A DNA stretch of 43,919 bases from positions 206,435-250,353 of IMG/VR virus record IMGVR_UViG_3300033076_001232; one strand, 5' to 3'. Under the pieces are notes generated by a model, which worked only from the letters and a program-made list of their open reading frames with translations, searched no databases and was not told where the DNA came from. Below, piece after piece: positions 1 through 43,919 of this stretch. How positions within the stretch are numbered: the stretch's first letter is position 1; the number at the start of each line of letters is the position of its first letter. The DNA comes from a virus. Taxonomy: Duplodnaviria; Heunggongvirae; Uroviricota; Caudoviricetes. The translations under genes and the position numbers were made by a program.

Positions 1-106
1 TGGAGTCTGGGGAGTTGATGGATATTCTCAGCATGAATATTTTCCTCTATTTGCGTACCTGATGGAAATCTTTTCAAAGTAGGAACTAAGAATTAAAAAG
101 AACAAA

Positions 107-535
107 ATGTCACTTAAAGAAAAAATTAATGCGGATTACATGTCTGCATTCAAATCAAAAAATGTTGTAGCAAAGAATCTTCTTTCCGTAGTAAAGGGAG
201 AAATTCAAACCATAGAGAAGAACATAGGCGTGGATTCTCTTTCCGATGATGAGGTTGTAAAGATTCTAAACAAAACAGTTAAGTCTTTGAAAGAAACACA
301 GTCTAAATCACCAAGCGCACAGACTGCGGAAGAGCTTTTCATTATCGAGAGCTATCTACCAAAGCAAATGACGGGGGAAGAGATAATCTCTAAGATCGAA
401 GAACTTATATCCGCTGGTGCTTCATCAACCGGGGAAATCATGAGAGGATTCGCTGGTCTTCCAGCAGACAGAAAGATGGTATCCGAGATCTACCTATCTA
501 AAATTAACAAATTAGAAAACAAAATCAATAACTAA
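107..535 (+). CDS. GatB/YqeY domain protein
   Basis: N-terminus MSLKEKINADYMSAFKSKN...LLSVVKGEIQ and internal IIESYLPKQM match the YqeY family pattern. Confidence 0.85.
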   Translation: MSLKEKINADYMSAFKSKNVVAKNLLSVVKGEIQTIEKNIGVDSLSDDEVVKILNKTVKSLKETQSKSPSAQTAEELFIIESYLPKQMTGEEIISKIEELISAGASSTGEIMRGFAGLPADRKMVSEIYLSKINKLENKINN

Positions 536-639
536 TGGAAAATTTACATCCAGTAGCACAGGTAACAGCTATTATCGTAATTGGTATAGTTATTTGCGTG
601 GTTTTTCTCGCTGCACTTACCAATTACTTTGATCGTTGA
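535..639 (+). CDS. 34-aa single-TM membrane peptide (not in ORF track)
   Basis: MENLHPVAQVTAIIVIGIVICVVFLAALTNYFDR; ATG overlaps the upstream TAA (TAATG) and its TGA overlaps the next ATG (TGATG). Confidence 0.7.
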   Translation: MENLHPVAQVTAIIVIGIVICVVFLAALTNYFDR

Positions 640-992
640 TGAGATCGTTCCGATTCTATAAAGAAGGTAGCGGTAGATGGTATGTAGATCTTCCTGAATG
701 GGAGGGAAGCAAAGATGAACTAGAAATGGTCGCCGGTGCCGACGCTTTTCTTGAGATTCTATCCCAGGGTGAGATCGAAGTAAATGTTATCCTATCGGTA
801 ACGGATTTTGACGGATCTGATAAGTTACAACTAATCAAACCAGGAAGGTTGGAAGGTTGGGAGCTAGGAGAGGGATCCTGGTATAAACTCGATAGCTATA
901 TAGGCATTTCGTATGACCTGGAAATGTGGCTATGTGATGTAACTAAATTTGTTTTTGGAGGATTTCCAGAGACCATATACTTTAAAAAATGA
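639..992 (+). CDS. conserved hypothetical protein, DUF6717-like
   Basis: RFYKE..RWYVDLPEWEG..LEMVAGAD and LEMWLCDVTKFVFG.FPETIY resemble a Bacteroidota/phage family recalled from memory; ATG at 639 preferred over TTG 636. Confidence 0.5.
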   Translation: MRSFRFYKEGSGRWYVDLPEWEGSKDELEMVAGADAFLEILSQGEIEVNVILSVTDFDGSDKLQLIKPGRLEGWELGEGSWYKLDSYIGISYDLEMWLCDVTKFVFGGFPETIYFKK

Positions 993-1615
993 CAAAGAAA
1001 CAGCTTTTAGAAAGAATTGAACAGCTAAAGGAATACATCCAGAACAGTCCGGATAATGACCCTAGAGATGCTTATGAAATTCGACACTGGAGGGAGGAAA
1101 TAGAGGAACTCGAGGCTAAGATTAAAGAACTTGACAGTGTTCCTGCTCCGTGGTTGAGAGCAAGTATCAAAATCATTAAGCCCATAGTTCTTATTGACAT
1201 GGACGGGGTTATCTGCGATTTCGATAAGAGAGCGAAGGAATTAGAATTGAAAGGTGTAAAGGGACACAGTCTTTTTAGACATCAGGATGCTTACAAAAAC
1301 CTAGATCCAATTGAAGGTGCAATTGATGCTTGGATCTCGCTACAAGAAAAATATGAAACGTATATCCTTAGCACACCACCATGGAGTAATCCTGATGCGT
1401 GGGCAGAGAAGAGAATTTGGGTTCAGCAGCATCTAGGGGATACGGCTAAAAAGAAACTTATTCTTTGTCACAATAAAGGATTAGTTAAGGGTGATTATCT
1501 TATTGACGATAGAATAGCCAACGGTGTTGCAGATTTTGAGGGTGAGCACATTCATTTTGGAAATGACGAATTTCCGGGTTGGAAAGAGGTGTTAACATAT
1601 TTAGGAATAAAATGA
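989..1615 (+). CDS. 5'(3')-deoxyribonucleotidase, HAD superfamily (NT5C-like), with ~60-aa N-terminal helical extension
   Basis: HAD motif I IDMDGVICDF, ILSTPP, KRIWVQQHLG, GDYLIDD. Confidence 0.85.
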   Translation: MTKKQLLERIEQLKEYIQNSPDNDPRDAYEIRHWREEIEELEAKIKELDSVPAPWLRASIKIIKPIVLIDMDGVICDFDKRAKELELKGVKGHSLFRHQDAYKNLDPIEGAIDAWISLQEKYETYILSTPPWSNPDAWAEKRIWVQQHLGDTAKKKLILCHNKGLVKGDYLIDDRIANGVADFEGEHIHFGNDEFPGWKEVLTYLGIK

Positions 1616-1974
1616 CAAAGGCTTACTTACTCATCGGGTCAGCTGGATCGTGGGACGATCATCACAGTGTGTCACTAGGAATATTCACCACATTAGAGGA
1701 AGCAAAAAAATGTGGGAAATCTTTTCTAAAAGAAAGAGCAGATCGGCTGGAAAAAATTAATAAAGAGTGTCCGATTGACGAGGAAATCAGAATGAAATAT
1801 GAAGAGCATTACGACTTTGTAGCTTTAGAATCACTTCCTCCAGAGGAACAGGAAAAATATCATGAATGGTGGTACGACAAGAATAAATTGGAGGAGATTA
1901 ACTCAAGTTATCATATTTATGAATTTGAGGTTAATAAATTTGACCTCGATGAGGTATTTAAAGAGAAATTTTAA
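1612..1974 (+). CDS. hypothetical protein
   Basis: Open frame; ATGA overlap with upstream stop favours start 1612 over 1579. Confidence 0.7.
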   Translation: MTKAYLLIGSAGSWDDHHSVSLGIFTTLEEAKKCGKSFLKERADRLEKINKECPIDEEIRMKYEEHYDFVALESLPPEEQEKYHEWWYDKNKLEEINSSYHIYEFEVNKFDLDEVFKEKF

Positions 1975-1985
1975 AAACAAAAAAT

Positions 1986-2663
1986 ATGATTTACTTATCA
2001 ATTGATCTAGAGACTACAGGCCTAGAAAAGGATCGATATCAGATTCTATCATTCGGTGCTATCTTGGAAAACACCGAGAAAAAATTACCCTATGACGAGA
2101 TCCCAAAATTTCATGCTGCTATCTTGCATAATGAAATAACAGGTTCACCATTTGCCATGAATATGAACAAGAAAATCATTGAGGCGATTGTTCAATACCA
2201 AACTACAAAGGATCAGGACGAGAAAAATGATCTGGTGCAAATGACAGGTATGCAATTCTATCATGAGAATGAACTTGTTGAGGGATTCTACAGATGGTTA
2301 TATGATAATGGAATGGTGGAAGATGATCCTAATTTTCTAAATCAACAAATAGTTAGATTAGAGAATGGGAAAATTTACCCAGCGATCACATCCAAAACTA
2401 AACCTGTTACTATTAATGTTGCTGGAAAAAACTTTGCTTCCTTTGATAAACACTTTGTCGATCGTCTTCCACGATGGCAGCAGTTAATTAGAATAAGACA
2501 AAGAATGATTGATCCGGCAGTAATCTTTACTGATTGGACAAAAGATAAAGCACTTCCAGCTTTATATGATTGTAAACAGAGAGCTAAAATCGAAGGAGAG
2601 GTTACACATGATGCTCTTGAAGATGCCTGGGACGTTATCCAGCTCCTAAGAACCCAATACTAA
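1986..2663 (+). CDS. DEDDh 3'-5' exonuclease
   Basis: ExoI SIDLETTGL, ExoII GKNFASFD, ExoIII HDALEDAWD. Confidence 0.85.
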   Translation: MIYLSIDLETTGLEKDRYQILSFGAILENTEKKLPYDEIPKFHAAILHNEITGSPFAMNMNKKIIEAIVQYQTTKDQDEKNDLVQMTGMQFYHENELVEGFYRWLYDNGMVEDDPNFLNQQIVRLENGKIYPAITSKTKPVTINVAGKNFASFDKHFVDRLPRWQQLIRIRQRMIDPAVIFTDWTKDKALPALYDCKQRAKIEGEVTHDALEDAWDVIQLLRTQY

Positions 2664-2664
2664 C

Positions 2665-2698
2665 AAAAAAACCTAGATCTTTCGGTCTAGGTTTTTTT
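2665..2698. terminator. bidirectional intrinsic terminator
   Basis: A-tract, stem CCTAGATC/GGTCTAGG with TTTC loop, T7 tract; lies between convergent genes. Confidence 0.85.
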
Positions 2699-2714
2699 AA
2701 GTTTTATCTTTTTA

Positions 2715-4127
2715 TTAGTGATTAGAGTCTCTGAATCTTAAGCCTTCCAACTGGCAAACTCTTTCATATAGACCTTGGTGTTTTGATTCTTTAAGGTATT
2801 TAGAAAGATCCCTTACCCTATCAAAATCTCTAGCATCTATTGCATCGTCAATTAGCTTACCAATTTCTTTTTGAGACATATTTGCATAATCAGGTTCTCC
2901 TTCAGGTTCTGCTTGAGTAGCAGTATACGGTGATTCTTCATCAGAATCTATACCGGCCATTCTTAGCTCATAGTCTTTTTGTTCCTGAACTATTTCATCG
3001 ATTATTTCCTGAACTCCTTCTTTAGCTTTAGGATTTTCCTCAAGAATCATTAACATTAACTTAAGAAAATCTTCAGCTGGCATCATCATCATTTTACCAA
3101 ATACATGTTCTCTTAAATTTGGTATATCCGCCGACTCCGGAAACTCGTTAACAAAGTCTCTAAGATCTCCTGCTATTTCTGGTCCATATCTTAGATCCTC
3201 TATTTCATCAGCTAATGAATCGGTGTTATCTATAACTATCTGAGCAGTTTCCTCGTCTTCAGGAATTCCACATGCAGCAATAAGCTCGTAGATTCCTTTA
3301 ACCGTCTCATGAAGAAGCATTGCGAAGTCTGATCCAAGTGCGTTTATCGTTGGTTTAACTTGGTCGAATAGTTCCTCTGTTTCTTCAGAAGGAAGTTCGT
3401 CATCTGACATTAATTCGTCAAGAATTTGCTGGGCAATTTCTTCACTATCTTTAGGTTTTTCTGGTGTTTCCCATTGAACTGAAACAGATCCAGAAAACCC
3501 AGATTTATCTCTTTCCCACATCTCCTTTTGAACCTCCATGGGGATAGCCCAATCGAAAAATCCAGCGATCTCAGTGATTTTATTTAGGATTACTCTGTAT
3601 TCTTCTCCGGTTTCTCTACCGAGAATTTCAAATAAACCATCTCTAACCTCAGGAAGATTTAACATCTTCTTGGTGTTCTTAGCTTCCCCTTGGGTGATAT
3701 TGTTTGCTATCTTTCTCTTATGGATCTCAGAAATAATTCCAGCATCTTGTAGTTCCTTGAGCTGTGGCATTTCAGCCGGTTCGGAAGGAACGTTTTCCAT
3801 CATTTTTTTGATCTGGTCATTTTTCGGGAATTTAATCCTTAGTTCCACATCGTTTAGAATATCACCATACATGGTTCGAATAGCTCTTTCAGCCAAAGCT
3901 TCAAGTTGAGCCTCTTTTCCTTTCTGTATTTCCTTAGCTCTAGAAACCAAACTCATGAATTGAGGAATGTCTCTTCCGTGTGTTCTTTGAAGTTCAGCGT
4001 TTCTTTGCTGAGCTCTTCTCTCTACATCGGCTAAGTATTTTTTATCGCTTTCTCCGCCTTCACCAGGAATACCTGGATTACCGCTAAGAGATGCTTCATT
4101 TAGTCTGTCTTGGAATGATTTAATCAT
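2715..4127 (-). CDS. acidic hypothetical protein, putative head-packaged protein
   Basis: 470-aa ORF; leader MIKSFQDRLNE-A of the shared capsid-targeting-like type. Confidence 0.75.
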   Translation of the reverse strand: MIKSFQDRLNEASLSGNPGIPGEGGESDKKYLADVERRAQQRNAELQRTHGRDIPQFMSLVSRAKEIQKGKEAQLEALAERAIRTMYGDILNDVELRIKFPKNDQIKKMMENVPSEPAEMPQLKELQDAGIISEIHKRKIANNITQGEAKNTKKMLNLPEVRDGLFEILGRETGEEYRVILNKITEIAGFFDWAIPMEVQKEMWERDKSGFSGSVSVQWETPEKPKDSEEIAQQILDELMSDDELPSEETEELFDQVKPTINALGSDFAMLLHETVKGIYELIAACGIPEDEETAQIVIDNTDSLADEIEDLRYGPEIAGDLRDFVNEFPESADIPNLREHVFGKMMMMPAEDFLKLMLMILEENPKAKEGVQEIIDEIVQEQKDYELRMAGIDSDEESPYTATQAEPEGEPDYANMSQKEIGKLIDDAIDARDFDRVRDLSKYLKESKHQGLYERVCQLEGLRFRDSNH

Positions 4128-4380
4128 CGTATCTGGATTTTAGTTTTTTCAAATCAAATTTAATAGGCATTTTGCTTTTTCTAAGCTCTGCCATAAATCT
4201 TTTCGTTACATCTTCTGCCTTTGCCTTTGGTTTAGGATCAACTGAAGGCTTATCTCTTCGGATAGGTCCTGGTCTAGAAGGGGTGGTTCCTGGGCTGATT
4301 CCTGGCTTGATAGTAGGCTGAGCTGGCGCTGTGCCTGGCTTCGTAGCTAGAAACTCGTCAATTTTTGTGATTATTGCCAT
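4120..4380 (-). CDS. Pro/Lys-rich small protein
   Basis: Start MAIITKIDEF at 4380 follows an A-rich stretch 20 nt below GATATATA; KPG/TP repeats; overlaps next start. Confidence 0.7.
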   Translation of the reverse strand: MAIITKIDEFLATKPGTAPAQPTIKPGISPGTTPSRPGPIRRDKPSVDPKPKAKAEDVTKRFMAELRKSKMPIKFDLKKLKSRYDD

Positions 4381-4400
4381 TCTTTTACGTTTTAATTTTG

Positions 4401-4410
4401 AATATATATC
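4401..4410. promoter_or_regulatory. putative bidirectional late promoter (AATATATATC)
   Basis: Reads GATATATA on minus and AATATATA on plus, about 20 nt from both divergent starts (4380 and 4430). Confidence 0.55.
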
Positions 4411-4429
4411 TAAAGTAAATTTGTATACA

Positions 4430-5959
4430 ATGATGAAAAATCTAAGCTTCCGCACTTTTTTCGAAGCTGTTGAACCTCTAAATGAGAATGTCCAAGCAGC
4501 GAAAGACTATTTATTAAAAAAATACGCAGACAAAAAGGACATAAAATTGAGTGAAATCCCAGAAGAGGACAAGAGAAGGATCCTACAGAATCCTCGATTT
4601 GTTCAAGTAAGAGATTTAACACAAAAAAATCCAGGATACACCCTTCCATTTTTGAAGTTCTATATGGAGCAAAATGCTACATTGGAGGAACTTGAAGAAA
4701 TTTTCGGATTGCTTCAGAAATATAAGAATGCTCTTGGTGATCTACCTATGTCAATAGGGGATTATTCCAAATACGTTCCATCTGGAGAGGACGATGACAC
4801 TAAACCAGGGTATGAACTTTTAGGAGATGAACTTAGAAGCTTCGAAAGAAGGAAAAAGGTTAAGGACTTCTTCCAAGAGATGACTCCTAGAATGAAAAAA
4901 GAATTCAACAAAGCATCTGATGAAGAAATAGAAGATTTAACAGCTATTTCTAACCAGTTAAAGACTCTACCTGATGTTGATGGCGAGAATGCTTGGAAGT
5001 CTTTTTCTAAGAACATGAAAAAGTACGATGATAGCAGAACTTATCCGGAATATTCAAATCCACGTACAGCTTTCCTAGATATTAAAAAAGACGCTTTGAA
5101 TTTCATAGAGGCTTGGGGTAAAGGTGACGATGAGCTTTTAGCATCGATTAAAAAATTAGGACCTCAAGCTGGTATTCTTTATGCTAAGGACAAATACATT
5201 GCAATGTCTGCTAGAACACCGGAAGCAAACAGAGCAGTTTGTTCTGACACTGGCTGGTGTATCAAAACAGATTCTACTTTCTGGTCTTATGGAGGAGGTA
5301 GAATCCAGTTAAATATTATTGACAGAAACCGTCCGGTTTCGGATCCTAAAAGCTTAGTTGGAATTACAATTAACCCGGATGGAACCGTACACACTGCACA
5401 CGACAGACCTAACCATAGAGTTAGCGGTAGAACATACGTTGATATCCTGAAGGATTACTTTCCAATGGATCTGGTTAATGCCGTTAAGGAAAAGTTTGAA
5501 AGAGAGGTTTCTATTAAACTAGCTCTTGAAAAATATTATAGAGAATCAGGGAGTCTAGACACTAAGAAAATTATAGAATCACTTATTACTTTAAGTAAAG
5601 GATTTTTATCTGGTGTCGTACCACCTGAAGATTGGGAACAGATCTCAGGCGTAGTATCTGAGATTATCTTCATCGAGAAGAAACTTACCAAAGGTGAATT
5701 CATGAAGGTATTTAGAGATCACGGGATTTTCTCTGAAGCGACATGGCACGTTTTCGATGCTATTGTTGGCAAGGACTACTCTAAGGATGATATGGAAATG
5801 ATTATGACTTCGGTTAAGAGAAATCTTAAGAACATGGAGGATTTACTAGATCTTAAAAAACAGGGAGTTCTGGAGATTAAGCCTAAAGACGTTCAAAGTA
5901 TGGAGGAGATCATTAACAACAAGAGTCAAGTCTTGGGTGAGATCACTAAAAGAATGTAA
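4430..5959 (+). CDS. hypothetical protein with PcfJ-like 'WC' domain, putative head-packaged protein
   Basis: Leader MMKNLSFRTFFE-AVEPLNE; AVCSDTGWCIK...QLNIID resembles PcfJ-like phage domains; start revised from 4331. Confidence 0.6.
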   Translation: MMKNLSFRTFFEAVEPLNENVQAAKDYLLKKYADKKDIKLSEIPEEDKRRILQNPRFVQVRDLTQKNPGYTLPFLKFYMEQNATLEELEEIFGLLQKYKNALGDLPMSIGDYSKYVPSGEDDDTKPGYELLGDELRSFERRKKVKDFFQEMTPRMKKEFNKASDEEIEDLTAISNQLKTLPDVDGENAWKSFSKNMKKYDDSRTYPEYSNPRTAFLDIKKDALNFIEAWGKGDDELLASIKKLGPQAGILYAKDKYIAMSARTPEANRAVCSDTGWCIKTDSTFWSYGGGRIQLNIIDRNRPVSDPKSLVGITINPDGTVHTAHDRPNHRVSGRTYVDILKDYFPMDLVNAVKEKFEREVSIKLALEKYYRESGSLDTKKIIESLITLSKGFLSGVVPPEDWEQISGVVSEIIFIEKKLTKGEFMKVFRDHGIFSEATWHVFDAIVGKDYSKDDMEMIMTSVKRNLKNMEDLLDLKKQGVLEIKPKDVQSMEEIINNKSQVLGEITKRM

Positions 5960-5979
5960 AAACAAAAACTAAACATAAA

Positions 5980-7224
5980 ATGGAAGAATTAAAAAATAGC
6001 GGATCCCATATAGATGAAATGGCCAAAAGAGGTCAATGGTATGGTCTCACTGATGCTACAAGAGAATTCAATGATGCTTTTAATAATACACCAGAAGGAC
6101 AGGATCTACAAGCAATAGGGGTAAAGATAGAAGCAAGAGATAGCGGTACTCTATTATTGACACGTACAGGAGGTCCAATGGCTGATGTCGAGCTTTATAA
6201 AAATGAAGACGGTGAATTCTGTTATGAATATCTCTCTAGCAAAGCAGGTGTGGAAAGATATGCACTCCATAAATTTGAAACCCCTGAAAGAGCTTTAAGA
6301 TCTCTATTGCTTAGAATTATCAGAAATAACATTCCAGCAGCTATAATTCCAAAGAAAGACATTCCTAATATTAACTTTAGCGAATTAGTTCCGATCGGTG
6401 GAGGATTAAGCATGCAGGAAATTCTAGGTAGAATGAAACAAACCATTGCAGCTGATGAACTAATCGATCCGGATGCAAATGCCGTTGAGGCTTTACCAAC
6501 TATTCAGAATCTAGAGAATATGGGAATTGTTGGACGTGCTGAAAGAGGAAGAGTTACTGACATAGTTAAAAAGGTTGATGTTATCGCTCCTAAGTATAAG
6601 TTCTATTCCAGAGCAGCTGCTAGAGTTGGTCAAATATACGGCGAGATGATAGCTCAGTTATTAGAGACAAGTTACAGTAACCTAGGTGGAACTATGACGG
6701 AGAGCTTCGAAGTTTGGAGGGTGAATAACACCAACAGACTTCCTCTAAATGGAATCAACTTCCGAACCGGAGATAATTCGGTTAGATGTAACATCCAGGA
6801 CAACGAGATTTTTGGATCTGTTTTCATCGCTATTTTCAAAAGAACTTTTAAAAGAGCGAAAGGTAAATACGAGAAAGAGCACTTACTTAGAGGTGGATAT
6901 GGATTCTTAAGAGATTCCGATGTATCTAAAAAAGAACTTTTAAAAGAGATCAACGTTCTACTTTCAGATTACTTTACTGAGGCTGCTGAAAAACTAGAGC
7001 CTACTGTTTTCATCGATCCAGGAATGGAGGGATCACAGATTCACGATAACGCTAAAGCACTCTTACTTAAGTATCTTCTTAAAAAAGGATCGATGGATCT
7101 AAAAAGAGCAATAAGTGAAAATGAGGCACTTAGCGATCTTGTAGACATGACAACTAGACATGAGGATATGGACGATTTAACAAGAAAACTAATCGACGTA
7201 TCAAGAGCATTAAGATTCGTATAA
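5980..7224 (+). CDS. hypothetical protein, possible virion protein
   Basis: 414-aa ORF; possible leader ending IDE-M; C-terminal tail shared with 26511..26909. Confidence 0.7.
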   Translation: MEELKNSGSHIDEMAKRGQWYGLTDATREFNDAFNNTPEGQDLQAIGVKIEARDSGTLLLTRTGGPMADVELYKNEDGEFCYEYLSSKAGVERYALHKFETPERALRSLLLRIIRNNIPAAIIPKKDIPNINFSELVPIGGGLSMQEILGRMKQTIAADELIDPDANAVEALPTIQNLENMGIVGRAERGRVTDIVKKVDVIAPKYKFYSRAAARVGQIYGEMIAQLLETSYSNLGGTMTESFEVWRVNNTNRLPLNGINFRTGDNSVRCNIQDNEIFGSVFIAIFKRTFKRAKGKYEKEHLLRGGYGFLRDSDVSKKELLKEINVLLSDYFTEAAEKLEPTVFIDPGMEGSQIHDNAKALLLKYLLKKGSMDLKRAISENEALSDLVDMTTRHEDMDDLTRKLIDVSRALRFV

Positions 7225-7233
7225 AAACAAGAT

Positions 7234-7479
7234 ATGGAATTAACAGAAAGAAAAAGACAGGACGTTTGCTCAGGATGTCAAAAATCAATACTTGATCCTG
7301 AGAAAGAGTGTCCACATTGCGGAACATTCCCACATAAAGCTTATCATGAAAGAGCAGCTTCAAAAACATTAGGGATAGCAAAGTGGCTACAAAATGCACC
7401 AGTTATGCAACCAAACCAAAAGTTAAGTGAGGGAACGGATAAATTAGACAATCTACTCTCATTTGAGGATTTCAATTAA
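7234..7479 (+). CDS. small zinc-ribbon protein
   Basis: CSGC-x10-CPHC. Confidence 0.65.
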   Translation: MELTERKRQDVCSGCQKSILDPEKECPHCGTFPHKAYHERAASKTLGIAKWLQNAPVMQPNQKLSEGTDKLDNLLSFEDFN

Positions 7480-7496
7480 TAAGTGAAGAAAAGAAG

Positions 7497-7525
7497 AAAT
7501 CCGGATTTACGTCCGGATTTTTTTT
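7497..7525 (+). terminator. intrinsic terminator
   Basis: AAATCCGGA-TTTACG-TCCGGATTT followed by T-tract. Confidence 0.85.
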
Positions 7526-7533
7526 GTGGTCTA

Positions 7534-7565
7534 TTTTTTATTCCCGAACTAATAATTTATTTTTG
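7534..7565 (+). promoter_or_regulatory. bipartite early promoter
   Basis: TTTTTTATTCCCG-N11-TATTTTTG, 15 nt before ATG; second box fits Bacteroidota -7 consensus TAnnTTTG. Confidence 0.75.
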
Positions 7566-7580
7566 GTGAAAATCAAGTAG

Positions 7581-8237
7581 ATGAAAACGATTATTCATGT
7601 CAATCAGCATAACATAAAGGCCAACTCCAAAGGGGAGGATCGTCCTGTTCTGACCTGTAAGACATATAAATCGAATAACTACTCCAACGAGGCCATAATT
7701 CATGGCTGCGATGGTTTACCTGCTGCTAGAGTAATTTATTCACCAGAAAAACCTTTATCCTGTGGGGCAAAAGTTTGGGTAGAGACCGAGAATAAAGTGA
7801 CATACCCAGGTCCACCCGATATCGATAATTTTCCAGATATGGATGATTTTGGGGAAGAAAAAATTATAGATAAACTCCTGGAGGATTATAGGAAGTTTGC
7901 CATTATCGATGTAGAGGTTTTAGTCGAAAGAGGAGAAGATGACAAACCCATATTCAAAAAGGAAGGTCCAACATATCAAATGTATGGTCCGCCAATGGAC
8001 GAAGAAACTCTGTCCGAGGTCGATGACGAAGCTATCAAAATTGCTAAGAGCGTATTTGATGGAGTCCACGAGTCTTATGTAATTGAAATGCTATATAAGA
8101 TCTGCTACGATAGTGATGGTTATAGAAGCTGGAACTATTTAGAGTTTACCGGGGAATACACAATCACCCGTTTTAATTACGAAACCGATGAAACGATAGA
8201 AACTTTTGAAATAAATGATTTATGGGAAGGAATATAG
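7581..8237 (+). CDS. hypothetical protein; N-terminal conserved phage domain fused to acidic C-terminal region
   Basis: IHVNQHNIKAN...CKTYKSN...YSPEKPLSCGAKVWVET is a recognisable small phage domain. Confidence 0.65.
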   Translation: MKTIIHVNQHNIKANSKGEDRPVLTCKTYKSNNYSNEAIIHGCDGLPAARVIYSPEKPLSCGAKVWVETENKVTYPGPPDIDNFPDMDDFGEEKIIDKLLEDYRKFAIIDVEVLVERGEDDKPIFKKEGPTYQMYGPPMDEETLSEVDDEAIKIAKSVFDGVHESYVIEMLYKICYDSDGYRSWNYLEFTGEYTITRFNYETDETIETFEINDLWEGI

Positions 8238-8749
8238 AGGTAAGTGAAGAAACTTACAAAAAATTAATTGAGCTTGCAACTGAAATGACATCCCAGGATC
8301 CAAGGGGAACCAGAATGCCACACATGTTTCAAATTCGGGACTGGAAGAAAGTTTATGATTGGGGATTAAACGGCGACAATAGAGTCTGGATTGGTGATCA
8401 TGAATGGGAGATTGAAACCCTAGATAATTTCATCGAATACCTGGATGAGTATGAGATTGAATATAAAAAAGAGGAGATCGAAGAGCTATGGAATGACGAC
8501 AGAGATTTTGGTCTACCCGATTGGATTGAAGAGAATTGTCCAGATCTAAAAGAGTGCTCATACTCTATGGAACCAGTTTACACCAATTCTTTCCTGACTG
8601 CTAAGGCTGCTCAGCAACACCTTGATGCTAATTACTACCATTATCACAAGGATGCTGATGTGTACTTGAATCACGCCTGGAGAAACCCCGAAGCTGATCT
8701 AATTAGCGAGTTTCTATGTGGACTAGTTGGTAAGGATATTTACAAGTAA
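8222..8749 (+). CDS. conserved phage hypothetical protein
   Basis: SQDPRGTRMP..FQI and FLTAKAAQQHL..NYYHY...AWRNPE pattern. Confidence 0.7.
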   Translation: MGRNIEVSEETYKKLIELATEMTSQDPRGTRMPHMFQIRDWKKVYDWGLNGDNRVWIGDHEWEIETLDNFIEYLDEYEIEYKKEEIEELWNDDRDFGLPDWIEENCPDLKECSYSMEPVYTNSFLTAKAAQQHLDANYYHYHKDADVYLNHAWRNPEADLISEFLCGLVGKDIYK

Positions 8750-8758
8750 AAAATACAA

Positions 8759-9067
8759 ATGGAGAGAAGAAATGAATTTTTAGAATCCGATGGGTTATTC
8801 TGGGAAAGTGAAACCCATGAGTGGTTCAATGATAAGATTAACACCCAATATGCAAGAAAGAAATCGATTCTTTGGGGATCTGGAGAGCAAGACGATGCTT
8901 TAGATGTTGCTTGTTTCGTAGTTCGTAATAAGGAAACTGGTGAATATGACAGAGTCATGATGGATAAGCCAACCAACCAGATAATCTACTCTACCAAGAG
9001 TCTAGAGGCCCTGGCCTATAAGATTGATCAATTGAAGGTATTAAAAAGATTTGAAGAGAAAAATTAA
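8759..9067 (+). CDS. hypothetical protein
   Basis: In-operon ORF with A-rich upstream region. Confidence 0.7.
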   Translation: MERRNEFLESDGLFWESETHEWFNDKINTQYARKKSILWGSGEQDDALDVACFVVRNKETGEYDRVMMDKPTNQIIYSTKSLEALAYKIDQLKVLKRFEEKN

Positions 9068-9077
9068 ATTAAACACG

Positions 9078-9608
9078 ATGCAAGAAAAAACAAAGATTGA
9101 ATATTTAGATCACAGTATGACAGAGGATTCAAACTCGGTAGAAATTCTATTTTGTCAAGAACTCGAAAAAACCGGTAAAATAAATCCTCTCGGTGAAGAG
9201 ATGATGAAGATCTTAATTACTCTGGTCACCAGAAAGGATCTGATAGATGAAATCTACGATGAACTTAAAAAGAGAACCGCATTAGTAGCGATACTTGAGG
9301 ACAGACTGGGTACAATGAATCGGGAGCTTGATAAGGGGGCTGCTCTTTTTGTTGGTCTAGCTTGTGAGACCCCTGGAGATTCTGTAATGTATGCCTACTA
9401 TCTTGCTCACAAGATGAAACAAAGAAATCTCGGGAAAACACTCGATTTGGAAACTATCTGCATGGAGATCTTTCCTAATGGATTATTCTCCAAAGAGTCA
9501 TTGGACGAGATCTGGGATAAACAAAAGGTTTCTAGGGGAGAAGGGGTTTCAGGAAGTGACAATTTACTTGACTACAGAAAAGCTTCTGAGAGTCTAATCT
9601 ATGAATAA
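9078..9608 (+). CDS. hypothetical protein
   Basis: In-operon ORF; ATG 9078 preferred over TTG 9051. Confidence 0.65.
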   Translation: MQEKTKIEYLDHSMTEDSNSVEILFCQELEKTGKINPLGEEMMKILITLVTRKDLIDEIYDELKKRTALVAILEDRLGTMNRELDKGAALFVGLACETPGDSVMYAYYLAHKMKQRNLGKTLDLETICMEIFPNGLFSKESLDEIWDKQKVSRGEGVSGSDNLLDYRKASESLIYE

Positions 9609-10220
9609 ATGAAAGCGATTGATAATTTTAGTGTCATAAGAAAAATATTGAGGTTTCCTACTGAGGATAGCTTCTATTTTCTTCAGGTACTTAAAAGAAG
9701 GAAAGATAATCCTGATCTAGAGAAGGACATGATTCATCTTGCGGACTTCTACATTTACAGTCTGGAGGATTATGATAGGCTAATGGATCGAGTTATCAAT
9801 CTTTGCCAGAGTGAGAATGCCAGAGCCTATCTTAGACTTAACGTACGGGACTCAAAGAAGACCGCTATGATGACTTTGAAGAAAATAGTGGACTACATAT
9901 CAACGGAGAATTATAAGGCCGTAAAGAAAGCGTATGCGTCTTGTACCGGTGAATATCATTCTGATCCAGACAAGACTTGGATAGTTGATATAGACAATGT
10001 GTCCATCGATTCTTTCAATCACTCCGAGGAGCAGATTAAAATTCGACAGCTAATAACCGATCTCCAGATAGAGGCTGGGAAAGAGCCCATGATGCAATTC
10101 ATTCCAACAAGAAGCGGGGTTCATATTATTACCCGTCCATTCAATCTTCAGAAATTCAAATCAGAATTTCCAGATATTGATATTCATAAAGATAATCCAA
10201 CTATTTTATTTTGTCCGTGA
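9609..10220 (+). CDS. archaeo-eukaryotic primase (AEP) superfamily protein
   Basis: Motif I WIVDID, motif II TRSGVHI, terminal KDNPTILF. Confidence 0.55.
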   Translation: MKAIDNFSVIRKILRFPTEDSFYFLQVLKRRKDNPDLEKDMIHLADFYIYSLEDYDRLMDRVINLCQSENARAYLRLNVRDSKKTAMMTLKKIVDYISTENYKAVKKAYASCTGEYHSDPDKTWIVDIDNVSIDSFNHSEEQIKIRQLITDLQIEAGKEPMMQFIPTRSGVHIITRPFNLQKFKSEFPDIDIHKDNPTILFCP

Positions 10221-11662
10221 AAACTCTAAAAAAGAAACCAATAGTTGATCTGAGTACTCTTAACTCTGATCAACTTAAAGCTTTCGAAACTCTACGGGAT
10301 TACATAGCGGATAAGGAGGATCAGAGTATCTACGTACTTAAAGGATGGGCTGGTACAGGTAAAACGTACTGTGTGAGCATGCTTGTTAGATACGTCCTAG
10401 AGGTTATGTACCCAACACAGGCTTGGTATAGAATCGCTGTGACTGGGCCAACTAATAAATCAGTCCGGGTAATAAAAAAGACCAGCGGGATAAAAAACTC
10501 CAGGGTTAACTTCCAAACTATTCACAAGCTTTTAGGTCTGAAGGAAAAGATCACTATGAGTGGAGAACAGATCTTTGAGAATGATGGATTCCTAAAGCCT
10601 GGGATCAATTCAACCAAGCTTTTGATTATAGATGAGGTTTCTATGCTCAACGATGATCTATTCCAGAACATCATTAAGTACAGAAATAAGCTAAAGATCA
10701 TCTGCATGGGAGATCCAGCTCAAATCCCTCCGGTTGGTAGACCCGACTGCATACCGTTTAGAGATGAGCTGGCTGATTTTTATGGGGTTCGAACTATTCA
10801 GTTAAAACAAATCATGAGACAGAAGGATGGCAATGCCATCATAGACGCCTCGGTAAAAATCAGGAAAGATCTGGGACTTTCGTCCAATCCGATCCCTTTG
10901 GAAACAAATCTAAATGAGAAAGGAGAAGGCATAGAGTTTCTGAATCTTAACCTGGAAGGAACGCGGAAAGAATTCTCCTCGATCCTAGAGAGATATTTTA
11001 AAACCAAAGATTTTGAGAAGGATTCCGAATATGCTAAAATTATAGCATGGAGAAACAAGACGGTGGCTTCGATGAATGTGGTTATTAGAAAGGTTATCTA
11101 CGGGGAAGAATCGCTTGGATCTAAAATTCTAATAGGAGAGAAGCTTATTGCAAACACCCCGATAATAGAGGGGGAGGTTATTATATTCAACACCAACGAC
11201 GAATTCACTGTTGAGAGATTCGAGGTAAAATCTAAGAATCACCGATTTGTAATATCCGACGACCCTGATGCTGATCCTTTTAGCATTGATCTACAGTATT
11301 ACAGCACCACCGTTTCGTATTTAAACGAGGACGATGATGTTGAGAGAAAAACTATCAACATCCTACATGAGGACAGTGAGGAAGAATTCAACAAGTTAGC
11401 TAATCTTCTTAAATTAAGAGCCATCAGGAAATCAGGCAAGGACAAATCTTGGATTCAATACTATAATTTTCTAAGAAGGTTCGCTGATGTTAATTATGCC
11501 TATGCAATTACCTGTCATAAATCTCAGGGAAGTACCTATAATACCACGTTTGTTTTAGAGGATGACATAGACATGAATCTGGACATCGTTGAAAGAAATA
11601 GGATAAAATACACCGCATACACCAGAGCAAGCAAAAAAGTTTACATATTAAAAAGATTTTAA
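10217..11662 (+). CDS. dda: Dda/RecD-like SF1B DNA helicase
   Basis: Walker A GWAGTGKT, TIHKLL, IIDEVSM, GDPAQIPPV, AWRNKTV, YAITCHKSQGSTY, YTAYTRA; GTG start overlapping upstream TGA. Confidence 0.9.
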   Translation: MKTLKKKPIVDLSTLNSDQLKAFETLRDYIADKEDQSIYVLKGWAGTGKTYCVSMLVRYVLEVMYPTQAWYRIAVTGPTNKSVRVIKKTSGIKNSRVNFQTIHKLLGLKEKITMSGEQIFENDGFLKPGINSTKLLIIDEVSMLNDDLFQNIIKYRNKLKIICMGDPAQIPPVGRPDCIPFRDELADFYGVRTIQLKQIMRQKDGNAIIDASVKIRKDLGLSSNPIPLETNLNEKGEGIEFLNLNLEGTRKEFSSILERYFKTKDFEKDSEYAKIIAWRNKTVASMNVVIRKVIYGEESLGSKILIGEKLIANTPIIEGEVIIFNTNDEFTVERFEVKSKNHRFVISDDPDADPFSIDLQYYSTTVSYLNEDDDVERKTINILHEDSEEEFNKLANLLKLRAIRKSGKDKSWIQYYNFLRRFADVNYAYAITCHKSQGSTYNTTFVLEDDIDMNLDIVERNRIKYTAYTRASKKVYILKRF

Positions 11663-11663
11663 A

Positions 11664-12161
11664 ATGTTAGTAGACCTATCAAAATCAGAACAAGAAGTTC
11701 TGGACAACCTTAGAGCCACAGAAAAATACAAATCCGGTGAATTCAGAAAAAACTACATCCAATTTTCTGCGGAGGTAAGAAGGACAATCGAAGCAGCCAA
11801 GATTTACATTCTTGACAACTATCAAAAAATAGAAGACTACTCCGAGCTCGGTCTTATCCTCAGATGCGCTAATCATGATGGAACCAAATATTTCGGTAAA
11901 AAGAGGATTAAGAGAAGGGAAAAAAAGAATGGCAAGAATACCATTCTATCAGATCTTATTGAAGAGATGGAAAGGGAGAAAATAGAAATCTCAAAATTTG
12001 ACTCCGCTGTTTATGATTGGAGCGATGGCGATTTCTCTGTTGTTTTTAACGGTATTCCATATAACTGGATAGACGGAGAATCTATTATAGACATTGCTTC
12101 CTATATAGAGTCCAAATTAAAAGGAAATGCAGAAGAAAATAACACATCAGGAGTTAGTTGA
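11664..12161 (+). CDS. hypothetical protein
   Basis: In-operon ORF. Confidence 0.65.
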   Translation: MLVDLSKSEQEVLDNLRATEKYKSGEFRKNYIQFSAEVRRTIEAAKIYILDNYQKIEDYSELGLILRCANHDGTKYFGKKRIKRREKKNGKNTILSDLIEEMEREKIEISKFDSAVYDWSDGDFSVVFNGIPYNWIDGESIIDIASYIESKLKGNAEENNTSGVS

Positions 12162-12579
12162 TATTGCTCATAAGTGGGTGCTGAAAAAAACTAGCTGTGG
12201 TGTTGCTTTCAAAGAACTAAGAACTTGTGCTAGTAACGGGGAAACACCAGATGTTATAGGATTCGGTGCTTGGTGTCATTCTGTTTTGGTTGAATGTAAA
12301 GCTTCAAGATCCGATTTCCTAGCGGATAAGAAAAAAAGTTTTCGAAAGGATCCATCACTTGGAATGGGTACTCAAAGATTCTACTTCTGTCCAGCCGGTA
12401 TGATTTTGAAGGAAGAAATCCCGGAGGGTTGGGGGTTAGTTTACGTTAACGATAAGATGAAAGCTGAATGTGTGTATAGTCCATACATAGGTAACATAGG
12501 TGAAAGAAATAAGGGATTTCAAAAGAACATTAAAGCTGAGCATGAACTCATGTATAGTGCTCTGAGAAGAATAAAGTAG
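12127..12579 (+). CDS. PD-(D/E)XK nuclease-fold protein (MmcB-like)
   Basis: ETPDVIGF...LVECKASRSDFLAD. Confidence 0.7.
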   Translation: MQKKITHQELVDIAHKWVLKKTSCGVAFKELRTCASNGETPDVIGFGAWCHSVLVECKASRSDFLADKKKSFRKDPSLGMGTQRFYFCPAGMILKEEIPEGWGLVYVNDKMKAECVYSPYIGNIGERNKGFQKNIKAEHELMYSALRRIK

Positions 12580-12583
12580 ATTA

Positions 12584-12615
12584 TTTTTTTATCCCGTGAA
12601 CGATGATTATCTTTA
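12584..12615 (+). promoter_or_regulatory. bipartite early promoter
   Basis: TTTTTTTATCCCG-N11-TATCTTTA, 16 nt before ATG. Confidence 0.75.
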
Positions 12616-12631
12616 GCACCAAAAATAACTT

Positions 12632-12913
12632 ATGCTAGTAGAAATCTGTAAAGAATGTAAAAAGCTATTGGCAACTCACGGAGAAACGTGTGAGTTCTGC
12701 CAAAAATCCGGCGTTTTTATTGAAGGCAAGGAAGTGATCGGAGAAGATATTGGATCACCAGTAACATACATCCCCCGACACGCTGAAGGCGATGCTTCAC
12801 ATCCTGATTGTGAAAGAGGGATAATCTCTTCTTTCCGGGAGGGTAGAATCTGGGTGAGATACCAATCAGCAACAGGAGCATTGACTCCCGCTGAAAATTT
12901 AATATGGGGATAA
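12632..12913 (+). CDS. hypothetical protein with N-terminal CxxC-CxxC
   Basis: CKEC...CEFC; first gene after promoter. Confidence 0.65.
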   Translation: MLVEICKECKKLLATHGETCEFCQKSGVFIEGKEVIGEDIGSPVTYIPRHAEGDASHPDCERGIISSFREGRIWVRYQSATGALTPAENLIWG

Positions 12914-12916
12914 TCT

Positions 12917-13159
12917 ATGACTAAGAAACAAATACTAAAACTTAGACCAGAGTTTAAATTTGGAGCGGGAATGACAATGGTAGACTGGTTTGAGATTACC
13001 GAAGGAGCTGGATTTTTCTGTATTAGAAGCGGGTTAAGACATGCTGACGGAGAAACGAAGTCTCCCTATCATTATGAAGATTGCGTTGGTGGAAAAAACG
13101 CACAGAAAATTGCATTGGAGAAGTTTAATACGTGGTGGTCTTCTTTAAATGTCTTATAA
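12917..13159 (+). CDS. hypothetical protein
   Basis: In-operon ORF. Confidence 0.6.
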   Translation: MTKKQILKLRPEFKFGAGMTMVDWFEITEGAGFFCIRSGLRHADGETKSPYHYEDCVGGKNAQKIALEKFNTWWSSLNVL

Positions 13160-13207
13160 AGTTATCGGTATAGGAGCGGAAGTGATTATCAATTTAAAAA
13201 ATAAAAA

Positions 13208-13486
13208 ATGGAAGTAGATAAATCAAAATTGACATTTGTTGGAAGTATGAATTACATCTTGCAGATATTCGCTGAAAGGGATTCGGATGAAGTACAGGTT
13301 GATCAATACCAGCCAAGAAAAAATAGAGTTTGGTCAGGCACGATGACAAAGGAAGAATTGAAGCCACAGGTTGAAGAAACTATTGAGCGAATGAAGATTG
13401 CTATAATGCAGATGGAAGAATATTTGCAAGGTAAAAGAGATACTGTTTATTATTGGGAATTTGATGACGAAAAACCACAGGTATGA
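13208..13486 (+). CDS. hypothetical protein
   Basis: ATG after A-rich tract. Confidence 0.65.
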   Translation: MEVDKSKLTFVGSMNYILQIFAERDSDEVQVDQYQPRKNRVWSGTMTKEELKPQVEETIERMKIAIMQMEEYLQGKRDTVYYWEFDDEKPQV

Positions 13487-13528
13487 AATATGCCTGTTGG
13501 CAGTACCAAAAGTTTTCCCCGCATGTAA

Positions 13529-13559
13529 TTTTTATTCCCGTACTTATTCCATACTTTTG
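13529..13559 (+). promoter_or_regulatory. bipartite early promoter
   Basis: TTTTTATTCCCG-N11-TACTTTTG, exact TAnnTTTG; drives the RNA repair operon. Confidence 0.8.
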
Positions 13560-13580
13560 CATTTATAACATTTCAGAAAA

Positions 13581-14645
13581 ATGAAATACGATTTAGACAC
13601 ATTGAATAAGTATATCGAGAATGGACTCTTAGAAAAGAATTCTCATCCGGAACTTCCTCTTGATATTTACAACTATTCAAGAGAGTGTCAGTTCACTAAA
13701 AGCTGGGACGATATCACTCTTAACATGCGGGGTACAGTTTTAGATAGAGAGGGTAACATCGTAGCTAGGGCTTTTCCAAAGTTCTTCAATATGGAAGAGC
13801 ACGATCAAAAAGACATACCAAACGAACCATTCGAAGCCTTCGAAAAGATGGACGGTTCTCTTGGAATTCTATTTAACTATAACGGGGAATGGCACTTAGC
13901 TACTAAAGGATCTTTCGTTTCGGATCAGTCAATTAAGGGTAAAGAAATCTTGGAGAAGTATGATTATAAGAGATTATCTCCGGATTGCACCTATCTTTTC
14001 GAGATCATCTATCCAGAGAATCGTATAGTAGTTAGTTATGATTATGAGGATCTTGTACTTCTAGCAATCATCAACAACAAGGATGGACACGAGTATGACA
14101 TACATTCTGATATCTTAGATACTCTGAATTTCAAATTGGTTAAAAAGTATCACGGGGTTGATGATTACAAGAAGCTCAAGTCTATCATAGAAGATAATTC
14201 AGAGGGATTTGTAATCCGATTCAAATCCGGCTTCCGAATGAAAATAAAAGGGGAAGAATATGTTAGACTTCATCGACTGATTACAAACTTTTCGAACGTT
14301 GATATCTGGGAAACACTTAAAGAGGGGAAAGATCTTAACCTGTTTTTAGATAGAGTTCCTGATGAGTTTGATGCTTGGGTAAGAAAAACGATGAACTCCA
14401 TACTCACTCACTATCAAAGATTAGAATCACAGGTTGAAAAAATATACGAATACCACATGTGGGGTAAATTCGGAGATAAGGAACCAGTGAGAGACAAAAA
14501 AGAATATGCAGAATGGGTTAAGACTCAGAACAAAGTGATACAGCCTATTCTATTTAAAATGTACGATGGCGGAGACTATTCTCATTATCTTTGGAGAATA
14601 GTTAGACCGGAGTATCAAAAGCCATTTTGGAATAAAGAAGATTAA
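13581..14645 (+). CDS. RNA ligase 1 family (T4 RnlA-like)
   Basis: AFPKFFN, motif I EKMDGSL, ATKGSF, FEII, motif IV EGFV, motif V KIKG. Confidence 0.9.
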   Translation: MKYDLDTLNKYIENGLLEKNSHPELPLDIYNYSRECQFTKSWDDITLNMRGTVLDREGNIVARAFPKFFNMEEHDQKDIPNEPFEAFEKMDGSLGILFNYNGEWHLATKGSFVSDQSIKGKEILEKYDYKRLSPDCTYLFEIIYPENRIVVSYDYEDLVLLAIINNKDGHEYDIHSDILDTLNFKLVKKYHGVDDYKKLKSIIEDNSEGFVIRFKSGFRMKIKGEEYVRLHRLITNFSNVDIWETLKEGKDLNLFLDRVPDEFDAWVRKTMNSILTHYQRLESQVEKIYEYHMWGKFGDKEPVRDKKEYAEWVKTQNKVIQPILFKMYDGGDYSHYLWRIVRPEYQKPFWNKED

Positions 14646-14646
14646 C

Positions 14647-15288
14647 ATGAAAATAGTATTAGCAAAAGATCAGAATTTATACTTCACCTCAGATACACAT
14701 TACAATCACTCGAATATCTGTAGAGGGATTTCTAATTGGCCAGGAGGAAGAGGAACACGTGATTTCCAATCGCTATCTGAAATGAACAGTGCGATAGTTA
14801 CTGGGATAAACTCTAAAGTTGGTCCAGACGACGTATTGGTACACTTAGGAGACTGGAGCTTCGGGGGATTCGAATCAATCTCAGAGTTCCGAAATCGAAT
14901 CATCTGCAAGAACGTCGTTTTATTTTTAGGTAATCACGATCACCATATCCGTCGAGATAAAGAGAATGTGAAGTCCATCTTTATGAACGTTTTGGACTAT
15001 GACGTTTTGGATATTCGTAAACCGGAAGGAAAGGAAACTAAGAAATATCAATTTGTCTGCTCGCATTACCCTATAGCAAGCTGGGATGGTTTAAGTAAAG
15101 GTGTTCCGCATCTACATGGTCACGTTCACTTACCACCTCATTTAAAATTGCATGAGGGCAGAGCAATGGATGTTGGTATGGACGGAAATGGTCTTGAGCC
15201 ATATTCTCTAAATGAAATATTGGCTTTAATGAAAGGAAGACCAAATAAACACTTGGTTCTTCCAAAGGATCATCACACTGAGGAATAA
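14647..15288 (+). CDS. calcineurin-like metallophosphoesterase
   Basis: SDTHYNH, HLGDW, GNHDH, HYP, LHGHVH, DVGMD. Confidence 0.9.
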   Translation: MKIVLAKDQNLYFTSDTHYNHSNICRGISNWPGGRGTRDFQSLSEMNSAIVTGINSKVGPDDVLVHLGDWSFGGFESISEFRNRIICKNVVLFLGNHDHHIRRDKENVKSIFMNVLDYDVLDIRKPEGKETKKYQFVCSHYPIASWDGLSKGVPHLHGHVHLPPHLKLHEGRAMDVGMDGNGLEPYSLNEILALMKGRPNKHLVLPKDHHTEE

Positions 15289-15304
15289 TTTAAACTGATA
15301 AAAT

Positions 15305-15736
15305 ATGTCTGATTACAGCACAATAAAACCAACACTATTTATAGTCCGAGGTATCCCTGGATCTGGGAAATCAACTTTCGCAAACCACGTATGGAATGAA
15401 TATGTCATCTGCGAGGCTGACAAGTTTTTCTATGACAAAGAAGGAAATTATAATTTCGATGTTTCCAAACTTAGAGAAGCACACGAATGGTGTAGAAACG
15501 AGGTAGAAACTAGAATGAAGGACAATAAAGTGAATCCTCAGTTTTATCCTGAGGTTGTCGTCTCTAACACTTCCACACAAGAGTGGGAAATGAAAGCATA
15601 TTTCGAACTTGCTGAGAAATACGGATATCAGGTGGTTTCGTTAATAGTGGAAAATCGACATGGAGGTAAAAACACACACGGTGTTCCTGATGAGGTTTTG
15701 GATAACATGAGAAAAAGATTTGAAGTTAAATTATGA
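15305..15736 (+). CDS. polynucleotide kinase-like P-loop kinase (AAA_33)
   Basis: RGIPGSGKST, EAD, VSNTST, HGVP..V..MR.RFE. Confidence 0.85.
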   Translation: MSDYSTIKPTLFIVRGIPGSGKSTFANHVWNEYVICEADKFFYDKEGNYNFDVSKLREAHEWCRNEVETRMKDNKVNPQFYPEVVVSNTSTQEWEMKAYFELAEKYGYQVVSLIVENRHGGKNTHGVPDEVLDNMRKRFEVKL

Positions 15737-16476
15737 AAGTAGCAGAGGTAGAAGACAACAAACCGGTAGAGAGATTAACAATCTCACAGGTTATCGAGAA
15801 GGGATTTAAACCGAGAAAGGTATTCCTCATTATGATCAACGATAAACCGTACCAGGTTTGGGATATTGATAATTACGAACACCAAAACGGGAAGTGGAAC
15901 GGTACACCCTGTACATGGTGGTTAGATTATTCCAACGAAGATCACGAGAGAGAACTCATACCTTATGTTGAAATTGGGGTACATAGAATTTGCTGGGAAA
16001 TACGTTACAAGCAGAAAAACTACGTTAAGCACAAATGGGGAGAGTGGGACATAAGAAATTCCGGTAACCTTGAGATCTTTGCTAATGGTAAAAGAGTTTA
16101 TCAGTGCGGGGCTAGGGATCTCGAATATGCAATGGCTAATGCTATGATTATGCCATATAAACTTATGGAACACCCCTTTGACTTTCTCAATCCAGAAAAA
16201 GAGGATGGGAGGAAAATCTGGTACTACGGTTTACCTGCAACAGTAAAGGTTAGAGAATGGTCAGCTGAAATCGTTGTTTATCCAGACTTTGAAAAAATTC
16301 ATCCAAACAAATGGTGGAAGCTTTACAAAGAAAGAAAAAAACCAGTAGATTTAGGAGAGGCTAAATCAGAAGTTGAGGTTGAAGATGAAGATGATGTCTA
16401 TTATGACTCTCACACTGAATACATTAACCATGGAGATCCAATGTATGATGGTATGATTAATTGGTTTAGGAAATAA
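15733..16476 (+). CDS. hypothetical protein (Trp/Tyr-rich)
   Basis: ATGA-coupled in-operon ORF. Confidence 0.7.
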   Translation: MKVAEVEDNKPVERLTISQVIEKGFKPRKVFLIMINDKPYQVWDIDNYEHQNGKWNGTPCTWWLDYSNEDHERELIPYVEIGVHRICWEIRYKQKNYVKHKWGEWDIRNSGNLEIFANGKRVYQCGARDLEYAMANAMIMPYKLMEHPFDFLNPEKEDGRKIWYYGLPATVKVREWSAEIVVYPDFEKIHPNKWWKLYKERKKPVDLGEAKSEVEVEDEDDVYYDSHTEYINHGDPMYDGMINWFRK

Positions 16477-16494
16477 AAACACACAAAAAGGGAT

Positions 16495-16902
16495 ATGAAC
16501 GAACTAAGATTAGAAAAGAAAACAGTACAGTACAAGGATTTTAAAGTTAACTTTATAAAAATACAAAACAAAAAGGATCTAGAAAGAAAAATTTCTCACA
16601 CCTTGGAGGATGTCTCTTTAGTGATAGCATCAATGCTATTCGAAATGCCAACAAAAAACACTCTAGTTAAATTGGCAAAAAAAATGGAACCTCTATTTTT
16701 ACCAGACGATAAGAATTACAAAATAGAGTTGGTAGCTACAGATTCCAGTTCGGAAGGTCTTTCTTCTTATTGGACTAATCTTGGCTTTGAAGCCTACATA
16801 AAAGACGTCCAGAATAGAAACACATTTAATCTTCTCGACTATATTATAGTTAAGGAGGGAATCTCCAATAATAATAACTGGATAAAACTAAAAAATGTAT
16901 AA
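16495..16902 (+). CDS. hypothetical protein
   Basis: In-operon ORF. Confidence 0.6.
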   Translation: MNELRLEKKTVQYKDFKVNFIKIQNKKDLERKISHTLEDVSLVIASMLFEMPTKNTLVKLAKKMEPLFLPDDKNYKIELVATDSSSEGLSSYWTNLGFEAYIKDVQNRNTFNLLDYIIVKEGISNNNNWIKLKNV

Positions 16903-17296
16903 TCTTTTCTTAGACGACTTTAGACATCCCTACGATTGTGTTGCTTACATGAGGGATCCTTCAAAATACGCCAAGTGGAATTGGGTAGTTGTTAAAAATT
17001 ACGACGAGTTCGTAAAAAAAATAGAAGCAGACGGATTACCGGTCTTCATCTCTTTCGATCACGATCTGGCCGACGAACACTATGACAACACTATGTACAA
17101 AGGTGTTGAAGAGTACAATAAAAAATATGAGGGGTTTACAGAAAAAACCGGATATGATTGTGCCAAATGGCTGGTCGATCATTGCATGGATACAGGTCAA
17201 AGACTCCCTGAGTTTGATGTGCATTCAATGAACCCTGCAGGAGGTCAAAATATTAGTTCCCTACTTAACAATTTCAAAAAAATACAAGATCAATGA
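16895..17296 (+). CDS. cyclic-phosphate processing receiver-like domain protein
   Basis: LFLDDFRHP, ISFDHDL, KTGYDCAKWL, HSMNPAG. Confidence 0.75.
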   Translation: MYNLFLDDFRHPYDCVAYMRDPSKYAKWNWVVVKNYDEFVKKIEADGLPVFISFDHDLADEHYDNTMYKGVEEYNKKYEGFTEKTGYDCAKWLVDHCMDTGQRLPEFDVHSMNPAGGQNISSLLNNFKKIQDQ

Positions 17297-17967
17297 CAAA
17301 CATAAATAAGGAATTTGAAAAATTCTCTCTTAGCGAGGGTATAAGCTCTTTAAATCTCGACTACTATAAAAAAGAAATCGAGGCTTCGATGACTCCGATG
17401 ATTCTGGAGGAAAGAGAATTGAGGGTTACACAGATGACAGTTTTCGACAGGCTGATGATGGACAGAATCCTATGGGTAGCTGGACCAGTAAACGACCGAA
17501 TGTCAACCGTTGTACAGGCTCAGCTTATGTTTCTAGCTTCAGTGGATCCAAATAAGGATATCACTATGCACATAGATTCTCCAGGAGGATCGGTTAAATC
17601 AGGTTTAAGTATTGTTGATGTTATGCAGTACATAAAACCAGACATCATCACAGTAAATACTGGAATGGCAGCTTCAATGGGATCTGTTCTACTCGGAGCC
17701 GGAACTAAAGGCAAAAGATCTTCGCTTAGATTTAGTAAAGTAATGCTTCACCAATCAAGCGGAGGATTTAGAGGTAACATCCAGGACGCAGAGGTAGATT
17801 GGAAGGAATGGCAAGAGGTTAACCAGATTCTATTTGATCTCCTTGGTGAATTTTGTGGAAAGGATTCGGAGACAGTTAAAAAAGACGCAACTCGTGATTT
17901 TTGGTTAAGCGCTTCCCAGGCTGTAGAATACGGAATCATCGACGAGGTAATATCTTCACAGAAATAA
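17293..17967 (+). CDS. clpP: ATP-dependent Clp protease proteolytic subunit
   Basis: IDSPGGSV, GMAASMGSVLL (Ser), MLHQ (His), RDFWLSA..AVEYGIIDEV (Asp). Confidence 0.95.
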   Translation: MTNINKEFEKFSLSEGISSLNLDYYKKEIEASMTPMILEERELRVTQMTVFDRLMMDRILWVAGPVNDRMSTVVQAQLMFLASVDPNKDITMHIDSPGGSVKSGLSIVDVMQYIKPDIITVNTGMAASMGSVLLGAGTKGKRSSLRFSKVMLHQSSGGFRGNIQDAEVDWKEWQEVNQILFDLLGEFCGKDSETVKKDATRDFWLSASQAVEYGIIDEVISSQK

Positions 17968-18006
17968 AAAAATTCAGATAAATATCTCATTGAATAATTA
18001 TTTTTA

Positions 18007-18189
18007 ATGAGAGAGAATCGGGATCCAGTAGGTATTGTATTAGTTTCGATTGTTTTGTTTATGTTCTATCTTTTTGGTGTTCTTTCATCTAGGGAAAAAG
18101 ATAAATTGCATAAAATAAACGATGAAATCAAATACAAAAAATCAGACATTGTTGAATATATACATCATGGAGAATATTCTGAATTTTAG
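18007..18189 (+). CDS. small membrane protein
   Basis: Hydrophobic segment VGIVLVSIVLFMFYLFGVL. Confidence 0.5.
   Translation: MRENRDPVGIVLVSIVLFMFYLFGVLSSREKDKLHKINDEIKYKKSDIVEYIHHGEYSEF
18155..18163 (+). promoter_or_regulatory. putative late promoter AATATATAC
   Basis: Motif 3 nt before the ATG of a leader-bearing gene. Confidence 0.5.
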
Positions 18190-18847
18190 CGAATTTGAAT
18201 CACTTAACGAGGCTTATAAACCTCAATCTGGGATGGATATGCTTAAAACCGCAATTTCAAAAGCGACTAAAGATATATCTGCCTCTATTAAAGCTCAGAA
18301 AAAAAAGACCCCAATAGATAATTCAGAATATTGGACTTTAGTAACCATTATAGCATGTGAGAATTTTCCAGATAATAAACAGGGAATGGCAGATACAGCT
18401 CAATCAATTTACAATAGATTAGCAGTACCTAAACAACCCTATGGTAAAACAATAAAAGAAATAGTTTTAGCCAAGGGACAATACGAACCAGTTTCAGTAG
18501 GAAAGAAAAAGGGAGCTGATTGGAATACCATTAATTCCAAAGATAAGGCAATAGTTGTTTATATGAAAACTAAAGGTGTGGACAGAACAAAAGCCAGTAC
18601 CGCAATCAATAACGCTATGCAAGCTCAGAAAGATTTAAAATTAGCTAAGGAAGCAGGTAAACACGTTCAATCTAGAACAGAGTTTCTAGCAAACAAGCCA
18701 TCTAGTGGAGGTGCGGTTAAACCAGTAGAAAGAGTAAGTCCAAAAACTAATAATGCTTTTTTCTGGAATTATGCGGGTAAGAATAATTTCTACGCTAAAA
18801 AGGATCTCAATCCTAAACCTAAGCCAGGTAACGTAAGTATAGCCTAA
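18167..18847 (+). CDS. cell wall hydrolase, SleB/Hydrolase_2-like, with capsid-targeting-like leader
   Basis: IIACE...MADTAQSIYNR...TIKEIVLAKGQYEPV; leader MENILNFSEFESLNE-A; start revised from 18122. Confidence 0.7.
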   Translation: MENILNFSEFESLNEAYKPQSGMDMLKTAISKATKDISASIKAQKKKTPIDNSEYWTLVTIIACENFPDNKQGMADTAQSIYNRLAVPKQPYGKTIKEIVLAKGQYEPVSVGKKKGADWNTINSKDKAIVVYMKTKGVDRTKASTAINNAMQAQKDLKLAKEAGKHVQSRTEFLANKPSSGGAVKPVERVSPKTNNAFFWNYAGKNNFYAKKDLNPKPKPGNVSIA

Positions 18848-19416
18848 TCTTTATCCTTCATGTTCTTCTTTGCTCTCTGGTAGAGGGCTTTATCTGACAT
18901 CTTAGTAGTTTTACCTCCCGTAACGAATGAATTTACTCTTGCCATTGCCCATTGCTGAGGAGTTGTTCCTGGAATATGTCCAGTTTTCCATGCTGCATAT
19001 CCTCTGTTCCAAACTTGTCTAAGTATACCTAAAGGGAATCCAGTCTTATCTGATTTCTTTTTTAGAGCTTTATAAACCGGAGAATTTTTTCCCATCTCCT
19101 CATTAAGCATGTCCTCAGTTATCGATTCATCCTCCAGAACTATCTCCTCGAACACATTTTCTGGGATGCTGGTGAATTCATCATAAGAAAGTATCGTGTC
19201 TGCATCATCCTCTTCCTCGAACATTTCCTTGTACTTTTTGGTGTACTTACTTGGTTTGGTTTCTACGGGTTTACCCTTGCCAGCCTTTCTAGATTTATAG
19301 TCAGCATCCCATGGACCATATGCAGAAGAATCATCATCAGATTTCTCTGCATGTTTTTCAATCTCTCTTTTCATTACTCTAGGGTTCTTAGTTAGATATT
19401 TTTTAGGGAGCTTCAT
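18844..19416 (-). CDS. DUF5824-like basic protein
   Basis: KPSKYTKKYKEMF and LRQVWNRGYAAWKTGHIPG..PQQWAMARVNSF; start MKLPKKY at 19416. Confidence 0.65.
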   Translation of the reverse strand: MKLPKKYLTKNPRVMKREIEKHAEKSDDDSSAYGPWDADYKSRKAGKGKPVETKPSKYTKKYKEMFEEEDDADTILSYDEFTSIPENVFEEIVLEDESITEDMLNEEMGKNSPVYKALKKKSDKTGFPLGILRQVWNRGYAAWKTGHIPGTTPQQWAMARVNSFVTGGKTTKMSDKALYQRAKKNMKDKD

Positions 19417-19435
19417 AATAATTATATTGATTATT

Positions 19436-19444
19436 CTATATATC
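19436..19444 (-). promoter_or_regulatory. putative late promoter GATATATAG
   Basis: Motif 19 nt upstream of 19416 start, back-to-back with an early promoter. Confidence 0.55.
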
Positions 19445-19445
19445 A

Positions 19446-19479
19446 TTTTTTTTATTCCCGTAATAGTATCTTATCTTTA
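19446..19479 (+). promoter_or_regulatory. bipartite early promoter
   Basis: TTTTTTTTATTCCCG-N11-TATCTTTA, 12 nt before ATG. Confidence 0.75.
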
Positions 19480-19491
19480 GGAAAAAAAGAT

Positions 19492-20355
19492 ATGTCACAC
19501 TTTACAGTAATGGTAATCGGGGATAACCCGGAAGATCAATTGACTCCTTATCAGGAGAATAACATGGGAACGTGTCCAGAAGAATTTCTTGAATTCCGGG
19601 ACGAAACAGAATACCTCAAGAAAAACTGGGATGAGATGTCTCAGGAAGAAAAAGATGAGTATGATAACTCGTTTGACAATTACGCTGAGGATGAAGGATA
19701 CGAAAAGCACTCAAGTGAAGAAAAATATGGGTCATACGTAAACTCAAAAGCAAAATGGGATTGGTATGTACTCGGAGGAAGATGGACGGGATTTCTAAAA
19801 TTAAAAAAGAACTCCTCAGGTAAAACTGGAGAACCTGGGATCATGACTCTAAGCGCAGAAGCAGGATTTGCCGATCAGGCTTTAAAGAAAGATATAGACT
19901 TTCTCGGAATGAGAAAAGATGCGGAGGACGAAGCAGGTAAACTCTGGGATAAGGTCACCAAAATTTTAGGTGATGTCGAGAGACCGCATTCATGGGAGCA
20001 CGTAAGAGAAGTTATGTTTCCAGGAGACATTGGTGCAGCCAGAGAATTCTATCACTCACAGGAAGCAAACAAAAAAATAGACGAGTGGAATAGAAAAAAT
20101 AGCCACTCTCTATTTGGGGTAGATCCTTTAAATTTTATGATTCCGAGAGAAGAATACTGTAAAAAAGCTGGGGATTCAGCAATCTCAACCTTCGCAGTCC
20201 TGAAAGATGGAGTTTGGTACGAGAAGGGAGAAATGGGATGGTTCGGTATGGTTTCTGACGAAAAAGATCAGTCAGATTGGAACACTCAGGTAGCAGGAAT
20301 GCTAGAACTAATTGACGACAACACGTTGGTTTCAATCTACGATTGTCACATCTAA
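19492..20355 (+). CDS. conserved phage hypothetical protein
   Basis: MSHFTVMVIG, KWDWYVLGGRW, GVWYEKGEMGWFG, terminal YDCHI. Confidence 0.75.
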   Translation: MSHFTVMVIGDNPEDQLTPYQENNMGTCPEEFLEFRDETEYLKKNWDEMSQEEKDEYDNSFDNYAEDEGYEKHSSEEKYGSYVNSKAKWDWYVLGGRWTGFLKLKKNSSGKTGEPGIMTLSAEAGFADQALKKDIDFLGMRKDAEDEAGKLWDKVTKILGDVERPHSWEHVREVMFPGDIGAAREFYHSQEANKKIDEWNRKNSHSLFGVDPLNFMIPREEYCKKAGDSAISTFAVLKDGVWYEKGEMGWFGMVSDEKDQSDWNTQVAGMLELIDDNTLVSIYDCHI

Positions 20356-20370
20356 AAACACACATTCAAA

Positions 20371-21513
20371 ATGGAAAGAAAATTAGCATCCATACAGAAA
20401 ATTAGGGAGATACTCCCGATCGAAGGAGCAGACGCTATCGAATTAGCTGTTGTAAACTCCTGGAAGGTTGTAACTAAAAAAGGTGAATTTGAACCGGGAG
20501 ATCTTTGTGTATACTTCGAGATAGATTCATTTCTTCCGATGGAAAAAGACTTTGAATTTCTCAGAAAATCATCTTATAAAAAGATGGGCGATCTGGAGGG
20601 ATTCAGATTGAAGACAATCCGATTAAGAGGACAGGTTTCGCAGGGTCTTTGTTTGCCTCTAAGCATTCTTGAAAAGGATGACGAAATGAAAATAGGAATT
20701 AGCAAACAACCTTGGGGTGATCAGCTTCAGCTTGGTCCTTACGATGATGCAATAGTTATCGAAGAGGGAACTGATGTTACTGAATACATGTGTGTATTAA
20801 AATACGAGCCACCAATCCCAGCAGAACTATCAGGGAAGGTTAAAGGAGGATTCCCTGGATTCATCAGAAAAACCGACGAGGAAAGAATTCAAAATATGAC
20901 TGGACATTTCGAAAGAATGAAGTCAGAGAAATACTATGTAACGGAAAAGCTTGACGGTAGCTCTGCAACATACTATTTCAGAGACGGAGTTTTCGGAGTT
21001 TGCTCTAGAAACTTAGAGCTAGCAGATCCAGGAGAATTTGTACCAGGTACAGTTCTTTGCGAAGATGGTGTGGAAAGACCCAAGAAAGAAAACACGTTCT
21101 GGAAGGTTGCTAAAGAATTGTTCATCGAAGAAAAATTAGGAACTCTGGAGCAAAACTATGCAATTCAAGGAGAATTGATCGGTGAAGGAATTCAGGGAAA
21201 TCCATACAGGATCAAAGGTCACACTGTAAGAATTTTCAACGTGTTTAATATTGACACTCAGGAATACCTTGGACTAGAAGAAATGCGAGAATTTCTGGGT
21301 AAAATCAATGTTGATTCCAATCCAATTGAAATGGTTCCAATCCTATTCGAGGATTACACTCTACCAGAAACCATAGAAGAGATACTATCTCAGGCGGAAG
21401 GGAAATCGGTTTTAAACTCAGGGACAGAGAGGGAAGGAATAGTTATTCGAAATAGAGACAAGTCAATTTCTTTCAAAGCGATATCTAATAACTTTCTACT
21501 GAAAGAAAAATAG
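20371..21513 (+). CDS. RNA ligase, DRB0094/Rnl2-like family
   Basis: RKLASIQKI..I.PIEGADAIE, YFEIDSFLP, LRGQVSQGL, KTDEERIQN, EKLDGSS, CSRN, QGELIG, EGIV, FKAIS. Confidence 0.9.
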   Translation: MERKLASIQKIREILPIEGADAIELAVVNSWKVVTKKGEFEPGDLCVYFEIDSFLPMEKDFEFLRKSSYKKMGDLEGFRLKTIRLRGQVSQGLCLPLSILEKDDEMKIGISKQPWGDQLQLGPYDDAIVIEEGTDVTEYMCVLKYEPPIPAELSGKVKGGFPGFIRKTDEERIQNMTGHFERMKSEKYYVTEKLDGSSATYYFRDGVFGVCSRNLELADPGEFVPGTVLCEDGVERPKKENTFWKVAKELFIEEKLGTLEQNYAIQGELIGEGIQGNPYRIKGHTVRIFNVFNIDTQEYLGLEEMREFLGKINVDSNPIEMVPILFEDYTLPETIEEILSQAEGKSVLNSGTEREGIVIRNRDKSISFKAISNNFLLKEK

Positions 21514-21520
21514 AAAAATC

Positions 21521-22087
21521 ATGGAGGATAAGAATAACATTCTAGAAAATCTAAAGAATTTCCTTGAAACTGACGAGGGTAAAGAATCAATAAAGAAATT
21601 CAGGGAAAGAATGGATAACGAAGAAGCACACTCCAATCGATGGGTCGAAAGATTTAGAAAGTGGGCAGTTCCCGACATGGATCTGGCTATAGAGAAGTTG
21701 ACTGGTTGGTATTATTCGGATAAGTATAGAAATAGAGAATATTCGAAAGGACGCGAACCCGGAGAATCGCTTCTTTGGGTTGCATTGAATTTTGCAAGAG
21801 AAAACTGCAGGGAGTGTGACGACGAGAAGTACCTTAACATGTTCACTGGAGAAGCATACTATATAGGATCTTATGTTATTCAAGTCATGCACGGCCAAGG
21901 ATCCGCAATCAGAATTGATAAGATAGAAGGACCTATTAAGGCATCAAGGAAAGAAAGAATGATCTCCATGATCGAAAGTCGGATAAGAACAGAAATGGAT
22001 AAGCATTCAAGATCACAGTCATTAGATTGGATAAAAATAGCTGCATCTAAGGTTTATCGAGAAATTGAAGAATTTAATAACAACTAA
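21521..22087 (+). CDS. hypothetical protein
   Basis: In-operon ORF. Confidence 0.7.
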   Translation: MEDKNNILENLKNFLETDEGKESIKKFRERMDNEEAHSNRWVERFRKWAVPDMDLAIEKLTGWYYSDKYRNREYSKGREPGESLLWVALNFARENCRECDDEKYLNMFTGEAYYIGSYVIQVMHGQGSAIRIDKIEGPIKASRKERMISMIESRIRTEMDKHSRSQSLDWIKIAASKVYREIEEFNNN

Positions 22088-22088
22088 C

Positions 22089-22571
22089 ATGAATAAAGTT
22101 TTAATCTACATTTTTACCGCTCTTTTCATTGTATCTTGTGAGGATACCGATAAATGTGCAGATCGCATCGAAGAGCATTCAGTCTCAGAAAATATTGAGG
22201 AATTAGATTCATCTTCGTGCGCTGCATGGACAACTCATTACAAGACGTACTCCCTAGAGGGATGCGAGTACATAGTAGTTGGATTCGGACACAACAGATG
22301 GGGTACCCACAAAGGTAACTGTTCTAATCCGATTCATAAAGGACAACATCCCAGTCCGCATCAACTTGACATCGTCGAGATGGATTCAGATCAGCGTGAT
22401 TATTCGTTATCAGAAAAAGAAAAACATTTTGATTGTTATGTCACTGAAATTATCCCAGAAGACGAAGGACACTCCTATGTTTACACTGAGTGCGGTATAG
22501 CTTTTATTACCGATAAGAACTACAAGGTAGGAGAGAAGTTAAAAGGATTTAAATCTCCCAAGCACAAATGA
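22089..22571 (+). CDS. putative lipoprotein
   Basis: MNKVLIYIFTALFIVS-C-EDTD: SPII-type signal with acidic residues after Cys; start revised from 22065. Confidence 0.65.
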   Translation: MNKVLIYIFTALFIVSCEDTDKCADRIEEHSVSENIEELDSSSCAAWTTHYKTYSLEGCEYIVVGFGHNRWGTHKGNCSNPIHKGQHPSPHQLDIVEMDSDQRDYSLSEKEKHFDCYVTEIIPEDEGHSYVYTECGIAFITDKNYKVGEKLKGFKSPKHK

Positions 22572-23602
22572 GAATACTAATTACAGGAGGAGCTGGATAC
22601 ATAGGATCTCACACAGCAGTCGAAGCTCTTAGAGAGGGACATGATGTTGTAATAGTTGATTCATTTATCAGTTCTTCTAAATCAACCATCGAAAGAATAG
22701 AAAAAGCTAGTGAGAGGAAATTCGAAGTTATCGAGTGCAACTTAGCCGATCCAATAGAAGTAATTCTATCTAAGTTTAATAACACCTATCCAAAGTTCGA
22801 TGCTGTTATACACTTTGCCGCTTTAAAATCTTCGCCCGAGTCTGTAGAGGTTCCAGTTACCTACTACGACAACAATATGTCATGTCTTCTGAATGTGATT
22901 AAACTCTGTGAGCATAAAGGGATTAAAAATTTCATATTCTCTAGTTCTGCAACTGTCTATGGAGAACCTAAGTTTCTACCGATTACGGAGGAGCATCCCA
23001 TCGGAAGAGCAACAACACCATATGGGAATACCAAAGTTTTTGGTGAATGGATTCTCGAGGACGTAACAAGCAGAAATAGATTAAAGTCTGTGGCTTTAAG
23101 GTACTTCAATCCTGCTGGAGCAGACTGGACATATCTAATTGGCGAATCCCCTCTATGGAGACCTAATAACCTTGTCCCTATAATAACCCAATCTGCAGCT
23201 GGTGCCTATGGACCTTTAGTAGTAACCGGATCAGATTTTCCTACACCTGATGGCTCAGCTATCAGAGATTACATACACGTTACAGATTTAGCAAAGGCTC
23301 ATTTATGTGCTTTAGAGTGGTTAAAGGATCAGGAAACTGGGACTTTCGACTATTTTAATATAGGCACTGGGAAGGGAACATCAGTGATGGAAATGGTTGA
23401 AACATTCTGCTTTTCTATAGAACCGGATTTACTAATCTGCGAAAAAGGAGATAGAAGACCCGGAGATCCAGCTGAGGTTTGGTGTGATGCTTCTAAGGCG
23501 GAAAGAGTTCTAGGATGGAAAGCCAGATTTGGAATAAAGGATATCCTAAGAAGCGCATGGGAATGGGAGAAGAGATCTAGAAACATCTTCATGGAGGATT
23601 AA
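22568..23602 (+). CDS. galE: UDP-glucose 4-epimerase
   Basis: TGGAGYIGSHT, HFAALK, FSSSATVYG, YGNTK, LRYFNPAGA, RDYIHVTDLA. Confidence 0.95.
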   Translation: MRILITGGAGYIGSHTAVEALREGHDVVIVDSFISSSKSTIERIEKASERKFEVIECNLADPIEVILSKFNNTYPKFDAVIHFAALKSSPESVEVPVTYYDNNMSCLLNVIKLCEHKGIKNFIFSSSATVYGEPKFLPITEEHPIGRATTPYGNTKVFGEWILEDVTSRNRLKSVALRYFNPAGADWTYLIGESPLWRPNNLVPIITQSAAGAYGPLVVTGSDFPTPDGSAIRDYIHVTDLAKAHLCALEWLKDQETGTFDYFNIGTGKGTSVMEMVETFCFSIEPDLLICEKGDRRPGDPAEVWCDASKAERVLGWKARFGIKDILRSAWEWEKRSRNIFMED

Positions 23603-23648
23603 AAACAGGGAAAGGAAACAATAGATCCATATATAGATAAAAGTCTAT

Positions 23649-23840
23649 ATGATGATCTATTTCTTAATGTTCTTTATCCCGGCAATTCCTATATGGTTAA
23701 TATTGGAGCTATTGTCATTTTTCTCGAATAGAGAAGAAGATAAGCTGGTGGGATTTAGCACTAGGATCATCGTGTTCTACCTCTGGCCTTTCATGCTATA
23801 TTATCTATGTCATGAGTTCAGGTCAAGGTGGATTAGATAA
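23649..23840 (+). CDS. small membrane protein
   Basis: Two hydrophobic segments; CATATATAG at 23628-23636 upstream. Confidence 0.55.
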   Translation: MMIYFLMFFIPAIPIWLILELLSFFSNREEDKLVGFSTRIIVFYLWPFMLYYLCHEFRSRWIR

Positions 23841-23851
23841 AAAATCCAAAG

Positions 23852-24268
23852 ATGAGAAAAACTAAACAGAACAAGCCTAAGGAGGCTGAGGTTACAGATC
23901 TAGAGGTAGCCAGAAAAATGCTTAAAATACATCAGAGCGCTCAGGATAGAAAGTTAGATTTCGATCTTTCATTCGAATCAGTAAAAAAACTTTTACAGTA
24001 TCAAACCTGTTATTATACGGGCAAAAAATTTGAAGATGAAGGACTGATGTCTAGAAGCTTTGATCGGATAGACTCGACTAAAGGATACGTAGAAGGCAAC
24101 GTAGTTGCCTGTACTGTTGACATTAACGGAAAAAAGAGTAATCTTTCGTTAGATGAAATAGAGTGCTTATACGTAAAATTAGTGAATAGAGCAAACGTGA
24201 AAAAAGAGCAGGAAAATATAAAAATCGAGATTACAGACATTAAGGATATCCCCGAACAAGATATATAA
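23852..24268 (+). CDS. His-Me finger/HNH-like protein
   Basis: CYYTG...SFDRIDSTKGYVEGNVVAC...N..K; the His of the usual catalytic position is not evident. Confidence 0.55.
   Translation: MRKTKQNKPKEAEVTDLEVARKMLKIHQSAQDRKLDFDLSFESVKKLLQYQTCYYTGKKFEDEGLMSRSFDRIDSTKGYVEGNVVACTVDINGKKSNLSLDEIECLYVKLVNRANVKKEQENIKIEITDIKDIPEQDI
24260..24268 (+). promoter_or_regulatory. putative late promoter GATATATAA
   Basis: 3 nt before ATG of leader-bearing gene 24272. Confidence 0.55.
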
Positions 24269-24271
24269 TCC

Positions 24272-25096
24272 ATGGGACTAAAACAATTCAATAATTTCTC
24301 AATACAGGAGAGTGAAACCAAGAAGAAATTCGGTGATTTGATAATTTCGGAGGAGGATCTGGAATTTCTAAATACCAAAGGTGTAGACTTAGCTTCAAAA
24401 ATAAACAAGGACAATAAATCCATTAGGAGCATAAGATATCAAATGTGGGGAAATGATTCCATTGTATTTAATATTGATCTGAGAGATCTAGGAGTTTATG
24501 ATACAATAAAAAATCTGGAGAAATTCTCAGATTGCGATTTTCTACCAAATTTTTTGATGAGATCGTCAATGACGATCCGCTATTTCGTTAAAAAAGATCT
24601 ATCTCCAGGTAAATATGAAATTGGTCCATATTTTAGCTCGAAGAATCCACCTGGAATCATAAATATTGAGATTGGATTTGAAACTTTAGAAGGATTAGCA
24701 AGCGTAATCAACGAGAGTATAAATGAAATGTTTAACGATTTCAAAAAAGTTAGAGTCGCAACTTCATGGGATCTTAGAAAAGCTCCTGTAATAGAAGCTT
24801 ACCTTAGAAAAGAGATTAAAACAATCTATTCCAACTTAATAGATAGATTTCTAGAAGATGGCAAAATGGAGCCAAAGGATATCGACGATAGCTTGAATGC
24901 TATTCTTTTGGCAAGTTCATTAGAAGAAAATCCGGATGAAATAGAAACTTTCAATTCTCTACCTGAAAAATCAAGAAAAGAACTTCTAGCTGGATGGAAA
25001 TCTATTTTAAAAGGAGAAGACATTACATTATCAATACAAAAGGTATCAGCAATTAAAAAATATCTTAGCGTTAAAAAAACCTGGGATTACATTTAA
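24272..25096 (+). CDS. hypothetical protein, putative head-packaged protein
   Basis: Leader MGLKQFNNFSIQE-S; shared C-terminal module. Confidence 0.7.
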   Translation: MGLKQFNNFSIQESETKKKFGDLIISEEDLEFLNTKGVDLASKINKDNKSIRSIRYQMWGNDSIVFNIDLRDLGVYDTIKNLEKFSDCDFLPNFLMRSSMTIRYFVKKDLSPGKYEIGPYFSSKNPPGIINIEIGFETLEGLASVINESINEMFNDFKKVRVATSWDLRKAPVIEAYLRKEIKTIYSNLIDRFLEDGKMEPKDIDDSLNAILLASSLEENPDEIETFNSLPEKSRKELLAGWKSILKGEDITLSIQKVSAIKKYLSVKKTWDYI

Positions 25097-25097
25097 T

Positions 25098-26246
25098 ATG
25101 ATTTTAAATTTTCAAAGATATCTAAATGAATCCATAGAATCAGAAATGAGGGTACCGGATTACATAGAAAAAATAGCAGGCATATATTCTAAAAAAGGAA
25201 GAGCACTTTATGTTGTCGGAGGAGCAGTTAGAGATCATCTTTTAGGAAAAACACCTAAGGATTTTGATTTGGCAACAGATGCTACTCCCGACGAGTCAAT
25301 CGATATGCTTTCACCCTACTATAAAGTATTGGAGGTCGGTAAAGCCTTTGGGGTTATTAAGGTTATGGTTCCGGAGGATCCGGAAGGAGTAGAGATTGCT
25401 ACTTTCAGAGAGGAGACATATAAGGATACCAGAAGACCAGATTCGGTTAAATACTCCTCGATCGATAAAGATGTCATGAGAAGGGATTTAACTGTAAATG
25501 CTCTTTTCTATGATATAAAGGGAGGTAGGATAGTCGATCTTGTCGGAGGGATAAAAGATATTGAAGGTGGACTGATAAGAACAGTCGGAAATCCATCTGA
25601 AAGATTTTCAGAGGATCCACTTAGAAAATTAAGAGCCGTAAGATTTGCTTCTAAATTGGGATCGAAGATAGATCCAGAAACACATAAATCACTTTTAACC
25701 GATCCGGTTTTTCATAACATCTCAGTTGAAAGAATCAGAGACGAGTTTATGAAGATATTAACCAGCTCAAATGACGTTGGTGAATCTATAAACATGCTGC
25801 AGTCCTATAACATGTTATCCCAAGTATTTCCAAATCTAGAGATAGAGACAAATTCTTGGTCAGAAGAACATCCATTGGTTACTGTTGCTCTGATGCTCAA
25901 GTCAAATCCTATAGATAAGATAGAAAGAGAATTAAATAAACTCTCATGGACATCTGACGAGATAGCTAAAATTTGTTTCTTGATAAGACTTCTAACATTA
26001 TCAGAGGATAATGTATACGAACTCAGAAAAAAGATGGATGTTATAAAGTTTACTGATGTGGATGAAATTATTGACTTTGCTAATTTGTCGGGGGCAGATC
26101 AGAATTTAATTTCAGCATTCTTAGAATATAGACCTAGCATCTCAAGCAAGGATCTCATGGATCAAGGTTTTAAAGGACCTGAATTAGGGAGGGAAATCAA
26201 AAAGAGAGAAGGCTTGGAATTTAAAAAGATCCTCGATAAAAGATAG
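25098..26246 (+). CDS. cca: CCA-adding tRNA nucleotidyltransferase (class II) with capsid-targeting-like leader
   Basis: YVVGGAVRD, KDFDLATD, EIATFR, DVMRRDLTVNAL, RFSEDPLRKLRAVRF, SVERIRDE; no HD domain; leader MILNFQRYLNE-S. Confidence 0.85.
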   Translation: MILNFQRYLNESIESEMRVPDYIEKIAGIYSKKGRALYVVGGAVRDHLLGKTPKDFDLATDATPDESIDMLSPYYKVLEVGKAFGVIKVMVPEDPEGVEIATFREETYKDTRRPDSVKYSSIDKDVMRRDLTVNALFYDIKGGRIVDLVGGIKDIEGGLIRTVGNPSERFSEDPLRKLRAVRFASKLGSKIDPETHKSLLTDPVFHNISVERIRDEFMKILTSSNDVGESINMLQSYNMLSQVFPNLEIETNSWSEEHPLVTVALMLKSNPIDKIERELNKLSWTSDEIAKICFLIRLLTLSEDNVYELRKKMDVIKFTDVDEIIDFANLSGADQNLISAFLEYRPSISSKDLMDQGFKGPELGREIKKREGLEFKKILDKR

Positions 26247-26254
26247 ATAAAGAC

Positions 26255-26509
26255 ATGGAACACATTGAACTATACGAGAACTTTAATCAACCGGAAAGGA
26301 AAACCTTTACTGAAGATGAAATAGTTTACTATGAGAAACTATGGAACTGGTTACCTCAGAAATACCGATATAATCAGTTCTTTCTAAAACTTTGGAATCA
26401 GGTAAAGCTTAAGAAGTACCTAAGTAAAAAACAATGGACACAGCTAGAATATTTACTTAAAAATGGTAAATCTCAATACGAAGCTGGAATTCTACCGTCC
26501 AATTATTAA
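26255..26509 (+). CDS. small hypothetical protein with leader
   Basis: MEHIELYE-NF leader. Confidence 0.7.
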   Translation: MEHIELYENFNQPERKTFTEDEIVYYEKLWNWLPQKYRYNQFFLKLWNQVKLKKYLSKKQWTQLEYLLKNGKSQYEAGILPSNY

Positions 26510-26510
26510 G

Positions 26511-26909
26511 ATGAAAAACGTAGATCTATACGAATCTTTTGTTAGTAGAGACGATGAAGAAAATGACCCAGAAATGGCTTTATCTGAATTCATCGGAGAA
26601 ATTTGGCCGGAGATTAATAAATATCTGGACGATAATGGATTAGAGTCCGATTATCTAATTGCAGATCCGGAATCATTTATTATCGAGTATTGGCCAAAGA
26701 CCATGAATGGTGCAATACCAAGTAGAATATCATACATAATTGATACTCTGAAAGAAAAACTCGAAAGCGAAATGCAAATAGGGATTTCATGGAGCTTCGG
26801 ACCTAATGGAAATGCTCAAAGATTAATATTCACACTGGACTCCGAGATAGAACCAGATTCGGTTACCGATAAAATACTAAGAGTTAAAAAAGCTCTCAAA
26901 TTCACATAA
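26511..26909 (+). CDS. hypothetical protein with leader
   Basis: MKNVDLYE-SF leader; start revised from 26463; C-terminal tail shared with 5980..7224. Confidence 0.7.
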   Translation: MKNVDLYESFVSRDDEENDPEMALSEFIGEIWPEINKYLDDNGLESDYLIADPESFIIEYWPKTMNGAIPSRISYIIDTLKEKLESEMQIGISWSFGPNGNAQRLIFTLDSEIEPDSVTDKILRVKKALKFT

Positions 26910-26941
26910 TTTTTATTTCTCGAGACTTGATCTTAAATTTA
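26910..26941 (+). promoter_or_regulatory. bipartite early promoter (variant)
   Basis: TTTTTATTTCTCG-N11-TAAATTTA, 14 nt before ATG. Confidence 0.65.
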
Positions 26942-26955
26942 CCAAAAATTATCCA

Positions 26956-27306
26956 ATGAAAGTAATCATAGCTGGTGGTAGGGATTTTATGGACTTTGAA
27001 CTCCTATGTTCTTCATGTAAGGACATTCTGGAAAATAAGAATGTCGAGGAGATAGTTAGCGGATGTGCCAAAGGAGCAGACCGAACCGGTGAGAAATATG
27101 CTGAGCTGAACAAGATTCCGATTAAAAAATTTCCAGCTGAATGGGATAAGTATGGTAAAGCTGCGGGATATCGTAGAAACAAGGATATGGCAGAATATGC
27201 GGATGCTCTTATAGCTTTCTGGAACGGTGAAAGTAAAGGTACAAAACATATGATAGATCTAGCCAGAGCCAATAAATTAGAAGTACACATAATAAAATAC
27301 ACATGA
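26956..27306 (+). CDS. YspA/SLOG family (DUF2493-like) protein
   Basis: MKVIIAGGRDF, IVSGCAKGAD, YGKAAGYRRN..MA.YADALIAFWNGESKGT. Confidence 0.85.
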   Translation: MKVIIAGGRDFMDFELLCSSCKDILENKNVEEIVSGCAKGADRTGEKYAELNKIPIKKFPAEWDKYGKAAGYRRNKDMAEYADALIAFWNGESKGTKHMIDLARANKLEVHIIKYT

Positions 27307-27521
27307 GCACATTTATCAAATTAACCCACAGAAATCAATCTCATGGAGATCTCAGATTGAATCCTATGTTTATAGTGTCAATGAATAGGATGTACGATTA
27401 CACTGAAGTTTACTGCATGGGAATGGAATATTCATGGGAAGTACAAGAAACACCGGAGGAGATAATAAAGCTTTCAGAGACTAAAAAGTACTTTACTACT
27501 TTTAATAAAGAAAAAGAGTAG
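27303..27521 (+). CDS. FlbD-like small protein
   Basis: FIKLT...LNP..I......T.V.......V.ETPEEII. Confidence 0.55.
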   Translation: MSTFIKLTHRNQSHGDLRLNPMFIVSMNRMYDYTEVYCMGMEYSWEVQETPEEIIKLSETKKYFTTFNKEKE

Positions 27522-27528
27522 GATAATA

Positions 27529-28080
27529 TTAGGCGTAGTCTATTCTTGCAGCTGTTCTGCTGCCAAGTTCTTTCATTACACTATCTACAAAGGCAGCCCA
27601 ATCACAGTCTGACACTTTAGGTTCACCATTCAGAGATGCCTGAACAGTAAACTCTTTGTAACTTTTAGAACCCCTTACGACATGCCATTCTATAGAACAG
27701 TCTGAGCAATCTATAGATTTAACGAATTTAGCTCCATCGTCATTTTTTGCAATAGCGTCATCGATTGCACGAGAGATTTCGCTCTCATTGAAAAGAGGAA
27801 ATCTATCTGATGGGTCGAGTGACGGAATTATATCGTCAAATACATAACCGGATCCCATCTGTATAGAATATTCATCCGGATCCTCACTGAGAACAGCTTC
27901 AAATTTTAATTCATCATAGGATTCACTATAGTCCAAATCTACACCGTCACTATTATTTGCAGAGACTGTAAAGTAATCCTCGCTTACAGAACTGAGAGAC
28001 TCTAGAGCCTCTTTAATGTCTAATATATTATATAGATCATCTGAAGATTCCTTAAGAGCAAATGTTTTTAGATGTCTCAT
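27529..28080 (-). CDS. acidic hypothetical protein with leader
   Basis: MRHLKTFALKE-S leader. Confidence 0.7.
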   Translation of the reverse strand: MRHLKTFALKESSDDLYNILDIKEALESLSSVSEDYFTVSANNSDGVDLDYSESYDELKFEAVLSEDPDEYSIQMGSGYVFDDIIPSLDPSDRFPLFNESEISRAIDDAIAKNDDGAKFVKSIDCSDCSIEWHVVRGSKSYKEFTVQASLNGEPKVSDCDWAAFVDSVMKELGSRTAARIDYA

Positions 28081-28094
28081 CGTAGATTTTTACT

Positions 28095-28103
28095 CTATAT
28101 ATC
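28095..28103 (-). promoter_or_regulatory. putative late promoter GATATATAG
   Basis: 14 nt upstream of leader-bearing gene. Confidence 0.55.
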
Positions 28104-28104
28104 C

Positions 28105-28683
28105 TCAGGATTTACCTAATAGATCCTTCATAATATATGAATCCCTCTCGTTTAAAGGTATTGGACTTAGGTCTATGTAATCTATCTTTTCAAGTTCAAG
28201 ATAATTTTTTATTATGGAATCAAGCTTAATAATTTCGCTTTTATTGTGATATCTAATCCCATCCTGCTCATCATCCTCTAAGAATGGAGGTACATAGTAG
28301 ATTCTGTGCCACTGACTTAGAGACTTCAGAATCTCCTTCTGAATATGATTTATAGTTGCTATATCCTTAAGTGAAAGCTGCGAATCGAATCTGGATCTGA
28401 AATAAAAATAATTTAGAATAGAACTGGAGTCACAAACTATCCATTCCTTACTTCCCACATACATTCTTTCCCTTCCTAGTTGTTTATAAAATATCACTAT
28501 CTGATCAACTGGGGTATCAGGAATTCCCCATTCTGCTATGTAATCAGTAGCAGCTTCACCTACGAATATAGAATTGCCCTTTCTTATTTTTAGTCCGTGG
28601 TGGACCGATGCTGCCAGTGTGCTCTTACCCGATGAGGGTGCACCTATTATAGAAACTAACTTCGATTTAACCTCTCCCTTCAT
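28105..28683 (-). CDS. NadR-like P-loop NTPase/kinase (AAA_28)
   Basis: IIGAPSSGKSTLA, GEAAT.YI, IVCDSS, YYVPP...DGIR. Confidence 0.75.
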   Translation of the reverse strand: MKGEVKSKLVSIIGAPSSGKSTLAASVHHGLKIRKGNSIFVGEAATDYIAEWGIPDTPVDQIVIFYKQLGRERMYVGSKEWIVCDSSSILNYFYFRSRFDSQLSLKDIATINHIQKEILKSLSQWHRIYYVPPFLEDDEQDGIRYHNKSEIIKLDSIIKNYLELEKIDYIDLSPIPLNERDSYIMKDLLGKS

Positions 28684-28741
28684 TTAATAGATTTTAATTC
28701 TATATTCAATAGGGCGTGATTTATTTCGTGTGCTGGATTTA

Positions 28742-28773
28742 TTTTTTTATCCCGAAATCTAATTATATCTTTA
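28742..28773 (+). promoter_or_regulatory. bipartite early promoter
   Basis: TTTTTTTATCCCG-N11-TATCTTTA, 23 nt before ATG. Confidence 0.75.
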
Positions 28774-28796
28774 TACTACAATTTTAAAAATCAAAA

Positions 28797-29354
28797 ATGG
28801 AAACAAAGAAAATTATTAGGTATTCGGTAATTGGTTTAGTCGTTATGATGTTTCTGGGGGTTTTCTTCAGTGTGATATCTACATCAAACCAGGAGGTTGA
28901 ATTGAAAAATCGATTCAAACAAAAAATGGATGAGAGAACAGCTTTCTACGATAAGATGTGGAAAACAATATCTCAGAAATCTCAGATCGCTCTGAAAAAT
29001 GACAGCTCATTCGTGAGAAATATAAACATCATAATGGAAGGGCGTAAGGATGCACAGGGAGTTTTTATGAAATGGGTACAGGAATCAAATCCAAATGCTA
29101 ATTATGAGTCTGTCGCCGCTCTTTATGCTGACCTTTCAAGAACGATAGAAGGCCAGAGAGATGGATTCTTCATGGAGGAGAAAATGATACAAAATATAGT
29201 TCTCGAGCATGATAATATAATGACCCGATTCCCTTCAGGATTTATTCTAAGAAACTTTATGGGAAGAACCCGAATATCTTACAAACCGATTACTTCCGAC
29301 GTTACTGATGGCGTTATGAAGGAGGGTAAAGATAACAATACCAAGGTATTTTAA
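28797..29354 (+). CDS. LemA-like membrane-anchored protein
   Basis: N-terminal TM, SNQEVELKN...YDKMWKTISQK, helical body, HDN..TRFPS.FI...MGR end. Confidence 0.6.
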   Translation: METKKIIRYSVIGLVVMMFLGVFFSVISTSNQEVELKNRFKQKMDERTAFYDKMWKTISQKSQIALKNDSSFVRNINIIMEGRKDAQGVFMKWVQESNPNANYESVAALYADLSRTIEGQRDGFFMEEKMIQNIVLEHDNIMTRFPSGFILRNFMGRTRISYKPITSDVTDGVMKEGKDNNTKVF

Positions 29355-29374
29355 TAGAAAGAAAAAGTTTAACT

Positions 29375-29398
29375 AAAGGGAGCTTAGGCTCCCTTTTT
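29375..29398 (+). terminator. intrinsic terminator
   Basis: AAAGGGAGC-TTAG-GCTCCCTTT plus T-tract. Confidence 0.75.
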
Positions 29399-29411
29399 AA
29401 TATCCATTAAC

Positions 29412-30611
29412 ATGTCAATTTGGTTTTCTCTATTAATTCCCATTATAGCAGCTTTTGTTATGCTAAAATGGTTTAGTCGTAATCTAACCTGGTGGGAGGT
29501 AGTTATTCCACTAGCATCCTGTTTTCTATTCATCACAATATTTAAGCTGATCGTTGAAACTGTAGAGGTAAACGACACTGAATACCATGGAGCTATTATA
29601 ACCGAAGCAAGATATTATGAATATTGGGAAACTTACGTTCATAAGACATGTACCAGAACAGTAAGCTGTGGAAAAAATTGTACAACCACAGTAACTTATG
29701 ATTGCTCATATTGCGATGAAAATCCTGCAAGATGGACGGTTGTAAATTCTCTAGGAGAAGAGTTTTCTGTCAGCCAAGAATTCTATAATTATCTAATAAA
29801 GAAATGGAAAGCTAGAGAGCAATTTGTGGAATTAAATAGGGACATAGATGACGGTGGATTTGGCTGTGGTCAAGATGGTGATATGTACAAAATATCATGG
29901 GATGGAGATCCAATGACATCTGAATCGACCACTACTGATCATTGGTATGAAAATAGGGTTCAAGCAGCACACACCGCTTTTGATTTCCCTGAGGTAACCG
30001 ATGAGGATATCTCTTTATATGGACTAATGGATTATCCGGAGATGGATGGTATTTTCCAGAAGACTGTTCTAGGTATGGAAAAGATCAACTGGATGTCTGA
30101 GGTAGAGAGAGATCGAATGGAGCAGTGGGGTAAATATTTGAATGGACATTTAGGAACTAAGAAACACGCTAGAATATACGTTCTATTCTTCGTAGATAAA
30201 CCTCAGATAGCAGCAAACATGCAAGAAGCATATTGGGACGGAGGAAATGATAATGAGATAGTCGTATGTATAGGTTTAAGTAACAAATCAAGGGAAATCC
30301 AATGGGTGAGACCATTTACGTGGTCACCGGAAAGAAGAATCATTCCTGACGTCAGAGAGGCAATTCTAAATAAGGGATACTTTAATACCGACGAGGTATC
30401 CAGATCCATTATGAAATATGTTGATCTAGAGTTCAAGAGAAAGGACTTCAAAGAGTTCTCGTACATAACAGTAGAGCCTCCGACATGGTCTAAGTGGGTA
30501 ACATTTATAGTAACCATCCTGATTACATTCGGACTTTGTTATTGGGCAATAGTCAATGACGTTAATTCCGAGGATGACCCATTAAAGAATTTTCTAAGAA
30601 GTAGATTCTAA
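29412..30611 (+). CDS. membrane protein with Cys-rich periplasmic segment and TPM-like domain
   Basis: Two N-terminal TMs, CTRTVSCGKNC...CSYC, YVLFF...GGNDNEIVVCIG...WVRPFTW, C-terminal TM. Confidence 0.6.
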   Translation: MSIWFSLLIPIIAAFVMLKWFSRNLTWWEVVIPLASCFLFITIFKLIVETVEVNDTEYHGAIITEARYYEYWETYVHKTCTRTVSCGKNCTTTVTYDCSYCDENPARWTVVNSLGEEFSVSQEFYNYLIKKWKAREQFVELNRDIDDGGFGCGQDGDMYKISWDGDPMTSESTTTDHWYENRVQAAHTAFDFPEVTDEDISLYGLMDYPEMDGIFQKTVLGMEKINWMSEVERDRMEQWGKYLNGHLGTKKHARIYVLFFVDKPQIAANMQEAYWDGGNDNEIVVCIGLSNKSREIQWVRPFTWSPERRIIPDVREAILNKGYFNTDEVSRSIMKYVDLEFKRKDFKEFSYITVEPPTWSKWVTFIVTILITFGLCYWAIVNDVNSEDDPLKNFLRSRF

Positions 30612-30639
30612 TTTCCCTCGTAATGTTTTTGTAAATTTG
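30612..30639 (+). promoter_or_regulatory. bipartite early promoter (variant)
   Basis: TTTCCCTCG-N11-TAAATTTG, 17 nt before ATG. Confidence 0.7.
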
Positions 30640-30656
30640 TCTTATATAAAAAAGAC

Positions 30657-31409
30657 ATGAACAGAATACTAGAATCATTAGCACCTTTTTGTCAGGCAAA
30701 AAATATAGGAAATGCTCTTTCCAATACTAATGATGCTACGCCAAGGGTCAAGTTTATTATATCCCTTTTAGAAGAGATTGGAATACCCTATGAATTGGAC
30801 ACATTCATAGTAGCCGGAAAGCCATTCCATAATGTTATACTAAGAGGAACTAATAACCGTATGGTTATAGCTCACCATGATATAGTAAATCCGGAATCTG
30901 ATAACGCAAATGATAACTCGGCTTCGGTAATAAACGCAATCTATCTGAAATCTCTAGTTCCTGAATTAAATGTGGTTCTAACTGATGGTGAAGAAGTTGG
31001 GTTTGTTGGTGCCAACCATTTGGCCAAGCAGATTCTATGTGGAGATTTCGGAGATATTGAATGGGTTCTTAATATAGAGCTAAGCGGTAAAGGTGGAAAG
31101 AATTTCATGATAGGTGCTCATGACGGTAGGCTTACCGAACATATATTGGGTATTTTTGACGCTCCTATAGTGCAAACTCCCCCGAGTGACTGCTATGCTT
31201 TATCCAAGTATGGTATTGATACGAATGTTATCAACCCACTACCCATGTTATTAGAAGGCGAGTCAGGAATCAAACAAGGGGATTCTTTCTTAGATAATTC
31301 ATCTTGGTACCTTTGCCACAGCAAAGCAGATTCACTAGAAAAGATCTCACTTAAGGATATGAACGAGTTTGTCACTGAGGTTCTATATCCGATAGTAACC
31401 CATAAATAG
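30657..31409 (+). CDS. M28 family zinc peptidase
   Basis: IAHHD, ANDNSAS, TDGEEVGFVGA, LNIEL, CHSKADS. Confidence 0.85.
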   Translation: MNRILESLAPFCQAKNIGNALSNTNDATPRVKFIISLLEEIGIPYELDTFIVAGKPFHNVILRGTNNRMVIAHHDIVNPESDNANDNSASVINAIYLKSLVPELNVVLTDGEEVGFVGANHLAKQILCGDFGDIEWVLNIELSGKGGKNFMIGAHDGRLTEHILGIFDAPIVQTPPSDCYALSKYGIDTNVINPLPMLLEGESGIKQGDSFLDNSSWYLCHSKADSLEKISLKDMNEFVTEVLYPIVTHK

Positions 31410-31413
31410 ACGG

Positions 31414-31422
31414 GATATATAA
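31414..31422 (+). promoter_or_regulatory. putative late promoter GATATATAA
   Basis: 20 nt upstream of leader-bearing gene. Confidence 0.55.
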
Positions 31423-31442
31423 AAACAAAATCACAGTTCTTT

Positions 31443-32501
31443 ATGAAGAATATAAAGAAATTCTCCGAGTTCTCATCACATAGTATTAGCGAGAGCCTGA
31501 CACCCATAGAAATGGAAAAATGGCCTTCTAATTGGAAGAGTATGCCAATATGGAAAGAGCTGGAGGGTATGGGATTCGAAGAGACTACTACTACCGGACA
31601 GGCTAGAAATGGATCTATTATGATAAGAACTACTAATCCTGGTATAGCTAGGGTTTATCCAGAAGGCATAGTTCTACAACCGTCAGGCTACATTAGGGAT
31701 AAGGGAGTATCATCAGGATTCATCAAGAGATACCAAGATGATTTTAAACTCTATGACATGTTTAAATATCTTGCTGATAGATTCGGTAATGAATTAGAGA
31801 AACTATCCCATTCTGAATATCACGGTCCATTAACGCAGGAACAAGTAAGTGAAATCAATCTGGGTACCAAATCAAAGTGGCTGTGGAATAATGAAACTCA
31901 GTCGGTTGACATAAAGGGGTCATTCATACAAAGCAAAAACTCTAATGCTGAAATATTATTCACTATAAATTTTGGAAATATTAAGGGAAATTTTGAAATC
32001 AATAGAGGAGGGGATTTAGATTCACTTGAATTTTTACCATTGGCTGTAGAAGGGAATATGAGTATTAATTCACGAGGGATTGTAATCCAAGATTTAAAAA
32101 CATTTCCGACATTAAAGGTTGGCAAGAATTTACGGATTGCATGCGATTTAAAATCTATGGAGGGTTTCAGCGATTTAGATAGAAATATCGGCGGGTTTAG
32201 TTGTAATTATTTTACAGCAATTCCATTTAATACGGAAACAGCAGCAAAAATAATGGAAACAGAAGATCCAATATATCGGACATCTGGTTATAGAGATACC
32301 ACAGTATACGTATATGATGTTGAGGAGGCTAAAGAATTAGTTCTGACCTCCGGATTGGTTAGCGACGAATATTTTAAGAAAAACCCATTGGATCTAAGAT
32401 TCCTAAAGAATCTACCCGAGTTAAAAGCTGGCATTTTAAAAAGAACGGGATTGAAGGATTTTTCAGAGCTTGGTGATCTACTAAAGGGTGGATATATTTA
32501 G
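31443..32501 (+). CDS. hypothetical protein with degenerate LRR-like repeats, leader and shared C-terminal module
   Basis: MKNIKKFSEFSSHSISE-S; IKGNF...LDSLEFLP..VEGN...LKTFP..VGKN...LKSMEG. Confidence 0.65.
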   Translation: MKNIKKFSEFSSHSISESLTPIEMEKWPSNWKSMPIWKELEGMGFEETTTTGQARNGSIMIRTTNPGIARVYPEGIVLQPSGYIRDKGVSSGFIKRYQDDFKLYDMFKYLADRFGNELEKLSHSEYHGPLTQEQVSEINLGTKSKWLWNNETQSVDIKGSFIQSKNSNAEILFTINFGNIKGNFEINRGGDLDSLEFLPLAVEGNMSINSRGIVIQDLKTFPTLKVGKNLRIACDLKSMEGFSDLDRNIGGFSCNYFTAIPFNTETAAKIMETEDPIYRTSGYRDTTVYVYDVEEAKELVLTSGLVSDEYFKKNPLDLRFLKNLPELKAGILKRTGLKDFSELGDLLKGGYI

Positions 32502-32534
32502 ATAAAATAAATCCATCTCTAAATATTCTGAGAG

Positions 32535-32543
32535 GATATATAA
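32535..32543 (+). promoter_or_regulatory. putative late promoter GATATATAA
   Basis: 4 nt before ATG 32548. Confidence 0.55.
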
Positions 32544-32547
32544 GTAC

Positions 32548-32724
32548 ATGATACTTAAATTCCATCAATTCATATCCGAATCAGAGAATAAAAAATCCAA
32601 GTCCAAGAAGTCCAAGAAAAAAGAAGTTTGCAATGAATGCAACAAAAAGATGGATGAGTGCTGTTGTCAGGATTACGGTGGAGGGTATCTAGGAGCAGAA
32701 ATGCCATCAAATCTACTTTATTAA
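32548..32724 (+). CDS. 58-aa Lys-rich, Cys-rich microprotein with leader (not in ORF track)
   Basis: MILKFHQFISE-SENKKSKSKKSKKKEVCNECNKKMDECCCQDYGGGYLGAEMPSNLLY. Confidence 0.7.
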   Translation: MILKFHQFISESENKKSKSKKSKKKEVCNECNKKMDECCCQDYGGGYLGAEMPSNLLY

Positions 32725-32726
32725 TT

Positions 32727-32927
32727 ATGATCAAAGCTTTTGTTATTAAATCCCAGACCATCAAAGAGGCTAAGGAGGTTTGGGGCGAATCCGTGTTGAA
32801 TGATATTTTCGACATAACCAGAAAGGTTAAACCCAATGAAGCTCTGGAAATCTTAAAACAGGAGAATAAAAATAAACACTCCGATTGTCTAAGATATATT
32901 TTCAGTGAAATGCTTCTAAGTAAGTGA
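32727..32927 (+). CDS. hypothetical protein
   Basis: ATG 2 nt after upstream stop; start revised from 32658. Confidence 0.55.
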   Translation: MIKAFVIKSQTIKEAKEVWGESVLNDIFDITRKVKPNEALEILKQENKNKHSDCLRYIFSEMLLSK

Positions 32928-33004
32928 AACATTTTAAATCCAATCTAATATGAATCATATAACACTTAGGGATTGATCTCTAAAGATGTTTGTTTTGGTT
33001 CAAG

Positions 33005-33033
33005 AATCAGGGAACGGAGTTCCCTGATTTTTT
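33005..33033 (+). terminator. intrinsic terminator
   Basis: AATCAGGGAAC-GGA-GTTCCCTGATT plus T-tract. Confidence 0.8.
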
Positions 33034-33044
33034 AGTTTTGTGCT

Positions 33045-33053
33045 AATATATAG
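33045..33053 (+). promoter_or_regulatory. putative late promoter AATATATAG
   Basis: 6 nt before ATG 33060, directly after a terminator. Confidence 0.5.
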
Positions 33054-33059
33054 TTAACT

Positions 33060-33269
33060 ATGAGCAACTCAGATTTTTTAGAAGAAATCCTTTTCGAAGG
33101 ACATCGGTTAGGCATCATTGATGATCTAATGAAAGAAGCTAAAAATGAAATGGATAAAGGAATCTATAGCCACTACTGTGATGCTTATTTGTACGTAATA
33201 ACTAGAATGGTTAAAGAAATGAATCTGCAGGATTCTATCTTTTATCCCACAATTTCCATATGCGGATAG
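33060..33269 (+). CDS. hypothetical protein
   Basis: Follows terminator and motif; possible leader ending ILFE-G. Confidence 0.6.
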   Translation: MSNSDFLEEILFEGHRLGIIDDLMKEAKNEMDKGIYSHYCDAYLYVITRMVKEMNLQDSIFYPTISICG

Positions 33270-33459
33270 ACTTACCCGAAAGCCAAAAATACAACCCAAA
33301 GAAAAACAGAGACAGGCAATAGAAAATTCCATCCGTAACCCAATAAGACCCTGTCCACTTCATCACAAGAGCAAATAAAGCGTCGAATCCCAGCGGATTG
33401 AAAAACGTTGCCAGGATCAGGACAACTGTCTGGATCTTCTTTCTGTTTGATTGAGTCAT
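33235..33459 (-). CDS. small two-TM membrane protein
   Basis: LILATFFNPLGFDALFALVMKWTGSYWVTDGIFYCLSLFFFGLYF. Confidence 0.6.
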   Translation of the reverse strand: MTQSNRKKIQTVVLILATFFNPLGFDALFALVMKWTGSYWVTDGIFYCLSLFFFGLYFWLSGKSIRIWKLWDKR

Positions 33460-33621
33460 TACCTAGGGGTTCCGTGTCCATAGTGGAAAATTTTTGCACA
33501 AACTTTATCCTTAGTGGAAAAAATTTGAGGGATTCGAGTTATCCAACTGTATATATTGGAATTTTTTTAATTTTGTCGAAATAATTCGAGGAAGACAACT
33601 ATATAAATCAAAAATACAATT

Positions 33622-33936
33622 ATGGCAAATTTTGAAACATGGGTAGACGTAGACCCAGATGATTACTGGAGAGAGATGTCCAGAAGAGAAAAAAATGAAA
33701 TGATAGGCATTGCAGTCGAGGCAGCATCTGAAGACGATAATTTAAAGGACATTTTAATCGATAGTATTAAAGAACACTTTGAGCCGGGAGAAAGAATAAC
33801 CATCTCAGCTTCGCCGGAATCATCCTATGATCAATTAGAATTTGAAAAGTCTTTGCAAGCATTACAAAGATCATATTATAGTTTATCCCAGGATAAAATT
33901 GATCAGATAAACGAGATTGCTAAAATCTATAAATAA
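33622..33936 (+). CDS. hypothetical protein
   Basis: ATG after A-rich tract, in operon with thioesterase. Confidence 0.65.
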   Translation: MANFETWVDVDPDDYWREMSRREKNEMIGIAVEAASEDDNLKDILIDSIKEHFEPGERITISASPESSYDQLEFEKSLQALQRSYYSLSQDKIDQINEIAKIYK

Positions 33937-33939
33937 CCA

Positions 33940-34350
33940 ATGGAGCTACTAAACACTCACCCGATTAAAAAATCAGATTTAGGATTTCATGGTAATCTTT
34001 TTGGAGGAAAACTCTTGGCGTGGATCGATGCAGCCGCTGCGGGATACTCCATGCAGCTTTGTGATAGCCCAAGAATGGTTACAGTGCAAATAGACAAATG
34101 TAACTTCGAAAAGCCAGCAAGAGAAGGTCAATTATTAAAAATTTACGGTTACCCGACATCGGTTGGGAACAGCTCAGTTACTCTAATAATGGAAGCCAGA
34201 GCACACAATGTTTACACAGGAAAGCAAGCCTTAGTCCTTAGAACTCATATTAAGTTTGTTCAGATAGATGAGGAGGGACATCCTATTCCCATAGGTGAGA
34301 AGGGAAAGAATAGAATAAATGGGTTAATTGGTAAATTACCCGCTGAATAA
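33940..34350 (+). CDS. acyl-CoA thioesterase (hotdog fold, YciA-like)
   Basis: DLGFHGNLFGGKLLAWID, VTVQID...FEKP, VGNSS, FVQIDEEG.P.PI. Confidence 0.9.
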   Translation: MELLNTHPIKKSDLGFHGNLFGGKLLAWIDAAAAGYSMQLCDSPRMVTVQIDKCNFEKPAREGQLLKIYGYPTSVGNSSVTLIMEARAHNVYTGKQALVLRTHIKFVQIDEEGHPIPIGEKGKNRINGLIGKLPAE

Positions 34351-34382
34351 TTTTTTTCCCCCGTATTCCATTAATATATTTG
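34351..34382 (+). promoter_or_regulatory. bipartite early promoter
   Basis: TTTTTTTCCCCCG-N11-TATATTTG, 28 nt before ATG. Confidence 0.75.
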
Positions 34383-34410
34383 AAGTATAATTTAAAAAAC
34401 TTATTTTATT

Positions 34411-34848
34411 ATGGCTTACACAAAAAAACCAGTTAACACGCAGGCTCCTTCAAACAACAAGACCTGGACAAAGGATGATCTAAACATTTTACAGTCTTTG
34501 GCTGCAAAAGGATCTTCTACAGCGGAGATCGCTAAGATCTTAGGTAGAACTAAAGCTTCGATATGGTGCAGAAAGAGCACTATGGGGATCAAAGGTCGTT
34601 TGACTTCTTCCAAAGGGTCAGGAATCGTTGCTCCTACTACGGTTAGCACCAAAGTAAGAGGTGGCAAGAAAAAAATAAAAATAGAAGCTCCTAAGCTCGA
34701 GGCGAAAAAGAAAGAAACGCCGATGGCTTCTTCCGCTCCTACTCCGGCAAAACAGACCACAGTTTACGCTGACGCAGTTCAAGGTCTGAAAGATCTTAAA
34801 AAATTGGCCGAGATTACCGGAGCCAAGATCGTTATAACTCTGGAGTAA
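34411..34848 (+). CDS. helix-turn-helix protein (GcrA N-terminal-like) with basic low-complexity tail
   Basis: WTKDDLNILQSLAAKGSSTAEIAKILGRTKASIWCR. Confidence 0.7.
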   Translation: MAYTKKPVNTQAPSNNKTWTKDDLNILQSLAAKGSSTAEIAKILGRTKASIWCRKSTMGIKGRLTSSKGSGIVAPTTVSTKVRGGKKKIKIEAPKLEAKKKETPMASSAPTPAKQTTVYADAVQGLKDLKKLAEITGAKIVITLE

Positions 34849-34868
34849 TTAAACTCGAATATCAAACT

Positions 34869-34902
34869 AAAATCCCTGTCTTTAATTAGACAGGGATTTT
34901 TT
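34869..34902 (+). terminator. intrinsic terminator
   Basis: AAAATCCCTGTCT/AGACAGGGATTTT stem plus T-tract. Confidence 0.85.
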
Positions 34903-34904
34903 GT

Positions 34905-34913
34905 GATATATAG
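34905..34913 (+). promoter_or_regulatory. putative late promoter GATATATAG
   Basis: Directly after terminator, 4 nt before ATG 34918. Confidence 0.6.
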
Positions 34914-34917
34914 ATTC

Positions 34918-35391
34918 ATGAGGTATATCAAATTATTCGAATCGTACACCGCCACCAACGCCGACTATAGCGCTATGGTTTCTACTGTACCTAACTTCAA
35001 AGACGACTTTGAAAAATTGGCTGAGTCTTTTCTTAGGGATCTTTCTAAGGACTATGTTATCAGGAAGGATAAGGAGTATGATCCAAAAATAGGAAATGAT
35101 GCCTGGTTCACACAAAAGTTCTTTGAATGGTGCGAACTACAAAGACTGCCTATCAGAACAATTTATTTCGATAATGTCGACGGAAAGAGCGGTCACATAG
35201 CTCCTTATTTGGAAGGATGGGTTATAGATTTTGCTTATAACAAACTATCAAAAAAGAGTAAGCAATCTCTTAGAGTTGGAAAGCCGGAGGACTACGAGAA
35301 GCTGGGATATAAGACGAGAAGAGAAAACATATATGATGAATTCCCGGATTGGATTGAAGAGATATATAGTCTGAAGAAAAAAGCAAACTAA
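34918..35391 (+). CDS. leader-bearing protein, possible papain/transglutaminase-like fold
   Basis: MRYIKLFE-SY leader; GNDAWF...GHIAP....VIDF spacing; start revised from 34903. Confidence 0.55.
   Translation: MRYIKLFESYTATNADYSAMVSTVPNFKDDFEKLAESFLRDLSKDYVIRKDKEYDPKIGNDAWFTQKFFEWCELQRLPIRTIYFDNVDGKSGHIAPYLEGWVIDFAYNKLSKKSKQSLRVGKPEDYEKLGYKTRRENIYDEFPDWIEEIYSLKKKAN
35361..35369 (+). promoter_or_regulatory. putative late promoter GATATATAG
   Basis: Inside the end of the upstream gene, 21 nt before leader-bearing ATG 35391. Confidence 0.45.
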
Positions 35392-36206
35392 TGAAGCACA
35401 TTAAACTATTTGAATATTTCCAAAAAACACGTCAGAATGTAGATACAACTCTGGCTTGGTCAGCAAAGAGATTAAATCCTCTGGAAGTTGGCATTTGGAA
35501 GGGTAAGGGTATAGAACCTAATAGAGGAGTTTATAAAAAGGGTACAAAAGACGGGATACCATATTCTAGCAGAACAATGTTTACCTTCCCTAATGACGGA
35601 ACCCTATTAGATGGGATTAAATACATCAAGGATGGAATAACAAGGGATAATGTAGCAGAATTGGTTGATTATGGGATATCAATTCTACCAGCAAAGATGG
35701 ATTTAGAAAACTATGATGTTGTTTTAATTCCTGATAGCAGATCTAAACTTCTTGTAGAAATAGTTGACGCTCTTCTAGATATTAAACCAGCATACTCATC
35801 ACATAAAAAAGATTGGAAGCCTAATGTAATTAACAGGGCTTTTAGTAAAAGAAACTGTAATGAGGTAGAATGGGATATAGAAAAAATAGATCGTTTGAGT
35901 TCAGAAAGTACCAAAAACCAGGTTCTAAAAATAATGAACAATGTTAGGGGTTTATCTGTTCCTTTTAGATTATCGGATCACTTACAGTTCCCCCCATACA
36001 GAAAATTCGTCAAGAGATTCATGGACATAAGTCCAATAGCTCAAGAGGATATAAGAGGTAAGAGAGTTCTTATCGTTGATGATTTCGTTACTGACGGAAC
36101 CACAAAAAGACAGATGAGAGATTTGGTTCTTCCGTTCGGTCCTAAAGAGGTTACTAATCTAGCCTTATTCAACATAAAAGGAGCGAGAGACTCCGACGAA
36201 GCATAA
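35391..36206 (+). CDS. type I phosphoribosyltransferase-fold protein with leader
   Basis: PRPP-binding loop RVLIVDDFVTDGTT; VVLIPDS; leader MKHIKLFE-YF. Confidence 0.8.
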   Translation: MKHIKLFEYFQKTRQNVDTTLAWSAKRLNPLEVGIWKGKGIEPNRGVYKKGTKDGIPYSSRTMFTFPNDGTLLDGIKYIKDGITRDNVAELVDYGISILPAKMDLENYDVVLIPDSRSKLLVEIVDALLDIKPAYSSHKKDWKPNVINRAFSKRNCNEVEWDIEKIDRLSSESTKNQVLKIMNNVRGLSVPFRLSDHLQFPPYRKFVKRFMDISPIAQEDIRGKRVLIVDDFVTDGTTKRQMRDLVLPFGPKEVTNLALFNIKGARDSDEA

Positions 36207-36222
36207 ATAAATTTTAAAAAGC

Positions 36223-37296
36223 ATGAAAAAACATCTTACCTGGGCTGTGTTTTTCCTTTTATCCTTAGCAGCAGAATCCCAATCTATCTATAGAAAAGAC
36301 TATATAGAAACATTTGATGCCGATTGGTCAGGATCATGGTGGACACCGGCGGCGACAACTAACTATTATACCAACGCATCGGTAACCCCGACCACTAGTG
36401 CCGTTTTATACGGTACAGGAAATGGAACCTCAGCATACGAATCTGACTGGTACTCGTTCTCTAATTTGATAGTTGATCCAAATTACGATTACTCTTTCAG
36501 ATTCAGGTTAGGCTCTTATCGATTCACATCGACGGCTACAACAAGAGGAGTTGACGCTGGAGATTATATTACTGTCCAACTTAGTACTGATGGTGGAACT
36601 GTTTATAATAATGAAATTAGAATAACAGGTAACAATAATGCCTTCTGGAACTATAATACTCTAGCCTCTTATACTAAAACAGCTAACGGAATACAAACTA
36701 TAATCTCACCAGCTGGAGGCGGGGATAGAACTTCCACCGGTGACGGGTACTCAGTAATTAGACTAGATATCCCGGCAGGTGTAAGCAACATTGCAATAGA
36801 TATCTTTTGCAGAGCCAATTCAGCAGGAGAAGAATGGTGGCTGGATAATTTTGAGCTTTGGAGAACCCCGAATATAGCACTTCCTGTAGAAATGATATCA
36901 TTTACTGGTCATTCTAATGATGGGCTAAACATATTAGAATGGGTTACAGCATCGGAGATGAATTCTGATTATTTTCTAGTAGAGAAAAGTACTGATGGAC
37001 AGGATTGGAATTTTATTGAGACGTTACCAGCAGCGGGAAATTCCAATCAAACTATAAAATACAGGTATATTGATAGTGATATAAATGATTCAGAAATTAA
37101 CTACTATAGATTAATCCAATACGATCGAGATGGAGAATTTGATATTTACGGTCCAATTTCTATTCTAAACGACATCAAAAAGCCTCAAATAGTAGGATAC
37201 GTAGATCTATTGGGAAGAGATATAGAAGAAGATTACCAAGGTTGGGCATTCGAAGTCTACGATAACGGGGAAACCAGAAGAATATTGAAGCAATAG
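36223..37296 (+). CDS. secreted Bacteroidota-type protein with pre-CTD beta-sandwich and T9SS CTD-like tail
   Basis: Signal peptide; LPVEMISFTG...LEWVTASEMNSDYFLVEKSTDG...YYRLIQYDRDG; tail YVDLLGR...G..F.VYDNG..RRILKQ. Confidence 0.7.
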   Translation: MKKHLTWAVFFLLSLAAESQSIYRKDYIETFDADWSGSWWTPAATTNYYTNASVTPTTSAVLYGTGNGTSAYESDWYSFSNLIVDPNYDYSFRFRLGSYRFTSTATTRGVDAGDYITVQLSTDGGTVYNNEIRITGNNNAFWNYNTLASYTKTANGIQTIISPAGGGDRTSTGDGYSVIRLDIPAGVSNIAIDIFCRANSAGEEWWLDNFELWRTPNIALPVEMISFTGHSNDGLNILEWVTASEMNSDYFLVEKSTDGQDWNFIETLPAAGNSNQTIKYRYIDSDINDSEINYYRLIQYDRDGEFDIYGPISILNDIKKPQIVGYVDLLGRDIEEDYQGWAFEVYDNGETRRILKQ

Positions 37297-37378
37297 AGCT
37301 TATTTTAAAGCCATATAGGAGCTTTATATGTTATTACAAGATAATCTACATAAAATCAAAAAGATGTCTTAAAACACA

Positions 37379-37405
37379 AAAAAAGGAGCAATAAGCTCCT
37401 TTTTT
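37379..37405. terminator. bidirectional intrinsic terminator
   Basis: AAAAAAGGAGC-AATAA-GCTCCTTTTTT between convergent genes. Confidence 0.85.
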
Positions 37406-37422
37406 ATTGGTGTCATTAATAA

Positions 37423-37878
37423 TTATCTTTGAGTTCCGAAGATATCTCCCAATTTACTGAAGAATGATACCTTAGATGGATCTGGCTTTAATTCTTTAGC
37501 CGTATCTATATCAGTCTGAGATATGCTTCCAAGAACACCTGGTATTGCTTCCACCATGGATTTTGCTAGTTTAGGAGCTTGTGATTTAACCTGACTAATG
37601 AAGGTTGGATCGATTCCAGGAACATCATTCAGAATACCCTCGATCTTTTGCTGAAGATAAGAAGCTGCGCTTGAAGGATTAGATTCCGCCATCTTTGCGA
37701 TTCTTTCCGCTTCACCTGAAACTAGTACAGACTTAGCCATTAAACCAGCTATAAGTTTCATAGCGTCATCAGAAACACCAGAAATATTGAAATCAATATC
37801 TCCAAACACTGGAGGTGCAATTTCTACCCCAGCTTCCTGAGATTCGAACATTTTTTTAAAGTGGACTAAGTTTTCCAT
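37423..37878 (-). CDS. hypothetical protein with leader
   Basis: MENLVHFKKMFE-S. Confidence 0.7.
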   Translation of the reverse strand: MENLVHFKKMFESQEAGVEIAPPVFGDIDFNISGVSDDAMKLIAGLMAKSVLVSGEAERIAKMAESNPSSAASYLQQKIEGILNDVPGIDPTFISQVKSQAPKLAKSMVEAIPGVLGSISQTDIDTAKELKPDPSKVSFFSKLGDIFGTQR

Positions 37879-37881
37879 TAT

Positions 37882-38544
37882 TTATTTTGTTTTTTTAGTT
37901 GCATATTTAGCAGCTATGTCTGCTAGTTTTCCGAAGAAAACCGACCATTTAGAATCAACAGCAACCATCTGTTGCATTGTGAATCTTGCTGGTGAGTTCT
38001 CGAAGTCTATTTCATTACCTACCATTTTGTATAGATTTGAATATCCTCCAAAATTCTCAGGACCAAGCTTTATCATATTCTTAACATCCTCTTGTGATTT
38101 ATCTATAAAAGGATTATAGAAATTAAATCTCAAATTCTCCAAATCATAAAAAACATCCAAGAAGACTGAGCATTTAACAGATCCGGAGTCAACCTTAGAT
38201 TTCTCCAATCTGGTTGCTTCAACTACTAAACCAGCACCGCTTTTTTCACCTACTGCTGACCAAAAAATATCCTGATATTGTCCGAATTTAAAAGATGCAG
38301 GCTTTACCATACCATAACTCGGGATTTTATATGTTTTCCCGGTTAACTCTGTGGCGATCAAGTTCTTGATGTCTCTAGTATATTCTACCAGAACATCCTT
38401 AGCCGGCTTAGGAGCATTTTTAGTCTTAACCTCCATAGCTTTAGATACAGTAGTTTTGCTCTTCAGAGTATTAGCTTCCTGATAGTTTAAAGATGATGAT
38501 TGGGTTTGTTCTGTGAACGCTTCGAATAATTTTAAGTGTTTCAT
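37882..38544 (-). CDS. hypothetical protein with leader
   Basis: MKHLKLFE-AF. Confidence 0.7.
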   Translation of the reverse strand: MKHLKLFEAFTEQTQSSSLNYQEANTLKSKTTVSKAMEVKTKNAPKPAKDVLVEYTRDIKNLIATELTGKTYKIPSYGMVKPASFKFGQYQDIFWSAVGEKSGAGLVVEATRLEKSKVDSGSVKCSVFLDVFYDLENLRFNFYNPFIDKSQEDVKNMIKLGPENFGGYSNLYKMVGNEIDFENSPARFTMQQMVAVDSKWSVFFGKLADIAAKYATKKTK

Positions 38545-38560
38545 TGTATTAAAATTTAGA

Positions 38561-38569
38561 TTATATATC
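38561..38569 (-). promoter_or_regulatory. putative late promoter GATATATAA
   Basis: 16 nt upstream of 38544 start. Confidence 0.55.
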
Positions 38570-38595
38570 TAATCCGAATTATCTATATGCGGGTG

Positions 38596-39624
38596 TTATA
38601 GTCCATAGGTGTCCTTTATTGCATTAAAGTTTTGTGTAACCTCTGCCTGTGACAGAGCAATATTATAAACCCTCATCTGATAAAAAACCGGCTGATTTGC
38701 TAATGTGGAGCTATTCAGTTTATCTGTTGCTCCAGTTCCGACGTTTGTGTGTCTTGCTCCGAAGTATAGATTATTTGTGGGAAAAATGGTTTGAGCTACT
38801 ATTGAAGCAGTAGTTCCAGTTTGTGTACCATTCAAATAAACTCTGCTGTTTGTATTATTCATAACAAATACCCAGTGTCTTATGGAATTACTTGCTGTTA
38901 ATGTAATTGATGTAGTCGAGGTTGGTCTACCGTAGTTTATGGATGTAGATCCACCCATATAGGCAAAATATCCTGAGTTGGAGTTATAGATTTCATTAGC
39001 CCAAATAGTTGCCCAATAACTTGTTGGATTAAATGAAGCAACAATTTCAACAGAAACGGTATTCCCAGTAAAGTTATAAGGAACACTAATATAAGCATCA
39101 CCAGTATATGTGGAATTTGCTAATTTAATTCCTCCGCTATTATTGGAAACATATGAAGTCGTGCCATTAAGAGTAGCATTATACCCATTACCCGAGGCAT
39201 CAGTCCATGTTGTTCCGCTAGAAGGTGCACTTTGTAAATTGAAAGCTAAGCCTGTAGTAACTATGCTTGGTCCATATGAGGTCCAATAGCCATTATTATT
39301 CAACCATGTTTTTGCTGCAGTTCCTGAAGCAAAAATTTGACCTCCTGAAACTATCTGTGCTGTTTGTATGAAAGAGGATTCCGTTAATGCAGAGGATCGA
39401 AAAAACCCAACCGAAGCACTTACCCCTGGAATTGGAGTTGGTTGGGTATTACTTGGTACGGATTGAGCTATGACATATCCTAATTCTTCATCGGGTCCAT
39501 TCCACCATTGCAGACCAGTTGCAGCAAATCCAGAAGTTGGATATCCCACTGCCAGGTTTCCTACCTGAGTAGTTCCTGCTATTTGTGATCCAGTATTATA
39601 TGCGAAAGGTCTTGCTGTAGGCAT
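38596..39624 (-). CDS. LamG/concanavalin A-like domain protein, possible tail fibre or surface-binding protein
   Basis: IVTTGLAFNL...TWTDASGNGYNATL, RHWVFV......VYLNG, RVYNIALSQAEVTQNFNA; start MPTARPF at 39624. Confidence 0.75.
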   Translation of the reverse strand: MPTARPFAYNTGSQIAGTTQVGNLAVGYPTSGFAATGLQWWNGPDEELGYVIAQSVPSNTQPTPIPGVSASVGFFRSSALTESSFIQTAQIVSGGQIFASGTAAKTWLNNNGYWTSYGPSIVTTGLAFNLQSAPSSGTTWTDASGNGYNATLNGTTSYVSNNSGGIKLANSTYTGDAYISVPYNFTGNTVSVEIVASFNPTSYWATIWANEIYNSNSGYFAYMGGSTSINYGRPTSTTSITLTASNSIRHWVFVMNNTNSRVYLNGTQTGTTASIVAQTIFPTNNLYFGARHTNVGTGATDKLNSSTLANQPVFYQMRVYNIALSQAEVTQNFNAIKDTYGL

Positions 39625-39628
39625 TTGT

Positions 39629-39637
39629 GTATATATC
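39629..39637 (-). promoter_or_regulatory. putative late promoter GATATATAC
   Basis: Immediately after terminator U-tract, 4 nt before ATG 39624. Confidence 0.55.
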
Positions 39638-39673
39638 AAAAAAAAGGATCAGAGTAGCGAATTCTGATCCTTT
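39638..39673 (-). terminator. intrinsic terminator ending the candidate ncRNA
   Basis: 11-bp stem AAAGGATCAGA/TCTGATCCTTT, 9-nt loop, T8 on minus strand. Confidence 0.85.
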
Positions 39674-39844
39674 AGTAGTCGTAACTACTCCGGTCCTAAA
39701 ATGGGGGTTTAAACCCGCCGGATATCTTTGTATTTTTTAATGTTGAGATTAAACCCACTCCCGATAGCCACCCGCTAAGGCAGCTATCGGTGGGTAATGA
39801 CTCAGCCGGAAAAGCCGAATTTTTTAAATCTCTTTTTAATTTAT
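39638..39844 (-). ncRNA. candidate structured non-coding RNA (~205 nt)
   Basis: No ATG on the minus strand; bounded by GATATATAG and a terminator; long hairpin 39745-39802, TCCGG-closed domain with GGGTTTAAACCC, AGTAGT-TACG-ACTACT hairpin. Confidence 0.55.
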
Positions 39845-39853
39845 CTATATATC
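39845..39853 (-). promoter_or_regulatory. putative late promoter GATATATAG
   Basis: 10 nt after the stop of 39864..41240, upstream of an ORF-less segment. Confidence 0.55.
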
Positions 39854-39863
39854 GAAACAAAAA

Positions 39864-41240
39864 CTATTTTATAGAAATAGTTATGTCACCATAATCAATT
39901 CCACTATTCATTTTTTGCTTGTGGTGATTCCAGGTGTTTTTATGTCTTATATATTGTGGATTATCTAGTAGGGATATATTTTTTGTAAGCTGATGGGTGT
40001 AGTATGGTGGGGTTACTATCTTAGACAGCACATTAAAGTTAAAACTCTTATGCTTATCAGTTCTCTCGTCAAATTTTCCAGTATATGAATTCACTTTCTG
40101 GAAATCTGAAACCGTACCGCTTATTATTTCATTGATCGTAGAATCACCGCTGCAGTGTCTAAATCCAGGGGCAGAAGCAACTAAAAAACTAGGATTATCA
40201 GAAAACCATTTTATCGGATCCTCCATTAAACTCGTGTTTTCATAGATATCAAATCTACGATGATTGTTAGATTTTCTCCCCCATAAAATAAAATTAACCA
40301 TTGAGGTATTCTCCAACACCCCATTTACGTATAACGAAACCTCATAGGTATTCTCATAGTCACCAGATCTAACCATCTCCATTCTAAGATTATACCATTT
40401 TGATAGCTCGAACTTATAATCGGTATAGATACACTGAGCCCCGTCTCCTAGAGGGAGACTAATTCCAATTGAGAACGGACTGGATTTTTCACTAAATCTA
40501 TTTTTATAGTAAAATACTCCACGTTTTGCATTCACTCTTACATTTTCATAAGGAGCAACTGCTCCAATTGAAATGAAATTTTCAGGAAATTCCTGATAAG
40601 ACCATTTACCTTCACCAATATCAGTGGCATCAGCATACTGAAATCTCATAATCTCAGTGCGTCTGGTGGTGTTGCTCTGATATGTAGAATCTACGGATTT
40701 ATACCAGGTTCTCTCGGGAAATCTATTCAATTTAAATGAACAAGTGAGCGTGTATTCTGAATTCATTCCCTTCGTATCGTGATATATGGGCTTCCAATTA
40801 TCCTGACTTAGCTCATTCCTTCCTAAAATCTGTAAAGTCGGCTGATAGGAGAAATTCATAAGATCATCCGATAATCCCTTGAATTTTTTATCTGCTCCTG
40901 TAATCACTGTAGATTTTATCTCAGTGCTAGTTAAAACGATAAGATTACTGGATGATGTTTTTGGTTGATATGTAAAAACTGTTCTTCTTTCAGCCTTTGT
41001 ATCAATTAAAGAGTTGATCTTAACTAGTGTTGAAGGTTCAACAAATTTAATAGCATCCTTAGTTGTCTCATCTACAGATTTTATTAATTGCTCCTGTAAT
41101 AGATCATATCTTTCTTTTTCCTTTTCACTCAGGTCTTTACCCTCAGATTCAACTTTAACCTTGAGTTTTTCATACTCAGGATATAATCTTTTTACTTTAT
41201 TTGCTAGCTCTAGAGCTTTTGCTTTATTGACTGAACTCAT
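39864..41240 (-). CDS. hypothetical protein, N-terminal helical region plus LamG-like beta-sandwich
   Basis: YTLTCSFKL, KWYNLRME...VSLYVNGVLE. Confidence 0.6.
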   Translation of the reverse strand: MSSVNKAKALELANKVKRLYPEYEKLKVKVESEGKDLSEKEKERYDLLQEQLIKSVDETTKDAIKFVEPSTLVKINSLIDTKAERRTVFTYQPKTSSSNLIVLTSTEIKSTVITGADKKFKGLSDDLMNFSYQPTLQILGRNELSQDNWKPIYHDTKGMNSEYTLTCSFKLNRFPERTWYKSVDSTYQSNTTRRTEIMRFQYADATDIGEGKWSYQEFPENFISIGAVAPYENVRVNAKRGVFYYKNRFSEKSSPFSIGISLPLGDGAQCIYTDYKFELSKWYNLRMEMVRSGDYENTYEVSLYVNGVLENTSMVNFILWGRKSNNHRRFDIYENTSLMEDPIKWFSDNPSFLVASAPGFRHCSGDSTINEIISGTVSDFQKVNSYTGKFDERTDKHKSFNFNVLSKIVTPPYYTHQLTKNISLLDNPQYIRHKNTWNHHKQKMNSGIDYGDITISIK

Positions 41241-41255
41241 TAATTAAATCTTATT

Positions 41256-41717
41256 TTATGCTACTTTGGTTAGAGTTGCGTCGTATGTTCCCTCCACACC
41301 TTTGATAGTACCTGTTCCAGTAAAAGCTATAACTGAGCTTCTCTTTTTGGCCTCCGCTGCTATTTTATTCAGTGTTGAATCATCTAATTTGAAAACCTTA
41401 TCCGTATTGTCCTTTGCGTAAATGTGATTATCCTTATCACTTTTCCAAATAGCATCCACAGCAATTGGTCCATTGTACCAGCTGATACCGAGTTTTTTGA
41501 CATCAACCTTCAACTTATAGTAGGTCTCGTTACCTCCATATATTAGAACTAATCTCCCGGTGAGATCTTTAGGCGTTCCCTTCTTAGGACCTTCCGTAAA
41601 AACCCCTCCGTGCGATCGAGCAGTGACAATTTTAACACCCTTCCATTCAGTTCCTTCAAAAAGAGAATGCTCCAAAGATTCATTTACAAAATCGGAGTAA
41701 TTTTTTAAGTTTTCCAT
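41256..41717 (-). CDS. basic hypothetical protein with leader
   Basis: MENLKNYSDFVNE-SLEHSLFE-G. Confidence 0.7.
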   Translation of the reverse strand: MENLKNYSDFVNESLEHSLFEGTEWKGVKIVTARSHGGVFTEGPKKGTPKDLTGRLVLIYGGNETYYKLKVDVKKLGISWYNGPIAVDAIWKSDKDNHIYAKDNTDKVFKLDDSTLNKIAAEAKKRSSVIAFTGTGTIKGVEGTYDATLTKVA

Positions 41718-41735
41718 CTAACGTAATTGGTTTCT

Positions 41736-41744
41736 CTATATATT
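41736..41744 (-). promoter_or_regulatory. putative late promoter AATATATAG
   Basis: 18 nt upstream of 41717 start. Confidence 0.5.
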
Positions 41745-41768
41745 CACAAGAACCAATTAACAATTAAA

Positions 41769-42071
41769 CTAATCCTTCTTTGCTGACAATAATTCCATTA
41801 GAGACACAATCTGATTATCATTTAGACAGATTTCAATCATAGATTCAATTTGCTCCAGATTAAAGGATCCATATGGTCTAAACCAATCACCGTCTAAAAA
41901 TTTGCACCAGAGAACGATGTCGCATGTTGATATCCCACCTTTCCTTTCCGGATGGTGCGTGGAACTTCCGTAAGCTATCTTGAAGGGAAGTTCTTCTCTG
42001 AGAGTTTTTTCTCTAAAAGCTTCCCTTGCATTCTTAGATAAAAAATTATTGATCTTTTCCTGGTACTCCAT
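41769..42071 (-). CDS. hypothetical protein
   Basis: In-operon ORF. Confidence 0.6.
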
Positions 42072-42079
42072 ATTGAATG

Positions 42080-42238
42080 TTATCTTTTGACTCTAAATCC
42101 CCAAGGGTAGAATGGATAGTTTGCCAAATACTGAACACCGTACTTGTCGACGTAGTTATGAACATCTTTCCCAGAAACACCATCAGTAAAATTAAATCCA
42201 ATGTGTCTCATTGTGAATCTGCTAATTAACTTCTTCAT
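42080..42238 (-). CDS. 52-aa hypothetical protein (not in ORF track)
   Basis: [52 protein letters not shown]; ATG 15 nt after tRNA-like element, A-rich upstream. Confidence 0.65.
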
Positions 42239-42253
42239 TTTCTCTTTTTATTG

Positions 42254-42370
42254 TAGTCAGGACAGGATTCGAACCTGTGTTTACACTTTACTTGTATTAG
42301 CTGTGTCCGATAGATTGGGTACCAATACATTTCCCTCCCCACCTGCTCTAAACCACTGAGCTACCTGACT
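42254..42370 (-). ncRNA. tRNA-like element 1 (117 nt) with 65-nt insert replacing anticodon/variable arms
   Basis: Acceptor AGTCAGG/CCTGACT plus discriminator A, TA, D-arm GCTC-AGTGGTTTA-GAGC, T-arm ACAGG-TTCGAAT-CCTGT; no canonical anticodon arm; no encoded CCA. Confidence 0.8.
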
Positions 42371-42378
42371 TAAGATTA

Positions 42379-42951
42379 TTATCTAATCTTTGCCATCATT
42401 TCTTTCAACTGTTTCTCGGTCTCAACATTGATAATGGTCAATCTACTAACTGGTTTTGAGAATGATAACGGTACCGTAGAAACCATGTAGTGCATGTTAT
42501 GTTCAATATAGATATCTTCAGGGGTAAATCCAAAGACCGCATCCCCATTGGTTCCATATGAACCGTCTTCAGCAGGGCTTGGTAATACGTGTTGTCCCCA
42601 CCCATCACCAGAATGAGGTGATGTATAAGTTACAATTTGTTCGGTATTGGTGAGTTGCGAGTTGACTGAAGATACCTTATTAACTTGGTAGTACCCAATT
42701 GGTTCTCCCACACCTTCAACAAACACGTACATGTAAAAAGAAATAGTTCTATCATTCTGTAACTTAAATCGTTTGATTAGGTTATCTCTCTCCAATGACC
42801 ATGAAATTTTTGGTGCTGGCTGAATAGCGTTCAGGTCTCTTTGATTAGCTTCCGTTTTCTTTTGCTCATCTAAAGCGGAAGTGTTTTCTAATTCTCGGTC
42901 GCATGATGTTATAACAAACATCAATACTAAAATTGCTAATAATCTTTTCAT
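42379..42951 (-). CDS. putative lipoprotein, conserved phage family
   Basis: MKRLLAILVLMFVITS-C-DRE; PAEDGSYGTN motif. Confidence 0.7.
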   Translation of the reverse strand: MKRLLAILVLMFVITSCDRELENTSALDEQKKTEANQRDLNAIQPAPKISWSLERDNLIKRFKLQNDRTISFYMYVFVEGVGEPIGYYQVNKVSSVNSQLTNTEQIVTYTSPHSGDGWGQHVLPSPAEDGSYGTNGDAVFGFTPEDIYIEHNMHYMVSTVPLSFSKPVSRLTIINVETEKQLKEMMAKIR

Positions 42952-42954
42952 GTT

Positions 42955-43350
42955 TTAGTTATTACAGTTAAATTCTTGGTTACTTAATTGATATGGTAAA
43001 CTACTTGACTTCCATAATGATCGGCCCCACATCTTTGACTTCGCATTATACTCCTCAATCCATCTGTTAAGGTTTGTTCTTAAAGCCAAAATTCTTTGTG
43101 CTTTGCTGAACTGACTGAACATAGGATCGGTGTCAGGAACATCCTTCATGTTACAAATATCTGTGTTTAATTTTACACAGGTATTGTAAATTTCTTGATA
43201 CTCTTCGTAGTGAATCACTGCGGTATCAATTTTAGTAGCCTCACGTACTTTGTGTACAATGTAACTAACTGCAGATAAGACCAGCGTTAATCCAATGATC
43301 CAGTAAATAATCTTTTTTACGAATCTTTTTTCTTCTTGAAATTCATCCAT
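42955..43350 (-). CDS. single-TM helical membrane protein
   Basis: TM IIYWIIGLTLVLSAVSYIV; C-terminal EEYNAKSKM..RSLWKSSSLPYQL. Confidence 0.7.
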   Translation of the reverse strand: MDEFQEEKRFVKKIIYWIIGLTLVLSAVSYIVHKVREATKIDTAVIHYEEYQEIYNTCVKLNTDICNMKDVPDTDPMFSQFSKAQRILALRTNLNRWIEEYNAKSKMWGRSLWKSSSLPYQLSNQEFNCNN

Positions 43351-43453
43351 TTTTTTCTTTTTTTTAGTTAGTAAAAATCCCAGTCTTTCCGGGGAGTCAG
43401 CTATTTAGTGTACGTTTAAAAGGTCGTTTAGCATAGCTGCCGTTCTTTCCTTG

Positions 43454-43573
43454 TAGTCAGGACAGGATTCGAACCTGTGATAGATACCATCAGCTGTGGA
43501 CGCAGTATCTCCGTGAGTCCCGTTGGCATTGTTACTCTCCACTTTCGGGGCGTGTTCCTATCGCCACCTGACT
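43454..43573 (-). ncRNA. tRNA-like element 2 (120 nt) with 71-nt insert
   Basis: Same acceptor AGTCAGG/CCTGACT-A and T-arm ACAGG-TTCGAAT-CCTGT; TG, D-arm GCG-ATAGGAACA-CGC; insert has CCCG/CGGG and AGATAC/GTATCT stems. Confidence 0.8.
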
Positions 43574-43580
43574 ATTTGTT

Positions 43581-43820
43581 TTATTTAGATAATTCAAATT
43601 GATAAACACAACTTTGATTTCCCGATTCATTCCTCACTAAATAATCGTGTCTTCCCGTTTCAATTATCGTGACAGTTTCACCTGATATAAATCCAGTGTT
43701 TTCAGTGTAACAAAAATGAATCCTGCATTTGTCACCGATCTTAAATCGTTGCTGGATTGGTGTTGAATAACCCCAATTGTTGTCAACCAATTTTAATAAT
43801 TTCCAAAGTAACTTTTTCAT
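43581..43820 (-). CDS. 79-aa hypothetical protein, possible SH3/KOW-like barrel
   Basis: FKIGDKCRI...GETVTIIE...YLV; start MKKLLWK at 43820 since the longer track start runs through the tRNA-like element. Confidence 0.65.
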   Translation of the reverse strand: MKKLLWKLLKLVDNNWGYSTPIQQRFKIGDKCRIHFCYTENTGFISGETVTIIETGRHDYLVRNESGNQSCVYQFELSK

Positions 43821-43834
43821 AATTTTAATTTTTG

Positions 43835-43919
43835 TAGTCAGAACAGGATTCGAACCTGCATGATTTAGTTTCTCTATTTGTAATGTGTTTAGATAGCACA
43901 AAACATCTTAGCGTCTACC
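43835..43919 (-). ncRNA. tRNA-like element 3 (5' part outside window) with 51-nt insert
   Basis: 3' acceptor TCTGACT-A, T-arm GCAGG-TTCGAAT-CCTGT, D-arm end GGTAGA-CGC. Confidence 0.7.

Follow-up and report, generated by a model that had tools for sequence, protein, structure and literature searches.

The window, that is, the whole stretch of DNA analysed here, comprises 43,919 nt of IMG/VR virus record IMGVR_UViG_3300033076_001232 (positions 206,435 to 250,353). At its right end, three predicted tRNA-shaped RNA genes, designated E1, E2 and E3, are interspersed with small ORFs on the minus strand. Read along this strand, the order is E3 (43835..43919), which is incomplete at the contig end; a 79-aa ORF (43581..43820) without known family; E2 (43454..43573, 120 nt); a terminator-like hairpin with a T run (43371..43393); a 131-aa ORF (42955..43350) with an N-terminal membrane helix predicted from its sequence; a 190-aa ORF (42379..42951) whose signal peptide, ending in ...ITSC, predicts a lipoprotein; E1 (42254..42370, 117 nt); a 52-aa ORF (42080..42238); and a 100-aa ORF (41769..42071), the last two also without known family. 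The gap between stop codon and element was 7 nt ahead of E2 and 8 nt ahead of E1, and the distance from A73 to the following ATG was 14 nt past E3 and 15 nt past E1. Order, coordinates and spacings were all confirmed as given in the initial annotation. Pattern, 5'-half and general cloverleaf scans detected no further copy of the element in the 250-kb record. These features add three RNA genes to the annotation of the window and mark an accessory island that is hypervariable.

No Bacteroidota-type -7 box was found on the minus strand between 41700 and 43919, and a scan for sigma-70-type promoters gave matches at or below shuffle expectation. The tight spacers of 7–15 nt and the lack of an internal -7 box fit one transcript, although the terminator-like hairpin that follows E2 does not. 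Two plus-strand genes elsewhere in the window encode enzymes of RNA metabolism. The first (20371..21513) is an RNA ligase with an OB-fold PHA02142 domain and an RNA_ligase domain, and the second (25098..26246) is a class II nucleotidyltransferase of the CCA-adding/poly(A) polymerase family (PF01743, 127.5 bits, and PF12627). We infer a link of both to the elements: the nucleotidyltransferase is a candidate for finishing their CCA-less 3' ends, and the RNA ligase likely belongs to a tRNA repair and maturation toolkit.

The tRNA likeness of the elements, which had been proposed from the letters, is genuine. The Rfam tRNA model (RF00005, gathering score 29 bits) matched E1 at 47.1 bits and E2 slightly below the gathering score at 27.6 bits, and in these alignments the place of the anticodon arm was occupied by inserts of 61 nt (E1) and 63 nt (E2). 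Acceptor stem, D arm and T arm (UUCRANY loop) are intact in E1–E3, apart from the 5' part of E3 lying off the contig, and the inserts measure 60–65 nt. The constant frame consists of a 7-bp acceptor stem (AGUCAGG/CCUGACU), a D arm with GG, a T arm with UUCGAAU, and A73. E1 combines a class-I-type D arm, a variable-arm hairpin, the T arm and A73, and its anticodon-like stem of 5 bp continues into a 3-bp helix that carries a 13-nt loop. In E2, the acceptor, D and T arms and A73 enclose the insert, and CCA is encoded in neither E1 nor E2. E3 retains a remnant of a Leu-type D arm (GGTAGACGC), the insert, the T arm and the 3' acceptor strand with A73; judged from its orthologue L431:5742-5844, about 16 nt of acceptor strand and D arm are missing at its 5' end. 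As the contig breaks off within this repeated frame, the array probably goes on beyond it. The 24-nt 3' block occurred three times, compared with 0 in 100 shuffles. It was described as identical in all elements, which is correct for E1 and E2 (0 mismatches each), while E3 differs by one base, a C to T change giving a G-U pair.

A canonical anticodon arm (5 bp with a 7-nt loop, in a tRNA of about 70–95 nt in total) is absent from the elements, and neither the window nor the complete 250-kb record yielded a tRNA call from ARAGORN in default mode. As judged from their predicted structures, E1–E3 are not decoding tRNAs but genes for tRNA-shaped RNAs without an anticodon arm. Their fold stability did not differ significantly from that of shuffled sequences (z = -1.5, -0.4 and -0.4), and a permissive search of 41000-43919 against Rfam returned the two tRNA matches only. 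When the inserts of E1–E3 were compared with the phage's own genome for antisense targets, no match of at least 13 nt was obtained except one same-sense 13-mer, and 12-mer matches were at chance level.

The elements belong to a family that is phage-specific, judged from where its constant frame was detected. Among the matches listed, more than 120 IMG/VR contigs carried the exact 3' block, and the inserts in this frame measured 20–200 nt. A scan anchored on the 5' half recovered 101 distinct elements of 70–279 nt, including variants with compensatory T-stem changes; A73 was found in 89 of them (88%), position 74 was a C in almost every one, and none encoded CCA. The members share the 5' half (AGUCAGG and the D arm) and the 3' half (ACAGG-UUCGAAU-CCUGU-CCUGACU-A), with an unrelated insert between the two. 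Most of them have a Leu-type D arm (GGCGGAAUGGUAGACGC), and at loci L126 and L027 tRNA-Lys(UUU)-like members with the same acceptor stem and frame were observed. In Rfam searches of 18 family loci, the elements matched tRNA and no other family. A loose pattern search, with the E2 loop motif TAACAATGCCAAC placed ahead of a T arm, gave 90 stretches, many of which are probably chance matches, the pattern having 13+5 specified bases and a variable gap. The exact 3' block was detected in the genomes of only 14 of 185,579 prokaryote species, in all cases on MAG contigs with incongruent taxa, and an origin of the frame from a host tRNA was ruled out by this result. No conserved partner protein was detected beside the elements, since 104 adjacent ORFs fell into 91 clusters with isolated Pfam matches only. 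A description of such a tRNA-frame family was not found in the literature searched.

Orthologues of the individual elements, insert included, were recovered from other phages with 89–95% identity (8 distinct sequences for E1, 9 for E2 and 2 for E3). Their homology was confined to the element and at most 30 nt on each side, the flanking genes being unrelated, which identifies the RNA gene itself as the unit that is conserved. The E3 orthologue L431:5742-5844 was 95% identical over 60 nt and showed a compensatory change in the T stem. In the E1 family, the 31 consensus pairs were paired in all 8 sequences (248/248 cells), and two of the pairs had compensatory changes; among the E2 orthologues, L416 showed covariation in both the hairpin stem and the acceptor stem. 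Because the orthologues are close, the covariation support is modest, and the values observed for the E1 family were reached by 19 of 500 shuffles. On the conservation of its sequence, each insert appears to be functionally conserved.

As read from alignments of related phages, the elements sit at sites where neighbouring genes are exchanged. Homology between locus L137 and the window covered the 79-aa ORF, whose homologue there has 91% nucleotide identity, and reached the T arm of E3 on one side and the 5' chassis of E2 on the other; the inserts differed on both sides. Loci L126–L128 shared the 131-aa and 190-aa pair with the window as far as the 5' chassis of E1; their inserts and the genes downstream were different. 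This pair constitutes a portable two-gene module, the 131-aa gene first and the 190-aa gene second, and in relative G001 it is located at another genome position. The initial annotation had proposed a comparison of relatives for gain or loss of ORFs with breakpoints at the constant block. ORF content between elements did differ among relatives, with breakpoints in the constant blocks. The upstream border of the module is marked by the hairpin at 43371..43393, the homology to L126, L127 and L128 starting at 43366-43374.

Across the family, 63 of 759 internal homology ends fell in elements, compared with 23.6 ± 4.7 expected. All 63 lay in the constant halves (32 in the 5' half and 31 in the 3' half) and none in the inserts, a distribution in which BLAST extension through the constant halves sets the ends at the border of frame and insert by construction. 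Homology ends were hosted by 19.9% of elements and 9.9% of tight ORF-ORF junctions (odds ratio 2.3, p = 3e-5), although the rates per nucleotide were similar because elements are 2.5 times wider than these junctions. Among pairs of elements in different loci, 53 had the same insert with different flanks, 24 had both flanks the same with different inserts, and none shared the insert plus one flank only. Replacement of the insert in situ was seen at L035, L053, L066, L070, L071 and L074. Since the constant halves (about 25–30 nt each) coincide with the homology ends, they behave like homology arms that are short and portable. A mosaic boundary can thus be provided by a structured RNA gene, the combinations of insert and flank varying both ways.

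The explanation that we consider fairly probable is that E1–E3 are co-transcribed tRNA-shaped RNAs, probably excised by tRNA-processing enzymes, in which the constant halves have an additional role as short homology arms. The elements would lie in one transcription unit with the small accessory ORFs of a jumbo phage, and their intact acceptor stem and D/T elbow would make them substrates for host RNase P at the 5' end and for a 3' endonuclease or exonuclease. CCA would then be added, possibly by the phage's own nucleotidyltransferase, and stable RNAs would be released. As a by-product, the polycistronic RNA would be cut just past the upstream stop and 14–15 nt before the next AUG. Inserts and neighbouring ORFs would be exchanged via the constant halves, most likely by general recombination in co-infection. 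More tentatively, the family might be a modular RNA toolkit of phages, in which the frame gives processing, CCA and perhaps charging, the inserts are swappable effectors (aptamers, decoys or base-pairing modules) directed against host factors, and the halves of the frame are recombination arms for trading RNA effectors and small ORFs in co-infection. If so, it would be the RNA-gene counterpart of cassette systems, working without a dedicated recombinase.

Punctuation, which the initial annotation had offered as one alternative, could instead be the primary function, RNase P and RNase Z cutting the transcript, as in animal mitochondria, into separately stable or translatable mRNAs and the insert being irrelevant. 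The very short spacers to the flanking ORFs and the lack of a promoter box inside the minus-strand array are consistent with it, as is the A-rich leader of 14–15 nt before the ATG, which recurs with unrelated ORFs (E1 and E3 in the window; L411, L416 and L301). The spacing of the family, which peaks at 5–9 nt past a stop and at 15–19 nt before the next ATG, points in the same direction, yet an ORF ends within 20 nt upstream of only about 30% of the members and starts within 20 nt downstream of 16%. Many members are found inside pure tRNA clusters without adjoining ORFs, and some carry their own TAnnTTTG promoter box 4 nt upstream. Moreover, punctuation needs the frame only. Because the inserts are conserved across phages in which the flanking genes are unrelated, punctuation is unlikely to be the raison d'etre of the elements.

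We regard as improbable that the elements are tRNA mimics, i.e. that the frame is a ligand or substrate of host enzymes (candidates are LeuRS, the CCA-adding enzyme, EF-Tu and anticodon nucleases) and that this interaction is modulated by the insert, for example in decoys against tRNA-targeting defence or in a charged non-decoding RNA. The size and sequence range of the inserts, in elements of 70–279 nt, is hard to reconcile with one protein target, and the D arm of E1 is class-I-type rather than Leu-type. The prevalence of the Leu-type D arm and of A73 in the family would suit this reading, as would the CCA-adding-type enzyme and RNA ligase encoded by the phage and the tRNA-Lys(UUU)-like members that use the same frame. 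In bacteria, the anticodon plays no part in recognition by LeuRS.

The initial annotation also suggested that the constant 3' block is a recombination anchor used in an integron-like way. The anchor part is supported by relatives that differ in ORF content between elements and have breakpoints in the constant blocks (L137 and L126–L128), whereas an integron-like system, in which a site-specific recombinase would capture and shuffle ORF cassettes at the block, is very improbable. No PF00589 tyrosine integrase was detected in the 250-kb record, an absence that is not absolute because the record is 92% complete, while 14 of 14 control genomes matched. The 89 representative element-adjacent ORFs share no recombinase, about 10 of them having a Pfam domain and all of these domains being different. 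Since the breakpoints are divided almost evenly between the two halves and define no single crossover point, they fit homology-driven exchange. The repeats are tRNA cloverleaves rather than attC imperfect inverted repeats, and one module border lies at the terminator-like hairpin and not at an element. The missing integrase, together with a junction rate per nucleotide no higher than that of ordinary gene junctions, sets a limit on the cassette idea.

Equally remote is the reading of the elements as decaying copies of phage tRNA genes or as true tRNAs with spliced inserts: ARAGORN does call E1 a tRNA-Ser(GGA) with a 29-nt intron and E2 a tRNA-Ile(GAU) with a 49-nt intron, and true-looking tRNAs such as tRNA-Lys(UUU) in L126 and L027 have the same acceptor stem, but these calls arise only in the permissive intron mode and are at odds with identity rules, the Ser call for E1 conflicts with A73, inserts of 29–49 nt fall far below the size of group I introns, the "anticodons" assigned to members of the family are scattered and many of their loops irregular, and the inserts keep their sequence and predicted pairing across phages, which is unexpected of pseudogenes. 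No route by which bacteria could splice out inserts this short is known to us.

The favoured reading of E1–E3 as excised tRNA-shaped RNAs can be compared with several known systems. As in the tRNA punctuation of mitochondria, tRNA-shaped units stand directly between same-strand ORFs with spacers of a few nucleotides; the elements differ in being non-decoding and in having spacers of 7–15 nt rather than 0–2 nt, and many members of their family lack ORF neighbours. The promoter-early stem-loops (PeSL), "mobile regulatory cassettes" of T4-type phages, and mosaic boundary sequences are short, conserved and non-coding and flank accessory genes. In these as in the elements, conserved non-coding stretches in hyperplastic regions coincide with points of modular exchange, but here they form the two halves of an RNA gene that is structured and has conserved content of its own, and are not promoters or terminators. 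With class II tRNA-Leu and phage tRNAs (RF00005), the elements share the 7-bp acceptor stem, the D arm with GG, the T arm and A73, as well as a location in or near phage tRNA clusters. In contrast to canonical tRNAs, they have no 5-bp/7-nt anticodon arm, measure 103–120 nt in the window, start with A1-U72 in place of G1-C72 and keep the frame almost invariant across unrelated phages.

Replacement of the anticodon arm by a foreign RNA domain is likewise seen in the engineered tRNA scaffold, tmRNA and YrlA, and as in the scaffold the frame would give processing and stability. Unlike the elements, tmRNA has no D arm and carries an ORF, and in YrlA the RNA ends lie on the opposite side of the tRNA-like module. 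Both tmRNA and YrlA (for the latter, PMC4201824) are natural tRNA-domain chimeras. The elements would differ from the engineered scaffold in being a natural, phage-borne and highly diversified version of it.

The T4 RNAs RNAC (species 1, 139 nt) and RNAD are stable RNAs with unknown biological roles (PMC3014915, PMC9697503). Like the RNAs predicted for the elements, they are small and phage-encoded, and their genes lie between small ORFs in the tRNA gene cluster of T4. At its 3' end, RNAC has a canonical T arm (CCGGG-UUCGAAU-CCCGG) and then a strand that pairs with the 5' end, with a long insert between. However, RNAC has no sequence similarity to the elements, its closing stem is imperfect and it has no Rfam tRNA match, the best being tRNA-Sec at 17.5 bits; in RNAD, a T arm is not visible. 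RNAC and RNAD are each present once in T4, whereas the element family places hundreds of inserts in one constant frame.

If the predicted RNAs are indeed produced, the large phages that infect freshwater and marine bacteria possess hundreds of different small RNAs on one tRNA frame. Standard annotation overlooks such RNA genes or mislabels them as odd tRNAs. They would then represent a large, unexplored class of phage RNA effectors, and also a natural example of the laboratory "tRNA scaffold" trick.

The small ORFs of the array differ in their distribution. For the 100-aa ORF, no relatives were found in IMG/VR. Homologues of the 79-aa ORF in L138, L139 and the 634-kb phage LR745206 had no tRNA-like element nearby. 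The 190-aa ORF was represented at 11 related loci (58–96% identity), and an unannotated homologue of the 131-aa ORF is present in Tenacibaculum phage Gundel_1.

The source record (250,353 bp, 36% G+C, linear, 92% complete by CheckV) ends with the 43.9-kb window, and the last 2.2 kb of the window is occupied by an array of three tRNA-shaped elements (E1, E2 and E3) and short ORFs, all on the minus strand. Read along this strand, E3 (to 43835), which is interrupted by the contig end, is followed by a 79-aa ORF (43820-43581), E2 (43573-43454), a terminator-like hairpin (43393-43379), ORFs of 131 and 190 aa (43350-42379), E1 (42370-42254) and ORFs of 52 and 100 aa (42238-41769). The upstream stops lie 7 nt before E2 and 8 nt before E1, while the next ATG lies 14 nt past A73 of E3 and 15 nt past A73 of E1. 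A 24-nt 3' block was found in three copies in the window and in none of 100 shuffles. The alternation, the spacings and the triple block noted in the initial annotation were all recovered; the block, described there as identical, is so in E1 and E2 but differs by one base in E3. The contig breaks inside the constant D-arm region of E3 (window 43919), suggesting that the repeated frame interrupted the assembly and that the missing 8% of the genome holds the continuation of the array. Parts of the array region were common to the complete jumbo-phage records G001 (289 kb) and G002 (257 kb), and the nearest named DNA relative was Tenacibaculum phage Gundel_1, by a weak match in one gene.

The Rfam tRNA model aligned end-to-end with E1 (47.1 bits) and E2 (27.6 bits), with 61 and 63 nt, respectively, inserted at the 17-nt anticodon-arm site. 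The elements keep the acceptor stem AGUCAGG/CCUGACU, a GG-bearing D arm, the UUCGAAU T arm and A73, encode no CCA at their 3' ends in the window, and lack the anticodon arm by which a tRNA is defined. ARAGORN in default mode returned zero tRNAs in the window and in the whole 250-kb record, and its intron-mode calls for the window elements were judged not credible. We classed the elements as phage tRNA-derived small RNAs and hold with high confidence that they are RNA genes, each composed of a constant frame (5' half, acceptor and D arm; 3' half, T arm, acceptor strand and A73) plus an insert, and not tRNAs. The closest described objects are RNAC and RNAD, stable RNAs of the T4 tRNA cluster with roles still unknown (PMC3014915, PMC9697503). 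In RNAC, too, a canonical T arm is combined with a 5'/3' closing stem that encloses a long insert, but neither sequence nor covariance-model comparison relates it to this family.

The 24-nt block was exact in more than 120 IMG/VR contigs among the matches listed, and 145 listed copies had a common 5' half (mostly AGUCAGG-UG-GCGGAAUGGUAGACGC, a Leu-type D arm) around unrelated middles with a several-fold length range. A second scan used only the 5' half as its anchor, leaving the 3' half free of preselection, and yielded 101 distinct elements (70-279 nt, median 105), with A73 in 89 of them, C at position 74 in nearly all, and CCA absent. Because their T stems vary in a compensatory manner (ACCGG/CCGGU, ACUGG/CCAGU, GAAGG/CCUUC, GCUGG/CCAGC), these sequences point to selection acting on the RNA and not on the DNA alone. 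ARAGORN gave scattered 'anticodons' and many irregular loops for family elements, and when Rfam was run on 18 element-bearing phage loci only tRNA matched the elements. Elsewhere in phages, elements lie within or beside large tRNA clusters, GOLLD RNAs and a tmRNA; two GOLLD RNAs (306 bits; L025:4476-4887 and L099:153-560, L numbers denoting other phage loci) were about 1-2 kb from tRNA-frame elements. Regular tRNA-Lys(UUU) genes of 71-72 nt with the AGUCAGG acceptor stem and a near-identical T arm were seen at L126:4583-4653 and L027 (c13030-13101), with a compensatory change in the anticodon stem between them; the frame is therefore common to at least one probable decoder. A literature search found no description of a phage family with a tRNA frame and variable inserts.

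When relatives were compared, the 79-aa ORF was matched at 91% over window 43861-43562 by L137 (in G002), a stretch that begins two bases before the E3 T stem, spans the ORF and ends at base 12 of E2; the inserts on both sides differed. The 131- and 190-aa pair was matched by L126, L127 and L128 from window 43366/43374 to 42352/42360 (92-96% protein identity for the 190-aa protein), a span that opens just past the terminator-like hairpin and closes 11-19 nt inside E1. Beyond this limit the same frame holds a 71-nt true-looking tRNA-Lys(UUU) in L126, a 118-nt element in L127 and an 82-nt element in L128, and the genes downstream are unrelated. In G001 the pair lies at a different site, syntenic to 176-179 kb of the record holding the window (G000), and the backbone ORFs downstream of the array (153 and 458 aa) are preceded there by other genes and no element. 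In Gundel_1 the same pair ends 8 nt before a 110-nt 'tRNA-Tyr' whose acceptor stem differs and whose anticodon loop is irregular. Of the five module borders observed in the window, four thus lie in constant halves and the fifth at the terminator-like hairpin.

The predicted membrane protein (131 aa) and lipoprotein (190 aa; pair at window 42379-43350, minus) form a portable module present in at least 12 phages at varied genome positions, and the combination recalls a spanin or superinfection-exclusion pair. A tRNA-shaped element lies 3' of the lipoprotein gene in 6 of 13 module loci (window, L126-L129 and Gundel_1), at 8-12 nt from the stop in five of them and about 160 nt in L129. In the Gundel_1 copy (L124:3436-4426) the first gene has no annotation, and the 'tRNA-Tyr' also contains a second T-arm-like hairpin.

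Family-wide, HSPs of 250 bp or longer were screened for internal ends in 135 loci with 244 complete elements. Elements held 63 of 759 distinct ends, against 23.6 ± 4.7 expected from random placement (maximum 39 in 1000 trials); 32 were in the 5' constant half, 31 in the 3' half and none in inserts, a distribution to be read with the fact that BLAST extends through any constant half and so ends at the frame/insert border by construction. Among element pairs in different loci, 53 had only the insert in common with different flanks, 24 had both flanks in common with different inserts, 23 only the upstream flank, 20 only the downstream flank and 15 everything, while none combined the insert with one flank. 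At L035, L053, L066, L070, L071, L074 and L087, near-identical flanks enclose one site at which the common frame carries five or more unrelated inserts. A homology end was hosted by 19.9% of elements versus 9.9% of tight ORF-ORF junctions (odds ratio 2.3, p = 3e-5), yet elements are 2.5 times wider, so that per-nucleotide rates are about equal. The elements are thus genuine mosaic borders but, given a rate like that of ordinary junctions, not exceptional hot spots. Homology-driven exchange through the 25-30 nt halves would be a simpler reading than a site-specific mechanism.

The initial annotation had alternatively proposed that RNase P and RNase Z use the elements as punctuation. Cleavage of the frame by RNase P and a 3' nuclease, if it occurs, would necessarily cut the transcript at the element borders, making punctuation a likely consequence of processing. 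Of 231 family elements, 70 begin no more than 20 nt from a stop on their own strand (peak 5-9 nt), the distance to the next ATG on that strand is most often 15-19 nt, and a 14-15 nt A-rich leader recurs before unrelated ORFs downstream of E1- and E2-type elements in other phages. No TAnnTTTG box was found on the minus strand between 41700 and 43919. The layout is similar to mitochondrial punctuation but departs from its strict definition. Punctuation is unlikely to be the purpose of the elements, because inserts are conserved independently of their neighbours and many elements stand alone, among tRNAs or with their own promoter box. At the seven loci from L035 to L087 named for their unrelated inserts, an upstream TAtaTTTG matches the Bacteroidota -7 promoter box and ends 4 nt before +1; for this subgroup, transcription is thus predicted to start very close to the mature 5' end, and the host to belong to Bacteroidota. 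In a record with no canonical tRNA, a class II nucleotidyltransferase of the CCA-adding/poly(A) polymerase family (window 25098-26246) and an RNA ligase (20371-21513) fit circumstantially with tRNA-shaped RNAs that encode no CCA and would have to be completed or repaired.

Integron-like shuffling, also suggested initially, is not supported. No tyrosine integrase was found in the 250-kb record (92% complete), the 104 ORFs adjoining elements are almost all mutually unrelated and fall in 91 clusters, and only about 10 of these ORFs have a Pfam domain, all different; these three results argue against a site-specific, integron-like mechanism, and the elements have neither the integrase nor the attC site of integrons. 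The initial interpretation as a whole is supported in part. Processing together with homology-arm exchange, as a full mechanism, seems to us reasonably probable.

Decaying tRNAs and mere spacers were ruled out by the inserts, which are conserved and keep their pairing in phages with unrelated flanks. Orthologues of E1 and E2, retrieved via the common motif ACAGCURAU just 3' of the anticodon-like stem, comprised 8 and 9 distinct sequences, respectively, window copies included; E3 had a single orthologue (L431:5742-5844, 95% over 60 nt), against which it is short by 16 nt at the 5' end. The identity of 89-95% reached no further than about 30 nt beyond the element, and no flanking gene was common among the loci by blastn or tblastx. 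The E1 family folds as a cloverleaf with a 5-bp anticodon-like stem lengthened by a 3-bp helix with a 13-nt loop, and a variable-arm hairpin. All 248 of its 248 pair cells are paired, with two compensatory pairs (D stem, C-G to U-A; anticodon-like stem, G-C/G-U/A-U); the covariation statistics are modest (reached by 19 of 500 shuffles) because the sequences are close. In the E2 family the internal hairpin loop AUNCCAAC is conserved while its stem is wholly changed in L416 (GAAGAAC/GUUCUUC), where the acceptor stem also has a compensatory G6-C to U-A change. The motif lies at window 42300-42312 and 43482-43494 (minus) and also in L081, L104, L245, L249 and about 20 other loci. It is carried as well by a large third insert family (about 105 nt, core ...GGUUGAGAUAACAGCUAAUGGCACUC...), which occurs also in frames with other acceptor stems (L296, L314), and inserts can therefore move between frames.

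A host-tRNA origin of the frame was rejected, as, with one genome taken for each of 185,579 species, exact copies of the 25-nt 3' block turned up in just 14 MAG contigs, mostly short with three over 25 kb and up to 215 kb, from incongruent taxa.

Outside the window, the phage record carries a tmRNA (G000:C1:145863-146354, plus strand; Rfam RF00023, 87.3 bits against a 47-bit cut-off) with the ARAGORN tag peptide EEVELAVAA, and a tmRNA was also found at the element-bearing locus L025. The first 300 nt of the record (G000:C1:1-300) are a tandemly repeated coding stretch, of which the first 20-30 nt occur again at offsets 63 and 135.

What the first reader, a model, noticed from the sequence alone, without database searches (positions are those of the whole stretch)
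42254..43919. Family of tRNA-like RNAs with a constant top half and hypervariable oversized cargo in place of the anticodon arm
Seen: three minus-strand elements share the 3' block (A/G)CAGG-TTCGAAT-CCTGT-(C/T)CTGACT-A-CAA. The two complete ones share the 5' strand AGTCAGG and have intact but different D-arms. Between D- and T-arm, where a class I tRNA has about 22 nt, they carry unrelated inserts of 65, 71 and 51 nt with their own stems (TGTATTGG/CTAATACA in 1; CCCG/CGGG and AGATAC/GTATCT in 2) and no 5-bp stem with 7-nt loop. Established: the acceptor stem/T-arm half is what RNase P, RNase Z, CCA enzymes and EF-Tu recognise, and the anticodon loop is the target of anticodon nucleases such as PrrC and RloC. 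Inference: these are not decoding tRNAs but a tRNA scaffold that delivers variable RNA payloads (antisense guides, protein decoys, nuclease sponges or ribosome/EF-Tu binders).
Basis: partly seen in the sequence, partly recalled or inferred. Interest (0 to 1): 0.9.

Follow-up and report, generated by a model that had tools for sequence, protein, structure and literature searches.

The report
Anticodon-less phage tRNA-shaped RNAs, swappable inserts
The end of this 250-kb phage genome carries three genes for RNAs that keep the ends and elbow of a tRNA but hold unrelated 51-70-nt inserts where the anticodon arm should be; they belong to a large, apparently undescribed phage RNA family in which related phages exchange the insert, so the tRNA shape is used for something other than decoding.

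Summary
Observation confirmed. Three co-oriented minus-strand elements share AGTCAGG...(A/G)CAGGTTCGAATCCTGT(C/T)CTGACT-A-CAA. They are E1 (42254-42370), E2 (43454-43573) and E3 (43835-43919, cut by the contig end). None has a usable anticodon arm: ARAGORN finds no tRNA, while Rfam's tRNA model scores E1 at 47 bits with a 61-nt gap.

They belong to a family with the same 3' block in at least 120 viral contigs: 216 unique elements and 189 unrelated insert types. It is absent from cellular tRNA sets and from 50,697 GenBank phage records. I found no paper describing it.

Each window insert has an orthologue elsewhere (89-98% identical) in non-homologous surroundings, with compensatory stem changes. 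Conversely, related contigs with about 90% identical flanks carry at least five unrelated inserts at one site. Flanking signals (U at -1, C at +1, no encoded CCA) equal those of genuine tRNA genes in the same loci.

Best reading: non-decoding RNAs matured by the tRNA pathway, with the exchangeable insert as the working part. What the inserts bind is unknown, and expression could not be tested. No protein partner, shared motif, Rfam match or antisense target was found.

This scan found the same family before in at least eight other genomes.

The parts
42254..42370 (-). E1: complete 117-nt tRNA-shaped RNA gene (acceptor, class I D-arm, 66-nt insert, T-arm, discriminator A; genome continues CAA)
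   Evidence: Rfam tRNA 47.1 bits (gathering 29) with 61 nt in place of the 17-nt anticodon arm. The unconstrained minimum-energy fold recovers acceptor, D and T stems. ARAGORN default finds no tRNA.
42364..42370 (-). E1 acceptor 5' strand AGTCAGG
   Evidence: Pairs with CCTGACT at 42255-42261. Orthologues vary only through G-U-compatible changes.
42345..42361 (-). E1 D-arm GCTC-AGTGGTTTA-GAGC (class I type, G18G19 present)
42279..42344 (-). E1 insert: extended arm GGTGG-GGA-GGG / 13-nt loop / CCC-AAT-CTATC in the anticodon-stem position, then a roughly 30-nt variable-arm-like segment (ACAC...GTGT)
   Evidence: Pair probability 0.85. Pair 32/60 of alignment A1 is G-C in 4 sequences, G-U in 1 and A-U in 1. 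The insert is 96% conserved in six aligned sequences from six contigs; eight contigs carry this type.
42254..42278 (-). E1 T-arm ACAGG-TTCGAAT-CCTGT, acceptor 3' strand CCTGACT, discriminator A
43454..43573 (-). E2: complete 120-nt tRNA-shaped RNA gene with degenerate Leu-like D-arm (GGCG-ATAGGAACA-CGCC) and 70-nt insert (43479-43548)
   Evidence: Rfam tRNA 27.6 bits, just under the gathering score of 29. The orthologue L142:6456-6575 has an identical insert, a T stem ACCGG/CCGGT (compensatory) and discriminator T.
43835..43919 (-). E3: 3' 85 nt of a third element (GGTAGACGC of a tRNA-Leu-type D-arm, 51-nt insert at 43860-43910, T-arm GCAGG-TTCGAAT-CCTGT, TCTGACT-A), cut by the contig end
   Evidence: The full-length orthologue at L151 5744-5846 starts AGTCAGGTGGCGGAATGGTAGACGC, has a 94% identical insert and a T stem ACAAG/CTTGT (compensatory).
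43371..43393 (-). Terminator-like hairpin CCCGG-AAAGA-CTGGG followed by ATTTTT, 60 nt downstream of E2 (possible end of the E3-ORF-E2 transcript)
   Evidence: consensus match only
43581..43820 (-). Context: 79-aa ORF between E3 and E2, same strand, no Pfam family
42379..43350 (-). Context: two co-oriented ORFs between E2 and E1. One is 131 aa. The other is 190 aa with a lipoprotein-like N-terminus (MKRLLAILVLMFVITSC). The second stops 8 nt before E1.

Best explanation
E1, E2 and E3 are genes for non-decoding, tRNA-shaped small RNAs of a widespread phage family. They are transcribed with the neighbouring genes and are most likely cut out and finished by the ordinary tRNA maturation pathway: RNase P at the 5' end, 3' trimming, then CCA completion by the host enzyme or this phage's own. 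The constant acceptor, D-loop/T-loop elbow and T-arm act as a processing and stability chassis. The insert that replaces the anticodon and variable arms is the working, exchangeable module, a folded RNA that most plausibly binds a host or phage macromolecule. Phages swap these modules by recombination.

Shown: the tRNA-like architecture without an anticodon arm; the family and its breadth; selection on both scaffold and insert structure; tRNA-type flanking signals; module exchange.

Inferred: expression, processing, CCA addition, possible leucylation, and any binding or decoy activity of the inserts.
For: Architecture:
- Rfam tRNA matches carry 61- and 63-nt gaps at the anticodon arm. ARAGORN finds no tRNA in the window or the genome.
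- Only 9 of 216 family members have any 5-bp/7-nt hairpin with U33 and R37.

Family:
- The 24-nt 3' block occurs in at least 120 viral contigs. There are 216 unique elements of 56-196 nt, falling into 189 insert clusters of which 171 are singletons.
- Near-complete phage genomes of 65-322 kb hold 1-5 clustered copies, always on one strand.

Not a cellular tRNA: there are 18 hits in 185,579 species genomes, all in metagenome-assembled contigs. Every one whose 5' part is readable is an anticodon-less member.

Selection on structure:
- The E2 and E3 orthologues have compensatory T-stem changes.
- The E1 insert helix shows G-C, G-U and A-U at one pair.
- The acceptor variant GGTCGGT/ACCGACT differs by two compensatory pairs.
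- Insert clusters carry compensatory changes.
- Insert cores fold better than shuffles (mean z -0.63, n=167). GNRA-closed hairpins number 39 against 20.5 +/- 4.5 in shuffles.

Processing context is the same as for genuine tRNA genes of the same loci:
- U at -1: 84% against 69%.
- C at +1: 97% against 99%.
- A at +3: 70% against 69%.
- CCA encoded: 5 of 198 against 12 of 169.

All recurrent neighbour ORFs are co-oriented with the nearest element.

Modularity:
- Window ORFs next to E1 and E2 have no homologues in the loci that carry the E1 and E2 orthologues.
- Of 76 insert-similar pairs, 58 share neither flank. Of 34 pairs with both 200-nt flanks similar, 20 have unrelated inserts.
- In an alignment of five such contigs, flanks and scaffold ends are conserved and the interior cannot be aligned.
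- Extra sequence sits only where tRNAs tolerate it: the anticodon/variable region, or the D-loop in 4 members.
Against: No function can be assigned to any insert:
- No Rfam family matches.
- No motif is shared among inserts.
- No antisense target was found.
- No linked protein was found: no protein family occurs in more than 18 of 146 loci.

Other weaknesses:
- Fold stability of the inserts is only modestly above shuffles, and E3's insert is AT-rich and weakly structured at -4.9 kcal/mol.
- Covariation within the E1 type is statistically weak because the sequences are 96% identical (173 of 500 shuffles reach the observed value).
- One E1 orthologue, L129, has a T-stem indel and an acceptor mismatch, so some copies do decay.
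- My descriptor required perfect stems, so family-wide pairing counts are biased. A looser scan was noisy, at 72-90% paired.
Confidence: 0.55

Rival explanations
1. The scaffold, not the insert, is the active part. The RNAs are anticodon-less mimics of tRNA-Leu that occupy tRNA-binding proteins, such as LeuRS, EF-Tu, CCA enzyme or tRNA-targeting defence nucleases. Because they lack a cleavable or decodable anticodon loop, they act as sponges or non-cleavable competitors. The inserts are tolerated filler.
For: The scaffold sequence is nearly invariant across very different phages: acceptor positions are 93-100% identical and U8 is 97% conserved. Genuine tRNAs in the same loci share any one acceptor at most 5 times.

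The family keeps the bacterial LeuRS determinants: A73 in 195 of 208, U8, A14, G18G19 and an intact T-loop. For bacterial LeuRS the anticodon arm is dispensable for charging (PMC2377443).

The window also encodes T4 Rnl1-like and Rnl2-like RNA ligases and a CCA enzyme, which is a tRNA-repair gene set.
Against: Filler would not be conserved at 89-98% identity across unrelated contexts, nor carry compensatory changes.

Very short versions are rare: 27 of 216 are 76 nt or less.

E1 lacks the Leu-type D-arm, and the E2 orthologue has discriminator T.
Confidence: 0.15
2. The elements are processing and stability signals for polycistronic phage mRNAs ('tRNA punctuation'). RNase P and 3' processing at the elements cut the transcript between genes, and the excised RNA itself has no function.
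For: The elements lie between co-oriented ORFs. E1 starts 8 nt after a stop codon and is followed 17 nt later by the next ATG, and E3 is followed 15 nt later by an ATG. Co-orientation with recurrent neighbour ORFs is 100%. The flanking signals are of tRNA type.
Against: Punctuation needs only a minimal tRNA shape. It does not explain 50-130-nt structured inserts, their conservation as types, or their replacement at fixed sites.

Genuine tRNAs in the same arrays could already serve this purpose.
Confidence: 0.1
3. The function is at DNA level. The constant ends are homology arms or targets for recombination or homing, which shuffles neighbouring small genes in a hyperplastic region. The tRNA likeness is a relic.
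For: Homology breaks at the element borders. In-situ replacement occurs between conserved ends. GIY-YIG and T5orf172 homing-type nucleases are among the commonest neighbours, in 11 and 9 loci, as with segB in the T4 tRNA cluster.
Against: Compensatory and G-U-compatible changes in acceptor and T stems, and conserved tertiary-interaction nucleotides, show selection at the RNA level. No nuclease is consistently linked. What is replaced is the interior of the element, not the genes between elements.
Confidence: 0.07
4. They are real decoding tRNAs interrupted by introns, or carrying giant variable arms, that become functional after splicing. For example, E1 would be tRNA-Ser(GGA) with a 29-nt intron.
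For: ARAGORN in intron mode returns tRNA-Ser(gga) with an intron at position 31/32 for E1. A few family members do carry a canonical anticodon arm, for example L045, 71 nt, with loop CUUUUAA, Lys-UUU type.
Against: The ARAGORN solution needs a G-G mismatch, a non-canonical intron position and an unpaired variable arm. It also conflicts with the covarying helix GGTGG/C(C/U)AUC.

With the ARAGORN score threshold lowered (-ps80, introns up to 150 nt allowed) the same genome gives 481 calls, so relaxed intron-mode calls carry little weight.

The inserts are too short for group I introns and match no intron family. The shortest members have tetraloop hairpins and no anticodon loop at all.
Confidence: 0.03
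5. They are decaying pseudo-tRNAs with no function.
For: ARAGORN rejects them. E2 is below the Rfam threshold. L129 carries an indel.
Against: There are more than 200 copies with intact scaffolds, with conserved insert types, compensatory changes and preserved processing context.
Confidence: 0.03

Closest known systems
Phage T4 species 1 RNA (rnaC), a small stable RNA in the T4 tRNA cluster
   Same: It is encoded among phage tRNA genes on the same strand. Its 3' roughly 93 nt have a T-arm CCGGG-TTCGAAT-CCCGG and an acceptor helix ACGGAACG/CGUUUCGU but no usable anticodon arm. The genome reads A|CAA after the discriminator, as it does here. Rfam gives only a weak tRNA-Sec-like match of 17.5 bits. 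As far as I know (own knowledge), its function is still unknown.
   Different: There is no sequence relationship. T4 has a single copy with a 46-nt 5' extension. It is not built on a shared chassis and there is no evidence of insert exchange. The family here keeps one near-invariant scaffold with at least 189 insert types.
Class II bacterial or phage tRNA-Leu (Rfam RF00005)
   Same: The consensus 5' block GGUGGCGGAAU(U)GGUAGACGC is a tRNA-Leu D-arm; blastn of it hits annotated tRNA-Leu genes of cyanophage S-RIM4 and Caulobacter phage CcrBL9. A73, U8, A14, G18G19 and the T-loop are kept. These are the LeuRS determinants listed in PMC2377443.
   Different: There is no anticodon stem-loop and no standard variable arm. 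The acceptor and T-arm sequence occurs in no cellular genome as a tRNA. E1 has a class I D-arm.
tmRNA (its tRNA-like domain with a large internal insert)
   Same: Acceptor stem and T-arm are closed around a large non-tRNA interior, with no anticodon. This phage also encodes a genuine tmRNA elsewhere.
   Different: There is no G3-U70 (here U3-A70), no tag reading frame, no pseudoknot series, and the RNAs are about 120 nt rather than 350-490 nt. There is no RF00023 match.
Engineered tRNA scaffolds for recombinant RNA expression, and the tRNA-linked small RNAs (TMERs) of murine gammaherpesvirus 68 (both from my own knowledge, not checked here)
   Same: A tRNA body is used to obtain processing and stability for an unrelated RNA payload. 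In the engineered scaffolds the payload replaces the anticodon arm, exactly as here.
   Different: One is man-made and the other is eukaryotic, with the payload downstream of the tRNA-like part. Neither is a natural bacteriophage family with exchangeable inserts.
Bacterial Y RNA YrlA (tRNA-like module bound to Ro60/Rsr; PMC4201824)
   Same: It is a non-decoding RNA with a D-loop/T-loop tRNA mimic, and it also occurs in some phages.
   Different: In YrlA the tRNA-like module is internal and circularly permuted, and it goes with an rsr gene. This genome has no TROVE/Ro60 and no RtcB gene, and the elements gave no YrlA match in Rfam.

Membership tests
Canonical tRNA (Rfam RF00005) | 7-bp acceptor stem, discriminator, D-arm with G18G19, T-arm with UUCRANY loop | tested here: met
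   E1 and E2 have all of these. E3 has the D-arm 3' part, the T-arm and the acceptor 3' strand.
Canonical tRNA (Rfam RF00005) | 5-bp anticodon stem with a 7-nt loop (U33, anticodon, R37) between D-arm and variable region | tested here: not met
   ARAGORN default gives 0 tRNAs in the window and the whole genome. Rfam aligns 61 and 63 nt as an insertion in place of the arm. The only other 5-bp/7-nt hairpin is non-conserved and lacks U33.
Canonical tRNA (Rfam RF00005) | Score at or above the Rfam gathering threshold (29 bits) | tested here: inconclusive
   E1 scores 47.1 bits and passes. E2 scores 27.6 bits and fails. E3 is truncated and not scored.
Intron-containing tRNA (bacterial group I intron type or archaeal bulge-helix-bulge type) | Removing the insert leaves a standard anticodon arm; the intron has a group I core or sits at 37/38 in a bulge-helix-bulge motif | tested here: not met
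   Only a forced ARAGORN intron-mode solution exists for E1, with the intron at 31/32 and a G-G mismatch. With the score threshold also lowered (-ps80) the genome gives 481 calls. There is no intron family match. The solution conflicts with the covarying helix.
tmRNA (RF00023) | tRNA-like domain with G3-U70, tag ORF, pseudoknots, covariance-model match | tested here: not met
   Pair 3-70 is U-A, and the elements give no RF00023 match. The genome's real tmRNA lies elsewhere at 87.3 bits.
Y RNA / YrlA with Ro60 | Neighbouring or co-encoded Ro60 (TROVE) gene; permuted tRNA-like module; Rfam match | tested here: not met
   There is no TROVE and no RtcB in the 250-kb genome, and no Rfam match. The 5' and 3' ends form the acceptor stem, so the module is not permuted.
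Phage 'tRNA-Leu-chassis' family (undescribed; defined here and in earlier notes of this scan) | Acceptor AGUCAGG/CCUGACU, T-arm (A/G)CAGG-UUCGAAU-CCUGU, discriminator A, C at +1 without encoded CCA, non-tRNA insert between D- and T-arm | tested here: met
   All three elements meet this. The same block is in at least 120 viral contigs. The flank statistics match.
Phage 'tRNA-Leu-chassis' family (undescribed) | tRNA-Leu-type D-arm GGCGGAAU(U)GGUAGACGC | tested here: inconclusive
   E3 has GGTAGACGC and its orthologue has the full arm. E2 has a degenerate version, GGCGATAGGAACACGCC. E1 has a class I arm, a minority type: 6 of 216 start TAGCTC.
Substrate of leucyl-tRNA synthetase (works-like question) | A73, U8-A14, G18-U55, G19-C56 and a regular acceptor helix; actual charging | not testable with these tools
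   The sequence determinants are present (PMC2377443). Charging needs an aminoacylation assay.

The most novel reading that the evidence does not exclude
Phages maintain a natural library of tRNA-displayed RNAs. One near-invariant Leu-tRNA-like chassis is matured, and perhaps leucylated, by the host. It carries hundreds of different folded modules, each acting as a specific decoy or aptamer against a different host factor, for example a defence system. Modules are exchanged between phages by recombination within the constant arms. This would be an RNA counterpart of hypervariable anti-defence gene islands.
Probability: 0.3. Interest if true: 0.92.

Novelty: new variant of a known kind. Interest (0 to 1): 0.8.

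Why it matters
Phage tRNA genes are normally explained by codon supply or by escape from tRNA-cleaving defences. Here the tRNA shape is kept while the decoding part is discarded and replaced by a large, fast-turning-over set of structured inserts.

If the RNAs are expressed, this is a natural version of the tRNA-scaffold trick used in the laboratory to stabilise recombinant RNAs. It would also be a new class of phage small RNA, present in hundreds of uncultivated phages from 65-kb genomes to jumbo phages, probably of Bacteroidota.

It may finally give a handle on the function of the tRNA-like stable RNAs known in T4 since the 1970s.

In practice, these genes are missed or mislabelled by tRNA finders as 'tRNA-Undet' or with spurious isotypes, which distorts phage tRNA censuses. 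The inserts are also a pool of compact natural RNA folds.

Tried and rejected
- The 5' part of E3: the contig start is a repetitive coding sequence, not the continuation.
- Exact 20-mer of the E3 insert in viral contigs: 0 hits. An orthologue was found later by BLAST in a MAG contig.
- Known RNA families inside the inserts: none in the window or in 11 array loci.
- Linked protein partner: clustering 4,603 neighbouring ORFs gave no family in more than 18 of 146 loci. The top families are DUF932, large terminase, GIY-YIG, T5orf172 and a metallophosphatase.
- Fixed-distance ORF partner: none.
- Phage CCA-adding enzyme as a constant companion: rejected, found in 1 of 29 family-bearing records.
- Ro60 or RtcB link: absent.
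- Cellular origin of the scaffold: rejected.
- Cultured representative: none in 50,697 GenBank phage records. Tenacibaculum phage pT24 has only related odd tRNA-like genes.
- Shared insert motif: none; the top k-mers are D-arm remnants.
- Antisense targets or captured fragments: none outside other elements.
- Unbiased family-wide pairing count anchored on the D-arm: too noisy to use.
- ARAGORN with a lowered threshold and introns: 481 calls, uninformative.
- Literature: five full-text searches found no description of the family. PMC10690425 reports generic tRNA-like candidates in IMG/VR only.
Full report
**Where the window lies.** The window is the last 43.9 kb of a 250,353-bp linear IMG/VR virus record with 36% G+C and estimated 92% completeness. 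The finding lies at its very end.

**What is in the sequence.** Three elements sit on the minus strand.
- E1 (42254-42370, 117 nt) reads AGTCAGG-TA-GCTC-AGTGGTTTA-GAGC, then 66 nt, then ACAGG-TTCGAAT-CCTGT-CCTGACT-A.
- E2 (43454-43573, 120 nt) has the same ends, a degenerate D-arm and a 70-nt interior.
- E3 (43835-43919) begins in GGTAGACGC, the 3' part of a tRNA-Leu-type D-arm. It has a 51-nt interior and the ends GCAGG-TTCGAAT-CCTGT-TCTGACT-A.

E3 is cut by the contig end, and the contig start, a repetitive coding sequence, does not continue it. The array may therefore extend into the missing part of the genome.

**How tRNA finders treat them.**
- ARAGORN finds no tRNA in the window or the whole genome.
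- Rfam's tRNA model matches E1 at 47.1 bits and E2 at 27.6 bits (gathering score 29). In both it aligns acceptor, D and T parts and skips 61-63 nt where the 17-nt anticodon arm belongs.
- The unconstrained minimum-energy fold of E1 recovers the three scaffold helices.

- A tRNA-shape descriptor gave 411 hits in the fetched loci against 9 in reversed sequence.
- Of these, 208 carry the family acceptor. ARAGORN accepts only 42 of them, many with 2- or 4-nt 'anticodons', against 167 of 203 hits with other acceptors.
- Together with hits from MAG contigs there are 216 unique elements of 56-196 nt, median 103.
- The consensus is AGUCAGG-UG-GCGGAAU(U)GGUAGACGC, then a variable interior, then (U)ACAGGUUCGAAUCCUGUCCUGACUA.
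- The 5' block is a genuine tRNA-Leu D-arm; blastn of it hits annotated phage tRNA-Leu genes.
- The interiors fall into 189 clusters, 171 of them singletons, and share no motif.
- Only 9 of 216 have any hairpin resembling an anticodon arm. A few, such as a 71-nt L045 copy with loop CUUUUAA, do look decodable.
- Four members carry extra sequence in the D-loop instead. That is another site where tRNA structure tolerates additions.

**Not a host tRNA, not in cultured phages, not in the literature.**
- Among one genome for each of 185,579 prokaryote species the block occurs 18 times. All hits are in MAG contigs, about half labelled Bacteroidota lineages. Every one whose 5' part is readable is an anticodon-less member with its own insert.
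- In 50,697 GenBank phage records there is no full member.
- Tenacibaculum phage pT24 has two 'tRNA-Undet' genes and an odd 'tRNA-Pro' with the same T-arm.
- Five full-text searches found no description.
- Earlier notes of this scan report the same family in at least eight other genomes. These are leads, not evidence.

**Evidence that the RNA matters.** Each window insert has an orthologue.
- E1 type: seven other contigs, 89-93% identical by blastn over the element and 96% mean column identity in a six-sequence alignment.
- E2 type: L142, with an identical insert.
- E3 type: L151, 94% identical over 51 nt.

The scaffold stems of these orthologues change in a compensatory way. The T stem is ACAGG/CCUGU in E2 but ACCGG/CCGGU in L142. 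It is GCAGG/CCUGU in E3 but ACAAG/CUUGU in L151.

In the E1 type, the helix that occupies the anticodon-stem position (GGUGG/C(C/U)AUC) shows G-C, G-U and A-U at one pair, and 99.4% of cells are paired. The shuffle statistics are weak because the sequences are so alike.

Other insert clusters and the acceptor variant GGUCGGU/ACCGACU add further compensatory pairs. Insert cores fold somewhat better than dinucleotide shuffles (mean z -0.63). They are enriched about twofold in GNRA-closed hairpins and about sixfold in internal T-loop-like motifs; the sixfold figure rests on my own expectation of about 2.4 against 16 observed.

**Evidence that they are handled as tRNAs.** Positions around family members match those around genuine tRNA genes in the same loci:
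- U at -1: 84% against 69%.
- C at +1: 97% against 99%.
- A at +3: 70% against 69%.
- CCA encoded: 5 of 198 against 12 of 169.

So the 'A-CAA instead of A-CCA' feature is the normal gene structure of tRNAs in these phages, not a peculiarity of the elements. All recurrent neighbour ORFs are on the same strand as the nearest element. In the window the elements sit between co-oriented small ORFs, and a terminator-like hairpin follows E2.

**Evidence for modular exchange.**
- The ORFs next to E1 and E2 have no homologues in the loci that carry the orthologous RNAs; similarity is confined to the RNA gene.
- Across the family, 58 of 76 insert-similar pairs share neither flank. Of 34 pairs with both 200-nt flanks similar, 20 have unrelated interiors.
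- An alignment of five such contigs shows about 90% identical flanks, a conserved first 14-16 nt and last 26 nt of the element, and an interior that cannot be aligned. The replaced segment includes the D-arm.

**Context in this phage.** The window encodes a T4 Rnl1-like RNA ligase, an Rnl2-like ligase with a PHA02142 OB domain, and a CCA-adding enzyme. The nearest relatives of the CCA enzyme are in uncultured phages of about 600 kb. The genome has a true tmRNA but no canonical tRNA in the assembled part.

The CCA enzyme is not a general companion of the family: it occurs in 1 of 29 records. No Ro60 or RtcB is present, and no protein family is consistently linked. GIY-YIG and T5orf172 nucleases are common neighbours, as segB is in the T4 tRNA cluster.

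**Interpretation.** Most likely these are non-decoding RNAs that use the tRNA maturation pathway and the tRNA fold as a chassis, with the interior as the exchangeable working part.

The scaffold keeps the determinants that bacterial LeuRS uses: A73, U8-A14, G18-U55 and G19-C56. The anticodon arm is dispensable for charging (PMC2377443). Leucylation is therefore possible but untested.

The rival readings are a scaffold-only mimic or sponge, mRNA punctuation, DNA-level recombination arms, intron-bearing tRNAs, and pseudo-tRNAs. Each explains part of the data, but each fails on insert conservation, compensatory changes or the in-situ replacement pattern.

What the inserts bind remains unknown. 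I found no antisense target, no Rfam match and no shared motif.

**Closest precedent.** The closest known case is T4 species 1 RNA (rnaC). Read directly, its 3' roughly 93 nt have a T-arm, an acceptor helix, no anticodon arm, and A|CAA in the genome. There is no sequence relationship, and T4 shows no shared chassis or insert exchange.

Noticed in passing
G000:C1:145863-146354 (outside the window; L164 464-955): The phage encodes a genuine tmRNA of about 490 nt. Rfam RF00023 scores 87.3 bits, E 3.7e-34. ARAGORN reads the tag peptide as EEVELAVAA*.
   Followed up: partly
window 13581-14645 (+), 20371-21513 (+), 25098-26246 (+): A tRNA-repair and maturation gene set lies on the plus strand, within the upstream 30 kb of the window. 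It comprises a T4 Rnl1-like RNA ligase, an Rnl2-like ligase with a PHA02142 OB domain, and a CCA-adding enzyme (PolyA_pol head, 127.5 bits). The assembled genome has no canonical tRNA gene.
   Followed up: partly
L027, L057, L081, L100, L109, L112, L118 (alignment A2): One syntenic site in related contigs, with flanks about 90% identical, holds at least five unrelated interiors on the same scaffold ends. This is a hypervariable RNA locus.
   Followed up: yes
L045, minus-strand orientation offset 1216, 71 nt: A family-scaffold copy has a fully canonical anticodon arm (CCGAU-CUUUUAA-AUCGG, Lys-UUU type). The chassis is therefore sometimes combined with a decodable arm. UUU-Lys is the classic target of anticodon nucleases (own knowledge).
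   Followed up: no
L019 4124-4186 (+): A match to Rfam freshwater-1 RNA (RF02979) at 70.1 bits, just under its gathering score of 72, sits inside a phage array of tRNAs and family elements.
   Followed up: no
NC_049383.1 (Tenacibaculum phage pT24) 192032-192477; L163 4792-5237: A cultured jumbo phage of a Bacteroidota host has two 79-nt 'tRNA-Undet' genes and an odd 'tRNA-Pro' with the family's T-arm (CAGGTTCGA(A/G)TCCTG) but different acceptors. It is a possible experimental entry point.
   Followed up: partly
window 42379-42951 (-): The 190-aa ORF between E2 and E1 starts MKRLLAILVLMFVITSC, a lipoprotein-type signal, and has no Pfam family. Its stop lies 8 nt before E1.
   Followed up: no
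G000:C1:1-200 (outside the window): The contig begins inside a tandemly repetitive coding sequence: on the reverse-complement strand, repeated GATCC(G/A)CTAGATCC(T/A)(G/C).. units with a period of roughly 90 nt. This probably explains why the assembly broke there.
   Followed up: no
L013, L042, L056, L089, L142, L030 and others (one search list): The same loci hold further anticodon-less tRNA-shaped elements with other acceptor stems, for example GGTCGGT/ACCGACT at 137 nt and GACCGAG at 99 nt. The phenomenon is therefore wider than the one chassis sequence.
   Followed up: partly
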